64,000 nucleotides of DNA from Acidobacteriota bacterium (GCA_965205505.1 CBDBHB010000009.1:2624001-2688000); one strand, 5' to 3'; shown: positions 1-64,000, numbered from the stretch's first letter. Notes: generated from the letters alone by a model not told the origin. Numbers and translations: made by a program.

Positions 1-1411
1 GTACCTCGCCGGCGAGGAGGTCTCAGCCGATGAGATCGTAGCCGCTTTGCGTCAGGGCACCGTAATGCTGCAGCTGACCCCTGTGCTCGCCGGATCTGCA
101 TTCAAGAACAAGGGTGTCCAGCCGCTTCTGGACGCGGTGATCGACTATCTGCCGTCGCCCGTAGACGTGCCGCCGATCGAAGGTACCGACCCGGATGACG
201 ATCAACACACCATTCAGCGCAAGGCTGACGACGACGAGCCATTCTCGGCGCTGGTGTTCAAGATCATGACCGACCCGTTCGTCGGTCAACTCGCCTTCTT
301 CCGCGTGTACTCGGGGCAGGTTGAATCGGGTGAGCGTGTGCTGAACACGACCAGCGGTAAGAAGGAGCGCATCGGACGCTTGCTGAAGATGCACGCCAAC
401 AAACGCGAGGAGATCAAGAAAGTGCGGGCCGGCGATATCGCCGCCGCAGTCGGTCCAAAGACCGTTTCGACCGGCCATACGATCTGCGACCCGGACCATC
501 CGGTGCTGCTCGAGACGATGGAGTTCATGAAGCCGGTGATCGCGATGGCCATCGAGCCGAAGACGCGCGCCGATCAGGAGAAGCTCGCCGACGCGCTTTC
601 CAAGCTGCAGCGAGAGGACCCTACCTTCAAGGTGCATCGCGACGATGAGACCGGACAGACGATCATCGCCGGAATGGGGGAGCTACACCTCGACGTGCTG
701 GTCGATCGGATGTTCCGCGAGTTCGGTGTGCAGGCGAATGTGGGGGTGCCTCAGGTTGCCTACCGGGAAGCGATCACCAGGGCTGCCAAGGGCGAGGGGC
801 GTTTCGTCAGGCAGACGGGTGGTCGCGGCCAGTTTGGCCACGCGAAGATCGAGATCGAGCCGCTGCCGCCAGAAGAGGGTCAGAAGTTCGAGTTCATCAA
901 CCGCGTTGTTGGCGGCAAGGTCCCACGCGAATACATCCCGTCCGTCGAGCGTGGTATTCGCGAAGCCATGGACAACGGCCCGCTCGCTGGCTACGAGGTG
1001 GAAGGCGTTCGCGCCGCTTTGGTGGACGGCTCGTTCCACCAGGTCGATTCCTCAGAGATCGCCTTCAAGATCGCCGGTAGCATGGCGTTCAAGGACGCGA
1101 TGAAGAGCGCGGCGCCGGTGTTGATGGAGCCGATCATGGATCTGGAGATCGTCGTGCCCGAGGGGTACATGGGCGACGTGATTGCCGATATGAACAGCCG
1201 CCGCGGCCGCATCGAGAACCTCGACACGCGCGACGGATTGAAGATTATCAACGGCCGCGTGCCGCTGGCGGCGATGTTCGGCTACGCCACTGACCTGCGG
1301 TCGGTGACACAGGGGCGCGCCAACTTCACCATGCACTTCAAGTGCTACGAGCGAGTTCCGAAAACCATTACCGATGAGATCGTCCTGCGGGTGCGGGGCA
1401 AAGCGGTCTGA
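1..1411 (+). CDS. fusA: Elongation factor G (5'-truncated by window edge)
   Basis: Motifs [44 protein letters not shown]; directly upstream of tuf. Confidence 0.98.
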
Positions 1412-1451
1412 CCTGATGGATCGCTGAGAGAACCCTGGAGAGAAAGAAGCG

Positions 1452-2645
1452 ATGGCGAAGGAGAAATTCGAACGGACGAAGCCGCATGTAAACGTGGGGA
1501 CGATTGGGCACGTGGACCACGGCAAGACGACGTTGACGCAGGCGATCACGCTGATTTTGTCGAAGTTGGGACGAGCGGACTACACGCCGTTCGATGAGAT
1601 CGACAAGGCGCCCGAGGAGAGAGAGCGAGGGATCACGATCGCGATAGCGCACGTTGAGTACGAGTCGGAGACAAGGCATTACGCGCACGTGGACTGCCCA
1701 GGGCACGCGGATTACATCAAGAACATGATCACGGGTGCGGCGCAGATGGACGGAGCGATCTTGGTGGTGTCGGCGGCAGATGGGCCGATGCCGCAGACGC
1801 GGGAGCACATATTGCTGGCAAGGCAGGTGGGAGTGCCGGCGATGGTGGTGTTTCTGAACAAGGTCGACATGGTGGACGACGAGGAGCTGCTGGAGCTGGT
1901 GGAGCTGGAGGTACGGGAGCTGCTGTCGACGTATGAGTTTCCAGGGGACGATCTTCCGGTGGTAAAGGGATCGGCGCTGCAGGCGGCGGAGTCGGGAGAT
2001 CCGGAGTCGGAGGCCGGCAAGCAGATTCTCGAGTTGGTGGAAGCGCTTGACAGCTATATACCGGAGCCGAAGCGAGCGCTGGACCAGGCTTTCATGATGG
2101 CGATCGAGGACGTGTTCACGATCTCTGGACGAGGCACGGTGGTAACGGGCCGAATCGACCGGGGAGTGGTGAAGACGGGAGAAGAGGTGGAGATCGTCGG
2201 GATTCGCGAGACGCAGAAGAAGGTGGTGACGGGAGTAGAGATGTTCCGGAAGATTCTCGATGAGGGTCAAGCCGGAGACAACGTGGGCGTGTTGTTGAGG
2301 GGAACGGACCGAGATGATGTGGAGCGGGGGCAGGTGCTGGCGAAGCCAGGAACGATCAAGCCGCACACGAGGTTTTCGGCCGAGGTGTATGTGTTGACCA
2401 AGGATGAGGGAGGTCGACATACGCCGTTCTTCAAGGGATACCGGCCGCAGTTTTATTTCAGGACGACGGATGTGACCGGCTCGGTAGAGTTGCCCGAAGG
2501 CGTGGAGATGGTGATGCCCGGGGACAACGTGACGATCGCCGGAGATTTGATCACACCGATCGCGATGGAGAAGGGTCTGCGGTTTGCTATCCGCGAGGGC
2601 GGACGAACGGTGGGCGCTGGCACGATCACTGATATCCACGAGTAG
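1452..2645 (+). CDS. tuf: Elongation factor Tu
   Basis: [30 protein letters not shown]. Confidence 0.99.
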
Positions 2646-2690
2646 GGCGCCGAGTATCGGGGTTCTCACAAATGCTGAAGGTGTAGCGGG

Positions 2691-3011
2691 ATGGACCAGA
2701 AAATTCGAATCCGGCTCAAGGCCTACGACTATCGCGTGCTCGACCAGTCGGCGCACGAGATCGTCGACACGGCCGAGCGTACGGGGGCTGAGGTAGCCGG
2801 TCCTATCCCGCTGCCTACCGAGCGCGCTGTCTACACGGTGCTGCGCTCTCCCCATGTCAACAAGAAGTCGCGGGAACAGTTCGAGATCCGCACCCACAAG
2901 CGACTCGTAGACATCCTGACAGCCACTCCGCAAACGGTGGACGCGCTGATGAAGCTCGATCTTCCGGCGGGTGTGGATGTAGAGATCAAGGCCTTCGGGC
3001 CTGAACACTGA
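2691..3011 (+). CDS. rpsJ: 30S ribosomal protein S10
   Basis: [10 protein letters not shown]...GPIPLPT...[14 protein letters not shown]. Confidence 0.99.
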
Positions 3012-3022
3012 CGGCGGCAGAG

Positions 3023-3655
3023 ATGAAGGGTCTGATCGGACAGAAGGTCGGAATGACGCGGATCTTCGATGACGCTGGCAACCACGTGCCGGTAACCGTG
3101 CTGCGTGCCGGCCCGTGCGTCGTGTTGCAGGTGCGCAATGAGGAGCGTGATGGCTATCGCGCCGCGCAGTTGGGCTACATCGAGGAGGGTCTGCGGCCCG
3201 AAAAGCTCAACAAACCGACCCGAGGACATCTCGCGAAGGTCGGAGCGCCACCGGTGCGCATGATCCGTGAGTTCCCGCTGTCTGTCGAGGCCGAGACGAA
3301 GGAGGGCGATCGACTCACGGTGGAGCTCTTCAGCGACGTCGAGAAGGTGGATGTAACAGCAACGAGCAAGGGGCGCGGCTTTGCCGGTGTGATGAAGCGC
3401 TACGGCTTCAAGGGCGGCAAGGCAACACATGGTTCGATGTTCCATCGGGCGCCCGGCGCTATCGGCCAGGCGGCGTGGCCATCGCGAGTGTTCAAAGGCA
3501 AGAAGATGCCCGGGCAGATGGGCGGTCGGCGTGTTACCCAGCAGGGGCTGCGGGTGGTAAAGGTGGATCCGGAGCGCCACCTGCTAATGGTCAGGGGAGC
3601 GGTGCCCGGGGCGCCGCGCGGATACGTGCTCATACGCCAAGCGGTTCGAGGTTGA
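3023..3655 (+). CDS. rplC: 50S ribosomal protein L3
   Basis: [30 protein letters not shown]; S10 operon order. Confidence 0.99.
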
Positions 3656-3657
3656 CG

Positions 3658-4281
3658 ATGCCAACGTTGGACGTGCGGGATCGCAGCAACAAGGTTGTCG
3701 GCTCGATCGAGGTTGGCGCCAGCGTCTTCGAGCGACCGGTCAAGCGGTGCCTGTTGCACGAAGCCGTGGTGAATTACCAGGCGGCGCAGCGGCGTGGCAC
3801 GCATGCCACCAAGACGCGCGGCGAGGTTCGAGGGTCGAAGCGCAAGCCGTGGCGACAGAAGGGCAGCGGGCGTGCCCGCGCCGGTGATCGGCGCAGCCCG
3901 ATTTGGCGCAAGGGTGGTACGGCGTTCGGTCCGCAAGTACGCGACCACTCGACGATATTGCCGCGTCGCAAGATGCGCATCGCGCTGCAGATGGCGCTGT
4001 CGTCGAAGTGTGCCGACGGTCAGATCGTAGTCCTGGACGAGATGACGCTCGACGCCCCCAAGACGAAGTTGATGGCGACGTTGCTTGCCGGGTTGGAGCT
4101 CAGCGGCAAGACGCTGATTTACGATCCGGAGGGTAGCGAGGAGTTCGCACGCGCGGCTCGGAACCTGCCCAACGCAAAGGTTGTTGGCGGGTTCGGGCTC
4201 AGCGTCTATGACTTGCTGCTGCACGACACGCTGCTCACCACCAAGGCTGGGATCAGCCAGATCGACGAGGCCCTGCGATGA
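3658..4281 (+). CDS. rplD: 50S ribosomal protein L4
   Basis: RGTHATKTRGEVRG...KPWRQKGSGRARAG; ATG at 3658 just after rplC stop. Confidence 0.98.
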   Translation: MPTLDVRDRSNKVVGSIEVGASVFERPVKRCLLHEAVVNYQAAQRRGTHATKTRGEVRGSKRKPWRQKGSGRARAGDRRSPIWRKGGTAFGPQVRDHSTILPRRKMRIALQMALSSKCADGQIVVLDEMTLDAPKTKLMATLLAGLELSGKTLIYDPEGSEEFARAARNLPNAKVVGGFGLSVYDLLLHDTLLTTKAGISQIDEALR

Positions 4282-4568
4282 ACGTGCACGACGTCATTCG
4301 CCGGCCGGTGATCACGGAGAAGGCGACGGTCTTGAAGGACAGCCAGCACACTCTTTGCTTCGAGGTGGCGAGGCGCGCTACGTCCGTCGACGTCCAGCGT
4401 GCGGTGGAGAAGGTTTTCAAGGTCAAGGTAGAGCGCGTGCGGATCATGAACGTGCGCGGTAAGCCAAAGCGTCTCGGTCGCTATGCCGGCTACAAGCCGG
4501 CGTGGAAGAAGGCCTACGTGCGGTTGGCAGCCGATCAGAGCATGATCGAGTACTTCGAGGGAGTCTGA
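4278..4568 (+). CDS. rplW: 50S ribosomal protein L23
   Basis: [10 protein letters not shown]...WKKAYVRL. Confidence 0.98.
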
Positions 4569-4569
4569 G

Positions 4570-5409
4570 ATGGGTATGCGACAGCTGAAGCCTACGTCCC
4601 CGGGCACGCGCTTCCGCAAGGGCTCCGATTTTGCCGATATCACTCAGTCCAAGCCGCTCCGCGCGCTGACCAAAGGGAAGCGCGCTACGTCGGGCCGCAA
4701 CCACAAGGGTCGGATGACGATCCGCCATCGTGGTGGAGCGCACAAGCGCAGGTATCGCACTATCGACTTCAAGCGCGGCAAGACGGGCGTGCCGGCCAAG
4801 GTTGCGACGATCGAGTACGATCCGAATCGCACCGCGCGCATTGCCCTGCTGCACTATCTCGACGGTGAAAAATGCTACATTGTGGCGCAGGTGGGAGTGG
4901 GCGTTGGCGACATGCTGATGTCGGGACCCCAGGCCGATATCCGACCGGGAAACGCATTGCCGTTGCGTGCAATACCGCTCGGCACGATCATCTCCTGCAT
5001 CGAAATGAAGCCGGGCAAAGGCGCACAGATTGCGCGCAGCGCGGGCGCGCAGGCGACCTTGGCGGCGAAGGAGGGGCGGTATGCTCACATCCGGTTGCCG
5101 TCGGCCGAGGTTCGGCTGATCCATCTCGACTGCATGGCAGTCATCGGCCAGGTCGGCAACGTCGAGAACAACAACGAGTCTTACGGCAAGGCCGGTCGTC
5201 GCCGGTGGCTTGGTCGCCGGCCGCATACGCGAGGTGTTGCGATGAACCCGGTCGACCACCCGATGGGTGGTGGTGAGGGCAAGGCGTCGGGTGGTCGGCA
5301 TCCGTGCACGCCGTGGGGCAAGCCGACCAAAGGCGCCAAGACCCGCCACAACAAGCGCACCGATCGCTCCATTGTCAGGCGTCGAGATCAAGGCCGCAGG
5401 AGGAAGTAG
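4570..5409 (+). CDS. rplB: 50S ribosomal protein L2
   Basis: [30 protein letters not shown]. Confidence 0.99.
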
Positions 5410-5411
5410 GG

Positions 5412-5699
5412 ATGGCACGGTCGCTCAAGAAAGGGCCTTACGTCGAGGCTTCGCTGCGGAGCAAGATCGACGTCATGAACAGCGCCGGTGACCGCAATGT
5501 GGTCAAGACGTGGTCGCGTCGTTCGACCATCGTGCCGGAGATGGTCGGACACACCTTGGCGGTGCACAACGGCAAACGGTTCATTCCAGTCTACATCACC
5601 GAGAACATGGTGGGCCACAAGCTCGGCGAGTTCGCCCCGACCCGGACTTTCCGCTCCCATGCTGGCGGGCGGTCGGATCGCAAAGCTGGGTTCAGATAA
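5412..5699 (+). CDS. rpsS: 30S ribosomal protein S19
   Basis: MARSLKKGP...TWSRRSTI...[13 protein letters not shown]. Confidence 0.99.
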
Positions 5700-5702
5700 G
5701 GC

Positions 5703-6056
5703 ATGAGTGAGAACGTGAGCAAAGCGCGTGGACGATACCTTCGCGGGTCGCCGCAGAAATTTCGGCTCGTGGTTGACTTGATCCGAGGTCGAGCCGTGCC
5801 CGAAGCTCTCGGCATCCTGGAGCTTTCCACCAAGCGAGCTTCGTTGGTGATCGAGAAGGTCTTGCGCTCAGCGGTCGCTAACGCCGAGAACCTCAAGCCG
5901 GATGTCGACGTAGACGAGCTCTACGTCGCGGCGATCATGGTCGATCCCGGCCCGACGCTACCGACACGCATCCGGCCTCAGCCCATGGGTCGGGCGTTCC
6001 CGATCATCAAGAGAACCAGCCACGTGACCGTGAAGTTGGCAGAGAGGGAGGCCTGA
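5703..6056 (+). CDS. rplV: 50S ribosomal protein L22
   Basis: [29 protein letters not shown]. Confidence 0.98.
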
Positions 6057-6057
6057 A

Positions 6058-6717
6058 TTGGGTCAGAAAGTTCATCCATACGGCTTCCGCCTCGGATACA
6101 CGAAGGAGTGGCGCTCGCGCTGGTTCTCTATCAAGGATTACGCCGAACTGCTGCACGAGGACATCGCCCTACGCGACATGATCAAGACGCGCCTGCATCA
6201 CGCGGGGATCTCCAAGGTGGACATCGAGCGCGCCGCGAACAAGCTCAAGATCGATGTGCATACGGCGCGCCCGGGTATCGTAATCGGTCGCAAGGGCGCC
6301 GAGGTGGACCGCCTGAAGCGGAGCGTGGAAGAGCTGACTGGCCGCGAGGTGTTCATTAACATCCAGGAGGTTCATCGCCCCGAGCTCGATGCTCAGCTGG
6401 TTGCGGAGAGCGTTGCGATGCAATTGGAGCGTCGCGTCGCGTTCCGCCGCGCGATGCGCAAGGCGGTCGAGAACGCCCAGCGCTTCGGCGCCGAGGGTAT
6501 CAGGGTGCGCTGCGGCGGACGCCTTGGTGGTCTCGAGATCTCGCGCGCCGAGTGGTACCTACACGGCAAGCTGCCGTTACACACGCTGCGCGCCGATATC
6601 GACTATGGCTTTGCCGAGGCGCGCACGACCTATGGGCGCATCGGCGTGAAAGTGTGGATTTATCAGGGCGAGATACTCAGCCCCGACATGGCTCGCCGTA
6701 CCAGGGCGTCGTCGTAA
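6058..6717 (+). CDS. rpsC: 30S ribosomal protein S3 (TTG start)
   Basis: [35 protein letters not shown]. Confidence 0.99.
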
Positions 6718-6729
6718 GGAGCGTCTCAG

Positions 6730-7155
6730 ATGCTGATGCCCAAGAAAATCAAGTACCGCAAGCAGCACCGTGGACGTCGTCGGGGCAAGGCCCTGCGCGG
6801 TGCCACGGTCTCCTTCGGCGAGTACGGCTTGCAAGCGTTGGAGCCGGCTTGGATTACCGCTCGTCAGATCGAGGCGGCACGCGTTGCCATGACTAGGCAC
6901 GTCAAGCGCGGCGGCAAGATCTGGATCCGGATGTTTCCCGACAAGCCAGTGACCAAGAAGCCGGCGGAAGTTCGGATGGGTAAGGGCAAGGGCAACCCTG
7001 AGTTCTGGGTCGCGGTCGTGCGGCCGGGGCGCATCATGTACGAGATCGAAGGTGTGAGTGAAGCCATTGCACGGGCGGCAATGCGACGGGCTGCGGCCAA
7101 GCTGCCCATTCGCACGCGAGTAGTGAAACGCTTTGTGGAGGAGCTGCGATGGTAG
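6730..7155 (+). CDS. rplP: 50S ribosomal protein L16
   Basis: [22 protein letters not shown]. Confidence 0.99.
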
Positions 7156-7376
7156 CCGATGAGCTCCGCGACATGACCAACAGCGAGATCAACGACCGGA
7201 TTCGAGACCGGCGTGAGCAGCTATTAAAGCTCCGGTTCCAAAAGACCACCGGCCAAGTTGAAAGCGCCGCCAAGTTGTCCAGTGTTCGTCGAGAGGTCGC
7301 ACGCGCGCTGACGATTCTGCGGGAGCGGGAGCTGGCGCCTGTGGTTACTGGCGAGACGGCTCCGGCCGCTACGTGA
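7149..7376 (+). CDS. rpmC: 50S ribosomal protein L29
   Basis: LRFQKTTGQ...[14 protein letters not shown]; position after rplP. Confidence 0.96.
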
Positions 7377-7395
7377 GGTCTTGGAGGACTTTGCA

Positions 7396-7701
7396 ATGAA
7401 CACAGCGAGCAGCGAAGAAACTCGCCCGCGCGGTAACAAGCGCGAAGAAGTCGGCGTCGTTACCAGCGACAAGATGGACAAGACCGTGGTGGTTACCGTC
7501 GAGCGCGTCTGGTCGCATCCGATGTATCGCAAGGTCGTGCGCACGCGCAGCAAGTTCATGGCGCACGATGGAGACAACAGCTGCCAGATAGGCGATCGTG
7601 TTCGAGTAACCGAATGCCGGCCGATGTCGGCGCGCAAGCGCTGGCGTGTGGCCGAGATTATCCAGCGTGCTCCCGGCGGCGTCGGCGGCACGGGCGAGTG
7701 A
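7396..7701 (+). CDS. rpsQ: 30S ribosomal protein S17
   Basis: [31 protein letters not shown]; GGAGG RBS before ATG 7396. Confidence 0.97.
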
Positions 7702-7717
7702 CGGCGAGGCAAGCAGC

Positions 7718-8089
7718 ATGATTCAAATGGAGACTGTGCTCGACGTTGCTGACAACTCCGGCGCACGCAAGATCGCTTGCATCCGGCGTCTGGGCGGATC
7801 GAGCGTCGGGCAGATTGCTGGCTTGGGCGACGTCATCTCGGCGGCGGTAAAGGAGGCGGTGCCTCACGGTACGATCAAGAAGGGCGAGGTCGTGCGTGCC
7901 GTGATCGTGCGCACACGCAAGGAGACCGGTCGCAAGGACGGCTCGTACATCCGCTTCGACAACAACGCTGCGGTACTCATCGACGCGCAGAACGAGCCGA
8001 TCGGAACCCGCGTGTTCGGTCCGGTCGGGCGCGAGCTTCGCGAGCGTCGGTTCATGAAGATCGTTTCGCTTGCCCCCGAGGTGCTGTGA
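7718..8089 (+). CDS. rplN: 50S ribosomal protein L14
   Basis: [16 protein letters not shown]...IVSLAPEVL. Confidence 0.99.
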
Positions 8090-8415
8090 TGTCCGGACCA
8101 CGGGTGAAGCGCCAAGATACGGTCTACGTGAACGCGGGGCGCGACAAGGGCAAGACGGGCCGGGTGCTCGCGGTGCACCCCGAGAAGCAGCGGGTGCTCG
8201 TTGAGGGGATTAACATGGTGACCCGTGCGGTTCGGCCGAACCCGCAGAAGAACATCAAGGGTGGTCTCGTCCGTAGCGAGCAGACTCTCCACATTTCCAA
8301 CGTCGCCGTGATTGACCCAGAGACCAACTTGCCGACGCGGGTTGGCTATCAGTTCCTCGAGGACGGCTCGAAAGTACGGGTCAGTCGTCAAGGCGCCATC
8401 ATCGACAAGAGTTGA
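8089..8415 (+). CDS. rplX: 50S ribosomal protein L24
   Basis: KOW motif [23 protein letters not shown]. Confidence 0.98.
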
Positions 8416-8428
8416 CGAGGACGAGACG

Positions 8429-8986
8429 ATGATCGCGCGCATGAAGAAGCTCTACGATGAAGAGATCCTTTCCAAGCTCGTCGAGAACGGCGCCTATCAG
8501 AACTCGATGGCGGCACCGCGACTTGTCAAGATCAGCGTCAACATGGGCGTTGGCGGCGCTTCACAAGACATCAAGGAGCTCGATAGGGCGGTAGACGAGC
8601 TAGGCTTGATCACCGGCCAGAAGCCGGTTGTACGCCGTGCTCGCAAGTCCATTGCCGCATTCAAGTTGCGCGAGGGGATGCCGGTAGGTTGCTCGGTGAC
8701 TTTGCGCGGCAAGAAAATGTGGGAGTTCCTGGATCGGCTGATTACCATCACGTTGCCTCGTGTGAGGGATTTCCGCGGTGTTCCGCGGCGATCGTTCGAC
8801 GGTCGCGGGAACTACACTCTAGGGCTCACCGACCAGCTCATCTTTCCCGAGGTCGACTACACCAAGGTGGACAAAGTTCGGGGCATGAACGTGACGATTT
8901 GTACATCCGCGGCCACGGACGAAGGCGCCCGCACCTTGCTCGAGGCGCTGGGCATGCCGTTCCGCCGCGACGAATTAGGACGCTAA
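8429..8986 (+). CDS. rplE: 50S ribosomal protein L5
   Basis: [34 protein letters not shown]. Confidence 0.99.
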
Positions 8987-8991
8987 CAAAC

Positions 8992-9177
8992 GTGGCCACA
9001 GCAGCTTGGATCGCCAAGTCGAAGCGCAAGCCCAAGTTCTCGACTCGCAGGAACAGTCGTTGCCGTCTCTGCGGACGCTCGCGAGCGTACATGCGGAAGT
9101 TCCAGCTTTGCCGCATCTGCTTTCGACAGCGGGCGCTGAACGGGGAGCTTCCAGGCGTCAAGAAGGCGAGCTGGTAG
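8992..9177 (+). CDS. rpsN: 30S ribosomal protein S14, zinc-binding (type Z), GTG start
   Basis: 61 aa; RCRLCGR...LCRICFR...[11 protein letters not shown]. Confidence 0.97.
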
Positions 9178-9193
9178 GCCGGAGACCCGAACC

Positions 9194-9589
9194 ATGATGA
9201 CAGACCCAGTCGCGGACATGCTCACCAGGATTCGCAACGCCATCCGTGCGCGGCACGAACACGTACGAATTCCGGCGTCAAACACCAAGCGCGAGATTGC
9301 CCGAATCCTGCGCGAAGAAGGGTACGTCAAATCGGTCGAGCCCATCGAGGATGGTCCCCAGGGCGGGATCGACATCGAGCTCAAGTACGTCGACGGCGAA
9401 GAGGCGGCGATTACCGGCATACAGCGCGTTAGCAAGCCGGGCTGTCGCATCTATTGCGGCAAAGGCGACCTGCCGCGCATTTTGAACGGGTTGGGAGTTG
9501 CCATCATTTCGACCTCGCGCGGTGTTCTCACCGACCGTCAGTGCCGTGAACACGGCGTTGGCGGCGAAGTGCTCTGCGAGGTGTGGTAG
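9194..9589 (+). CDS. rpsH: 30S ribosomal protein S8
   Basis: [29 protein letters not shown]. Confidence 0.99.
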
Positions 9590-9591
9590 CC

Positions 9592-10140
9592 ATGTCACGC
9601 GTTGGATACATGCCGATTCCGGTGCCGGAAGGCGTCAAGGTCGACATAGGGAGCGACCGGCTCGTGGTGACCGGATCAAAAGGTGAGCTGACTTCGCCGG
9701 TGCCCGCCGGGATCAGCTTCGAGATCGAGGGTGCCGCGTTGGTCGCGAAACGTGCCGACGATGCCAAGCAGACGCGGGCCTTTCACGGCTTGGCGCGCGC
9801 GCTGGCGTCTAATGCCGTGGTCGGCGTGAGCGAGGGCTTCAAGCGAGAGCTGGAGATTCAAGGCATCGGTTACCGGGCGTCGATGCAGGGAAGCACCTTG
9901 AGCATGCAGCTCGGGTTCTCCCACACGGTGGAGTTTCCGGTGCCGAAGGACATCCAGATTTCCACGCCGGAGCAGACGAAGATCGTCGTCGAGGGCATCG
10001 ACAAGCAACGGGTCGGCGAGATTGCCGCGCAAATCCGCCGCCACCGTCCGCCCGACGCCTACAAGGGCAAGGGCATTCGCTACCGCGATGAGTTGGTTCG
10101 CACGAAGGTCGGCAAGGCCGGCGTGACGGCTGCTTTGTAG
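9592..10140 (+). CDS. rplF: 50S ribosomal protein L6
   Basis: [26 protein letters not shown]. Confidence 0.99.
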
Positions 10141-10152
10141 AGGTTTCGACCC

Positions 10153-10530
10153 ATGCAGGTTAATCGCAGGAAGAAAAAGGAAGTCCGGCGAGCGGCGGTG
10201 CGGCTCCGTGTGCGACGCAAGGTGCGCGGCAGTGAACAGCGCCCACGGCTGGCCGTGTTCCGATCGAATCGGCACCTGCATCTACAGATCATTAACGACA
10301 ATGCCGGGCACACATTGGCGTCGGTATCGACGCTCGAGAAGGTGTTTCGTGAGCGCGGCTTCGATGCCGGGGCGAATCGCGAGGCCGCCGCTGCAGCAGG
10401 CACGTTGCTTGCGGAGCGCGCTCTCGGCGCTGGTATCAAGCAGATCGTCTTTGACCGTGGCGGCTACGACTATCACGGGCGCGTACGAGCGCTTGCCGAC
10501 GCCGCGCGTGAGGGCGGCCTGGAATTCTGA
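10153..10530 (+). CDS. rplR: 50S ribosomal protein L18
   Basis: [30 protein letters not shown]. Confidence 0.99.
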
Positions 10531-10543
10531 GGAGAGGCCGCGA

Positions 10544-11071
10544 ATGAAGAAGAGAGTCAACTACATAGACCAGTCTCAAATCGAGCATCAACTGCAGGAC
10601 ACCGTGGTGGCGATCAATCGCGTCACCAAGGTGGTCAAGGGCGGTAAGAACCTCGGGTTCAACGCCTTAGTCGTGGTTGGTGATCGCCATGGTCATGTTG
10701 GGTATGGACTCGGCAAGGCCCGCGAGGTGCAGTTGGCGATCCGCAAGGGCGTGCAAGAAGCGCAGAAGGCGCTCGTGAAGGTGCCGCTAAGTGGTACGAC
10801 AGTGCCGCATGGTATCGAGGGCCGGTATGGCGCCGGGCACGTACTGCTCAAGCCTGCCGGGCCCGGGACAGGAGTGATCGCTGGCGGTGCGGTGCGCGCG
10901 GCGCTCGAGTTAGCCGGTGTGGGTGACATCCTCACCAAGTGCATCGGGTCGCGTAACCCGCACAACATGCTCAAGGCCACCTTCGACGCGTTCGCCAAGC
11001 TCAAGGACCCGGCAGAGGTAGCACGCATCCGTGGTGTGCCGCTCGAGCACTTGCAGCCTTCGACAAAGTAG
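10544..11071 (+). CDS. rpsE: 30S ribosomal protein S5
   Basis: [19 protein letters not shown]. Confidence 0.98.
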
Positions 11072-11088
11072 AGACGAGGATCCGGAGT

Positions 11089-11277
11089 ATGGCGAAGAAG
11101 CTGATCATCGAGCAGACGCGTAGCAAGATCGGACGGCCGAAGCCGCAGCACGAGGCACTCAAGGGACTTGGCCTGCGGCGCATTGGCCATCGTGTTGAGC
11201 GCGACGACTCACCGCGCGTACGTGGGCAGATCAACGTGATCTCGCATTTGGTGAAGGTGGAGGAAGCCGGGTCGTAG
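11089..11277 (+). CDS. rpmD: 50S ribosomal protein L30
   Basis: RSKIG...LKGLGLRRI...HLV. Confidence 0.97.
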
Positions 11278-11312
11278 GCCACCAGGCTTGGCGATCCGAC
11301 AGGAGGTTGGGC

Positions 11313-11756
11313 GTGAAGATCCACGAGGTAGGGCCGAAGCAGGGTAGTCGACGGGCGCGCAAGCGAATCGGTCGTGGCCGCTCCTCGGGCCACGGCAAGA
11401 CCAGCTGCCGCGGTGAGAACGGTGCCAAATCGCGCTCGGGCTATAGCCGCAAAGTCGGCTTCGAGGGCGGGCAGATGCCGCTCGTTCGCCGTATTCCCAA
11501 GCGCGGATTCAAGAACCCTTTTCGTACGCGTTGGGCGGAGGTGAACCTCGACCAGTTGACACGCTTCGACGCCGGTAGCACGGTCGACCCCGAGTTGCTC
11601 GCCTCGATCGGCCTGATCAAGGGCCGCTACGAGAAAGTCGTGGTGATGGGGCGCGGTGAGCTTGGCGTGGCGCTCAACATCAAGGTGCACCGCTTCACGA
11701 GCTCGGCAGCCACCAAGATCACCGAGGCCGGCGGCACCGCGGAGGTGCTCGGATGA
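11313..11756 (+). CDS. rplO: 50S ribosomal protein L15
   Basis: RIGRGRSSGHGKT, GFEGGQMPL; AGGAGG RBS 6 nt before GTG 11313. Confidence 0.98.
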   Translation: MKIHEVGPKQGSRRARKRIGRGRSSGHGKTSCRGENGAKSRSGYSRKVGFEGGQMPLVRRIPKRGFKNPFRTRWAEVNLDQLTRFDAGSTVDPELLASIGLIKGRYEKVVVMGRGELGVALNIKVHRFTSSAATKITEAGGTAEVLG

Positions 11757-13138
11757 TCGAGAGCTTCCGGAACATCCTGGCGATTCCGGAGCTCCGGCAG
11801 CGGGTTTTCTATACGTTCGGCCTGCTTGCCGTTTTCCGGGTTGGCGCCAACATCCCGACGCCTGGAGTCAACTCGGCTGCCGTTTTGGAGTTTTTCCAGT
11901 CTCTGCAGGGGAGCTTTTTCGGCTTCGTCGATCTGTTCTCGGGCGGTGCCTTGAGCAACATGACGATCTTTGCGCTCGGGATCATGCCGTACATCTCGTC
12001 GTCGATCATCCTGCAGCTGTTGACGGTCGTATGGCCCTACCTGGAGCGATTGCAGAAAGAGGGCGACCTCGGACGCAAGAAGATCACCCAGTACACACGC
12101 TACGGCACGATTCTCCTTTCGATTGTCCAATCGATGTCGATCGCCTTCGTGCTCGAGAGCACCACGAGCCCGTCGGGTGCGGCCTTCGTTGACACGCCAG
12201 GGTTGAGCTTCCGTATGATGACGGTGCTTACGCTCACCACCGGGACCGCGTTTCTGATGTGGCTTGGCGAGCAGATCACCGAGCGCGGCATCGGCAACGG
12301 CATCTCACTGATAATCTTCGCGGGAATCGCCGTCAGCCTCCCGACCGCGCTGATCACCACCTACCAGCAGCTCGAGGCCGGATCGCTCAACCTGCTGACG
12401 TTGGCGCTGCTCGGCGCGCTGATGGTCGCGGTTACCGCGTTCGTGGTGTTGATGGAGAGCGGCCAGCGCCGCATACCGGTGCAATACGCCAAGCGTGTGG
12501 TAGGCAGAAAGCTCTACGGTGGGCAGAGTACACACCTGCCGATTCGCGTGAACACGGCTGGCGTTATCCCGGTGATCTTCGCCTCTTCGATCATCATGTT
12601 CCCGCAGACGATCACGTCGTTCATCACCCATCCGTGGGCACAGGCGGTGAGCGATGCTTTGGCGTGGGGAATGCCGCTCTACAACCTGATCTACGTGAGC
12701 GGGATCATCTTCTTCTGCTACTTCTACACGGCGATTATCTTCAATCCGGAGGACGTCGCCGACAACATGCGAAAGTATGGCGGCTTCGTTCCCGGTATCC
12801 GGCCTGGCAAGCGAACGGCTCAGTACATCGACGATATTCTGACGCGGCTGACGTTGATCGGTGCCGTCTACCTGGCCGCGGTTGCGATGTTGCCTCAGTT
12901 CCTGATCTCGGGGTTCAAGGTAGCTCCGATCCCGTTGATCGGCCCGTATCTTGACTCGATGATGCCGTTGTGGGTTACGGAGGGGCTCGGGGTTACGTTC
13001 TTCTTCGGTGGAACCTCGTTGTTGATTCTCGTCGGCGTGTCGATGGACACCGTGCGCCAGGTAGAAAGCCAGCTCGTCATGCGGCACTACGAGGGCTTCA
13101 TCAAAGGCGGACGGATCAAGGCACGGCGGTTCATCTAA
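11753..13138 (+). CDS. secY: Preprotein translocase subunit SecY
   Basis: IFALGIMPYISSSII, WLGEQITERGIGNGISL, PGIRPG, GGTSLLI. Confidence 0.99.
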   Translation: MIESFRNILAIPELRQRVFYTFGLLAVFRVGANIPTPGVNSAAVLEFFQSLQGSFFGFVDLFSGGALSNMTIFALGIMPYISSSIILQLLTVVWPYLERLQKEGDLGRKKITQYTRYGTILLSIVQSMSIAFVLESTTSPSGAAFVDTPGLSFRMMTVLTLTTGTAFLMWLGEQITERGIGNGISLIIFAGIAVSLPTALITTYQQLEAGSLNLLTLALLGALMVAVTAFVVLMESGQRRIPVQYAKRVVGRKLYGGQSTHLPIRVNTAGVIPVIFASSIIMFPQTITSFITHPWAQAVSDALAWGMPLYNLIYVSGIIFFCYFYTAIIFNPEDVADNMRKYGGFVPGIRPGKRTAQYIDDILTRLTLIGAVYLAAVAMLPQFLISGFKVAPIPLIGPYLDSMMPLWVTEGLGVTFFFGGTSLLILVGVSMDTVRQVESQLVMRHYEGFIKGGRIKARRFI

Positions 13139-13797
13139 TGCTGGTGGTCTTTCTCGGACCGCCGGGTGCCGGTAAGGGCACGCAGGCGGCGCGCCTGGCG
13201 GCCAAGTACGGCATCCCACAGATATCCACCGGGGACATGCTCCGCGAGGCTGTGGCCGCAGGGGATGAGCTTGGGGGCAAGATGAAGGCGATCATGGACT
13301 CCGGCGGGCTCGTCGACGACGACACCATGTGCGAAGTCGTGCAGGAGCGATTAAAGAAGCCGGATACCGCCGCCGGTGCCATCCTGGACGGATTCCCGCG
13401 TACTACGGTTCAGGCGGCCGCCCTGGACGAGCTGCTGGGCCAAACATCCCACGAGAGCGTTGACTTGGTGCTCTACCTTGACGTGCCCGAAGACGTTCTC
13501 GTTGAGCGGCTGTCGCGCCGCCGTGCATGCCCGGAGTGCGGTGCCAACTATCACATGACGTTCAACCCGCCGGCACAGGATTCGCGTTGCGATCGTTGTC
13601 GCACCGAGCTCGTCCAACGCGATGACGATCGCGAGCAGGTCGTACGCGAGCGGCTGGCTGTCTACCGCGAGAAGACGCAACCGCTAGTGGATCGCTACCG
13701 GGCGAAGGGGCAACTTGTTCGAATCGACGGCGATGCCGGAATTGATGAGGTGTTCGAGCGCAGCGACGCGGCGCTCAGTGAGCTGGTGAGCGCGTGA
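13138..13797 (+). CDS. adk: Adenylate kinase with Zn-binding LID
   Basis: GPPGAGKGTQA, STGDMLR, LDGFPRT, CxxC...CxxC lid. Confidence 0.99.
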   Translation: MLVVFLGPPGAGKGTQAARLAAKYGIPQISTGDMLREAVAAGDELGGKMKAIMDSGGLVDDDTMCEVVQERLKKPDTAAGAILDGFPRTTVQAAALDELLGQTSHESVDLVLYLDVPEDVLVERLSRRRACPECGANYHMTFNPPAQDSRCDRCRTELVQRDDDREQVVRERLAVYREKTQPLVDRYRAKGQLVRIDGDAGIDEVFERSDAALSELVSA

Positions 13798-14576
13798 TTG
13801 AGTACAAGTCTTCGGCCGAGCTCGAGCGCATGCACGCCGCGAACCAGATCGTCGCTACGGTTCGCGACGAGCTGGCATCGCGCGTGGCTCCCGGGGTGAC
13901 CACGGCTCAGCTGGACGATTACGCCGAGGCTCGCGTGCGCGAGCTCGGTGGCGAGCCTGCGTTCAAGGGCTACCGGGGTTTCCCGGCCACCGTGTGCGCG
14001 TCGCTCAACGAGGAGATCGTCCACGGTATTCCGTCGCCGAAACGACGGCTCGCGCCTGGGGACATCCTCGGTCTCGATCTTGGTGTTTGTCTCGACGGCT
14101 TCTACGGCGATTCGGCGATCACGGTGCCCGTGCCGCCTCTCGAGCCCGAGGTGCACCGTCTGCTCCTGGTGACCGCCGAGGCGTTGGACTGCGCCATCGA
14201 TCAGTGTGTGGTTGGCAACCGAGTGGGCGATATCTCGCACGCCGTGCAACAGCACGTCGAATCGGCCGGTTTCTCGGTGGTGCGGGAGTTCGTCGGGCAC
14301 GGGATCGGAACGTCGCTGCACGAGGATCCGCAGATCCCCAACTTCGGACCACCCGGCGTTGGCGTTCGGCTGCGGCCGGGGATGGTCTTGGCGATCGAGC
14401 CCATGGTCAATCTCGGTGCTGCCGCGATGGAGGTTCTCGACGATGGCTGGACAGCAGTAACCGTGGATCGTCGGCCTTCGGCACACTTTGAACACAGCGT
14501 GGCAATCACTGACGAGGGCCCTTGGGTTCTCAGCGCATCGGGTGCCCGGAAAGTGGCCCGAGTCGCGAGCTGCTGA
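13794..14576 (+). CDS. map: Methionine aminopeptidase type I
   Basis: VHGIP, GHGIG..LHEDP, AIEPM, SAHFEH. Confidence 0.98.
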   Translation: MIEYKSSAELERMHAANQIVATVRDELASRVAPGVTTAQLDDYAEARVRELGGEPAFKGYRGFPATVCASLNEEIVHGIPSPKRRLAPGDILGLDLGVCLDGFYGDSAITVPVPPLEPEVHRLLLVTAEALDCAIDQCVVGNRVGDISHAVQQHVESAGFSVVREFVGHGIGTSLHEDPQIPNFGPPGVGVRLRPGMVLAIEPMVNLGAAAMEVLDDGWTAVTVDRRPSAHFEHSVAITDEGPWVLSASGARKVARVASC

Positions 14577-14583
14577 GTAAAGT

Positions 14584-14805
14584 ATGACGCAGAAAGAACA
14601 AGCCGTGCAGGTTCGTGCCAAGGTCGTCGAGACGTTGCCGAACGCCATGTTCAGGATCGAGCTCGAGAACGGGCACAAGGTGCTGGCGCATATCTCCGGA
14701 AAGATGCGGAAGTACTTCATCCGCATCCTCCCGGGTGACGAAGTGCTGGTTGAGCTGTCGCCCTACGACCTGTCGCGTGGACGAATTGTGTACCGCTACA
14801 AATAG
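14584..14805 (+). CDS. infA: Translation initiation factor IF-1
   Basis: [33 protein letters not shown]. Confidence 0.99.
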
Positions 14806-14840
14806 GGAGTATCGACCCGCGCTCAGGCGCGTGGGGGTGG

Positions 14841-14869
14841 ATGCCGGCAAGTCGCAATCCTGCTACAAT
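14841..14869 (+). promoter_or_regulatory. Probable sigma70 promoter of rpmJ-alpha operon
   Basis: Extended -10 TGcTACAAT (14861-14869), with ATGCCG 17 nt upstream of the hexamer. Confidence 0.55.
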
Positions 14870-14906
14870 CGGCTCTCCGCTGAGATAAAGTTGGTGGGAG
14901 TTTGCC

Positions 14907-15020
14907 GTGAAGGTGAGAGCGTCGGTTCGTCGCATGTGTGACAAGTGCAAGGTTGTGCGCCGCAGGGGCACGGTCTACGTCATCTGCGAGAACCCGAAGC
15001 ACAAGCAGCGGCAGGGTTAG
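14907..15020 (+). CDS. rpmJ: 50S ribosomal protein L36 (not in ORF track)
   Basis: Translated by hand from GTG: [37 protein letters not shown]. Confidence 0.97.
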
Positions 15021-15110
15021 CGCCAACGGCCGAAACAGAGCAGCCGGAGTCGGTGTCGAAGTTGGCACTCGCTCTCGAGCTCGGCGGACGTTAGTAAGAG
15101 GAGTTTTCCG

Positions 15111-15491
15111 ATGGCCCGTATTGCGGGTGTGGATTTGCGTCTGGACAAGCGCGTTGAGATCGCGTTGACCGGTATCTTTGGTATCGGTCGGGCGCGTGCG
15201 CAGGCGATTCTTGCGACCGCGAAGATCGAGGTCGAGCGCCGCGTGAAGGATCTGACCGAGCAAGAGGTCAGCCGCATTCGGCAAGTGATCGATCGCCAGG
15301 GACGAGTCGAGGGCGATCTGCGTAAAGAGCTCCAGATGAACATCAAGCGGTTGATCGAGATTGGCTCGTACCGAGGCATGCGGCACAGGCGCAACCTGCC
15401 GGTTCGCGGGCAGCGCACAAAGACGAACGCGCGAACCCGGAAGGGGCCACGCGGGATGGCCATCAAGAAGAGACAGAAGGCCAAACTCTAG
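15111..15491 (+). CDS. rpsM: 30S ribosomal protein S13
   Basis: [26 protein letters not shown]. Confidence 0.99.
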
Positions 15492-15557
15492 CCCCTGGTC
15501 GAGTACCGAACGAGCCGGCGAAGCAGCCACTCCAGGGAGTAAACACAGGTTTAAGCT

Positions 15558-15944
15558 ATGGCGCATCGAAAGGCAGGCAAGAAGAAGGTCAAGAAGAACA
15601 TCGCCGCGGGCATAGCCCACATCCAGGCGACGTTCAACAACACGATCATCACGATCGCCGATACGGAAGGGAATACGATCTCGTGTTCCAGCTCCGGGTC
15701 GAAGGGGTTCAAGGGCTCGCGCAAGGGCACCCCGTTCGCCGCTCAGATCGCTGCTACCGACGCTGCCACGAAGGCCAAAGAGCACGGTGTTCAACGCGTC
15801 GAGATCCGTATCAAGGGGCCCGGAGCCGGGCGTGAATCAGCGATACGAGGTTTGCAGTCTGCCGGTATCAACGTCACGGCGATCCGCGATGTGACGCCGA
15901 TTCCACACAACGGATGCCGGCCACCGAAGAAACGCAGAGTCTGA
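15558..15944 (+). CDS. rpsK: 30S ribosomal protein S11
   Basis: [31 protein letters not shown]. Confidence 0.99.
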
Positions 15945-15969
15945 GAGTGGTCTTCAGGAGGTAACAATA

Positions 15970-16599
15970 GTGGCGCGTTATACGGGCCCGGTTTGCAAGC
16001 TGTGCCGAAGGGAAGCGATGAAGCTCTTCCTCAAGGGCACGCGCTGCATGTCGGACAAGTGCGCGATCGAACGGCGCAATTACCCGCCCGGCCAGCATGG
16101 GCGACGGCGGCGTCGTCGTCCATCGGACTATTCGGCGCAGTTGCGCGAGAAGCAGAAGGTGAAGCGCATCTATGGCGTGCTGGAACGCCAATTCCGCCGC
16201 TACTTTCACGACGCGGCGCGCGAGCGTGGAATCACCGGAGAAACCTTGTTGACGTCGCTCGAACGGCGCCTCGACAACGTCGTCTACCGCATGGGATTCG
16301 GATTGTCGCGGTCACACGCCCGCCAGGTGGTCAGGCACGGGCATATCGCGGTCAACGGGTCACGCGTCGACATACCTTCGTACCGGGCACAGCAGGGCGA
16401 TACGGTCGCGGTACGCGACCGAAGCAACAGCAACACCGAGATCAAGATGGCCGTCGAGAACGCCAAGGTAGGGAGCCCGGTCGGGTGGGTCGAGATAGAC
16501 CACGACAAGCTCACCGGTACCGTGGCGCGATTGCCGATGCGTGAAGACGTCGACATGGAAATCCAAGAACAGCTGATCGTCGAGCTCTACTCGAAGTAG
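15970..16599 (+). CDS. rpsD: 30S ribosomal protein S4
   Basis: [33 protein letters not shown]. Confidence 0.99.
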
Positions 16600-16647
16600 A
16601 GCATTCGACGCGCTGCAGAAACCGCTGTCTTTCAGGAGGTCCGGGAT

Positions 16648-17631
16648 ATGCTCTGGACTGGGTTCCAACGACCCAAGCGACTCGAGGTCGATCTCGATTC
16701 GCTAACGGATGGATACGGGCAGTTCATCGCCCAGCCGTTCGAACGCGGCTTTGCCATCACCGTCGGGCACGCGATGCGTCGAGTGCTGCTCTCCTCGGTC
16801 GAGGGTGCGGCAATCACGGCGCTCAAAGTGGAGGGTGTGCTGCACGAGTTCAGCTCGCTCCCCGGCGTGATCGAAGATACTACCGATTTGATCCTCAACC
16901 TCAAGAGCATTCCGTTCCGTCTGAACGTCGATAAGCCGAAGACCCTGGTCCTGCGCAAGGACGCCGAGGGCTCGGTGACGGCCTCGGATATCGAGCAAGA
17001 TCCCGATTTCACGTGCATTGACCCGGATGCGCACATCTGCACCCTGTCCAAGGGGGGCGCGATCGAATTGCAGATGCGTTTGGCGCGTGGTCGCGGCTAC
17101 GTTCCCGCCGATCGGAATCTGGAAGACGACATGGGTATCGGCTGGATCCCCATCGACTCGGTGCATTCGCCGGTCAAGCGCGTGAACTACAAGGTGGAGC
17201 GTGCACGGCTCGGCCGCTCAACCGATTACGAGCGTCTTGTGCTCGAGATGTGGACGAACGGCACGGTTACACCCGACCGTGCGATAGCGCTGGCCGCGAA
17301 GCTGATGCGCGATCATTTGGCGATCTTCGTCGACATCGAGGAAGAGCCGCAGCACGAGCAGCACGAGCCCGACGAGGATCTCACCGCGTTCTACTCGCAT
17401 CTGAATCGCTCTGTCGACGAGCTCGAGCTTTCGGTGCGCTCGTACAATTGCCTGAAGAATGCGAGCATTCGCACCATCCGCAATCTCGTTCAGCGTAGTG
17501 AACAAGAGATGCTGAAGACGAAGAACTTCGGCAAGAAGTCGCTGCAGGAGATCAAAGAGGTGCTGGCGGAGATGGGGCTAACGCTCGATATGGATCTATC
17601 GGACCTGCCGCCGCCGCCGGACGCCGTCTGA
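16648..17631 (+). CDS. rpoA: RNA polymerase alpha subunit
   Basis: [38 protein letters not shown]. Confidence 0.99.
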
Positions 17632-17646
17632 GAGACGAGAGAACTG

Positions 17647-18246
17647 ATGCGTCACCGCCGAACTACCGCGACGCTGGGCCGAGCGCCCGCGCACCGCAAG
17701 GCCATGTTGCGAAACATGGTCACGGACCTGTTGCGGCACGAGAAGATCCGCACCACCGAGGCCAAGGCGAAGGTACTCAGGCCGCTCGCCGAGCGCATGA
17801 TCACGCTCGGCAAGCGCGAGTCGCTACATGCAAGGCGTTATGCGGCGCGGATCATCCGCGACAAAACGGTCCTCAGCAAGCTCTTTGATGATCTGGCCCC
17901 ACGCTACGCGGAGCGACTCGGAGGCTACACACGTATCATCAAGCTCTCCTCGCGCCCCGGCGATCGCGCCGACATGGCGGTGATCGAGCTAGTCGAAGCG
18001 GAGCTGCCGCAACGCAAGCGCAAGCCCAAGAAGAAGGCCGGGCCACGTACGGCGTCTCAGGACACCGTAGCCGCGGAGGCGATCCCCGACACCGACGACG
18101 CTGCGTCGAGCAGCGATCTCGCCGAGGCCGACGCAGACGCTAACGTTGCAGAGGGCGGCGTTGCAGACGACGTCGCTCCGCAAGAGCAGACCAGTGATCC
18201 GTCGGATGCAGGGGACTCGTCTGACGAAGACGAGAGCGAACGATAG
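17647..18246 (+). CDS. rplQ: 50S ribosomal protein L17 with acidic C-terminal tail
   Basis: MRHR...LGR...[16 protein letters not shown]; about 75-aa Asp/Ala/Ser-rich extension. Confidence 0.98.
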
Positions 18247-18270
18247 ACTCTTGGTTGCTTCAGCCAGTGA

Positions 18271-18343
18271 GGGCCGTTAGCTCAGTTGGGAGAGCGCCGG
18301 CCTCGCATGCCGGAGGTCGGGGGTTCGAGCCCCCCACGGTCCA
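18271..18343 (+). tRNA. tRNA-Ala(CGC), CCA not encoded
   Basis: Acceptor stem GGGCCGT/ACGGTCC with G3:U70, D arm, anticodon stem CCGGC/GCCGG with loop CT-CGC-AT, T loop GGTTCGAGCC. Confidence 0.95.
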
Positions 18344-18347
18344 CTCG

Positions 18348-18376
18348 AGAGCGCCCGTCGCCGACGGGCGCTTTCT
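18348..18376 (+). terminator. Intrinsic terminator after tRNA-Ala
   Basis: Stem AGCGCCCGTC/GACGGGCGCT followed by TTCT. Confidence 0.7.
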
Positions 18377-18485
18377 AGTAGAGTTCTTCAGCAACCTGCT
18401 AGTGGCCTGGCCGTGGGGCCCGGCCAACAGGCCCTCACTCCGTTCGCGCCAGCAAGAGGCCCGCCGTAGGAGACCACGCCGCTAG
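18375..18485. repeat. Stacked CTAG-bounded element remnants
   Basis: CTAG at 18375, 18399 and 18482; ...TTCTTCAGCAACCTG-CTAG looks like an IS/MITE end; 18403-18481 has degenerate inverted ends TGGCCTGGCC/GACCACGCCG. Confidence 0.4.
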
Positions 18486-18760
18486 TGTTCCTGATCATAA
18501 GTACGGTGACGTTTGTGGCGCGCGCGACCGGGGCGAATTGTAGGAGCGGCGACGAGGGCGATGCTGGGTGTATCGTCGAGGCGCCGCGACGCCCAAGGTG
18601 GCCGGTCCCGCGGCCACCCGGAGGGCAGGAGCGATATGCGGGCGAACTCGGCGTCAGGGCTCGTCGAGGATGGCTAAGGCATCGCCTTCCTCACCCTTCC
18701 TTGATCTCGCCCGCATCTCGCTCCTGCAAACGTCACCCACCGTACTTATGATCAGGAGCA
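18486..18760. mobile_element. CTAG-flanked MITE-like element, end type A (271 bp + 4-bp CCAC duplication)
   Basis: TIRs TG(T/C)TCCTGATCATAAGTACGGTGACGTTTG; CTAG at 18482-85 and 18761-64 (acs stop); near-identical to 44700-44970 inverted. Confidence 0.9.
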
Positions 18761-20677
<1,917 letters not shown>

Positions 20678-20726
20678 GCACGCTCACGAGGCCGCTACTG
20701 CTTCGTTGCTGAAAGGCGCCTCGGCG

Positions 20727-21467
20727 TCAGCGGAGACTCTGCGCCTGCGCTAGCAGGTCGGCTGCGTCGTCGTCGTCGGCATCCTGCAACGCCGCCACCA
20801 CGGCGTCGATCTGCGCAGCGGACGCATCGTTCTGGATGCGCCCGAGGGTAGCTACCGCGTAGGCTCGCATCTCGGGGGTGAGACCGGCGTTGGTGGCCAC
20901 GGCCGCGATAACCGCACAGGCTTCGTCGTTGGCGATGTCGCTCAGCGTATCCATGGATGTGCGTGCGACCAGCTCATCACTCGATGCGGCGCTAACCGCT
21001 ATCGCCCCAACCGCCAAGTCGGCCCCGGTCTCCAGCCGGCTCAACTGCGATAGTGCTGCTATCTGCGCGTCGCGCGTGCCCTCGCCAAGAGCCTGCGCGA
21101 ACACCCCGGACGCCGTTGCGTCGTCGAATTGCCGTATGGCCGCCACGGCTGCGTCACGCACACCGCGCGAGGCAGACATCGCTGCCGCCAAGGCCGGTAG
21201 CGCGGCGGTGTCGCCGATATTGCCGATTATCTGCGCTGCCCATTGCTTGACCTGGTTGCTGTCGTCGTTCTCCAGCGCATCGATCCAGATAGGCAGCGCC
21301 TCCGCCGACTCGAGGATCTCCAGGTTCTCGTTGTAGGTTTGCTGGGCCAGCGGGTCACCGAGGCGAACCTGCTCTATGAGCTGCTGTGACGCGTTCTCGA
21401 CCGGCGTACCGCACGCTGCCGTTACGAGCAGCGCGAGCACCAGGGGGGATCGTCGAATCATCGTCAT
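20727..21467 (-). CDS. HEAT-repeat lipoprotein
   Basis: AAGGAG RBS before ATG 21467; lipobox VTAAC; repeated VKQWAAQIIGNIGD and VRDAAVAAIRQF-type HEAT units. Confidence 0.75.
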   Translation of the reverse strand: MTMIRRSPLVLALLVTAACGTPVENASQQLIEQVRLGDPLAQQTYNENLEILESAEALPIWIDALENDDSNQVKQWAAQIIGNIGDTAALPALAAAMSASRGVRDAAVAAIRQFDDATASGVFAQALGEGTRDAQIAALSQLSRLETGADLAVGAIAVSAASSDELVARTSMDTLSDIANDEACAVIAAVATNAGLTPEMRAYAVATLGRIQNDASAAQIDAVVAALQDADDDDAADLLAQAQSLR

Positions 21468-21529
21468 GAGTCTCCTTTCGAGGCCGGTACCTGGCAGAAA
21501 CGGGTCTCGGGCGGTTTTCAAGGGCTGTT

Positions 21530-22015
21530 TCAATACCGCTCCTCGAGCCTTTGTATGGCGTAGCTCACGAGGTTGTCCACCGAGCGTCCGGACACGCGCC
21601 AACCCTCGGGGGTGTGCCGCAAATGCACCGTGTGCGCACGGGTTCGACTGTCAGAGTCGGTCATCGTTACCTCCACCGATGCACGCTCGCCGTCGATGGT
21701 CGCCGGCTTCGCGTCGTAGATGAGGTTCTCCTCGCGCGGAGTTTCCTGGAACAGGCCCCAGAGGATCGTCTCCACTGAGCTCCGCAGAAACGTGGTCGAG
21801 TTCCCGTCCCTGAGCACAAGAGTCACATCGTCCTCGATACGGCCGACGATCTCGTCCAGATCGAGCCTCGCGAGCGCGTCGTCCGAGTCCGCGTGCCGCG
21901 TGGCCCGCATGTACTCGATCGCGACAATCTCGGGGTCGGTTGACGTGCACGCAAACGTCAGTAGGCCAGCCGCTATGACTACCGCCCGATGGATGAATCG
22001 TCCGCGATTGGACAT
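21530..22015 (-). CDS. Putative lipoprotein (NTF2-like/DUF4878-type)
   Basis: Signal peptide with lipobox LTFAC; C-terminal IDGERASVEV...VHLRHTPEGWRV typical of this fold. Confidence 0.6.
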   Translation of the reverse strand: MSNRGRFIHRAVVIAAGLLTFACTSTDPEIVAIEYMRATRHADSDDALARLDLDEIVGRIEDDVTLVLRDGNSTTFLRSSVETILWGLFQETPREENLIYDAKPATIDGERASVEVTMTDSDSRTRAHTVHLRHTPEGWRVSGRSVDNLVSYAIQRLEERY

Positions 22016-22089
22016 CAAACGGGTCGTAGGAGAATGGAAGCCAAAGGGCCGACGCACAGAGCCGAAAGTATGGCCGGGTGTGTCTGTTG

Positions 22090-23658
22090 TCAAGGTACGG
22101 TCGGGCGCGAGAAGATCACCCGGCCGCCCACGAGAACAATCAGCGCCTGTGTACCCGGAAGCTTCGTGTCTTCGTCGAAGGGGTCTGCCGACCAAACCAC
22201 GAGGTCGGCCTTGGCATCGATCGTGAGGCCACGCGACCCGAGCAGTTGATCCGCCAACGCAACCCGGAGGGAGTCGCGAACCGACAGTCGCTGGGGAGCG
22301 TTCCAGCCGTCGAGCGGGTAGCCCTGTAGGTCCTGTCGCCGGTTCATGATCCAGAGCGCTCCCATCGGGTCGAGGGGGAATGCCGGGGCGCGCGTCGCAA
22401 AGGCTACGAGCTTTCCGGCGCGGGCGAGATCACGATAGGAGTGGGCTTCCGAGGCGCGTTGTGCCCCGATGCGATCCGCCAGCCAGTACAGGTCGTGGGC
22501 CATGCGATGCGGCACGATGGCGACGTGCCGGGCGTTGACATCGGCACCCGGCGGCAGGATGTCGGCGCCCACCACGAGGCCCTCGGCGGCGGCAGCGCAG
22601 TCGCCAACCGCGATGATGGCCGCATCGCCCCGCAGATGGGTGTCGAGAGGTAGTTGCAATGCGGCGGCACGATCGCACGCCGCCTCGAGTGCGGAAGCCG
22701 GAGCCGGAGGCGCTGCGGTTGACGCATCTGCGTAGGGCGCGGACACGGCCGCCAAGCGCAGCGCCAGCGGACCATCCACGTCGAGTCCAATCGAGGTGAT
22801 CTGAAGGTTGTTGTCGGCCTCCGGCCGGTCGGGAGGGCGAGCTGTGGGTTGCAGGCGGGCACGAACATGGATCTGCAGGTCACCGGTCTGCGCAAGCTGT
22901 ACCAGTAGCTCGACGGCCTGGTTATCGAGCGGTGCGGACGATACCGAAGTGAAGCCGGCGGCCGCCGAGGCCTGCAAGCCGCCGATGATCCAGCCGCGTC
23001 GCTGGTCGGACGTGACGGTGGGCAACATGGCCTCCGCACGTTGCAGCGCTGCACCGGCCAACAGGCCCGTAAGGTTGCCGTCGACGTCTCTCAGCACCTG
23101 GTCGGTGGTGCCGGTCGTCGCCAGGGCGGTTCCGTTGAGCCAAGCTACTCGACCGATGCGACGGTAGAGGAGTACCGGGCGCGTATCGGTGATGCCGTCG
23201 AGCAAGTGACGGTCCGGCACTTGCCCGCTAGGCCACATCGTCTCATCCCATCCCCACCCGACAATCCAACCGGATCCCTCGACGGAGGCGGCGCGCAATC
23301 GTGCTTGCACCTCGCGCGGGGTAGCCGTTCGGGTGAGATCGAGCATGTCGGCGCGTCGTCCGACGGCCTCGAGATCGACCCACGCGTCGTGGAATCCGGG
23401 AAGTACCGGCGCACCGCCAAGGTCCATCTCTTGGGTGAAGTCCGTCGCCAGAGCCCGAACCTGCTCGTCGGTACCCAGGGCGACGATGCGATCGTCGGCG
23501 ATCGCCAACGCGGATACCGGTTCCGTTGACTCCGCCGAGGCATAGATATGCCCGGCGGTCAGGATCAGGTCTGGGCCGGTCTTTTCGGGTGCGCTGCAAG
23601 CGCAAATGAACAAGGCGACGAGCCCGAGCGCGCCGTCCAGCAGGCGTATTCGTAGCAT
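22090..23658 (-). CDS. Amidohydrolase_3 (YtcJ-like) lipoprotein, degenerate metal site
   Basis: ALAIADDRIVALG, DLGGAPVLPGF, GWGWDE, ADLVV; lipobox ICAC; RBS GGAGGGAG before ATG 23658. Confidence 0.8.
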   Translation of the reverse strand: MLRIRLLDGALGLVALFICACSAPEKTGPDLILTAGHIYASAESTEPVSALAIADDRIVALGTDEQVRALATDFTQEMDLGGAPVLPGFHDAWVDLEAVGRRADMLDLTRTATPREVQARLRAASVEGSGWIVGWGWDETMWPSGQVPDRHLLDGITDTRPVLLYRRIGRVAWLNGTALATTGTTDQVLRDVDGNLTGLLAGAALQRAEAMLPTVTSDQRRGWIIGGLQASAAAGFTSVSSAPLDNQAVELLVQLAQTGDLQIHVRARLQPTARPPDRPEADNNLQITSIGLDVDGPLALRLAAVSAPYADASTAAPPAPASALEAACDRAAALQLPLDTHLRGDAAIIAVGDCAAAAEGLVVGADILPPGADVNARHVAIVPHRMAHDLYWLADRIGAQRASEAHSYRDLARAGKLVAFATRAPAFPLDPMGALWIMNRRQDLQGYPLDGWNAPQRLSVRDSLRVALADQLLGSRGLTIDAKADLVVWSADPFDEDTKLPGTQALIVLVGGRVIFSRPTVP

Positions 23659-23766
23659 CTGCTCCCTCCGCAGGGCACCGTATTCTAGCCGGTGGCTCTC
23701 GTGGGCTGCGCGGGCGCCAGTCCACGGGGCCAGTCCGCGCGGCGTGTTGCGGGCTCCGCGCGGAGT

Positions 23767-23796
23767 TTGACAGCCGCTTGGCGACGCCTCTAGCCT
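23767..23796 (+). promoter_or_regulatory. Probable sigma70 promoter, leaderless start
   Basis: TTGACA-N18-TAGCCT, with ATG 23804 seven nt downstream. Confidence 0.5.
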
Positions 23797-23803
23797 GGCA
23801 CAC

Positions 23804-25960
23804 ATGGTCTCGAGTAGCTTGGGTTTGGCTCCCTGCAGGCGGGTGTGGCGACGCATCGTCGTTGTTGGGGTGAGCATCTGCATGCTGCCCAGCTCGGTCG
23901 CGAGCGCGCAACAGTCGGATGCGGAGCCGGTCGTTGAATGGCCTGATGCGGCGGTCAATACGTTGCGGACGTTCTTCGAGCGTGTCGATATCGAGGAGGT
24001 AATGGTCGGGCTCCAAGCGCCTCGCCGGGCGCCCGCGGGCGATGACATGGTGGCGCTGAGTGCCAGCCTCGCACGCGGTATCGAAGGGCCGTTTCGCTTC
24101 GTTCAACGCCAGGTGCGATACGAGCCCTACGCCGGTAGCGTTCGCGGCGCTCGCGGCGCCTTGCTGGCCTCCAGCGGTAACTCGCTCGATCAGACGCTGC
24201 TGCTTGCCGGCCTGTATCGTGCCCGTGGCATCGCAGTGAGGCTTATGCGCGGCCGCCTTGCGTGGCGCGACGCGGTGGCGCTTGTAGGCGAGCCTACGGC
24301 CACACACGCCGGCCGAGGCGACCCCTGGCTCCGGTGGGTCGAGATGGCTGCCGACCACTGGTGGTTGGAAGTACGTCGGGACGATCAATGGACTGCCATG
24401 GATGCGTCGTTCGCCGGCACCGCCATCGGCCAGGCGATCGGGCGGCGAGGCGAGCCCGTCGACGAGTCACTGGCAGTTCTGAGTGCGATCGCGTCGCTCC
24501 GCCTTCAGCTCGACGAAGCTACGCTCGCGGAGCTGGAGTTGCCGTTCGGCGAGTTGATCGGCTCGAGCGTGCGCGTAGATCGCGTCGTAGAAAATGGCGC
24601 CGGCTCGGAGGAGCTCGTCGTGGCCGAGGATACGGAGGCTTCGCCGGAAGACGCTTCGCCTGCTGAGCCGCTCGACGAAGAAGCCGAAGCAGAAGCGCGA
24701 CTTGCCGCGACCCTCGCCGACGTACTGGTTCCTGCCCCCGTCGGAGCCGTCGCCCTGACGCTCGCAGCCGCGGGCCGAACGGTCACTACCCCGTTGATCG
24801 AGCGTGCCGAACTTGCACGGGTCGAGCTCGAGATCGACGTTGACGTGCCAATGGGCTCGGACATTCATGCCCGCATCCCGTACGGCGCCGACCCGTCTGC
24901 CCGCCTGGCGGTGGTCTTCGCCTCTGGCGCGATGCCGCGCGCCTACCTCCGGGATCGAACGGTGCCTCTCTTCGACGCGTTGAGTGAGCTTTCGGCTGCC
25001 GAGCTCGCCGCTTTCGAAGCGTGGATGGCGCGACCGCGGAACCGTTCGAACTCACCGCTCGTGGGACCGGTGCTGGAGCGCGAGCCAGCCGGGCCGAAGG
25101 TCGAGGCCGGAGATCCGGAGCACCCGGCGACGGCGTTGCACATCGCCGCTCTACGGTCCTGGCAGGTGCTCGAAAAGGATGGCCTGGATGCCATCGCTGG
25201 TGCCCTGCTGGTGGCTGGTGAGAACCTGCGGCCAGCCTCCCGGGGGGTGTATCGGGGTTCCGCCCGCATGGCAGCCGTGCACTGGACGCCGCCCACTGCG
25301 GAGAGCGAGGGTCGGCTGACGGTTTGGACGAGCGATCCACTGCGCCTCGGCGGGCTGGAGCGCAATCAGCGATCGGCGACTGCCGGGGCGTACGGGCTGC
25401 TGCGCTCCGCACTCACTGGCCAGGTGCTGAACCGTGTTGCAGACCGCCCGCCGGTGACTGCCTTTGACGTGACGTTGCGCGCGGTCGGCACCGGCGGCCG
25501 GTTGCAGTGGTGGCTCGCCGACGATGATTCGCCAGACCAATGGCCGGCGGTGGCCCAAACGGCGGCGCTGGCTGACCTCGCAAACGGGCGGCTGCTCGTG
25601 GGTTTGGCGCGACCGGTCGAGCGTGGCGGCGAGACTCTGCACGGCTGGTGGGGAGTGCTCGACGAATCAGGCCAAACGCTAGGCCGAGTGCTGACCCCGT
25701 CGGGCGTCGCGCAGGCCTTCGTGCGCTTCGCCACACCACGCGACAACATGTCGTTGGACTCGGTGCTGGCGACGCTTCACGATCTTCATGTCGCGCTCCG
25801 GTGGCTCATCGGAGCGGCACGCGACGACGGCCAGGCGCTGGCGAGCCTTCTGCCTGGCGCCTGTGCTGCGACGCCGCTGATATCAGATCTACTGCGTGCC
25901 GGGGCGCCGCCCAGAACTGTGGCTCCCGCCTTCGAGGCCTTCTGCGCCCCGCAGCCCTGA
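23804..25960 (+). CDS. Secreted protein with transglutaminase-like domain
   Basis: Signal peptide; VRYEPYAGSVRGARGALLASSGNSLDQTLLLA...HWWLEV...WTAMD pattern. Confidence 0.65.
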   Translation: MVSSSLGLAPCRRVWRRIVVVGVSICMLPSSVASAQQSDAEPVVEWPDAAVNTLRTFFERVDIEEVMVGLQAPRRAPAGDDMVALSASLARGIEGPFRFVQRQVRYEPYAGSVRGARGALLASSGNSLDQTLLLAGLYRARGIAVRLMRGRLAWRDAVALVGEPTATHAGRGDPWLRWVEMAADHWWLEVRRDDQWTAMDASFAGTAIGQAIGRRGEPVDESLAVLSAIASLRLQLDEATLAELELPFGELIGSSVRVDRVVENGAGSEELVVAEDTEASPEDASPAEPLDEEAEAEARLAATLADVLVPAPVGAVALTLAAAGRTVTTPLIERAELARVELEIDVDVPMGSDIHARIPYGADPSARLAVVFASGAMPRAYLRDRTVPLFDALSELSAAELAAFEAWMARPRNRSNSPLVGPVLEREPAGPKVEAGDPEHPATALHIAALRSWQVLEKDGLDAIAGALLVAGENLRPASRGVYRGSARMAAVHWTPPTAESEGRLTVWTSDPLRLGGLERNQRSATAGAYGLLRSALTGQVLNRVADRPPVTAFDVTLRAVGTGGRLQWWLADDDSPDQWPAVAQTAALADLANGRLLVGLARPVERGGETLHGWWGVLDESGQTLGRVLTPSGVAQAFVRFATPRDNMSLDSVLATLHDLHVALRWLIGAARDDGQALASLLPGACAATPLISDLLRAGAPPRTVAPAFEAFCAPQP

Positions 25961-25975
25961 GTAGAGCCGGCGTTG

Positions 25976-27322
25976 TCAGTCTGGGCGTCCCAGCGTCTCG
26001 CAGATCTCGACGGTGCAGCCGATGCCGCGGCGTAGGGCCGCTACGGTTATGTGCTCGTTCGGAGCGTGGTGATTCATCCCCGGTTGTCCGTAGGGGACCA
26101 GCAGACTGGGCATCCCGAGCACACGTGTGAAGATGAAATCGGGCGTCGTGCCGCCCAGCCGGGGCCTCAGGAGCGGCGGCTGACCACAGGCGCGTGCCAC
26201 GGCGGAGATAATCGGCTCGGCGAACGGCGTATCCGGCGACGTGGCCGATGGCGGCACCGAGGCGAGCTTCGTCAGCTGGACGGACGGAAATTCTCGATGC
26301 AGGTGCGCTTCGAAAGATGCGAAGATCCGTTCCGGATCCTGGTCGGCGACCAACCGAAGATCGAGCTTGCAGGTGGCCCGCGAGGGCACGATCGTCTTGG
26401 AGCCGGGGCCACCGTAGCCACTAGTTAGCCCGGAGATGTTGAAGGTGGGCGAGAACATCAGGGCCTGTGCCGGGTCCTCCTCGGCCAACTGTGGCAGCCG
26501 ACGGACGTCGAGCTCGCGCCGCAAGGCTTCGCGATCGAAGGGAAGTCTGCGGAGTAGCTCCTGCTCGCGCGCCGATGGTGGGCGGACATCGTCGTAGAAA
26601 CCCGCGACACGCACCCGGCCGTCAGGGTCGCGCATCGAGCTCAGGGCGGCGACCAGATCCCAAGCGGGCGTCGGGGCAATGCCGCCCCGATTGCCCGAGT
26701 GCACGTCGCGATCGGCACCGCGCACCTCGAGCTCGAGATAGAGGAGGCCGCGCACGCCGAAGATGACCACCGGAGTCCCATCGTCGTGGAAAGGGGCATC
26801 GGATGTCAGGGCGAGATCGGCAGCTAGCTCGTGTCGATGCCGCTCTACTACCTGCGCAATATGGGGGCTGCCCGTTTCCTCCTCGCCCTCGATTAGAAAC
26901 TTGATCCCGATACCGAGTCGGTCGAGCCTCCGGAGTAGCGCCACACCCATGATGTGCGCCAGCAGTTGCCCTTTGTTGTCGGCCGCGCCGCGGCCGTATA
27001 CCGCACCGTCGCGCAAGACTCCCTCGAACGGATCGGTGCGCCACTCGTCGACGGGATCCGGCGGCTGCACGTCGTAGTGACCGTAGATAAGCACTGTCGG
27101 CTTGCCCGCCGGTGCCGGATGGTGTCCGAAGACCACCGGTGCGCCTGAGGACTCCCAAACGGTTGTTTGCAGCCCACACTCCTGCAACAGGGTGGCGAAT
27201 GCCGCCGCGCCCTCCGCTAGATATTCGCCGCGCGCCGACACGCTCCGCACGGCAATGAGCCGTTGTAGCTGCTCGATGGCGGCGGAGGTGGCCTGGTCGA
27301 GGTGTGCTTCCAGCGGGGCCAA
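25976..27322 (-). CDS. M20/M25/M40 family metallopeptidase (dipeptidase-like)
   Basis: LIYGHYDVQP, GRGAADNKGQ, EGEEETGS, HAPNE. Confidence 0.93.
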   Translation of the reverse strand: MAPLEAHLDQATSAAIEQLQRLIAVRSVSARGEYLAEGAAAFATLLQECGLQTTVWESSGAPVVFGHHPAPAGKPTVLIYGHYDVQPPDPVDEWRTDPFEGVLRDGAVYGRGAADNKGQLLAHIMGVALLRRLDRLGIGIKFLIEGEEETGSPHIAQVVERHRHELAADLALTSDAPFHDDGTPVVIFGVRGLLYLELEVRGADRDVHSGNRGGIAPTPAWDLVAALSSMRDPDGRVRVAGFYDDVRPPSAREQELLRRLPFDREALRRELDVRRLPQLAEEDPAQALMFSPTFNISGLTSGYGGPGSKTIVPSRATCKLDLRLVADQDPERIFASFEAHLHREFPSVQLTKLASVPPSATSPDTPFAEPIISAVARACGQPPLLRPRLGGTTPDFIFTRVLGMPSLLVPYGQPGMNHHAPNEHITVAALRRGIGCTVEICETLGRPD

Positions 27323-27613
27323 GGTCGACTCTCCGATAGTTGTTGGCGGCCGTGGTGTCGAGGCGCCCGGCCGGAACCGCCATCCGCGGGATCGCCACGC
27401 GGCCCGCGGTTACGCTTGTCCAGCGCGGTCGGGGCGGCTTCGGCGAACACCGATCAGACGACGCCGAGGCGGCGGTGTCCTTTGCCGGCACGTTCTCCGG
27501 CCGTCTACAATCGTAACCGAGTATTCGCGGGGCCGGGAGGGCAGACAGCTGCCGTCGTTGTCCCGTAGCCGCGGCCACCAGGGTGTTTGCCTGGTCCGCT
27601 TGGAGCACATCGA

Positions 27614-29059
27614 ATGGTCGTATCTAACCGATTTCGCGCCCTCCTCGTCGTTGCCCTGCTGATCGTAGTGATCGGCGCCACCGGTCCGGTGTTTGCACAG
27701 AAGGACCAGTTCCCCAAGACCATGGAGGCGGCACGGCGCTTCTATGAGGAGGAGCGGCCACTCAAAGACTGGGCTGGGGGCCCGGTTGAATACCTCTTGC
27801 TGGACTACGAGCGCGACACCTGGAAGGAGCAGAAGACCGACGAGCTCCGCCGTCAGTTCATCGAGTGGTTCTGGGGCCGGCGCGACCTTGATACTCGCGA
27901 CCAGGGGCACGTGTTCCAAGAGGAGTTCTACCGACGGGTAGGCTTCGTGAACGAGCGGTTTCACGGGTTCCCACGTGGGTGGAGGTCCGATCGTGGCCGA
28001 GTTTGGGTCATCCTCGGCCGACCCACCGGAGGTATGCGCCGGAGGGACTTGCGGGGTTTCGGCCGATGCTCGTATCCGGAGGGGGAGTGGTGGACCTACC
28101 GCACCAACAACATGGCCTTTCGGTCGCAGATGGGCGAGTTCCACGTGGTCTTCGTCGAGACGCGTATCGGCCAGTTCGAGCTCTGCGATCCAGGCATGCT
28201 CGGCGTCGGCGGTATGCCGACCGACCTGCGGACTGCGTTCTTGTTCACCAACGAGGGCGCTCTGGTAGATACCGTGACTGAGTTCCGGCCCGGTGCGGGA
28301 ATGGCCAGCACGACGGTAGCGATTCGCGAGACCGTGGCGCGCACCGAGCCACTCACCGTGCTGGCCGAGACTTGGGGCATCAACGGGGTGGCGGGCGCGC
28401 TCGTGATCCCAATCGAGATTCCTCTGCGGGACCTCCTGTTTGAGCCCGTCGGTGATGGTCTGCGGGCGACGCTCCGGATCGACGCATCGCTGGTCAGTCT
28501 GGGCGATACCGATGAGTTGAGTGGAACGCAAGAATGGATCATCGATTTGCCAGCGGCAGATGTGGCGCGTATCAGGGTCGCGTCGCTGCGCACGGCGTTG
28601 CTATTGCGGGCGGCGGCAGGCGGATACACGCTAGACGTACGCGTGCTCGATCCGCTCTCGGGGACGGCGTTTACGTGGGACGGAGAGGTAGAGATCTCCG
28701 ACAGCGGTAGCGCCGTCAGCCCGCTAATCATCGGTCGGTCGTTGACTCGGTTGCGCGAGGGCGAGGTCGGAATCATCTCCGGCGTCGAGCCGCGGTTGAG
28801 TGCCGGCGACAGCTTTTCCGCCCTCACCTGGCTGCGAGGCAAGGTCCCTGATGCGGAAGCCGTGCGCATGACGCTAGTCGATTCGGCCGGCGCCGAGCTC
28901 GAGCTCCAAGATGTCAACGCCGCCTGGGGCGACAACACGGTGGCGGGCCCTCTGATCGTTCAGGCGATGGTGCCAGCGGGGGCCGCTGGCGACTACTTGC
29001 TACGCCTCAGTCTGAATGATGGCGCCGCTCCATTGGAGGCGAAGGTGCGCATCGAGTAA
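27614..29059 (+). CDS. GWxTD domain-containing protein
   Basis: Signal peptide; FIEWFW.RRD, EFYRRV.FVNERF, GWRSDRGRVWVILGRP. Confidence 0.88.
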   Translation: MVVSNRFRALLVVALLIVVIGATGPVFAQKDQFPKTMEAARRFYEEERPLKDWAGGPVEYLLLDYERDTWKEQKTDELRRQFIEWFWGRRDLDTRDQGHVFQEEFYRRVGFVNERFHGFPRGWRSDRGRVWVILGRPTGGMRRRDLRGFGRCSYPEGEWWTYRTNNMAFRSQMGEFHVVFVETRIGQFELCDPGMLGVGGMPTDLRTAFLFTNEGALVDTVTEFRPGAGMASTTVAIRETVARTEPLTVLAETWGINGVAGALVIPIEIPLRDLLFEPVGDGLRATLRIDASLVSLGDTDELSGTQEWIIDLPAADVARIRVASLRTALLLRAAAGGYTLDVRVLDPLSGTAFTWDGEVEISDSGSAVSPLIIGRSLTRLREGEVGIISGVEPRLSAGDSFSALTWLRGKVPDAEAVRMTLVDSAGAELELQDVNAAWGDNTVAGPLIVQAMVPAGAAGDYLLRLSLNDGAAPLEAKVRIE

Positions 29060-29176
29060 CCGCTCTCGACGGCGTGCTAACCTAATCGGTTGCCGCCTGG
29101 CGCGAGCCAGGCGCGTGGTACGATCCACACACGCGACCAGTTTACGCCCCACATGACCTGATCCCCGGCGGCCCCG

Positions 29177-29455
29177 ATGCGCATGACTCAGGAGCAGATC
29201 GAAGTGATCGCCTTCCGGGTCGTTCGCGACCTCGGCAAACTCGGGCTGATTCGCGTCGAAAACGCCGCAGAAACGGAAGGCCGGATGAGCGGGATCGTCG
29301 TCGACGACTTGATGGTCGAGGATCGTCTCAACGACGAAGTACGCGACATCATGCGCACCTACAATGACCAGATCAGGCGCGCCGATGTCGAGCTTCACGA
29401 GATGTTCAAGGTGATCAAGGCCAAGCTCGCCAGGGAACGCAACATCATCCTCTGA
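29177..29455 (+). CDS. DUF507 family protein
   Basis: EDRLNDEVRDIM...EMFKVIKAKLARERNIIL. Confidence 0.8.
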   Translation: MRMTQEQIEVIAFRVVRDLGKLGLIRVENAAETEGRMSGIVVDDLMVEDRLNDEVRDIMRTYNDQIRRADVELHEMFKVIKAKLARERNIIL

Positions 29456-29461
29456 TCGTAT

Positions 29462-29743
29462 ATGCGTCTATCTCGCGCCAAGGTCAACCATCTGTCACGC
29501 CTCCTGGTCGATGCGCTGGGGGAGGACGAGTCCGTGGAGCTGCGCCGCGAGCCGAACACGGTGCGGCTGGCGATCGTCGAGATCTTCCAGGAGGAGCTCC
29601 GGCGCGACGAGTACATCGATCGTAAAGTGCAGCAGAAGATAGCCTCGCAGAAACGCGACATTCCCGAGGGGGGAAGGGAGTGGGAGATTCTCTACCGTCA
29701 GTACTACCGTGAGGAGTTCGACCGGCACCGACCCGTCCGCTGA
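29462..29743 (+). CDS. DUF507 family protein (second paralog)
   Basis: MRLSRAKVNHLS...KIASQKRDIPEGGREWEILYRQYY.EE. Confidence 0.85.
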   Translation: MRLSRAKVNHLSRLLVDALGEDESVELRREPNTVRLAIVEIFQEELRRDEYIDRKVQQKIASQKRDIPEGGREWEILYRQYYREEFDRHRPVR

Positions 29744-29780
29744 CGGGACGCTTGCTGCTCGGCCTGCTAGCGCCTGACGT

Positions 29781-32087
29781 ATGCGAGTCACGGCTTTTCT
29801 TCGTCTCGCGTGCGCAGGCCTCGCAGGTGCTGTGTCGTTGGTGGTGTATCTCAACTGGCAGCCGGTAGAGGCACTCGAGCATGCCTCCGGCCGCGTTGAG
29901 ATCCCTGGCATGCCGGATGGCGATCGCAGCGTCGAGTCGCGCACCGAGACGATCAACTTCGTCAAGTTCCGCGGCGATCGCAAGCTCTACGAGATTGCTG
30001 CCGTCGAGTTGCTCGATTTCTCGGACGGCTGGAACATGTGGGCCGGCGTGAACATGCGCATCTTCGGCAAGGACGGGCCCGACAAGGACGTTGTCGTGGT
30101 TGGCGATACGATGCGAACAAGCGGGGACGGCGGTGATTTCGACGAGATCCGCATTATCGGCAACGTGCGCGCCGAGCTGCCGAACGGCGGGTACTTCGAG
30201 ACGCGGCGCCTCAACTACGACGTGGTGAGCGGTGTGGTCAGCAACTGCAACCGCAGCACATTGTTCTATGCGGGTATGGAGTCGCGGGGGGACTGTCTTC
30301 AATTCCAGACTGCCGGCGACGTCACCAGCGGACAGGACGTGGTGGCCGAAGAGCTGCGCATGTGGGGCGATTTGACCGTGCGGCGCGGTGACGGGGAGGG
30401 CGCCATGCCGGCAGGACTGCGCGGTAGCGCTGACGAGATGCGTGTAGAGCCGGGCGGGGATCAGGTGCGTCTGCAGGGAGCCGCCGAGCTGGAGATGAAC
30501 CAGGCCTCGGTTCGCGGAGACGAGATCATCCTCGATGTGGGAGCAGGCGTCAGCGAGCTGCGTGGTGTCGAGGCCACGGGCGAGGCGCGGGTAAGGTTCT
30601 TCCCGGGGGCCGACAATCCCGCGGCTGCCGCGGAGACCGCACTGGAAAGCGACGGCGAGGTCGAGCCTCTTGACGACGAGGCGGCCAGGCTGCCAGGGAT
30701 GGACTCCGAGGTGGCCTCTGACGGTGTTGCCGGCGCCAACAGCGCCGACGTTGCTGGCGTGGCCGCTGTTGGCTCGGCCGACAGCGGCACGAGTCCCCCT
30801 AACGGCGACCAGGAGGACGGCGACACGCGTCTCCTGCGCGGGGATACCATCCGGATCGAATTTTCCATCGGTGAGTTGGCCGCCCTCGAAGCGCTCAGTG
30901 GACGGCTGGGTTCCCGACTCACGTTGCCTGGCTTTGGGCGGCTGGAGGCACGGGAAATCGAGCTCCGGCCCGATGGCGACCAGCAGTCGATCGAGGCGCA
31001 TCGAGGCGTCGCGTGGCGCTCGCGCGGCGACGCCGACGGCTTGCGCGAGCTGGCCGCGTCGGAGCTCACGCTCACGGTTGACGACGCTGGCCTGCAGCGC
31101 CTGGAGGCGGAGGGCAACGTCGTGGCGGATCTGGCCATGTCGAGCACCGAGGATCCGCTCATCTTCACCGGAGAGCGGCTGATCGCCAGTTGGGCCGAAG
31201 GGGCGCTCGACGAGGCAAATTGGCCCGATGGAGTCGAGTTCGAGGCTGACGGTCGCGCCATGTCGTCGGGGGCCGCCTCGTATACCGCGGTTTCCGATGC
31301 CTGGAAATTGGATGGCGACCCCGCCCCGGTCTTGTCGGCGAGCGGTGTAGATCTGTACGCCGACGTGATGACGTGGCGACCTGACGAGGGCATCGAGGCG
31401 ACCGGATCGGTCCGCGCCGACGTGGCCGACGACTATCTCGACGCGGCCAGCGTGCTGTTCGGCGATACCCCGAGCGTAGAGATGACCGCCAGTTCAGCCG
31501 AGCTCGACGTCGAAGGGGTGCTGATCCTGCGCACCAACGTCGAGGTCATCTGGGAATCACAATCACTGGAGACCGCCGAGCTGCGATTGGAGTCCGATCC
31601 GGGGCGGCTGCGCGCCCAGGGAGCGGTCGAGCTGGTAGCGGTAGCGGCGACCGACGAGGATGGGGAGCCCGAGTACGCCACGGTGAGCGCCACCAACCTT
31701 CTCGTCGAGCAAGACGGTATGCAGCTTCGCCTCGGTGGTGCCGCCAGCATGCGCCAGCGCTCTCGTATCATCCAAGCCGACAAGCTCCGGGTGGAGGTCG
31801 ATGAAGAAGGTGGCTGGAGCGAGGTCGTGGCCGAGGATGCTGTGCAATTCCGCGACACCCAGGCGGAGGCAAGTGGCGACGAGCTTACCTACAACATGGA
31901 TAGTGGCGAGCTGCTCCTACTGGGAACAGCTCTCGCGCCCGCCCGCTTCGCTTACCACGGCATCGAGTACAAGAGTCGGGACGCCTTGCGCATCGTCTAC
32001 GAGACCGAGGAGGTAATCATCGAGTCGACCGAGGACGGCAGAACGCAGACCATTCCGGTGCCGATCGTGGCAGTGCAGCGTCCGTAG
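29781..32087 (+). CDS. Fused LptC/LptA (OstA-like) LPS transport periplasmic protein
   Basis: N-terminal TM; repeated beta-jellyroll-like motifs (FETRRLNYD, VEATGEARV, LEAEGNV, ASGDELTYN); lptB nearby. Confidence 0.75.
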   Translation: MRVTAFLRLACAGLAGAVSLVVYLNWQPVEALEHASGRVEIPGMPDGDRSVESRTETINFVKFRGDRKLYEIAAVELLDFSDGWNMWAGVNMRIFGKDGPDKDVVVVGDTMRTSGDGGDFDEIRIIGNVRAELPNGGYFETRRLNYDVVSGVVSNCNRSTLFYAGMESRGDCLQFQTAGDVTSGQDVVAEELRMWGDLTVRRGDGEGAMPAGLRGSADEMRVEPGGDQVRLQGAAELEMNQASVRGDEIILDVGAGVSELRGVEATGEARVRFFPGADNPAAAAETALESDGEVEPLDDEAARLPGMDSEVASDGVAGANSADVAGVAAVGSADSGTSPPNGDQEDGDTRLLRGDTIRIEFSIGELAALEALSGRLGSRLTLPGFGRLEAREIELRPDGDQQSIEAHRGVAWRSRGDADGLRELAASELTLTVDDAGLQRLEAEGNVVADLAMSSTEDPLIFTGERLIASWAEGALDEANWPDGVEFEADGRAMSSGAASYTAVSDAWKLDGDPAPVLSASGVDLYADVMTWRPDEGIEATGSVRADVADDYLDAASVLFGDTPSVEMTASSAELDVEGVLILRTNVEVIWESQSLETAELRLESDPGRLRAQGAVELVAVAATDEDGEPEYATVSATNLLVEQDGMQLRLGGAASMRQRSRIIQADKLRVEVDEEGGWSEVVAEDAVQFRDTQAEASGDELTYNMDSGELLLLGTALAPARFAYHGIEYKSRDALRIVYETEEVIIESTEDGRTQTIPVPIVAVQRP

Positions 32088-32099
32088 CCGGCCAGACTG

Positions 32100-33470
32100 T
32101 CAGAGATAGTCGACGGGATCGATGTCTAGGAGCTCCGGATTCACGACCTCCTCGACGTCGATCTTGACTTCCGCCAGGTCGAGAGCCTCCGGCGGCTCTA
32201 TCTCTTTGCCGTCGATGCCGCGGATAACCAGCACGCGCGGGTGCGCCGGATCGAGGAGGTTGGTGATGCGGGAGACTGCCATGCGACCATCGCTCAGCTT
32301 CAAACAAGTGCCGGGAGGATAGTAGCCGAGCATGCGCCGGAATCCCGCAAACAAGTCGGCATCGAACTTGGTCTTGGCCTCCTTCTCCATGATCCTCATG
32401 GCGACGTCGGGCGGAAGCGAGTCGCGGTACGGTCGAACCGACCGCAGCGCGTCGTACACATCGGCTAGGCACACCAGCTCGGATATCAGGTGCAGAGGCC
32501 ACCGACCGAAGTCGGTGTGCCGCTCGTCGTAGGCGAGCTGGTGCTCGTAAGCAACCACGAAGGCCAGATCGTTGGCCGGCGATTCGAGCAACAGGCGCGC
32601 TCCGTCGTCGCCGTGGCGCTGTATGACCTCCCATTCTGCGTCGGTTAGCTTTCCCGGCTTGTTGAGCACGTCGCTGGGCACCATCACCTTGCCGATGTCG
32701 TGCAGAATGGCTGCGAGGGCGACTTGCGTAAGCGTCTCGTGCGGAAGCTCCAGCCACCGGGCTACCGTCAATGAGAGCATCGCCACGTTCAGGGAGTGCG
32801 TGTACGAATAGTCGTCGTGGTTCTTGAGTGCGTACAGCAGCGAGAACGCTTGTGGCTGCGCCTGCACGACGTCGACCAAGTCACCGGCCAGCGAGCCGGC
32901 CTGGGCAATCGCGTCGGCATCGATGCCGTCGCTGAGGCGGCTCTTCAGCTGGTGCATGTTCTCCAGGCTGGCCGAGTAGACTTCCCACGCTCGCGACAAC
33001 GTCGGGCCGCTCGATGCCGCCCCCCCGCGCGGGTTACCGGTCGTGCCGGTCAGCGGCGCTGCCTCGACGTGCTGAACGCCCTCCCGTGCAAGGAGAGCCT
33101 CGATGCCTCCGTCGGCCGCGGCCTGCGTGTTGAGTGCCTGCACCAGGGATGCAATCTCCCACCGGCGCACGCCGCGCGACACCGCCATGCGGCCGATGCC
33201 CTGTCGACAGAACAGCTCCGACAAACCTTCGAGCACCTCGCCGTTGATCGGCAGGAGCTCGTTGTCGAAGACGAACGTACCGTCGGCCAGCGCAAACCGC
33301 AGATCGCCTTCTTCGGTCAGCAACTCAACCGTACGAAGGTAAAGGTCGCGGAGCGCGGTGACCGCGCGCGGGTGGTCTCTTGGGTAGATGGCTTGGCAAT
33401 GCTGGGCGCACAGCAGATGTCGGCCGAGCTCTACCAGAACCTCCTTTCGGCAACTGTGCTCAGGCGGCAC
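32100..33470 (-). CDS. HD-GYP-like phosphodiesterase, GYP loop degenerate
   Basis: HDDYSYTHSLNVA, LHDIGK, LNKPGKLTDAEW, ADVYDALRSVRPYR, LGYYPPG. Confidence 0.88.
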   Translation of the reverse strand: MPPEHSCRKEVLVELGRHLLCAQHCQAIYPRDHPRAVTALRDLYLRTVELLTEEGDLRFALADGTFVFDNELLPINGEVLEGLSELFCRQGIGRMAVSRGVRRWEIASLVQALNTQAAADGGIEALLAREGVQHVEAAPLTGTTGNPRGGAASSGPTLSRAWEVYSASLENMHQLKSRLSDGIDADAIAQAGSLAGDLVDVVQAQPQAFSLLYALKNHDDYSYTHSLNVAMLSLTVARWLELPHETLTQVALAAILHDIGKVMVPSDVLNKPGKLTDAEWEVIQRHGDDGARLLLESPANDLAFVVAYEHQLAYDERHTDFGRWPLHLISELVCLADVYDALRSVRPYRDSLPPDVAMRIMEKEAKTKFDADLFAGFRRMLGYYPPGTCLKLSDGRMAVSRITNLLDPAHPRVLVIRGIDGKEIEPPEALDLAEVKIDVEEVVNPELLDIDPVDYL

Positions 33471-35608
33471 GGCTGGTTTCCTGCGGTTGTGGCGCTGCGG
33501 CGCTGCGCTGCTGCGCGCGTTGGTTGATGCCCTGCACCGCGCCGATAGCCGCCTGGGTCACCGCACGTCTACGCTGTCGGAACACCCAGGTCCGCCGGGT
33601 CAGCGGCACGAGGGCCGGCAGAGCCGCTTCGTCGCCGATCTGACCGAGCGCTCTGACGGCTGCGGTAATCGGCCGCGTATTCTCGCCGTTCCAGTTTGGC
33701 AACGACAAATAGCCCAGCAGGCGCTCTTGCGAGCCGCTCGCGAAGCGCTGTCGGAACGCCCGCAGCGCCGCCACGCGCACCTCGAGAGAAGTGTCCGCGA
33801 GGGCTTCAAGGAGTGCAATCTCCGATGACTCGTCGGACAGGAAGGCGAAGCCGCCGAGCGCCTCGCTTCGGACTTTGGCATCGGCGTGGGTTGCCGCAGT
33901 TTGCAGCAGCGGGGCCAGCTCCGGCCGGCGTAGCTCCGCCAGCACCCACACGAAATCCCGCACGTATGGCGTGCGGCGGTCGTCGAGCGACGCTCCAAGT
34001 TCCTCCAGTGGTAGCTGGCTGATTCCTCGTAGAATGTGTAATAGATGGTGCCGGTAGGAAGGCGATCTGGTTGTCGCAAGTGCCTCGAGCAATTCGGACA
34101 GGAGCTGCGGGCCCAGATGCTTCACAATCCTCCAGAGGGTGTGAAAGCCGTCCCCGCCGGCCTGGGCGAGGCGCCGGACGAGCAGCACTAAGAGCTCCTG
34201 CTGTTGCATGCAAAGCAGCGCTTGGTAAGCCAGCTGGCGCTCTGCGTCGGGTCGGTCCGTATCACTGGCGTGTCGCGCCAGCGTCGACAGGATCGCCTCC
34301 AGGAGCGTCAGTTCGCCCATCCAGCACGACGGTCTCGAGGGAGCTCCCGAGGGCAACCACCAGGTTCTCGTAGAAGCGCGATTCGCGATTGCTCACCAAC
34401 AACGAGTGGGCGATCCGCGCCTTTCGCACACGCAGGGAGTCGTCGTCCAGCTCGCCTAAGCGCGCCCGGACCTTGGCGCTGTTCCATGGCGGCCTGCCGA
34501 TCTCCGACTCGTCTTCCAGCGTTGCTCGATAGTCGCCGTGCAGGAAAGGACTCGGGTTCTCGCCTGTCATGACCTCGATCAGCTCGGGCCATGCCTTTGC
34601 GAGCTCGACCGGAGAGCAATCGGCCAACTGCACCGCACGGTTGGCGATCTCCGATCGCTCTGGGCGGCTGGCGACGACTCGCGACAGGAATTCGTAGAGC
34701 CGCGGCGTGGCTCGCGACCGCGAGCTCATCGCGTAGTTCACCAAACGCATCACTTGACCGCTGGAGAGTGCGCTCGCGATGCGTTCCGTGAGATCCACTG
34801 GGGCGAGCGCTTCGTCAGTCTGCACCGGCAATGGGTCGGTCAAGACGTCGATCCAGGTCTCCGGGTCGAGCTCGTCGAACAAGCTCGTGGAGGTCTCGAC
34901 CAGCGTTTCGATCAGGCTCTCGACATGAGGCGCGCGCCCGGCGATCTGCTCGACCAGCAGCGTGAAACCGTCTGTTCGGGAGTGGTGAGCCATCTCGGCC
35001 GGCTGACGCTCGGGATCCAGAGCCCACCGGAAAAAGCGCCGCATAAGCCCGGCATCTGAAGCGATGCCTGCCTAGTCGGGGCTGTCATCGGTCCCGTTGC
35101 CGAACCCGGCCAGGATCTGGCCCCAGACGTCGTTCGGATCGAAGCGCTGCGTGCCTCCCTCGACCAAGCCTTTCAGGTTCAGCGGATCCGCCTGGATCCC
35201 CGGAATCGTTCCGAGCAACAGTGCATCGCTGCCAGGCTCGAATTCCTGTTGTGCCAGGGCGCTGATCAGCGTCAAGACCGACTCGAGAGACAGACCGGGT
35301 CCCAGAGTGAGGCGCGCAACGGAACGCCGGTGAAGCTGTGCTGCGAGGCGCTCGAGAGCAGCGGATTGATCCTCCTTGGTGAGGCGGTCGACCCACGAGA
35401 GCTCTTCGGGTCGGATCTGGAGTGAGACCGGCTCGTCGCCTATCGCGGTCACCAGCGAGGCGTGAGCCACTTCGACGGCCTTTACGACCGTCGGCGCCGA
35501 TGCGGGGTACATGCGGCTTGTCTGTACGGCGGTGTCGAGGCGCCGTAGCGCTTCCGCCAGGTCTCCGTCGGGCTCAGCCGTGTCCGTTTGGATGCTGTCG
35601 GCGCACAT
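33460..35608 (-). pseudogene. Large HEAT-repeat protein split by an in-frame TAG (35072-35074) and a +1 frameshift (about 34317)
   Basis: ORF 35072-35620 and ORF 34262-35044 are the same frame, separated by one TAG; removing one base of CCC 34316-18 joins ...VVLDG to ELTLLEAIL... of HEAT ORF 33460-34356. Confidence 0.75.
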
Positions 35609-35660
35609 CGTCGGCCTCAATCCTGAGAGGCGCCTAGGTTCTGCGCCGTTGGCGGCGTAG

Positions 35661-35701
35661 CCAGATCCATCACACTGTCACCACGGTCTGCTGGACACTA
35701 G
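35661..35701. repeat. Solo type-C element end plus type-B end scrap
   Basis: CCAGATCCATCACACTGTCACCACGGTCTG matches the reverse complement of 61910-61939 at 28/30, followed by CTGGACACTAG. Confidence 0.75.
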
Positions 35702-35714
35702 TCTGCGACGCATG

Positions 35715-36140
35715 CTAGCGGGCTCGTGTACTTGGTTGCGATAGCTTCCCGTAGATCGCCAGACCAGATGCAGCTACGGGTAGTACGCAGAGCTGCGTTG
35801 CCGCCTCGATCTGGTCGATTACCGATTGATCCATCGGGTCCACCATGGCCAATACCAGATGCCCGCCGCTGCGCACGAGTCCGAGACAGCAATACCGTTC
35901 AGCCAGGGCACGTGGAACCGCCTGAACGACCTCTGCACTCACCTTCGCCAGCGCGGTGGCATTCACCGACGCCTGCGGCTGTGCGAGCAGAGCTTCGATG
36001 ATATTGGCGCGGGAGATTACGCCCATACGCAGCAGGATCTCGCCGACTGGGCGACCCGTAGCGCGTTGCCGTCGCAGCGCTTCACGAAGCTGATCGCGCC
36101 CGATCAGTTTGCGGAATAGAAGTATTTGTCCGAGCTTCAT
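35715..36140 (-). CDS. Stand-alone MshEN (T2SSE_N) c-di-GMP receptor domain protein
   Basis: Tandem motif KLGQILL..KLI...QL..AL..Q / PVGEILL.MGVI......AL..Q, then LAMVDP; no ATPase domain. Confidence 0.8.
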   Translation of the reverse strand: MKLGQILLFRKLIGRDQLREALRRQRATGRPVGEILLRMGVISRANIIEALLAQPQASVNATALAKVSAEVVQAVPRALAERYCCLGLVRSGGHLVLAMVDPMDQSVIDQIEAATQLCVLPVAASGLAIYGKLSQPSTRAR

Positions 36141-36401
36141 AAGCCTGTCTGGCAAGAGTTGCTCTTGGATTTCAATGACTATGAAATCAGTAAAACACAC
36201 AAGAAATTAACCAAAATCTTAAATTCATATCAAACGATAGTGTTGGACCGCATATGTCCTTGTGGCACAATGTAAATGGCCATTCGTAGCGCCGCTGCCC
36301 GTGGTGAGGTGTCTGTTATCGACGGCTCTGACGGTCCGGTCGACGAGCGTAAGCTGACTCAACTACACAGAAAATCCACGAATCGGCGGTCTCGAGTCCC
36401 G

Positions 36402-36431
36402 TTGACCGAGTTGTCGCCACATTGGTACGAT
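36402..36431 (+). promoter_or_regulatory. Probable promoter for lptB-rpoN operon
   Basis: TTGACC-N18-TACGAT with TG extension; ATG 36438 six nt downstream. Confidence 0.5.
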
Positions 36432-36437
36432 ATCTGC

Positions 36438-37256
36438 ATGCACGAACGAGCGAAGCTGTCGCAAGGCCCGCCCGAGGTGACGGTGGTCGGTGCAGGGTCG
36501 CTGCCCGGCGCGGAGCCGGACCTGCCGGCTCGGACTCTACGGGTTGAGGGTCTGGTCAAGGCGTACGGCGGCCGCCGGGTGGTCGACGGGATCAATTTCG
36601 GTATCTCTCAGGGTGAGGTCGTCGGCCTGCTTGGCCCCAACGGTGCCGGAAAGACGACCACGTTCTACATGGTGGTCGGGCTGGTTCGTCCCGACGCAGG
36701 GCGAATCTGCGCTGCTGATATCGAGATCACCCGCGAACCCATGTACATCCGCGCGCGTCGCCACGGGATCTCATACCTGCCGCAGGAGGCCTCCGTGTTC
36801 CGGCGCCTCACCGTAGAGGAGAACCTCATGGCGATCCTCGAGGGCCTCCGACTTACCCGCCAAGAGCGACGGCGCCGTTGCAAGGTCTTGCTGAACGATC
36901 TCGGGCTCACCCATCTCGCAGACCATCGAGCCTACACTCTTTCGGGTGGCGAGCGACGGCGGGTCGAGATCGCTCGTGCGCTGACGACCAACCCCTTCTT
37001 CCTGCTTCTCGACGAGCCGTTCACGGGCATCGATCCGATAGCCATCAGCGATATCCAGAAGCTCGTACGCGAGCTGCGGATGCGCGGCATCGGCGTGTTG
37101 GTGACCGATCACAACGTGCGCGAAACGCTGCGCATTACCGATCGCGCCTACATCCTCACGGATGGCCAGATCTTCCGCTCTGGTGCCCCTAGAGATCTGG
37201 AGCGCGATCCGCAGGTCCGCAAAATCTATCTCGGCGAGTCCTTCAGCCTCAACTGA
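36438..37256 (+). CDS. lptB: LPS export ABC transporter ATP-binding protein
   Basis: [45 protein letters not shown]; start uncertain. Confidence 0.95.
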
Positions 37257-37259
37257 GCC

Positions 37260-38711
37260 ATGGCACTCGAGCTACGACTTTCAACGCGACTGCAGCAACG
37301 GCTGGTGATGACGCCCGCCTTACAGCTGGCGATCAAGCTTCTGCAGCTCAACAGGCTCGAGCTCGAGACCACGCTTCAGCAGGAGATGGTGGAGAACCCG
37401 GTCCTGGAGGAGGGCGAGGAACGCGAGGAGCCCAGCGCGACCGAGCGCGCCGAGGCCGAAGCGGCCGTCGAGACGCCGGATGAGGAAGCGGCGGGCACAG
37501 AGGACCTAGGCGACAACTTCGACGCCGACGAGTTCTTCTCCAAGATGTTCGACTATCAGCCCACCACCGCGAACATGCACGAGCAGGGCGAGGCGCCGCC
37601 GTTCGAGAACACGCTGACCGCCTTGCCCTCGTTGGTCGACCATCTGATCTGGCAACTGGAAATGACGTCGCTGGCCCCTGGCCAGATGGCAATTGGCCAG
37701 ATGGCAATTGGCCAGACGATTCTGGGCAACCTGGACGAGAGCGGCTATCTGCGCGCCAGCTGCGAGGAGATCGCCGAAATGGGGCCGTGGCCCGTTCTCG
37801 AGGTTCAGCGGGTCCTGGCTGCGGTGCAGGAGTTGGATCCACTCGGCGTGGCAGCACGTGACCTGCGCGAGTGCCTGTTCTTGCAGCTGGAGCGCCTCGG
37901 CGCCGAGCGGCAGTTGCCGGGCGTCATTGTGCGAGACCACATGGATGCGCTGGCTGCCCACCGATTCAAGGAGATCGCACGCGCCACCCACGCGCGCGCC
38001 GAAGAGATTTCCGAAGCGGTCGACATCATTCGCACGCTAAATCCCAAGCCCGGGCAGCAGTTCACGTCGGAGTCGCCGCGCTACATCGTTCCGGACGTAT
38101 ACGTCCGCAAGGACGGAGACGATTACGTCGCCACCGTAAATGACGACGGTCTCCCGAAGCTGCGCGTGTCGCGCTTGTACCGTGACATGCTTCGCTCCGA
38201 CAACGGCCTCTCCAAGCAGGCAAACGAATACTTGCAGGAGAAGATGCGTGCGGCCCTCTGGCTCATCAAGTCGTATGGCCAGCGGCATCGCACGATCGGC
38301 AAGGTCGCGACAAGCATCCTTGCGTATCAGCATGATTTCTTCGATCACGGGCTGACCGCTCTACGTCCGATGGTGTTGCGGGATGTTGCCGACGACATCG
38401 GCATGCACGAGTCGACGGTGTCGCGCGTCGTCAACGGGAAGTACATGCATACGCCACAGGGCCTGTTGGAGATGCGGTTCTTCTTTCACAGTGGCCTAGG
38501 GCACGCGAGTGGCTCAGACGTGTCGTCGGTTAGCGTCAAGGACAAAATCCGTAGGCTCATCGAGTCAGAGCAGGCGCGGAAGCCGATGTCCGACGCAGCC
38601 ATCGCCAATCGGCTCAAAGAAGGGGGTCTGGTGATCGCCCGTCGCACGGTGGCGAAGTACCGCGAGGAAATGCGCATACCTGCCTCGAGGGCCCGCCGCA
38701 CGATAGGCTAG
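37260..38711 (+). CDS. rpoN: RNA polymerase sigma-54 factor
   Basis: LQLAIKLLQL, HESTVSRVV, RpoN box ARRTVAKYRE. Confidence 0.98.
   Translation: MALELRLSTRLQQRLVMTPALQLAIKLLQLNRLELETTLQQEMVENPVLEEGEEREEPSATERAEAEAAVETPDEEAAGTEDLGDNFDADEFFSKMFDYQPTTANMHEQGEAPPFENTLTALPSLVDHLIWQLEMTSLAPGQMAIGQMAIGQTILGNLDESGYLRASCEEIAEMGPWPVLEVQRVLAAVQELDPLGVAARDLRECLFLQLERLGAERQLPGVIVRDHMDALAAHRFKEIARATHARAEEISEAVDIIRTLNPKPGQQFTSESPRYIVPDVYVRKDGDDYVATVNDDGLPKLRVSRLYRDMLRSDNGLSKQANEYLQEKMRAALWLIKSYGQRHRTIGKVATSILAYQHDFFDHGLTALRPMVLRDVADDIGMHESTVSRVVNGKYMHTPQGLLEMRFFFHSGLGHASGSDVSSVSVKDKIRRLIESEQARKPMSDAAIANRLKEGGLVIARRTVAKYREEMRIPASRARRTIG
37680..37716 (+). repeat. 15-bp tandem duplication inside rpoN
   Basis: GGCCAGATGGCAATT x2 + GGCCAGA, giving GQMAI-GQMAI-GQ. 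Confidence 0.9.
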
Positions 38712-38771
38712 TAATGTGCTGAGTGGGTATCGGACTGATCGTCCTTTTTCGTCGAGGAGGAAGCCGACGCC

Positions 38772-39116
38772 ATGAAGATTGACTGGACTGCCCGTGGCAC
38801 TTCGGTGGGTAACGAGCTACGCGACAGGATCGAACAGCACTTGGGTAAGCTCGAGCGTTTCCTGCAGGGCGACCGGGGAGCGCATGTGGTCGTGACGAAG
38901 GAGGGAGACAGCCCTTCGGAACGACATACGGTGGAGATCATCGTGCACCACCGTTTCGGCACGTTCACTGCCAAGAAGGAGTCGCCTGACCCCGCCGATG
39001 CCGTGCGCGACGTACTGCGACGGCTCGATAGCCAGACGCGAAAGGCACACGACAAGCTCGTCGAGCGCCGGCGTCACGCCACCTCGGTGATCGCCGAGAC
39101 GGTCGACGCTTCTTGA
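38772..39116 (+). CDS. hpf: Ribosome hibernation factor HPF/RaiA (short form)
   Basis: MKIDWTARG...KLERF..., classical position after rpoN. Confidence 0.85.
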   Translation: MKIDWTARGTSVGNELRDRIEQHLGKLERFLQGDRGAHVVVTKEGDSPSERHTVEIIVHHRFGTFTAKKESPDPADAVRDVLRRLDSQTRKAHDKLVERRRHATSVIAETVDAS

Positions 39117-39137
39117 GGGTGATCGGGAAGTAGACGG

Positions 39138-40145
39138 GTGAGCTCAACGGCGTCGGACGCTACTGCCGGAGTACCGGTTCGCGAACTGCTCGAGGCCGGC
39201 AAGGACTACCTCGCGGTGGAGCTCATTGCCGGGGCATCGGGCGTCGAGAAGCTGATCACCCACCAACGCATTCAGAAGCCCGGCCTGGCGATGGCCGGCC
39301 ATGTGGGCTTCATCCATCCTGGGCGCGTGCAGGTATTCGGTGAATCGGAGATCACCTACTTGGTGGCTCTCGATGCCGAACGCCAGCGCTCATTGCTGGA
39401 GCCGATCACCGCCTGTCCGCTGTCGTGCGTGGCAATTACCAAGGGCTTGGGGGTGCCGCCGGTGCTCGCCGAGCTGTGCGAGGCGCACGACATTCCACTG
39501 CTGCGCAGCCCGCTGTTGTCGTCGACGTTCATCGATCGACTGAACCACTTTCTCGATGCGCACTTCGCACCGCGCACGACGGTGCACGGGGTAATGGTCG
39601 ATGTTCTCGGCGTCGGGGTGCTGGTCACCGGGCCTTCGGGGATCGGCAAGAGCGAATGCGCGCTCGACCTGGTGATGCGCGGCCATCGGCTGGTCTCGGA
39701 CGACGTCGTCGAGATCCGTTGCCGACAGGACGAAATTCTGGTGGCGCGTGGGTCTGAGCTCGTGCGCCATCACATGGAAGTGCGGGGACTCGGCATCATC
39801 AACATCGCGCACTTGTTCGGCGTCGGCGCGACCCGTCAGCGCAAACGCGTTGAGTTGGTCATCGACCTCCAGCGTGGCGATACCAACGACGATTGCGAGC
39901 GACTGGGCTTCGATGTCGAGACCACTGAGCTATTGGGCGTGGAGATTCCTCTGGTGCGGCTGCCGGTGGTGCCCGGTCGCAGTGTTTCCAACCTCGTCGA
40001 GGTTGCGGCCCGCAACCTGCTGTTGCGGCTCAAGGGGCTCAACCCGGCAGCCGACCTGGAATCGCGACTGCGCGACGCGATGGAAACGCCACACCCGCAC
40101 TTCAGGGTGGGCACCTATGGATTAGACGAGGGAGATCTGGAATGA
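39138..40145 (+). CDS. hprK: HPr kinase/phosphorylase
   Basis: IQKPGLAMAG, GPSGIGKSECALDL..RGHRLVSDD, EVRGLGII. Confidence 0.97.
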   Translation: MSSTASDATAGVPVRELLEAGKDYLAVELIAGASGVEKLITHQRIQKPGLAMAGHVGFIHPGRVQVFGESEITYLVALDAERQRSLLEPITACPLSCVAITKGLGVPPVLAELCEAHDIPLLRSPLLSSTFIDRLNHFLDAHFAPRTTVHGVMVDVLGVGVLVTGPSGIGKSECALDLVMRGHRLVSDDVVEIRCRQDEILVARGSELVRHHMEVRGLGIINIAHLFGVGATRQRKRVELVIDLQRGDTNDDCERLGFDVETTELLGVEIPLVRLPVVPGRSVSNLVEVAARNLLLRLKGLNPAADLESRLRDAMETPHPHFRVGTYGLDEGDLE

Positions 40146-41026
40146 GCGGGCGCCGCATCCTGATCGTCTCGGGGATGTCAGGCGCCGGCAAGACGAGCGC
40201 GCTGCGTGCCTTCGAGGACATCGGCTACTACTGCGTCGACAATTTGCCGCCGCCGCTCATGGAAACCTGCGTCGACCTGTGCCATCGGAGCTCCCCTAGC
40301 CTGCCGCGCCTGGCGCTGGCTGTCGACGCTCGCACAGGGGAGTTTCTGGAACAGTTCGAGCCGGCCTGGGCGGCCGTGAAGAAGCGCTCGCCTCGGTCTC
40401 TGCTGCTGTTCTTCGACGCTCCCGACAACGTATTGGTGCATCGTTTCTCCGAGACTCGTAGGCCGCATCCTCTGGCCCCGACAGGATCGGTGGCGGAGGG
40501 AATTCAGCACGAGCGCCAGGTGCTGCTGCCGTTGCGTGACCTCGCCGATGCCGTGATCGATACCGGCGAGTTCAACGTTCGTTCGCTGCGCGAGTTCTTG
40601 CTCAGGCGCTTCGCCGAAGAAGAAGCTCCGTCTCTCAATGTTGTAGTCACTAGTTTTGCGTATCGCAATGGCGTGTTGCCGAACGCCGATTTGGTCTTCG
40701 ACGTACGGTTCCTGCCGAACCCGCACTACGATCCCGAGCTCAGAGCGCTTACCGGTTTGGACGATCCGGTGCGCCGGTTCGTAGAGTCGAGCTCCAGCAC
40801 GGCAGAGTTTCTCCAACATCTGGAACGGCTGTTGTCGTTTCTTCTGCCGCGGTATGGCGAGGAAGGGAAGACGTACCTCACGCTGGCATTCGGATGCACG
40901 GGCGGACGTCACCGGTCTGTAGCCATAGCCGGCTTGGTGGCCGCGCAGCTGCGCGAGCGCGGCTATCCGACTACGCTCACGCACGCTGACCTCGGCGATA
41001 TGACTGCGCGCAGGGCGGCTCGATGA
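40142..41026 (+). CDS. rapZ: RNase adapter RapZ
   Basis: GMSGAGKT, YCVDNLP, ETRRPHPL, DVRFLPNPHY, GCTGGRHRSV. Confidence 0.97.
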   Translation: MSGRRILIVSGMSGAGKTSALRAFEDIGYYCVDNLPPPLMETCVDLCHRSSPSLPRLALAVDARTGEFLEQFEPAWAAVKKRSPRSLLLFFDAPDNVLVHRFSETRRPHPLAPTGSVAEGIQHERQVLLPLRDLADAVIDTGEFNVRSLREFLLRRFAEEEAPSLNVVVTSFAYRNGVLPNADLVFDVRFLPNPHYDPELRALTGLDDPVRRFVESSSSTAEFLQHLERLLSFLLPRYGEEGKTYLTLAFGCTGGRHRSVAIAGLVAAQLRERGYPTTLTHADLGDMTARRAAR

Positions 41027-41469
41027 CCGGCGGGAGTGACGCCCCGACACCGGTTTCCGTCGGGGCCGTCGTCGTCACTCATGGGGGACTGGCAACCGAG
41101 CTCCTCAAGGCCGCCGAGCGCATCGTCGGTCCGATCGCACAAATCCGTGCGGTGTCGATCGACTGGGACGACGAGGTTGCCGACGCGCGCGACCAGATCG
41201 CACGGGCCATCGCCGAGGTGGCCGCGCCGAGCGGTGTGCTGATCTTCACCGACATGTTCGGTGGCACGCCCACCAACGTCAGCATCTCGTTCCTCGAAAC
41301 CGGGCGTGTGGAGATTCTTACCGGCGTCAACCTGCCGATGTTGGTCAAGCTGGCCAACCTGCAAGGTAGCGGTGCGTCCCTCGCGGAAATCGCCTGCCAG
41401 GTGCGTGACCGCGGTCAGAACAGCGTGTATGTGGCCAGCGAGATCCTTTCGATGCAGGAAAAGTTGTAG
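41023..41469 (+). CDS. PTS mannose-family EIIA component
   Basis: VVVTHG.LA, TDMFGGTPTN, TGVNLPML. Confidence 0.92.
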   Translation: MTGGSDAPTPVSVGAVVVTHGGLATELLKAAERIVGPIAQIRAVSIDWDDEVADARDQIARAIAEVAAPSGVLIFTDMFGGTPTNVSISFLETGRVEILTGVNLPMLVKLANLQGSGASLAEIACQVRDRGQNSVYVASEILSMQEKL

Positions 41470-41499
41470 AACGATGGATGCAATGCGCAGCATGAGCAG

Positions 41500-41766
41500 A
41501 TGATCCAAAAAGAACTGGAGATCCTCAACAAGCTCGGCCTGCATGCTCGCGCCGCCGCCAAGTTCGTCAAGTGCGCCAGTCCCTTCGAGTGCGAGATTCA
41601 GGTCGGCAAGGACGCCATGACGGTGAACGGCAAGAGCATCATCGGTGTCCTCCTGCTGGCGGCGCCCAAGGGAAGTCGGATCCTGGTAATTGCCGACGGC
41701 CCCGATGAGCACAACGCGGTCGATGCCCTGACGGACCTGGTGAACAACCTCTTCGGCGAGGAGTAG
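41500..41766 (+). CDS. ptsH: Phosphocarrier protein HPr
   Basis: GLHARAAA (His15), NGKSII (Ser46). Confidence 0.96.
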   Translation: MIQKELEILNKLGLHARAAAKFVKCASPFECEIQVGKDAMTVNGKSIIGVLLLAAPKGSRILVIADGPDEHNAVDALTDLVNNLFGEE

Positions 41767-41901
41767 CGCCCGTGCGGGAGGCAAGTTGACCCTCGTGGCG
41801 GCCCTCCTCGGCGATGCATACGGCATCGCCGTCGTCGGGCCTCCTTGGATCCGACTCGGTCGCGCGCGCCACAATATGCGACGAAACTCTGTTACAGGAC
41901 A
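41767..41901. mobile_element. Half element, end type B, between ptsH and ptsI
   Basis: Reverse complement of the left half of 48088-48358: core CCTCGGCGATGCATACGGCATCGCCGTCGTC and end CCACAATATGCGACGAAACTCTGTTACAGGACA. Confidence 0.85.
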
Positions 41902-41904
41902 CTG

Positions 41905-43674
41905 ATGTCTATGGAGCCCGTCGTTCGCGAGGCGATCGGGGTGTCGGCGGGCATCGCCATCGGCACCGCGTTCGTCATCGAGCGCCGCGTGAGCCACGTG
42001 CCACGCTACGAGCTGTCGGAGGATCGGATCGAGCATGAGCTGGTGCGACTGGATGCCGCGGTCGCGAGCGTGCGGCAGCAGCTCGCAGCAATCGAAGAGG
42101 TAGCCGACCGGGAACTGGGCCACGACATTGCCCAGATCATCGATGCGCAGCGCCTGATGCTCGACGGCGGCGGCCTCGTCGGGCCCATCCGTGATCGCAT
42201 CCGAAAGCTCGGGCAGAACGTCGAGTGGGCGGTCAAATCAGTGGGCGACGATCTGAGCGAGCGTTTCGCTCGTATCGCCGATCCATACTTGCGCGAGCGT
42301 CGCAACGATCTCAGTGATCTGACAACGCGCTTGCTACGGACTCTGAGCGGCGAAGAGGGTTTGAGGCGCCAGGATCTCGATGAGTTGCCGGTGCTCTTTG
42401 CCTACGACCTCTTGCCCTCGGATACGGCTCTGCTGAATCGGGATCGAGTGCTGGGTTTTGTGACCGATGTCGGTGGACGCACCAGCCACACGGCGATCAT
42501 GGCCCGATCGCTGCAGATCCCCGCCGTCGTCGGCGCTCACGACACCAGCGAATGGGTTCGCACTGGTGATCAGGTCATTGTCGACGGCGGCGATGGCATG
42601 GTCGTGATTCATCCTGACGCCGAGTTGCTAGCCCGGTATCGCGACAAGCAAGCGTCGATTCGCCGCCGCGACAAGGCGTTGTTGCGCGACCGCGAGCTAC
42701 CCGCGGTCAGCCCCGATGGCATTCACATACGATTGTCAGCGAACATCGAGAGCGCCGACGAGGCGGAAACGGCGCTGCGGTTCGGTGCCGCGGGTGTGGG
42801 GTTGTTTCGATCGGAGTTCCTCTATCTGAGGTCAGCTGACAGTCCACCCGACGAAGAAGCCCACTACAGGGAGTACCGTACCGTTCTGGAGGCCATGAGC
42901 CCCGAGCCGGTCACCATACGCACCCTCGATCTGGGCGGTGAGAAAGAGCTCCCGGGTCGCGAGGGCGCCATCCAGGCGGACAGCAACCTGCTCGGCGTGC
43001 GCGGAATCCGGCAGTCGCTCGAGAAGCCGGAACCTTTCGAAACTCAGTTGCGCGGCCTGCAACGGGCGAGCGCGCATGGCGAGCTACGCGTCGTGTTTCC
43101 GCTGGTGACCGATCTCGACGAGGTGCGCCAGGCGAAAGCAGCGCTACAGCGTGCCCGGGAAGCAGTGGTGGCAGCCGGGCACGCCGTGGCCCAACAGATC
43201 CCGATTGGTGTGATGCTGGAGGTGCCAGCTGCGGCCTTGATCGTCGATCACCTCGCCGAGGAAGTTGATTTTTTCTCGATCGGAACCAACGACTTGATTC
43301 AATATCTGCTGGCGGTGGATCGAAACAACGATGGCGTGGCGCACCTCTACGAACCCTTGCATCCAGCGGTGTTGCGATTGCTCGAGCAGGTCGTGAACGG
43401 AGCCCATGAGCGTGGTATTCCCGTGAGCCTGTGCGGTGAAGCGGCGTCGGATCCGTTGACCGCGATGGTGTTTCTCGGATACGGCATCGACGAGCTCAGC
43501 ATGACCCCGAGCTCCGTTCCGGTGATCAAGAAGCTGATCCGGAGGGTGCCAGCGCAGGATGCGCGCCAACTGCTGGCGCATGCCATGGAGCTCCGTACGG
43601 CACAGGAAGTCGAGATGCTCGCACTCGAGCGGCTCATGACACACTTCCCCGACGGGATTCTGTCGACGGACTAG
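41905..43674 (+). CDS. ptsI: PTS enzyme I (PEP-protein phosphotransferase)
   Basis: GGRTSHTAIMARSL, GVGLFRSEFL, RTLDLGGEK, DFFSIGTNDLIQY; start 41905 or 41911. Confidence 0.97.
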   Translation: MSMEPVVREAIGVSAGIAIGTAFVIERRVSHVPRYELSEDRIEHELVRLDAAVASVRQQLAAIEEVADRELGHDIAQIIDAQRLMLDGGGLVGPIRDRIRKLGQNVEWAVKSVGDDLSERFARIADPYLRERRNDLSDLTTRLLRTLSGEEGLRRQDLDELPVLFAYDLLPSDTALLNRDRVLGFVTDVGGRTSHTAIMARSLQIPAVVGAHDTSEWVRTGDQVIVDGGDGMVVIHPDAELLARYRDKQASIRRRDKALLRDRELPAVSPDGIHIRLSANIESADEAETALRFGAAGVGLFRSEFLYLRSADSPPDEEAHYREYRTVLEAMSPEPVTIRTLDLGGEKELPGREGAIQADSNLLGVRGIRQSLEKPEPFETQLRGLQRASAHGELRVVFPLVTDLDEVRQAKAALQRAREAVVAAGHAVAQQIPIGVMLEVPAAALIVDHLAEEVDFFSIGTNDLIQYLLAVDRNNDGVAHLYEPLHPAVLRLLEQVVNGAHERGIPVSLCGEAASDPLTAMVFLGYGIDELSMTPSSVPVIKKLIRRVPAQDARQLLAHAMELRTAQEVEMLALERLMTHFPDGILSTD

Positions 43675-43854
43675 TGCTCCTGATCATAAGTACGGTGACG
43701 TTTGTGGCGGTCACCCGGAGGGCAGGAGCGATATGCGGGCGAACTCGGCGTCAGGGCTCGTCGAGGATGGCTAAGGCATCGCCTTCCTCACCCTTCCTTG
43801 ATCTCGCCCGCATCTCGCTCCTGCAAACGTCACCCTACTTTATGATCAGGAGCA
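43675..43854. mobile_element. Type-A element with the left hairpin module deleted (180 bp)
   Basis: Type-A TIRs; CTAG at 43671-74 (ptsI stop) and 43855-58; GTGGCG joined directly to GTCACCCGGAGG. Confidence 0.9.
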
Positions 43855-43858
43855 CTAG

Positions 43859-44085
43859 TAGCCTGTAACAGATGATCGTCGCATATCGTGGTGGAAGTGC
43901 GATGGGTCTGGTTACGTCGCCAAGGGCGCAGATCCAAGGCGCCGACACCGCTTCGATCCGCTTCGAGGTCACGTTCAGCGGCACGGGCACGACCCTCCCG
44001 CGCCTGGGAATGGACGTCGATTGCGGCGTAACGAGCTTCAACGCAGTGGCGCGATCGTGAGCTCGGGCAGGCCGAAACTCTGTTA
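43859..44085. mobile_element. Degenerate B/C mosaic element
   Basis: CTAG, then CCTGTAACAGATGATCGTCGCATATCGTGG (B end) runs into GTGGTGGAAGTGCGATGGGTCTGGTTACG (C end); CGAAACTCTGTTA (B end) at 44073-85. Confidence 0.6.
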
Positions 44086-44345
44086 GTGCGGCCACCTTCC
44101 AGCGCATTTTTCGGCGCTGGACCGTTCGCGAATCACTCACGGAATCGGTACAAGACCGGTACGAGCTCGAGGTGGTGGAGACGTAGAGGTTGAGCGCTCG
44201 CAGTTGGTTAGCAGACTCAGGTCTTGGATGGCACACTTGCCCGACGGTACCTACGAGTGAACAAAGCCGGGCGCGGCGACCGCTGGGCCGCCGCAAGCGT
44301 CGGATTCGTCTGACGACGGGATCCAGCCACGGCGGGGCGAAGGGA

Positions 44346-44699
44346 ATGCGCAAGGTCGACAAGCCTTGGGGTCACGAGATCATCTGGGCCGAAACAGACT
44401 GCTACGTAGGTAAGATCCTGCACATCGACGAGGGCGAGCAGCTCAGCCTCCAGTACCACGAGGTCAAGGAGGAGACGCTCTTCTGCCAGTCGGGACGGCT
44501 CGAGCTCGAGATCGGAGAGGGTGTCGGTGGCGATCTACACGCCGTGATCCTCGAGCCCGGGCAAGTGCAGCACATCCCACCGCGTACCGTTCATCGCATG
44601 CGGGCGTTGACCACCTGCGATGTCTTCGAGGTCTCCACGCCCCATCTCGATGACGTGGTCAGGCTCGAAGATCGCTACGGACGGAAAACCGGCGACTAG
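44346..44699 (+). CDS. Cupin domain protein (mannose-6-phosphate isomerase-like)
   Basis: KVDKPWGHE, LSLQYHEVKEETL, HIPPRTVHRM, EVSTPHLDDVVRLEDRYGR. Confidence 0.88.
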   Translation: MRKVDKPWGHEIIWAETDCYVGKILHIDEGEQLSLQYHEVKEETLFCQSGRLELEIGEGVGGDLHAVILEPGQVQHIPPRTVHRMRALTTCDVFEVSTPHLDDVVRLEDRYGRKTGD

Positions 44700-44970
44700 T
44701 GCTCCTGATCATAAGTACGGTGACGTTTGCAGGAGCGAGATGCGGGCGAGATCAAGGAAGAGTGAGGAAGGCGATGCCGTAGCCATCCTCGAGGAGCCCT
44801 GACGCCGAGATCGCCCGCATATCGCTCCTGCCCTCCGGGTGGCCGCGGGACCGGCCACCTTGGGCGTCGCGGCGCCTCGACGATACACCCAGCATCGCCC
44901 TCGTCGCCGCTCCTACAATTCGCCCCGCTCGCGCGCGCCACAAACGTCACCGTACTTATGATCAGGAGCA
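44700..44970. mobile_element. Intact type-A element, 271 bp
   Basis: Perfect 30-bp TIRs TGCTCCTGATCATAAGTACGGTGACGTTTG; CTAG at 44696-99 (cupin stop) and 44971-74. Confidence 0.92.
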
Positions 44971-44974
44971 CTAG

Positions 44975-45150
44975 TGCTGCACCCCACGAATCGTGGTACG
45001 CCTGCTCTGCCGTAGGGTAGCGTCGGGACGGGACGATCCCTTTGTCGGGGCTCCTCGACGATGTACCAACATCGCCTCCGTCGCCGCTCCGCGGGACTGC
45101 CCAGTTCGCCGAGAATGACGGCCGTGAGAGCCGCCACGAGGATTGCGCCG
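44975..45150. mobile_element. Degenerate element with a fourth end type (D)
   Basis: Starts CTAG-TGCTGCACCCCACGAATCGTGG; carries family core CTCCTCGACGATGTACCAACATCGCCTCCGTCG (45051-45083); right boundary uncertain. Confidence 0.55.
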
Positions 45151-45232
45151 CGCTCTTTGACTATATGTGAAGCGCTGGCCGATGCTGACCCTCCACGGTG
45201 CGCTTTCGGCGTGCAGCGTGCACAATAGGGGA

Positions 45233-46552
45233 GTGAGAACTCGTCGTGGTGCGTGTTGCCTGGTGCCGGCAGTTCTGCTGGTCGTAGCCATCCCCGCTGC
45301 CGCCCAGGCTCCCGAAAGCCAACCGTTCGTTCTGGTGGCAGAGCTCGCCGACACCATCCACGCTATTACCTCGGAATACGTCGTCGAGGCGCTCGATACG
45401 GCTACCCGACGCGGCGCCGATTTGTTCCTGCTACAGATCGACACGCCGGGTGGTCTGGATCGGTCGATGCGCGACATTATCCAAGCCTTCCGAGCTAGCC
45501 CCGTGCCCGTGTGTTTGTTCGTCGGGCCGTCGGGAGCGCGCGCCGCCTCGGCCGGCTTCTTCATGGCCATGGCGGCCGACATCGTGGTGATGGCGCCGGG
45601 TACCAACATGGGTGCGGCAAGCCCAGTGCTGGTGGGCGGCGGCGCCGACGAGACGATGCAGAAGAAGATGATCCAGGACGCGGAGGCCTACATCCGCAGC
45701 CTGGCTGAAGACCGAGGACGCCCAGTCGATCTGGCCGCCGAGGCGGTTACCGACGGACGCTCCTTCGCGGCTCAGGAGGCGCTCGATGTGGGGCTCGCTG
45801 ACTTCATCGCTGACGATATCGACGCGTTGCTAGCGATCATAGACGGCAGGCGGATCAGCAAGGGCGGCGCTGACACCGTCTTGCAGCTGGATGGCGCCCA
45901 GGTCGAGACGCTCGAGCTGTCGTTGCGGCAGCGAGTCCTTGCCGTTGTGGCCGACCCACAGGTAGCCTTCATACTCATGCTGGCCGGGCTGGCAGGGTTG
46001 TATTTCGAGTTCTCCACACCCGGCGCGGTGCTGCCGGGCGTGCTCGGCGGCATCTGCCTGGTGCTGGCGCTACAAGCGTTCCAGATACTACCGATCAGCT
46101 TTGCCGGCATGTTGCTCATCGCGCTGGCACTCCTGTTCTTCATCCTCGAGGTAAAGGTAACCTCCTACGGCTTGCTGACGGTGGCGGGAGTGGTGGCATT
46201 CGTGCTCGGCTCGTTGATGCTTTTTCCTGGACCGATTCCGGAGCTACGGTTGCAACTGGGCTTCGTTCTTCCGACGGCACTCGGCGTACTGGCGATCACC
46301 GGGTCGCTCGTTTGGCTCGTAGTGCACTCGCATCGAGCGCGCGTCCAGACTGGCCCGAGGGGTCTCGTAACCAAGATCGGACACGCGACTTCGGACCTAG
46401 AACCGGGAAGCCCGGGTTCGGCATTCGTTCACGGAGAGCTATGGCGAGCCCGGTCGGACGTGCCAGTTCGCTCCGGCGACGCAGTAGAGGTCGTGGGGGT
46501 GGAGAGTGGCATGGTCCTCCGGGTACGCCCGAGCCACACACACGAAAGGTAG
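45233..46552 (+). CDS. nfeD: NfeD family membrane-bound serine protease
   Basis: IDTPGGL, ARAASAG, MAPGTNMGAASPV, GELWRARS; paired with stomatin; start approximate. Confidence 0.92.
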   Translation: MRTRRGACCLVPAVLLVVAIPAAAQAPESQPFVLVAELADTIHAITSEYVVEALDTATRRGADLFLLQIDTPGGLDRSMRDIIQAFRASPVPVCLFVGPSGARAASAGFFMAMAADIVVMAPGTNMGAASPVLVGGGADETMQKKMIQDAEAYIRSLAEDRGRPVDLAAEAVTDGRSFAAQEALDVGLADFIADDIDALLAIIDGRRISKGGADTVLQLDGAQVETLELSLRQRVLAVVADPQVAFILMLAGLAGLYFEFSTPGAVLPGVLGGICLVLALQAFQILPISFAGMLLIALALLFFILEVKVTSYGLLTVAGVVAFVLGSLMLFPGPIPELRLQLGFVLPTALGVLAITGSLVWLVVHSHRARVQTGPRGLVTKIGHATSDLEPGSPGSAFVHGELWRARSDVPVRSGDAVEVVGVESGMVLRVRPSHTHER

Positions 46553-46559
46553 CTGACCG

Positions 46560-47354
46560 ATGGGACTACTTTCGCCCGTAACGTTCTTGTTCGTCCTGCT
46601 CGCTTTTTACCTGATCAGCTCGGTGAACATCCTCAAGGAGTACGAGCGCGCCGTTATCTTTCGGCTCGGCAGGTTGCTGCCGGAAACCAAGGGGCCGGGC
46701 ATCATATTCGTCTTCTGGCCGATTGACAAAATGGAGCGCGTGTCGCTGCGCACGATCGTTCTCGACGTGCCTCCGCAGGACGTGATCACGCGCGACAACG
46801 TCTCGGTGAAGGTAAACGCGGTGGTGTATTTCCGCGTCATGGATTCCACCCGTGCCGTGGTCGAGGTTGAGAACTATATGTACGCCACCTCGCAGCTGGC
46901 GCAGACGACGTTGCGCTCGGTGCTCGGCCAGGTCGAGCTCGACTCGCTGCTATCGGAGCGTGAGAGCCTCAACTCACAGTTGCAGTCGATCCTCGACGAC
47001 CATACTGACGCGTGGGGAATCAAGGTGTCGATGGTGGAGGTGAAACACGTCGACCTGCCGCAGGAGATGATTCGCGCCATCGCCCGCCAGGCCGAGGCGG
47101 AGCGCGAGAAGCGAGCCAAGATCATCCACGCGGAAGGGGAGGCGCAGGCGTCGGAGCGTTTGTACGCGGCAGCGAAAGTTCTGGCGCAGGAGCCCGTTGC
47201 CGTACAGCTGCGTTACTTCCAGACGTTGACCGAGGTGGCGTCCGATCGCAGTTCGACCATCGTATTCCCGCTTCCCATGGACATGATGATACGCGGACTG
47301 AGCGGTGCTGGCGGTGTGGCCAGGGCGGGCAGCAGCGATGGTGCCGACGACTGA
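46560..47354 (+). CDS. Stomatin/SPFH (slipin) family protein
   Basis: [44 protein letters not shown]. Confidence 0.95.
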
Positions 47355-47484
47355 GTAGTTTGGGCTCGGGTGGTGAGGACCCGCGTAGGAAGAGAATCGT
47401 TTCTTGATGCGATAGACTTTGCTGGATATTGATCACGCTAGCGCGCCGCTGTGACGGCGTGGGTCCTGCGTGCGGGGTGGGAAG

Positions 47485-48087
47485 ATGAACGGATCGGGCA
47501 AGCAGAGTTTCTACGAGATCCAACTAAGCAACAGCAGCCTGATCGTGGCCTTTCTGGTGGCGGTTGGCTTGGGCGTTGCCGTGTTCATGCTCGGGGTCAT
47601 GGTGGGGCGCGATCAGGGACCACAGCCGTTGCTTGAAGGTGGCTTGGTCGAGGCGCTCGGTGACGAGACTGGCCCCGCGCCGGCGGTCGATCCGGCTGAT
47701 ACGGATTTCCTCGGACGCATGGAAGAGTCGGCGGAAGAGACGACCGCCAACCTCGGCACAGCGGCAGCGGAGCCGGTCGCTGCAACGCGGCCGGCCGAGG
47801 CGTCGCCGTCGGCCGCTACAAACGATCTGCCGGTGGCGGACCCCTCGATCGCCAGCGGCTATGTGGTGCAGGTCAAGGCCACGAGCGATCGCGACGAGGC
47901 TGACACGCTTCAGGCAAGCCTCGCATCAGCGGGGTTTCCGGCGTTCATCGTGTCCGGCGATGTCGCCGGGACGATGATGTTCCGCGTACGCGTCGGGCGC
48001 TACCGTGAGGAATCGGCTGCCGAGCGCGTCGCGGCTGCGCTCAGCGGCCGTCGCGACATCGTCGACACCTGGATCACCCAGGGCTAG
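47485..48087 (+). CDS. SPOR domain protein (FtsN/DedD-like)
   Basis: Single TM, low-complexity linker, YVVQV.A...FRVRVG SPOR domain. Confidence 0.85.
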   Translation: MNGSGKQSFYEIQLSNSSLIVAFLVAVGLGVAVFMLGVMVGRDQGPQPLLEGGLVEALGDETGPAPAVDPADTDFLGRMEESAEETTANLGTAAAEPVAATRPAEASPSAATNDLPVADPSIASGYVVQVKATSDRDEADTLQASLASAGFPAFIVSGDVAGTMMFRVRVGRYREESAAERVAAALSGRRDIVDTWITQG

Positions 48088-48358
48088 TGTCCTGTAACAG
48101 AGGTTCGTTGCATATTGTGGCGCGCGCGACTGAGTCGAAACCAAGGAGGCTCGACGACAGCGATGCTGAGCGTATCGCAGAGGAGGGCCGACGCCGGAGG
48201 CGGCCAGTCCCGCGGCCACCCGGAGGGCTGGGTCGATATGGGGACAATCTCAGCGTTGCGATTTGTCGACGATGGGCACTGCATCGCCATCCTCATCGCG
48301 CCTTGAGCTTGCCCCCATCTCGCCGTAACCAGACCCACCACACTTTCACCACGGCCTG
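48088..48358. mobile_element. Chimeric 271-bp element (left end type B, right end type C)
   Basis: CTAG at 48084-87 (SPOR stop) and 48359-62; left end TGTCCTGTAACAGAGGTTCGTTGCATATT, right end CAGACCCACCACACTTTCACCACGGCCTG; CCGGAGG at 48220-26. Confidence 0.88.
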
Positions 48359-48371
48359 CTAGAGGGAACAC

Positions 48372-49913
48372 CTGTCGCGCTCTGGTTGGACGGCGCTTGT
48401 CAGCGGCCTCGCTCTGGCCGCGGCGTTCCCCAAGGTCGGGTGGGCTCCGCTCGCGTGGGTGGCGGTTGCGCCGCTGCTCATCGCTGTGACCGACATCTCA
48501 CCAGTGCGTGCGTGGTGGTACGGGTTCCTCTTCGGGGCGGCGTTTCGCGCCGCGACGCTGTACTGGGTGGTCTACGCGATGACGCGCTTCGGCGGCTTGT
48601 CGCTGCCGATCGCCGCCTTGGGCGCGGGTCTGTTGGTTGCCTATCTGGCCGCCTACTGGGGCCTGTTTGCACTGGTGGCGAACCGCGCCGGGATCGAGCG
48701 CCCCGAGGCGGTGCTGCTGCTGGCGGCAACGTGGACTGGTCTGGAGTACATACAATCGGTCTTGCTGAGCGGGTTCCCCTGGGCGTTACTGGGGTATGCG
48801 GGGTCCGCCTACCTGCCGGTAGCCCAGGTCGCTGACCTCGCCGGCGTATACGGGCTGTCGTTCCTAGTGATATTGGGAAACGGAGCCTTTGCGGCGGCCG
48901 CCCGCAGCAGGCCCGGCTGGCGCGCGACGGCGCTGCCTGCGGTCGTCATGCTGGCCGCCAGCATCCTCTATGGCTATGGGCGACTGTCTACAGGACCGGC
49001 GACGGACGTTGGCACGACCGTGCCAGTGGCCCTGGTACAGGGCAACGTGGCGCAGGACAGCAAGTGGGACCCGGGCCTCAGGGAGCGCACGCTGGAGCGC
49101 CATTTGCTGCTGTCTGAGCGTGGCGCTCGGAGCGGCGCCCGGTTGGTGGTGTGGCCCGAGAGCAGCTGGCCCGATCCCTACGGTGTCGAGCGCGACCCGC
49201 AGGCATCGAGGCTCTTGACGGCCGTGGCGCGGCGCACCGGAGCCGCACTAGTTGTTGGCACGGTGCACGTAGCCGACGGCGACGCCGGGTACACGGTTGC
49301 TAACGCCGCCGTAGTGGTGGACGCCGATGGCGATTGGGCCGGCCGGTACGAGAAATCGCACCTTGTCCCGTTCGGCGAGTACCTGCCTCTACAACGCTAC
49401 CTACGGTTCCTGGGGCCACTCGTGCAGTCCGTGGGCGCGATGAGGGCGGGCGATTCGTCGCAGCCGCTCCTGTCAGCGCCGGCTGCCGGGGTGCCGCCTT
49501 TCGGCCTGGCGATTTGCTACGAGATCATTTTTCCGAGCTTGGTGAGTCGGCAAGTGCGGGCCGGCGCGCAGTTCCTGATAACCATTACCAACGACGCCTG
49601 GTACGGCACCACCAGCGGCCCCTATCAGCATTTCGACATGGCTCGCCTACGCGCCATCGAGAACCGGCGCTGGTTGCTACGCGCCGCGAACACCGGCATC
49701 AGCGGTGTCGTCGACCCCTGGGGCCGCGTCTTGGAGCGCACGGAGATGGAAACGGAGGCTGTCGTCGTGAGCGAAGTGAGGGCTCGTCACGATCTGACTC
49801 CGTACGTGCGGATCGGCGACGCGTTTGCGCTCGCCTGTGCCCTGCTGGCGGCGGCGTGCGTCGCGGGCGCCGTTTGGCCGCGCCTCGGATGGATGTATCG
49901 GCCTGCGGCGTGA
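48372..49913 (+). CDS. lnt: Apolipoprotein N-acyltransferase (probable CTG start)
   Basis: GFPWALLGY, VVWPES, YEKSHLVPFGEY, ICYEI, TNDAWYG, RAANTGIS; conserved N-terminus SGLALAAAFP..WAPLAW lies upstream of GTG 48459. Confidence 0.93.
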   Translation: MSRSGWTALVSGLALAAAFPKVGWAPLAWVAVAPLLIAVTDISPVRAWWYGFLFGAAFRAATLYWVVYAMTRFGGLSLPIAALGAGLLVAYLAAYWGLFALVANRAGIERPEAVLLLAATWTGLEYIQSVLLSGFPWALLGYAGSAYLPVAQVADLAGVYGLSFLVILGNGAFAAAARSRPGWRATALPAVVMLAASILYGYGRLSTGPATDVGTTVPVALVQGNVAQDSKWDPGLRERTLERHLLLSERGARSGARLVVWPESSWPDPYGVERDPQASRLLTAVARRTGAALVVGTVHVADGDAGYTVANAAVVVDADGDWAGRYEKSHLVPFGEYLPLQRYLRFLGPLVQSVGAMRAGDSSQPLLSAPAAGVPPFGLAICYEIIFPSLVSRQVRAGAQFLITITNDAWYGTTSGPYQHFDMARLRAIENRRWLLRAANTGISGVVDPWGRVLERTEMETEAVVVSEVRARHDLTPYVRIGDAFALACALLAAACVAGAVWPRLGWMYRPAA

Positions 49914-49980
49914 TGGCCACGCCGCCGTCGGATTCACGGTACATTCGCCGGTGCGGATCGGTTTTCCAAGGGACACGAGC

Positions 49981-51094
49981 ATGATCGAAGAACCCCGTCG
50001 CGCTCTCGATGAGTTGCGCTCGCGATACCAGGCCCTTGGAGGTCATCTTTGACCCTGCTGGGACTCGAGATCGACTGAGCCAGATCGAGAAGCTGATGGT
50101 CGCGCCGGCGTTCTGGGATGACGGGGGCGACCAGAATCTGGTGCGTGAGCGCAGCGAGCTGCAGGCGCGCATTGACCTCGATGCTTCTCTGAGCGAGAAA
50201 GTCGATGAGGCAGAGGCGTTCCTCGAGCTTGCCGACGAGGGTGAGGAGGAGGCCGTAGGCGAGGCCGAGGCGGCGCTCGCCGAGCTGCGCAAACGCCTCG
50301 ACGCCTACGAGGTGCAGTTGCTCTTGGGCGATCCGGACGACGTGCGTCCGGCGCTCATCGATATCCACCCGGGAGCCGGGGGAACCGAGTCGCAAGATTG
50401 GGCCGCCATGCTGCTGCGCATGCTGCAGCGTTGGGCGGAGGCCGGCGGCTACAAAGTCGAGATGATCGATGAGCAGCCCGGTGAAGAAGCCGGTCTGAAG
50501 AGCGCAACGCTACGCATCGAGGGGCCCTACGCGTTCGGATACCTCAAAGGAGAAACTGGTGTGCACCGTCTGGTGCGGATATCGCCGTACGATGCTGCGA
50601 GCCGGCGGCACACTTCGTTCGCCTCGGTTGCCGTTGCTCCGGAGATCGACGATGACATCGAGATCGAGCTCGACGACAAGGACCTTCGCGTGGATACCTA
50701 TCGTGCCAGTGGAGCGGGCGGTCAGCATGTCAACGTGACCGACTCGGCCGTTCGCGTTACCCATGTACCGACCGGAATCGTCGCCCAGAGCCAGGCGGAG
50801 CGCTCGCAGCACCGCAACAAGGCGACGGCGCTGAAGGTCTTGCGGGCGCGCCTGTACGAGCGCGAGCGTCAGCTACGCGAGGCGGAGATCGCCGAGAAAC
50901 AGGGCGAGAAGATGGAGATCGGCTTCGGGTCGCAGATCCGCTCCTATGTGTTGCACCCCTATCAAATGGCCAAGGACCACCGCACCGACGTCGAGAAGGG
51001 CAATGTGGATGCGGTTCTCGATGGCGACCTACAGCCGTTCATGGACGGCTTCCTGAAATGGCGCGCCGGGGCGGGCAGCGATACCGACTCGTAG
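49981..51094 (+). CDS. prfB: Peptide chain release factor 2, programmed +1 frameshift (join 49981-50049, 50051-51094)
   Basis: GGAGGTCAT-CTT-TGA-C at 50038-50053; GGTESQDWA, RISPY, GAGGQHVN, QIRSYV. Confidence 0.96.
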
Positions 51095-51110
51095 GAGAGG
51101 CCCTGGTCAG

Positions 51111-53549
51111 TCAGTACCCGGTAGTGTCGAGGCGTCCGTCTTTGACAAAGTAGGCCTGCTGATACCCCTCGAGGTTGAGGATGGCGCGCTCGGCGGGCCC
51201 GCAGGCGCGAGTCGGCGCGGTGCCGGCGATGAACGCAAGTTCGACCGCCTCCTTGCAATACGAGCTGTACAGCAGGCCGGTGAACGGATCGACGGTGCGC
51301 ATCTCGATGTTGCCCGGCTGCGGCAGCACCGCCGGCGGGTTGCCGGTCTCGGCCGCGCGCATGACCTCGATCCAAATCGGCAGGGCCGAGTTCGAGCCGG
51401 TGGCGCGGCGGTGAATCCGCTCCTTCCTGTCGTGGCCGAGCCACACGCCGACGGTGTTATTGGGGGAGAAGCCGACGTACCAAACGTCGGTCCGATCGTC
51501 TGTCGTGCCGGATTTTCCGCCCAGCATCTGCTGCAGCTCTTGCCCCAGCGCCCGGGCACGCACGCCCGTACCACGCTGGATACCGGCCACCAGCATGCGC
51601 GCCATCACATAGGCCTCGTCAGCGTTCATCACCGAGCGCGCCGACTGCTGGGTTTTCTCGAGCAGCTTGCCCCGCCGATCGTAGACCGCCCGAACCAGGT
51701 GAGGCTCGACCAGAACTCCCATGTTGGGGAACACCGTGTAGGCGCGCACGATCTCCCAGACCGAGATATCCATGACGCCCAAGGCGAGCGATAGATAGGG
51801 GCCGAACGGGGCGGTGAGGCCGAACTTGCGAGCCATATCGATGACGTTCTCCACCCCGATCTTCTGTTGCAGCATGATCGTTGGCACGTTGCGCGACTTG
51901 GTGATCGCCTCGGCCATGGAGGTGACGCCGATGTACTCGTTGTTGAAATTCGCCGGCGAGTACGGCTGGCGCGTGGTGGGATCGCGGAACGTCGTTTGCT
52001 GATCGACGAACAGATAGGACGGTGCGACGCCCATCGTCACCGCCGCGGAGTAGACGAAGGGCTTGAAGATCGATCCGGTCTGGCGGACCGCCCGGGTGGC
52101 GCGATTGAACTCCGAATCGTCGAAGACGCGGCCCCCGATCATGGCGCGCACCTCGCCGCTGTCGTTTCCCACCACCAGCACCGCACCCTGCAACGTCGGT
52201 GTCTGGTCGAGCTCGACCTCCCAAGTTCCGTTCTCGACTCGAGACTCCAAGAGAACTTCGATCAGGTCTCCAGCGCGCACGAGCCGGTCCATGGTCGTGC
52301 GGCTGGTCCACCCTGCGTCGTCGGGGTTGATCTGGACGATCATGTCGCCGATCCGCGCGCTGGCTCCCTGCGGCCTCACTTGCGTGACGACGGCGGGCAC
52401 GAAATCACCCGGGTCCATCGGAGATTGCCATCGAGGGTGTTCGTAAGCGGCGAGATCGATGCCCTCGTCGCGCAGGTTCCGTTGGTCGTTGCGCCAGCCG
52501 GAGCGCTTGTCGACATCGCGAATCCCGCGGTCGAGTGCAACTTCGGCGGCGCGCTGGAGTCGTCGGTCGAGCGTCGTCTGCACTCGAAGTCCGGAGCGAT
52601 AGATGCCCTCCATGCCGTAGGTCTGGATCAGCGTCTTGCGAATCTCCTCGGTGAAATAGTCGCCCAGCGTGTTGCTGCCGCTAGCCTCAGCCACGAGCAG
52701 GGGTGCTGCCTTCGCCGCGGCGTTTTCCTCGGCGCTGGTGAAGCCCTCGTCGAGCATGCGGTCCAGCACGATGTTTCGCTTGGCGATAGCGTTGTCCGGG
52801 TGCAGGTCTGGCCGATAGCTCGAGGGCCGCTGGATCATCCCGGCGAGCAGCGCCGCTTCGGGCAGCGTCACATCGGAGATCGGCTTGCCGAAATAGAACT
52901 TCGACGCCGCCTGAAAGCCGTAGGCGCTACTGCCCATGAAGATCTGATTCGCGTAGATGGTGAAAATCTGTTCCTTCGAGTAGTGGCGCTCGATCTGGAT
53001 CGCATAGATCGCCTCGCGGATCTTGCGCTCCAGCGTCTTGTCCCGCGGCAGCCAGTTGTCGCCGCCCAGGTAGCGATCGAGATTCCGCGGCACCTGCATC
53101 GTGATGGTGCTGAACCCCTCACAGAAGTAGCCACACCGCAGATCGGCAAGTAGCGAGCGTAGGACCGCCTGTGGGTCGATGCCGACGTGGTCGAAGAAGC
53201 GCGCATCCTCCGCCGCGATCACCGCCTGCACCATTACCGGGGCGATTTCGTCAAAGCTCACCACCTCGCGTCGTTGCTGCAGCCATTCGGCGTATTGCAA
53301 CCCGTCGCGATCGTAGATCCGCGTCACCAGGCTTGGCTCGTAGGCCCGCAGTGCGTCAACGATCGCCGCATCCGGGACGTAAGCGATTACGAAGCCCGCC
53401 ACGAGGCCGCTAATTACCGCCCCGAAGGGCAGAGCGGCGAGCACAGGATGCCGGATCATCGGTGCTGCAGTGCGAGCGGCGGCGGCGAGAAAACGGTCGA
53501 TCATACGGTTGCCGGAGTTCTCGGTGGCACTCGTGGAGGCGGATTCCAC
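51111..53549 (-). CDS. mrcA: Penicillin-binding protein 1A family
   Basis: AEDARFFDH.GID, STITMQ, RKIRE, SIFK, SRN, KSGTT; OB-like insert; start 53549 or 53504. Confidence 0.92.
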   Translation of the reverse strand: MESASTSATENSGNRMIDRFLAAAARTAAPMIRHPVLAALPFGAVISGLVAGFVIAYVPDAAIVDALRAYEPSLVTRIYDRDGLQYAEWLQQRREVVSFDEIAPVMVQAVIAAEDARFFDHVGIDPQAVLRSLLADLRCGYFCEGFSTITMQVPRNLDRYLGGDNWLPRDKTLERKIREAIYAIQIERHYSKEQIFTIYANQIFMGSSAYGFQAASKFYFGKPISDVTLPEAALLAGMIQRPSSYRPDLHPDNAIAKRNIVLDRMLDEGFTSAEENAAAKAAPLLVAEASGSNTLGDYFTEEIRKTLIQTYGMEGIYRSGLRVQTTLDRRLQRAAEVALDRGIRDVDKRSGWRNDQRNLRDEGIDLAAYEHPRWQSPMDPGDFVPAVVTQVRPQGASARIGDMIVQINPDDAGWTSRTTMDRLVRAGDLIEVLLESRVENGTWEVELDQTPTLQGAVLVVGNDSGEVRAMIGGRVFDDSEFNRATRAVRQTGSIFKPFVYSAAVTMGVAPSYLFVDQQTTFRDPTTRQPYSPANFNNEYIGVTSMAEAITKSRNVPTIMLQQKIGVENVIDMARKFGLTAPFGPYLSLALGVMDISVWEIVRAYTVFPNMGVLVEPHLVRAVYDRRGKLLEKTQQSARSVMNADEAYVMARMLVAGIQRGTGVRARALGQELQQMLGGKSGTTDDRTDVWYVGFSPNNTVGVWLGHDRKERIHRRATGSNSALPIWIEVMRAAETGNPPAVLPQPGNIEMRTVDPFTGLLYSSYCKEAVELAFIAGTAPTRACGPAERAILNLEGYQQAYFVKDGRLDTTGY

Positions 53550-53656
53550 CTACCGGGATGGTAGCATGGGGTCGACTGGTCCCGTCGGGTGGGCGCGCTG
53601 CGACACGCTGTGCAAGAAGATGCTTGACGGGCAGGTCGGGGGATTGTTTCATTACG

Positions 53657-53683
53657 TTAGCACTCGAATCGAGAGAGTGCTAA
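53657..53683 (+). promoter_or_regulatory. CIRCE operator (HrcA site)
   Basis: Perfect TTAGCACTC-N9-GAGTGCTAA upstream of hrcA; TTGACG -35 at 53624. Confidence 0.97.
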
Positions 53684-53760
53684 GCCCCATCGTGCGGCTC
53701 GCGACAAGGGTACGCATATGTTGAGTTCCATTCTTCCAACCCGGGCGTAGGGCGCTTGGC

Positions 53761-54804
53761 ATGCGAGTTTCTGACCTGACAGCGCGCAGTGCGGCTGTTC
53801 TCGACGCGGTCGTCGAGCGCCACATCACCACCGGCGGGCCGGTGGGGTCGGCGGCGATCGCCGATCAGCTGCCTGAGGTGCTGTCGCCGGCGACCATCCG
53901 CAACGTGATGGCGGAGCTCGAGCGGCTCGGACTTCTCGAGCAGCCTCATACCTCCGCTGGGCGTACGCCCACGCGGGCCGGGTACACACGCTACGTGGGC
54001 GGGCTAATGGCGGCTGGACGAGTCGACGAGCTCGATCCGGACCCGCTGCGCTCACGGCTGGAGACCGATCCGATCGAGGTGCGCGAGCTGCTGCGGCGGA
54101 CCTGTCATCTGCTCGCCGAGCTGTCCGACCTGGTGGGTGTGGTGTCGGGTCCGGCGCTGGCCGACACGGTTTTTCAGCACATCGATTTCATCGTCCTTGA
54201 GGGCAATCGGGTGCTTGCCATGGTGGTTGCCCGCAGCGGCCAGGTGAAGAACCGGGTGGTGGCGTTGAACCAATCCATGACCCAGGAGCAGCTCGATCGA
54301 TCGGCGTCGTACCTGGTGCGTCGCTTCGCCGGCCGCAGCCTGCGCCGGGTATCGGCGCGGGTGCGCGAGCTGTTGCTCGGGGCCGACGAGCATCTCGAGC
54401 GATATGAGTCGAGGGCGATTCGGTTGGGCGCCCGCTCCCTGACGCCGGATCTCGATGAGGCTGAGGTCATGGTGGAGGGCGCCGCAAGCCTTCTCGGGCA
54501 GCCTGATTTTGACGGTGGCGGTTGCCTGCAGGCGATGATCGAAACGCTCGAAGAGCGCCGCGAGCTGCGCGGCGCCATGGAGAGCACGGGCAACCAGGAG
54601 GCCCGTATCTTCATCGGTACCGCTCCTCTCCCTGCGACGCTGGGAGCGTGCTCATTGGTGGCCGCCACCTACTGGTCGAGCGGCCACGCGCTGGGCTCGC
54701 TTGCAGTGTTGGGCCCCACGCGGCTCGATTACGCTCGGACCATCGCGCTGGTCGAGGCAATGGCGCAGGCCACTTCGGACGTGTTGGGGCGTGTCACGCT
54801 CTGA
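53761..54804 (+). CDS. hrcA: Heat-inducible transcriptional repressor HrcA
   Basis: PVGS, SPATIRNVMAELE, QPHTSAGR.PT, GPTRLDY; CIRCE upstream. Confidence 0.97.
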   Translation: MRVSDLTARSAAVLDAVVERHITTGGPVGSAAIADQLPEVLSPATIRNVMAELERLGLLEQPHTSAGRTPTRAGYTRYVGGLMAAGRVDELDPDPLRSRLETDPIEVRELLRRTCHLLAELSDLVGVVSGPALADTVFQHIDFIVLEGNRVLAMVVARSGQVKNRVVALNQSMTQEQLDRSASYLVRRFAGRSLRRVSARVRELLLGADEHLERYESRAIRLGARSLTPDLDEAEVMVEGAASLLGQPDFDGGGCLQAMIETLEERRELRGAMESTGNQEARIFIGTAPLPATLGACSLVAATYWSSGHALGSLAVLGPTRLDYARTIALVEAMAQATSDVLGRVTL

Positions 54805-54846
54805 CTTCAGCCGCGTTCGTCCGTGCCGCGGCTGCGAGGACTACGA

Positions 54847-55440
54847 ATGACCGATAACAAGCGTACCTCCCTGGAAGACAAGTGGGCGGCGACGCTCGAG
54901 GGGGACGGCGAGGGCACGGCGAGCGATGATGCTGCCTCGGACGCCCACGCCGACGAGGATCTTGGCGCGACGCGGCAGCACCAGCCGTTCGAGGCGGAGG
55001 TCGCGGAGCTCAAGGATCAGCTGTTGCGGCAACAAGCCGAGATGGCCAACTATCGTCGTCGTACACAGAAGGAGCGCAGCGAACGTGCGGAGGGAGGCCG
55101 CATCGAAGTGATCCAGCAACTGTTGCCGGTGCTCGACGACTTCGAGCGCGCCATCGACGCGGACGCCGAAGCCGACGGCTACCGCGTAGGTGTGGAGCTG
55201 ATTCTCAAATCGCTCCGTGATCTGTTGGAGAGCTTCGGGGTTAGCCGCCTCGATCCGCACGGCGAGGAGTTCGACCCCGCGCTACACGATGCCGTCCAGC
55301 AACTGCCCACCGACGAGGTGCCTGCCGGTCGCATTGCCAGCGTTTACAAGCCCGGGTATCGAGTCGCCGAGCGTCTCTTGCGACCGGCGATGGTGGCAGT
55401 GGCGCGCCCGACCGTCACCGATCCTGAACAGGGCGCCTGA
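54847..55440 (+). CDS. grpE: Nucleotide exchange factor GrpE
   Basis: AEMANYRRR, LLPVLDDFERA, FDPALHDAV, GYR...LLRPAMVAV. Confidence 0.96.
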   Translation: MTDNKRTSLEDKWAATLEGDGEGTASDDAASDAHADEDLGATRQHQPFEAEVAELKDQLLRQQAEMANYRRRTQKERSERAEGGRIEVIQQLLPVLDDFERAIDADAEADGYRVGVELILKSLRDLLESFGVSRLDPHGEEFDPALHDAVQQLPTDEVPAGRIASVYKPGYRVAERLLRPAMVAVARPTVTDPEQGA

Positions 55441-55442
55441 GC

Positions 55443-56552
55443 ATGGCGACCGACCATTACGAGGTGCTGGGGGTCCGCCGCGACGCGTCGGCGGAAGAGA
55501 TCAAGAAGGCCTATCGCAGCGCGGCGATGGCTAACCACCCGGACCGCAATCCGGACGATCCAGCGGCGGAGGAGCGCTTCAAACAGGCGGCAGAGGCCTA
55601 CGCGGTGGTGGGTGATGCCCAGAAGCGAGCTCGTTACGACCGCTTCGGCGACGACGCCTTCAACGGCGGGTCTCCGGACTTCGGGTCCGATATCTTCGCT
55701 GACTTCGGAGACATCCTGGGAGGCCTGTTCGGCTTCGACTCGGGCTTTGGAAGCGCCCGACGAGGTGGTCCGTCGCGTGGTTCGAGCCTCCAGTATCGGC
55801 TCCAGATCGACCTTGAACAGGCGGCCTCGGGTGACGAGATCGAGATCCGTGTGCCTCGTCGGCGCGCCTGCGCCCCTTGTGGCAGCACCGGATCGGTGTC
55901 GGGCACCGGCCGCAATCCCTGTGTGGCGTGCGGCGGCATGGGGCAAGTGCAGCAACGGCACGGGTTCCTCACGATGGCGCGGCCCTGCGGCCGGTGCCGC
56001 GGCACCGGAACGATCATCGCCGACCCATGCCCGACCTGTCGAGGTGAGGGACGGGCTCGGGAGACCACTACCCTCAAGGTCAAGGTGCCGCCTGGTGTCG
56101 ACACGGGAATGCGACTTCTGCTTCGCGATGAGGGCGAGAGCGGGCTGCACGGCGGGCCACCGGGCGACCTCCAGATTCTGATCCAGGTGCGTGATCACGA
56201 ACGCTTCGCTCGCCGTGATCAGGATCTCTACACGCGCGCGCCGGTCAGCTTTGCCCGGCTCGCCCTGGGCGGTGAGATCGAGGTGGCGACCCTCGGAGAC
56301 AATACGGTGGCCTTGCACGTGCCCGCTGGCACTCAGTCGGGGGAGCTACTCGAGATTCGCGGCCAGGGCCTGCCTTCGGTGAACGGCGGCCGGCGCGGTG
56401 ATCTCCGGGTGACGGTTCAGGCGGTCACGCCCCGCAAGTTGAGCGAGCGTGAAGAGCAGCTCTTGCATGAGCTCGAGGAGCTGCGGCCCGAACCCCCGGA
56501 GCTCGAGGACGAGCGCTCCTGGTGGGACAGGCTCCGCGACGCTTTCGCGTAG
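55443..56552 (+). CDS. dnaJ: Chaperone DnaJ
   Basis: J domain with HPD, G/F region, four CxxCxGxG repeats. Confidence 0.96.
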   Translation: MATDHYEVLGVRRDASAEEIKKAYRSAAMANHPDRNPDDPAAEERFKQAAEAYAVVGDAQKRARYDRFGDDAFNGGSPDFGSDIFADFGDILGGLFGFDSGFGSARRGGPSRGSSLQYRLQIDLEQAASGDEIEIRVPRRRACAPCGSTGSVSGTGRNPCVACGGMGQVQQRHGFLTMARPCGRCRGTGTIIADPCPTCRGEGRARETTTLKVKVPPGVDTGMRLLLRDEGESGLHGGPPGDLQILIQVRDHERFARRDQDLYTRAPVSFARLALGGEIEVATLGDNTVALHVPAGTQSGELLEIRGQGLPSVNGGRRGDLRVTVQAVTPRKLSEREEQLLHELEELRPEPPELEDERSWWDRLRDAFA

Positions 56553-56554
56553 CG

Positions 56555-57307
56555 ATGAACGCGGTTCCCCGCGGGCGGTTCAAGGTCGCCGGCGGCGCTC
56601 TGCGTGCCGAGCGCGTGAGGCTCGACCCCGGCGAGGGACACCACATGAGGGTCATGCGGCTGCGTGTCGGCGATCGTGTGGTGCTGTTCGATGGGGTGGG
56701 GGAGGAAGCGATAGCCCGTCTCGAGGTGGTTACAGCAGAGGTGGTCGCGGCGCAGGTACTGGAGCGATACACCCCGGCGACCGAGTCTGCGCTCGGGGTA
56801 TGGTTGGTCCAGGCGGTTCCCACCAAGCTCGCTCGCATGGACCTCATCGTGCGTCAGTGCACCGAGCTCGGAATGACCCATCTGCTGCCGGTCGTTGCGG
56901 CGCGCAGTCAGGTGCCGAGCGGCGGAGTCGAGGTGATCGACGAGCGCCGCGAACGCTGGATACGTGTGGCGCAAGCGGCGGCCAAGCAGAGTGGTCGCAG
57001 CGTCGTACCGCACATTGGGTTGCCGATGCGGCTGCGCGATCTCGACTGGACCTCGTTGCCGTCGCTCCGGCTGGTATGTGATCCGAGCGGTCAGCAGGGA
57101 GAGTTGGCGCGGACGTTGCGCAGCCGGGCCCCCGCAAGTGTGGCGCTCATGGTCGGGCCCGAGGGCGGCTGGAATGGTGAAGAGCGCGCCGTCGCTGCGG
57201 CTTCCAACGCGGCGACCGTCGCCTTCGGCCCACGTGTGCTGCGCGCCGACACTGCGGGCGCGGCGGTGCTGGCGGTGCTACAGCACGCTTGGGGAGATCT
57301 CGGCTGA
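56555..57307 (+). CDS. rsmE: 16S rRNA m3U1498 methyltransferase RsmE
   Basis: HH.RVMRL, TELG, AAKQSGR, VGPEGG, GPRVLRADTA. Confidence 0.95.
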   Translation: MNAVPRGRFKVAGGALRAERVRLDPGEGHHMRVMRLRVGDRVVLFDGVGEEAIARLEVVTAEVVAAQVLERYTPATESALGVWLVQAVPTKLARMDLIVRQCTELGMTHLLPVVAARSQVPSGGVEVIDERRERWIRVAQAAAKQSGRSVVPHIGLPMRLRDLDWTSLPSLRLVCDPSGQQGELARTLRSRAPASVALMVGPEGGWNGEERAVAAASNAATVAFGPRVLRADTAGAAVLAVLQHAWGDLG

Positions 57308-57322
57308 GGCGCCGAAGGCACC

Positions 57323-57337
57323 TGATCAGGAGCACTA
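57323..57337. repeat. Scar of a type-A element end at a TAG stop
   Basis: TGATCAGGAGCA-CTA identical to the type-A terminus; CTA is the stop of the minus-strand ATPase gene. Confidence 0.7.
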
Positions 57338-58165
57338 TCGGTAGGGGACCGAGGCGCTCTTGAGCAGATAGCGGGCATCCTTGCCCTTGATGCGGATCAC
57401 GTCACACATCTCGTGCAGCCGACTCCGGAGCGCCGGGCCAATGCGGTCCTCGAGCGTTGCCGGGCCGTCCGGCGCCGATCGCCGCGCCCGCAGCGGCTGC
57501 TGAGATCTCATTCGGCTGGAGTCTACGGCGCCAGGACTCGAGGAGCCCGCCTCGCTCGTTGCTCCGGGGGCATCTCCGAAGTTGGTGGTGATAAGCGTCA
57601 TGCGCTTGCGGTTGTACCGGTCGTTGAGGATGTGCGTGACGGTATCGAACACCCAGGGGCTCGGGCGGCGGGCACCGAGATCGTCGAGCAGCAGCACGTC
57701 GGCCTCGAGCAACGGTCGAAGCACCTGCAGCTCCGAGGTCTCCGAAACCGGGTTATACGACTCCTGGATGTCGCGCAGCAGATCACGGTAGTCGACGAAT
57801 CGTCCGCTGATCGAGTAGCGATCCAGCAGTGCGCTCAGCACCCCGACCGCGAGGTGGGTTTTTCCGACGCCGGGCTGTCCGATGAACAAGAGGCCGTATT
57901 CGAGGCGGGGGTACTCGTCGACGTATCTCTCACACTTGAGCCTGGCTCCCCCCAGCGTGCTGTGCGCCCCAGCGTATTCCGTTTCGAAGTTGCTGAGACG
58001 ACAGAGCTCGTAGCGGCGCGGAATGCGGGCGCGCTCGACCTGCCGCTGCTGGCGGGCTTGTAGCCGGCATTCACAACGCTGCACCGAACGGTCATCGGCA
58101 TCTGCCGCGGAGATCCACCCGGTACCGCCGCAAACGACGCAATCCTGGAGCTCCGCTGGTTCCAA
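57335..58165 (-). CDS. DnaC/IstB-like AAA+ ATPase with N-terminal Zn motif
   Basis: CVVCGGTGW...RCEC, Walker A GQPGVGKTHL, Walker B LLLDDLG, ITTN, RLHEMC; TTG start 2 nt after hspR stop. Confidence 0.85.
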   Translation of the reverse strand: MEPAELQDCVVCGGTGWISAADADDRSVQRCECRLQARQQRQVERARIPRRYELCRLSNFETEYAGAHSTLGGARLKCERYVDEYPRLEYGLLFIGQPGVGKTHLAVGVLSALLDRYSISGRFVDYRDLLRDIQESYNPVSETSELQVLRPLLEADVLLLDDLGARRPSPWVFDTVTHILNDRYNRKRMTLITTNFGDAPGATSEAGSSSPGAVDSSRMRSQQPLRARRSAPDGPATLEDRIGPALRSRLHEMCDVIRIKGKDARYLLKSASVPYR

Positions 58166-58167
58166 CG

Positions 58168-58581
58168 CTAGCTGTCCTCGGTGGCCCGCGGACGCCGCCG
58201 TACCAGGGCGCTCCGCTCGATTCGCACCAGCGCCTGGACGAACTCGGTCGACAACCTCTGATCGTCGATGGTCAGCTCGTCGCGGACGAAACACATCAGC
58301 TCTGCGACCTCGTTCTGGAGTCGCTCCATGTTCTGGCGCATGTTGAGGATGACTTCCACCCCGGCAAGGTTCACGCCGAGGTCGCGGGTCAGCGACAGGA
58401 TGACCTCGAGCCGACGCAAGTCCTCGTCATCGTACAGGCGAGTGTTGCCGCCGGAGCGCGATGGTCGCAGCAGCCCCTCGCGCTCATACAGCCGCAGCGT
58501 CTGAGGATGGATCTCATAGCGCTCGGCCACCGCACTGATCATGTAGGTGCCCTTCTTCCGCCTTGCATCGGCGCTCATCAT
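58168..58581 (-). CDS. hspR: HspR-like MerR-family heat shock repressor
   Basis: YMISAVAE...IHPQTLRLYEREGL..PSRS.GNTRLY...LTRDLGVNLAGV; follows dnaK-dnaJ. Confidence 0.9.
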   Translation of the reverse strand: MMSADARRKKGTYMISAVAERYEIHPQTLRLYEREGLLRPSRSGGNTRLYDDEDLRRLEVILSLTRDLGVNLAGVEVILNMRQNMERLQNEVAELMCFVRDELTIDDQRLSTEFVQALVRIERSALVRRRPRATEDS

Positions 58582-59666
58582 CAGGGCTCGGCTTCGCGGT
58601 TGCGTGGGTTGAAGGGGTGGCGCGCTGCGAGCTGTCGAATCATCTCCTTGGAATCTTCGTCGAGGATTTCGGGGAGATGGACCTCGACGCGCACCAGCAT
58701 ATCCCCTCGCCGCCCGTTCGGCAGCTCGAGGCCGCGGCCGCGAAGCCTGAAGAGGTGGCCGGTCTGCGTGTTGGGTGGCAGAGGTAGGCTGACCCGCTCG
58801 CCGTCGAGTGTCGGCACGTCGATGCGGCCCCCCAGCACCGCCTCGAGCGGCGAGATCGGCTGTCGGGTGTATAGGTGCGGACCCTCGCGCCGGAACCCAC
58901 GGGCCGGTTCAACGCGACAACGCAGAATCAGGTCTCCACGCTCGCCGCCGATCCGACCGCAGTGTCCCTGCCCGGCGACGCGGATCTCCTGCCCGTCGGT
59001 GACACCGGGAGGCACGCGAACGAGGATCGTCTCGGTTTGCGAACGGATGCCGTGACCCGCGCAGCGGCCGCATGGGACGCCGCGAAGCAGGCCGCTGGCG
59101 TCGCAGTCGGCGCATCCGCAGGTCACCGACAGGGCACCCTTCACGAAGGTCTCCTGGCCAGTACCGTTACAGTTGTCGCACGGTCGCGCGCGCTGCAGCT
59201 GCACGCGCCCGCGACCGCCGCAGTCCGCACAGCGATCGTGACGGGTCACTCTTGCAGTTGTCGTTCGGCCGCGCTCCGAATCCACCAGGGCAACGCTCAC
59301 GTCGACGTACAGATCGTTGCCGCGCTGCGGGCTGGAGCGCCGGCGATGATCCTTCAGGTGTCGGAACAGGTCGCCGTATGTGCCGGGCTCGGTGCCCTCG
59401 GGCATGACGCGAACGGTAAGGCCCGGCGCTGCCGGTTCGAGAGAGTCCGCCAGCGAGCCTTCACGGTCGTAGCGGGCCCGGCGTTGCGCATCCGAGAGCA
59501 CCTTGTAGGCCGACTCGATACGTTCGAATACCGTCGCGGCGTGTGGGTCGCCCGGGTTGATATCCGGATGATAGCGGCGGCTGAGATGCCGATAAGCGTG
59601 CTCGACCTGGTCAGGGTCGGCGTCGGGTGGAACCCCCAAAGTGGCGTAGTGATCGCGTGCCAACAT
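58581..59666 (-). CDS. Second DnaJ-family chaperone
   Basis: RYHPDINPG J domain, CxxC repeats, DnaJ C-terminal domain. Confidence 0.9.
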   Translation of the reverse strand: MLARDHYATLGVPPDADPDQVEHAYRHLSRRYHPDINPGDPHAATVFERIESAYKVLSDAQRRARYDREGSLADSLEPAAPGLTVRVMPEGTEPGTYGDLFRHLKDHRRRSSPQRGNDLYVDVSVALVDSERGRTTTARVTRHDRCADCGGRGRVQLQRARPCDNCNGTGQETFVKGALSVTCGCADCDASGLLRGVPCGRCAGHGIRSQTETILVRVPPGVTDGQEIRVAGQGHCGRIGGERGDLILRCRVEPARGFRREGPHLYTRQPISPLEAVLGGRIDVPTLDGERVSLPLPPNTQTGHLFRLRGRGLELPNGRRGDMLVRVEVHLPEILDEDSKEMIRQLAARHPFNPRNREAEP

Positions 59667-59675
59667 GGCTCTGAT

Positions 59676-59713
59676 GCGGTGCAGGGCGCCGCGTCGTGGG
59701 CACCCCGCACCGC
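59676..59713 (-). terminator. GC-rich stem-loop between dnaK and dnaJ2
   Basis: Minus strand GCGGTGCGGGGTGCC/GGCGCCCTGCACCGC, 15 bp with two G-U pairs; no U tract, so possibly an mRNA stabiliser. Confidence 0.5.
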
Positions 59714-59719
59714 CCCTGG

Positions 59720-61618
59720 TTACGAGCTCGAGCTCTCGTCTTCGACGACCTCCGCCTCGATGACCTCGCCGTCATCGTCGGAGGAGGCTTCTTCGCCGGC
59801 ACCGACATCCGCAGTGTCGGCCTGGGCGTACATCGTCTGCGCTAGCTGATGCGACGCTTGTTGCAGTGCTTCTGTCGCCTGCTTGAGCTCGTCGGTGCTG
59901 GCCTCCTCCTTCTCCAGCGACTCGCGAGCCGCTTTCACGGCGCCCTCGACATCGGAGATGGCTCCTGCATCGAGTTGCTCGCGATTGTCATTGAGCAGCT
60001 TGTCGGTCTGATACACGAGGCTGTCGAGCTGGTTACGGGCCTCGACTTGCTCACGCCGCGTCTTGTCTTCGTCGGAGTGCGCATCGGCATCCTTGACGAG
60101 CTGTTCGATGTCGGCCTCGGAGAGTCCACTCGATGAGGTGACGGTGATCTTCTGCTCCTTGTTGGTACCGAGGTCCTTCGCAGTGACGCTGAGGATGCCG
60201 TTGGCGTCGATATCGAAGGTCACTTCGACCTGAGGCACGCCGCGCGGGGCGGCGGGAATTCCCTCGAGATGGAAGCGGCCGAGCGTGCGGTTGGAGGCCG
60301 CCATCTCGCGCTCGCCTTGCAGTACGTGCACCTCTACCGAGGGCTGGTTGTCCGCCGCGGTGGTAAAGGTCTCGCTCTTGCGCGTCGGGATAGTTGTGTT
60401 GCGTGAGATCAACACCGTGGTGACACCGCCGAGCGTCTCGATGCCGAGCGACAACGGAGTCACGTCAAGCAACAGCAGGTCGCTGACCTCGCCGGCCAGC
60501 ACGCCGCCCTGGATGGCAGCGCCCAGCGCCACGACCTCATCGGGGTTGACCCCCTTGTGAGGCTCCTTGCCGAAGACCTGCCGGACTTGTTCCTGGACTG
60601 CCGGCATCCGTGTGGATCCGCCGACCAGCACCACCTCATCGATTTCGCCGGCCTTGAGGCCGGAGTCGGCCAGGGCTTGCTTGCAGGGTCCGACGGCGCG
60701 CTCGAGCAGGTCGGCGACGAGGCTCTCGAACTTGGCACGGGTGAGCTTCAGGCTGAGGTGCTTCGGGCCAGTCTGATCGGCGGTGATGAACGGCAGGTTG
60801 ATCTCTGACTCGACGACGCTCGACAGTTCGATCTTGGCCTTTTCGGCCGCCTCCTTGAGGCGCTGTAGCGCCATGCGGTCGCTCGAAAGATCGATGCCCT
60901 GATCCTTGCGAAACTCCTCGATGATCCAGTCCATGATGCGCTGGTCGAAGTTGTCGCCACCCAGGTGGGTATCGCCGTTGGTTGCCTTGACCTCGACCAC
61001 GCCGTCGCCCACTTCCAGGATCGAGATGTCGAATGTCCCACCGCCGAAATCGTAGACGGCGATCTTCTCGTCGGCCTTCTTCTCCAGCCCGTAGGCGAGA
61101 GCTGCAGCCGTGGGCTCGTTGATGATGCGATCGACCTGCAGTCCGGCGATGCGCCCGGCGTCTTTGGTGGCTTGCCGCTGCGCGTCGTTGAAGTAGGCGG
61201 GAACCGTGATGACGGCGCGCTCGACCTTCTGGCCGAGATAGTCCTCCGCCGCTTGCTTGAGCTTCTGCAGCACCATCGCCGAGATCTCTGGCGGAGAGTA
61301 GTGCTTGCCGGCGGCCAGGATGCTGACGTCGTCGCCTTCCTGCTCTACCTGGAAGGGGACCATGGTCAGCTCTTCGCTGATCTCGTTGTGGCGGCGTCCC
61401 ATGAAGCGCTTGATCGAGAAAACGGTGTTTTGAGGGTTGGTGACCGCCTGGCGCTTGGCGACCTGGCCGACGAGACGCTCACCTTTCTCCGTGAAGGCCA
61501 CCACGGAGGGCGTTGTGCGACCACCCTCGGCGTTCGGGATGACGGTGGGCTCGCCGCCCTCCATCACCGCGACTACCGAGTTGGTGGTGCCCAGGTCGAT
61601 ACCGATGATCTTGGACAT
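59720..61618 (-). CDS. dnaK: Chaperone DnaK (Hsp70)
   Basis: [36 protein letters not shown]. Confidence 0.99.
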
Positions 61619-61726
61619 GTCGGGCTCCTGATCGAGGCCCCGCTCAACGGGGTCCCAGAGAGGTTTCGGTCCCAGCTGCCGGTGTTCATGGCGAGCCAGG
61701 GCTTTATCGCAGTTTAGTTAGACGAA

Positions 61727-61756
61727 AGTATAAAACCTTAGTTAGTTCCAGTCAAC
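61727..61756 (-). promoter_or_regulatory. dnaK sigma70 promoter overlapped by a HAIR-like HspR operator
   Basis: Minus strand TTGACT-N17-TATACT; CCTTAGT-N7-AGTCAAC (61736-56) matches CTTGAGT-N7-ACTCAAG at 10/14. Confidence 0.75.
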
Positions 61757-61909
61757 TTCGTTTCGCCTACAACTTCACTGACCTACAACTCCGTTGGTTG
61801 CACAGCTCCATTGCGACGGTCCAGTTGCGGTCGCGTAGCGGCAAGCGCGCTGTGCCGAGCACTGCGGCGTATCGGTGACCAGAAGTACTTGGCGAGCCGG
61901 TGATGCTAG

Positions 61910-62180
61910 CAGACCGTGGTGAAAGTGTGGTGGATCTGGCGACAGGGTCTTGCGAAGTGCAGGCAAGGAGAGAGGAGGAGGCGATGGTTACGCCATCGTT
62001 GACGAGGAACGACGCAGCGTACGCGCGCAACCCCCTGTCGCCCGAAGGGTTACGGCGATTTGGGGCCAACTGCGGCGTTGGCCTTCCTCGACGATGGCTA
62101 GGGCATCGCCTGTGTCAGGCCGCCTTGCATCTGGCCCCAACTCGCCGTAACCAGACCCACCACACTTCCACTACGGCCTG
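61910..62180. mobile_element. Intact type-C element, 271 bp
   Basis: TIRs CAG(A/G)CCGT(G/A)GTG(A/G)AAGTGTGGTGG(A/G)TCTGG; CTAG at 61906-09 and 62181-84 (DUF1844 stop); CCGAAGG at 62042-48. Confidence 0.9.
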
Positions 62181-62735
62181 CTAGAGCTTGGCCACCTTGC
62201 GTTTTTGCAAGTAGGCCAAGCGCAGCTGGTAGAGCACGTCTTCGAGGGCCTTGCTGGTGTCGTCGGAGCGCTCGCCTTCTGTGCTTTCCTGCAGCAAGCC
62301 CAAGACCTCGACGCGCAGGCGCGCCATGTCGAGATCTTCGACCATTTGACCGCTCTGTGGCTCCGGCATGGCCCCCAGAGCGAGAAGCCCGCCGACATAC
62401 TGCTCCTCGATGAACTTAAGCAATGCTTGGTCGTCGAGCTTGAGCCTCGACGCGGCTTTCTGCGTTGCGTCGCTGGCGCCCGTGGAGGCGACGTCCTCGA
62501 CCTCCGACGGCACAACGCTCGGAACAACCTCCGGGGCATCGTCGCTCGACGCCTCGGCGGCCTCGATCAAGTCCCCGCCGGGCTCGGGCGCAGCCGCGCC
62601 GGTGGGCGCGGTTGCCGGGTCGTCTGACGGTGGCGACGGAGCTTCATCGCGCAGGTTCCCGTCGCTATCGAACAACCGCCGGTCGGTGACCTTGATCTTC
62701 GGTCGCTCACCGTCTGGTACGTCAGGTTCGTTCAT
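62181..62735 (-). CDS. DUF1844 domain-containing protein
   Basis: IKVTDRRLFDSDGNLR N-terminus; ALGAMPEP..G....DL..AR..VE.L.LLQE.TEG...L.DVLYQLRLAY. Confidence 0.8.
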   Translation of the reverse strand: MNEPDVPDGERPKIKVTDRRLFDSDGNLRDEAPSPPSDDPATAPTGAAAPEPGGDLIEAAEASSDDAPEVVPSVVPSEVEDVASTGASDATQKAASRLKLDDQALLKFIEEQYVGGLLALGAMPEPQSGQMVEDLDMARLRVEVLGLLQESTEGERSDDTSKALEDVLYQLRLAYLQKRKVAKL

Positions 62736-62745
62736 GGACACGAGT

Positions 62746-62770
62746 CTAGCAGGCCGTGGTGGAAGTGTGG
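62746..62770. repeat. Solo type-C element end in the divergent DUF1844/mazG promoter region
   Basis: CTAG-CAGGCCGTGGTGGAAGTGTGG. Confidence 0.75.
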
Positions 62771-62821
62771 CGAGCAACGGCTCGGCGCGCGGTCGGCGCT
62801 TGCGAACCATAGACTGCGTCC

Positions 62822-63634
62822 ATGGTCGAAAGGGAAGATCGGCGCGAGGGCGAGCCGCATGACCGTTTGGCGGGCGAGGCTTTTTCCCGTTTGGTTGGCA
62901 TTATGCGCCGGCTGCGTGGTCCTGACGGGTGTCCGTGGGATCGTGAGCAGGATCTCTCCACCCTGCGGCGCTACACGCTCGAGGAGGCCTACGAGGTCGT
63001 GCAGGCGATCGACGACGGCGACGCCAGGGTGCTCAGCGCAGAGCTCGGGGATCTGTTGCTGCAGGTCGTGTTTCTGTCGCAGATCAGTGCGGAGGAGGGG
63101 AGCTTCACGGTCGTCGATGCTATCGAAGCGATCATCAGCAAGCTCGTGCGCCGCCACCCGCACGTGTTCGGCGACGTCCGAGCCGACGACGCGGCGGCGG
63201 TACTGCGCAACTGGGAGGCGATCAAGCACCAGGAGCGCGGTGCCGGATCGTTGCTCGACGACGTGCCGCGAGCGCTACCGGCTCTGGAGCGCGCCCAAAA
63301 GCTCGGAAAGCGGGCCGCGCAGATGGCGTTCGATTGGGCCTCAGAGGCGGATGTGGTCGACAAGGCGCGTCAGCAGCTCGATGAGCTGGCCTCTGCACTG
63401 GAGCACGACAACGCGCGCTGTGCCGAAGAGGAGCTCGGCGACCTGTTGCTGACGCTGGCCAGCCTCGCCCGTCATCTGGGGCACTCGGCGGAGGTCGCGC
63501 TCAACGATGCCAGCGGCAAGTTCGAACGTCGGTTTCGACAACTGGAAGCGGCTGTCGGCGATGAGCGAATTCGTACCACGCCCGACGAGCTGGAGGCTGA
63601 GTGGCGGCGTGTGAAGGAGGGCGAGGGCCACTAG
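62822..63634 (+). CDS. mazG: Nucleoside triphosphate pyrophosphohydrolase MazG
   Basis: LRGPDGCPWDREQ, EEAYEV, ELGDLLLQVVF, KLVRRHPHVFG, second EELGDLL. Confidence 0.96.
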   Translation: MVEREDRREGEPHDRLAGEAFSRLVGIMRRLRGPDGCPWDREQDLSTLRRYTLEEAYEVVQAIDDGDARVLSAELGDLLLQVVFLSQISAEEGSFTVVDAIEAIISKLVRRHPHVFGDVRADDAAAVLRNWEAIKHQERGAGSLLDDVPRALPALERAQKLGKRAAQMAFDWASEADVVDKARQQLDELASALEHDNARCAEEELGDLLLTLASLARHLGHSAEVALNDASGKFERRFRQLEAAVGDERIRTTPDELEAEWRRVKEGEGH

Positions 63635-63644
63635 TGGCCCTCGC
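63621..63644. repeat. Perfect 24-bp palindrome centred on the mazG CTAG stop
   Basis: GCGAGGGCCA-CTAG-TGGCCCTCGC. Confidence 0.85.
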
Positions 63645-64000
63645 TAACGCCCGGCGATCGCTGCCACCAACACGCCGACCAGGTACAACACCAGCAGCGG
63701 CACAGCCACCAGGAACTGACTCGCCCCGTCGGGTGGCGTCAGCATCGCTGCCAGGACGAAGGCTACCAGCACCGCATAGGGGAACCATCGCAGCAGCCCG
63801 CGTGCGTTCACCAGCCCAACGCGTGAGGCGCTCAAGATAATCAGCGGCAGCTGTGCCCCGAGTCCCATCGCTAGCAGAAGGCGCACGGTGAAACGCAGGA
63901 AATCGCGGATCGTGATGGCGTGTGTGAACTCCTTGCCGACGTCGAGCAGGTAATTCACGGCGAAGGGAATCAGGATGAAGTACGCGAAGCTGAGCCCGCC
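63644..64000 (-). CDS. tatC: Twin-arginine translocase TatC (5'-truncated by window edge)
   Basis: FAYFILIP, FVLAAMLTPPD..SQFLVAVPL..LY. Confidence 0.88.
   Translation of the reverse strand, partial: GGLSFAYFILIPFAVNYLLDVGKEFTHAITIRDFLRFTVRLLLAMGLGAQLPLIILSASRVGLVNARGLLRWFPYAVLVAFVLAAMLTPPDGASQFLVAVPLLVLYLVGVLVAAIAGR

Follow-up and report, generated by a model that had tools for sequence, protein, structure and literature searches.

Stems whose structure rather than sequence is kept are known from integron attC sites and from the ends of IS200/IS605 elements, which act through one functional strand and show an orientation biased by replication. Small gene-less repeats offer a second set of comparisons, for which we follow PMC2229807. 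The pneumococcal repeat unit (RUP), thought to be mobilized by IS630-Spn1, is a non-coding element of 107 bp with 9-bp terminal inverted repeats (TIRs) like those of the IS630 family, inserted at TA, present in about 100 copies and forming a single stem-loop (PMC2229807). The ERIC, IRU and RU-1 elements of enterobacteria are imperfect palindromes with TA termini that are co-transcribed with neighboring genes, and the fold of ERIC RNA affects mRNA stability in an orientation-dependent way (PMC2229807). Correia (NEMIS) elements of Neisseria are TA-flanked MITEs that give a long stem-loop RNA, cleaved by RNase III, and contain an internal protein-binding motif, a duplex IHF site (PMC2229807). TA is likewise the insertion target of the Tc1/mariner/IS630 family, for whose member ISY100 PMC2170065 describes transposition by transposase and double-stranded ends alone, with no hairpin intermediate, and cuts that are exact at the 3′ ends and lie two bases inside the 5′ ends.

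The element described here resembles each of these small elements in part. Like RUP it is a small non-coding element with IS630-like ends, inserted at TA and present in many copies; however, it measures about 279 bp, has 34-nt TIRs and two inward-facing hairpin modules, and its structured core is found under several end types and in MAGs labeled as several phyla. With ERIC, IRU and RU-1 it shares the palindromic build and TA termini, but a blastn search (11-base words) of the type-A element against 20,395 E. coli records, ERIC bearers among them, gave no match at E values up to 0.01, and neither substitutions nor orientation show selection on individual copies. Whereas the conserved motif of Correia elements is a site in duplex DNA, the conserved part here is a group of purine loops with mismatches, which covary as parts of one fold. 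The likeness to attC sites and IS200/IS605 ends lies in structure-conserved stems, a single functional strand and a replication-related orientation bias. In contrast to those systems, the genome (96% complete) has no match to the Y1 (HUH, IS200/RAYT) transposase PF01797, the conserved part sits at the tip of the hairpin and not at its base, and the termini are TIRs of the classical kind found on DDE transposons. Against Rfam 15 only a tRNA in the window was matched at the gathering score, and at E values up to 10 only generic long-hairpin miRNA models appeared (best E 0.19); no similarity to the type-A element was found among PLSDB plasmids. Full-text searches of the literature on bacterial MITEs, IS630 and tandem G-A hairpins, judged mostly at the level of abstracts, gave no description of the module.

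The preliminary description of this locus covered positions 18515-18727 of the window, the whole 64,000-nt stretch of DNA that was analyzed. This interval is exactly the gap between two TIRs, and its place as the body of a MITE with CTAG-flanked TIRs had not been recognized. The whole element, a type-A copy, runs for 283 nt from CTAG to CTAG (18482-18764, the bounding CTAGs being 18482-18485 and 18761-18764). A left TIR of 34 nt (18482-18515, plus strand), with ends like those of a resident IS630-type IS, is followed by a left hairpin module (18513-18620, 78.4 bits with covariance model R1) whose purine-rich version, the one predicted to fold, is on the plus strand, by a right module (18623-18729, 104.8 bits with R1) whose purine-rich version is on the minus strand, and by a right TIR of 38 nt (18727-18764, minus strand) found by an inverted-repeat search, in which four extra bases at 18734 are missing from other copies. 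The inverted repeats pair 18505-18515 with 18727-18737 at 100% and 18461-18508 with 18738-18785 at 79%. All features quoted in the preliminary description, which gave each hairpin module its own closing stem, are present in the sequence; the closing stem of the right module joins 18625-18645 to 18707-18727 (21 nt, 95% complementary). No ORF of at least 100 aa lies inside 18482-18764. TIRs, small size, many near-identical copies and the lack of a transposase gene inside are all found, as is insertion at the TA of CTAG with TA duplication. What lies between the TIRs is almost certainly the body of a non-autonomous transposon (MITE), one of those that IS630/Tc1-mariner-type transposases insert into the TA of CTAG sites. 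If the type-A MITE is read as an IS630-type element, its target duplication is the TA within each bounding CTAG. As an element type, a gene-less MITE is ordinary.

A tRNA-Ala(CGC) gene lies upstream of the MITE (18271-18344, plus strand), and an acetyl-CoA-synthetase-like gene (AMP-binding, ACAS_N; 18761-20677, minus strand) converges on it. Since the TAG stop of the latter is within the right CTAG, the 3′ untranslated region of this gene begins with the MITE. The orthologous site in genome G004 has one CTAG abutting the same gene end and lacks the type-A element, which is absent from the orthologous site in G001 as well; both genomes are of the same genus as the window genome, and the comparison gives a presence/absence polymorphism with target duplication, although the upstream flank varies among genomes, so that the empty site is imperfectly clean. 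Remnants of further MITE ends are visible at 18381-18410, between the tRNA terminator and the type-A element, as read from sequence and alignment. The counterpart in G004 (L194, approximately 2150-2200) holds a 20-nt scar, two end-starts that face each other (CTAGTGGCC..GCCACTAG), which looks like the footprint of an excision or collapse, and CTAG ends seem to draw further insertions. The type-A end (18482-18502) itself reads TAG TGY TCC TGA TCA TAA in the frame of the abutting TAG stop, placing all three stop codons within 18 nt, a property absent from the other end types.

The window genome (5.98 Mb, 9 contigs, 64% G+C) is rich in such elements. The type-A element has 22 further full-length copies at 96-98% identity, besides shorter and diverged ones; the core of its TIR gives 69 matches genome-wide, and 23 TIR pairs are spaced 277-283 bp apart. 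The core TCGASGATR-N5-10-CATCGCC, to which the preliminary description had drawn attention as shared among modules, occurs 155 times, and a profile search returned 377 modules, of which 314 are close to full length; at 88% identity they fall into 22 clusters. Module-bearing elements number 218. The elements in which modules sit are of near-constant size (277-283 bp) and have at least four distinct terminal repeats, every one starting with CTAG. With up to six mismatches allowed, the end types match 69 (A), 134 (B), 254 (C) and 31 (E) times, and aligned copies of four element families have CTAG at both ends. Within the window itself we found a second type-A element (44727-44943) and a type-C element (61937-62153), both with two inward-facing modules, a lone module (41767-41874, minus strand, 50.9 bits), a lone type-A right module (43720-43826, minus strand, 104.8 bits) and a chimeric element (48085-48363) that joins a left and a right end of two different types and whose right module changes type midway. 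The C-type stems are as previously quoted. The stem variant GACTG/CAGTC is real and belongs to the chimeric element, at 48129-48133 and 48206-48210; position 48088, to which it had been assigned, is the start of that element and not of the stem. Assemblies break at the type-A element, judging from contigs of four sequencing runs (one of them guessed to be RNA).

Two-module elements are built to a strict polarity. The claim that the core is present once per strand, in inverted arrangement, extends to 120 of 121 two-module elements in the window genome, 31 of 31 in G007 and 21 of 21 in G011 (172 of 173 in all), which puts the purine-rich version into the 5′ half of either strand. Rare departures exist: two modules in tandem with the same orientation (both minus) at G012:C10:221569-221786, and one same-orientation pair in the window genome.

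Each module, about 105 nt long, is a hairpin with covarying stems. Covariance model R1 was built from alignment A1, comprising 17 module types of the window genome in the purine-rich orientation, and a broader alignment, A3, holds 62 modules from about 25 genomes. The preliminary description had staked the fold on covariation in a larger alignment and on loops being more conserved than stems, and the data bear out both. Pairing cells in A3 amount to 92.6% against 66.7% after shuffling, with compensatory change in 32 of the 35 pairs and a covariation of 0.640 against 0.183 in shuffled alignments (none of 500 reaching the observed value), falling to 0.07-0.12 when the partners are slid by 1-3 columns. 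A second set of 99 distinct modules from 80 listed loci gives compensatory change in 34 of 35 pairs and a covariation of 0.512 against 0.133; both alignments were fitted to the structure of the model, and in the second the core is held constant by the pattern used as seed. Information content is 1.2-1.6 bits per column in the internal loops and 1.5 in the apical stem, against 0.6-0.7 in the outer and inner stems and 0.44 in the apical loop. From the outside to the tip, the rod consists of a variable outer stem of about 20 bp, a CAAGG / ACGCC loop, a variable inner stem, a 5′-GA(C/G)GA / 5′-GA(G/C)GA loop, a 1-nt bulge and a sequence-conserved apical stem of 7 bp (GGCGATG / CATCGTC) with one fixed G.U(T).

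In the apex-proximal of the two internal loops, 5′-G-A-(C/G)-G-(A/C) stands opposite 5′-G-A-(G/C)-G-A, which in antiparallel register gives G.A in 56 of 62 modules, A.G in 56 of 62, a covarying Watson-Crick pair (CG in 42 and GC in 15 of 62; CG in 72 and GC in 25 of 99 in the second set), G.A in 58 of 62, then A.G or C-G, and finally the 1-nt bulge. The second loop, CAAGG / ACGCC, has G.A in 59 of 62 modules, and its adjoining position is either A.G (28) or C.A (32), a non-Watson-Crick swap that takes in 60 of the 62. Swaps between A.G and C.A are of a kind known from sheared pairs in structured RNAs, where the two are isosteric. We thus read the loops, from alignment columns, as G.A pairs arranged around a covarying Watson-Crick pair. 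A kink-turn is defined by a three-nucleotide bulge directly followed by tandem G.A/A.G pairs, and was rejected on inspection of A3 and of alignment A4: the G.A pairs here are flanked by Watson-Crick pairs, the bulge is of 1 nt and on the apical side, and beside the other G.A pair the 2x3 loop carries additional bases on each of the two strands. Readings of the hairpin as a self-cleaving ribozyme or an attC site were likewise dropped on its anatomy. As for coding, the frame that starts at the ATG of the apical stem is closed after two codons in certain types; in others it stays open, and the types have no peptide in common.

The preference for one strand is seen in the mismatches that the stems tolerate, a check that had been proposed together with the fold. 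In the purine-rich orientation, G.U exceeds A.C by 131 to 27 over the 62 modules, or 83 to 27 without the conserved G.U; in the second set the ratio stands at 104:34 once the fixed G.U is set aside and, for the outer helices alone, which the search pattern leaves unconstrained, at 76:30. RNA folding favors the purine-rich strand in 12 of 13 module types. For the right module at the locus, RNA energies are −65.1 kcal/mol against −61.0 for the other strand (z −8.0, and −7.5 as DNA), and for the left module −59.0 against −49.4 kcal/mol, although the left module alone folds no better than its shuffles (z −1.8 as RNA, −0.5 as DNA). Over lone modules and pairs at large, DNA parameters show no difference between the strands. 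From these comparisons of sequence, the purine-rich strand is the predicted folded strand. That selection acts on a folded single strand with non-canonical loops, as first proposed, agrees with the covariation, the G.U excess, the G.A loops and the A.G-to-C.A swap.

The module is widespread. Model R1 finds it in 25 of 41 genomes (that of the window and 40 relatives): in 10 of 10 from the family of the window genome, 11 of 15 from a sister family and 3 of 15 from other families of the phylum. A scan with the core pattern over one genome per species gave at least 108 stretches, all in MAGs. Among the core-pattern matches listed, most are from Acidobacteriota; the other labels are Myxococcota/Myxococcales, Bradymonadales, Planctomycetota (Brocadiaceae), Gemmatimonadota, Chlamydiota, Spirochaetaceae and Gaiellaceae, these being the labels of the MAGs, in which binning errors are possible. 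The module is thus retained in chimeras, beneath several TIR types that look unrelated, and in MAGs labeled as several phyla. Apart from the ordinary MITE type, what is unusual is this one structured purine-rich module with non-canonical pairs, kept under different ends.

A likely source of mobility is at hand for type A. The window genome has six DDE_3 (IS630-type) matches in two IS families, both CTAG-flanked. One of these families is 1185 bp long and encodes a transposase with DDE_3 and HTH domains, and the outer approximately 24 nt of its ends (fam2) resemble the ends of the type-A MITE; for end types B, C and E no such resemblance was seen and no parent element was found in the window genome. 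The hairpin module is lacking from the resident IS630-type elements of both families, which indicates that the transposase does not require it. DDE_3 is present in 10 of the 25 module-bearing and none of the 16 module-free genomes (Fisher p 0.003, with related genomes not being independent), 15 bearers being without a match. IS630-type transposase genes are much expanded in two genomes, with 43 DDE_3 matches in G007 and 63 in G039 against 0-6 in the 39 others, and the window genome has in addition one DDE_Tnp_1 (IS5-type) match. Two candidates for a module-bearing autonomous element were rejected: three TIR pairs spaced 1.4-4.8 kb apart enclose ordinary genes and no transposase, and an apparent module within an IS in G007 proved to be a separate one-module MITE adjoining an IS630 copy. 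At this last kind of site, L062 (G007:C1:491589-494694; reverse strand 1470-2860), the IS630-type element sits exactly in the terminal CTAG of a one-module MITE that itself lies on the TAG stop of the upstream gene, and the insertions are thus nested at regenerated CTAG sites.

One-module elements are also informative as regards replication. At the base of the missing hairpin their deletion junctions are of many kinds, from which it follows that most are independent deletions, and the surviving module is of the lower-scoring 'left' type in 32 cases against 5. In the window genome the purine-rich strand of lone modules lies on the C-rich strand (the leading-strand template) rather than on the G-rich strand in a ratio of 37:15 (p 0.003; contigs C9 28:10, C8 9:2, C7 0:3), and between C9 and C8 the absolute strand flips with the polarity of the GC skew. 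Four other genomes together give 33:16 (p 0.02), namely G007 with 15:7 on contig C2 (tallied by hand) and 2:1 on contig C1, G011 with 5:1 (tallied by hand), G012 with 6:4 and G005 with 5:3, polarity there being taken from sampled 20-kb skew windows, a procedure with the right sign in 86-88% of windows in the window genome. Pooled over the five genomes the ratio is 70:31 (p 1.3e-4), in a test that was exploratory, having been conceived in the course of the work as one of roughly eight. G039 was left out of the count, its matches being of about 50 bits with partner modules probably below the cut-off, as was one G011 module near a skew switch, which was ambiguous. One one-module element has identical flanks on two contigs (G000:C7:402166 and G000:C9:2014), representing either a duplication or one locus assembled twice near a contig end; it entered the count twice, once per side. 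Since only 54% of genes are co-oriented with replication, gene orientation does not account for the bias. Scored by the better of their modules, two-module elements show no significant bias (52:36), and by DNA nearest-neighbor energies, which handle G.A and G.T pairs crudely, the strand that serves as lagging-strand template does not fold less well (28:24 for lone modules, 50:43 for pairs).

The simplest reading is that the better hairpin is lost more readily when its purine-rich strand belongs to the lagging-strand template. Such a deletion bias is the classical behavior of asymmetric palindromes. It points to the purine-rich strand folding as single-stranded DNA in vivo; hairpin deletion alone can yield it, so that the bias by itself does not demonstrate a function.

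Where, then, does selection act? In young families of the window genome, private stem transitions that create G.U number 68 against 73 that create A.C, unlike the fixed differences (Fisher p 1.6e-5), with the reservation that private substitutions may include assembly errors, which would mask weak selection. Among 49 one-module elements a gene enters from one side only in 26, and the mRNA would carry the purine-rich form in 13 and the other form in 13. Because of this evenness on both counts, resident copies look neutral, and selection would seem to act on the propagating lineages and not on the inserted copies. The earlier suggestion of a protein-binding site kept in 3′ UTRs finds no support on the same two counts, and a role of the single strand in the element's own movement fits better, as far as can be inferred.

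Taken as a whole, an IS630-type MITE equipped with a single-strand folding mechanism is our best explanation, and we would put its chances of being right at about even. For the fold itself we tentatively propose, with somewhat less than even confidence, a cis-acting single-stranded structure, more probably of DNA than of RNA, that aids mobilization in trans. The purine-rich strand would fold, and the resulting structure would help elements to be mobilized by transposases made elsewhere; it would be retained because lineages losing the fold stop spreading, not because each copy renders a service to the host. The same hairpins would destabilize the element during replication and so give rise to one-module derivatives. 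Against a mechanism involving the fold stands ISY100, which according to PMC2170065 needs only transposase and duplex ends and no hairpin.

A more specific version, which as it stands we consider unlikely, is that the hairpin, folding as single-stranded DNA, enables an element without genes to make use in trans of IS630-type transposases. The purine-rich hairpin always adjoins the 5′ end of its strand, and the strand cut two bases inside the end, as reported for ISY100 (PMC2170065), might be taken as the non-transferred one. Folding on the lagging-strand template or after the first nick could then expose or hold the end for the second cut; alternatively, the G.A platform might recruit a factor. 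Such a device would explain why the core survives exchanges of TIRs across phyla and why polarity is fixed, as well as why selection is confined to lineages and orientation matters relative to replication. If true, it would place a structure-assisted step in a transposon family thought to use plain duplex ends.

It could also be that the module acts as RNA, which we regard as rather doubtful. The purine-rich hairpin would then be part of read-through transcripts, typically in the 3′ UTR of a gene with an abutting TAG stop, as a protein-binding or nuclease-blocking structure by which insertions are made harmless or useful, in the manner of ERIC and Correia elements, whose effects on mRNA stability and cleavage by RNase III offer precedents (PMC2229807). 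At 43 of the 176 ends of two-module elements, a called gene running toward the element has its TAG stop in the end itself, which is true of one or both ends in 38 of the 88 elements, the window copy included. Between convergent genes the elements are slightly more frequent, and between divergent genes less frequent, than CTAG sites would predict (68/108/28 observed, 57/106/41 expected; p 0.04). These counts, like that of incoming genes at one-module elements, are approximate, as they depend on a crude GC3-based gene caller (5048 genes, 86.6% coverage). A transcript from either side meets a purine-rich module first, and structured RNA typically shows an excess of G.U, a conserved G.U and swaps from A.G to C.A. 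However, resident copies show no purifying selection on the fold, lone modules are evenly oriented with respect to the incoming gene, the replication-strand bias finds no explanation in gene orientation, and no U-tract follows the hairpins, as read from the window sequence. As regards stops in general, TAG is used by 1890 of the 5048 crudely called genes of the window genome (37%), 774 of these stops being within CTAG; this is high for 64% G+C, and MITE ends may supply part of it.

A functionless fold, which we hold to be decidedly unlikely, would mean that the palindromes are kept by hairpin-templated repair or gene conversion while the core hitch-hikes with successful elements. In its favor, the chimeras testify to frequent recombination within modules, and resident copies are neutral with respect to the fold. 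DNA-level processes would, however, perfect stems on both strands and leave the 3:1 excess of G.U in one orientation unexplained, as they do the conserved mismatched loops, the A.G-to-C.A swap and the recurrence of the same core under different ends in MAGs labeled as several phyla; moreover, deletion-prone hairpins would vanish without selection.

Still less probable, to a degree that makes us give it little weight, is a site in double-stranded DNA, the apical CGATG-N7-CATCG being an operator-like palindrome for a host protein or the transposase that bends the short element or regulates neighboring genes. The apical stem is conserved in sequence where the outer and inner stems are not, and the IHF site of Correia elements is a precedent (PMC2229807), but GA(C/G)GA and GA(G/C)GA are direct repeats in a duplex and yet their middle bases covary, and an asymmetry of G.U and A.C has no meaning in duplex DNA. 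That the modules are free-standing small RNA genes, with an inward promoter at each end and a structured RNA of about 110 nt acting in trans, accords with the constant position of the purine-rich module next to the 5′ end of its strand, and is nonetheless highly improbable given that, judged by eye, no promoter-like hexamer pair is common to the end types, that no Rfam family matches and that hundreds of copies evolve neutrally.

The reading we favor, a single-stranded fold in the service of the element's own spread, bears on how MITEs are understood. They are usually viewed as two transposase-binding ends with filler between them, and here the filler is the conserved part. If the fold aids mobilization, it shows gene-less elements competing for a transposase made elsewhere and adds a single-strand step to the biology of IS630/Tc1-mariner transposons; should it act in RNA instead, one protein-binding platform is common to hundreds of 3′ UTRs in these bacteria of soil and sediment. 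In any case, the replication-strand bias is a natural read-out of hairpin formation in vivo, and the module is a ready marker with which to annotate a good part of the repeats at which short-read assemblies of these bacteria are interrupted.
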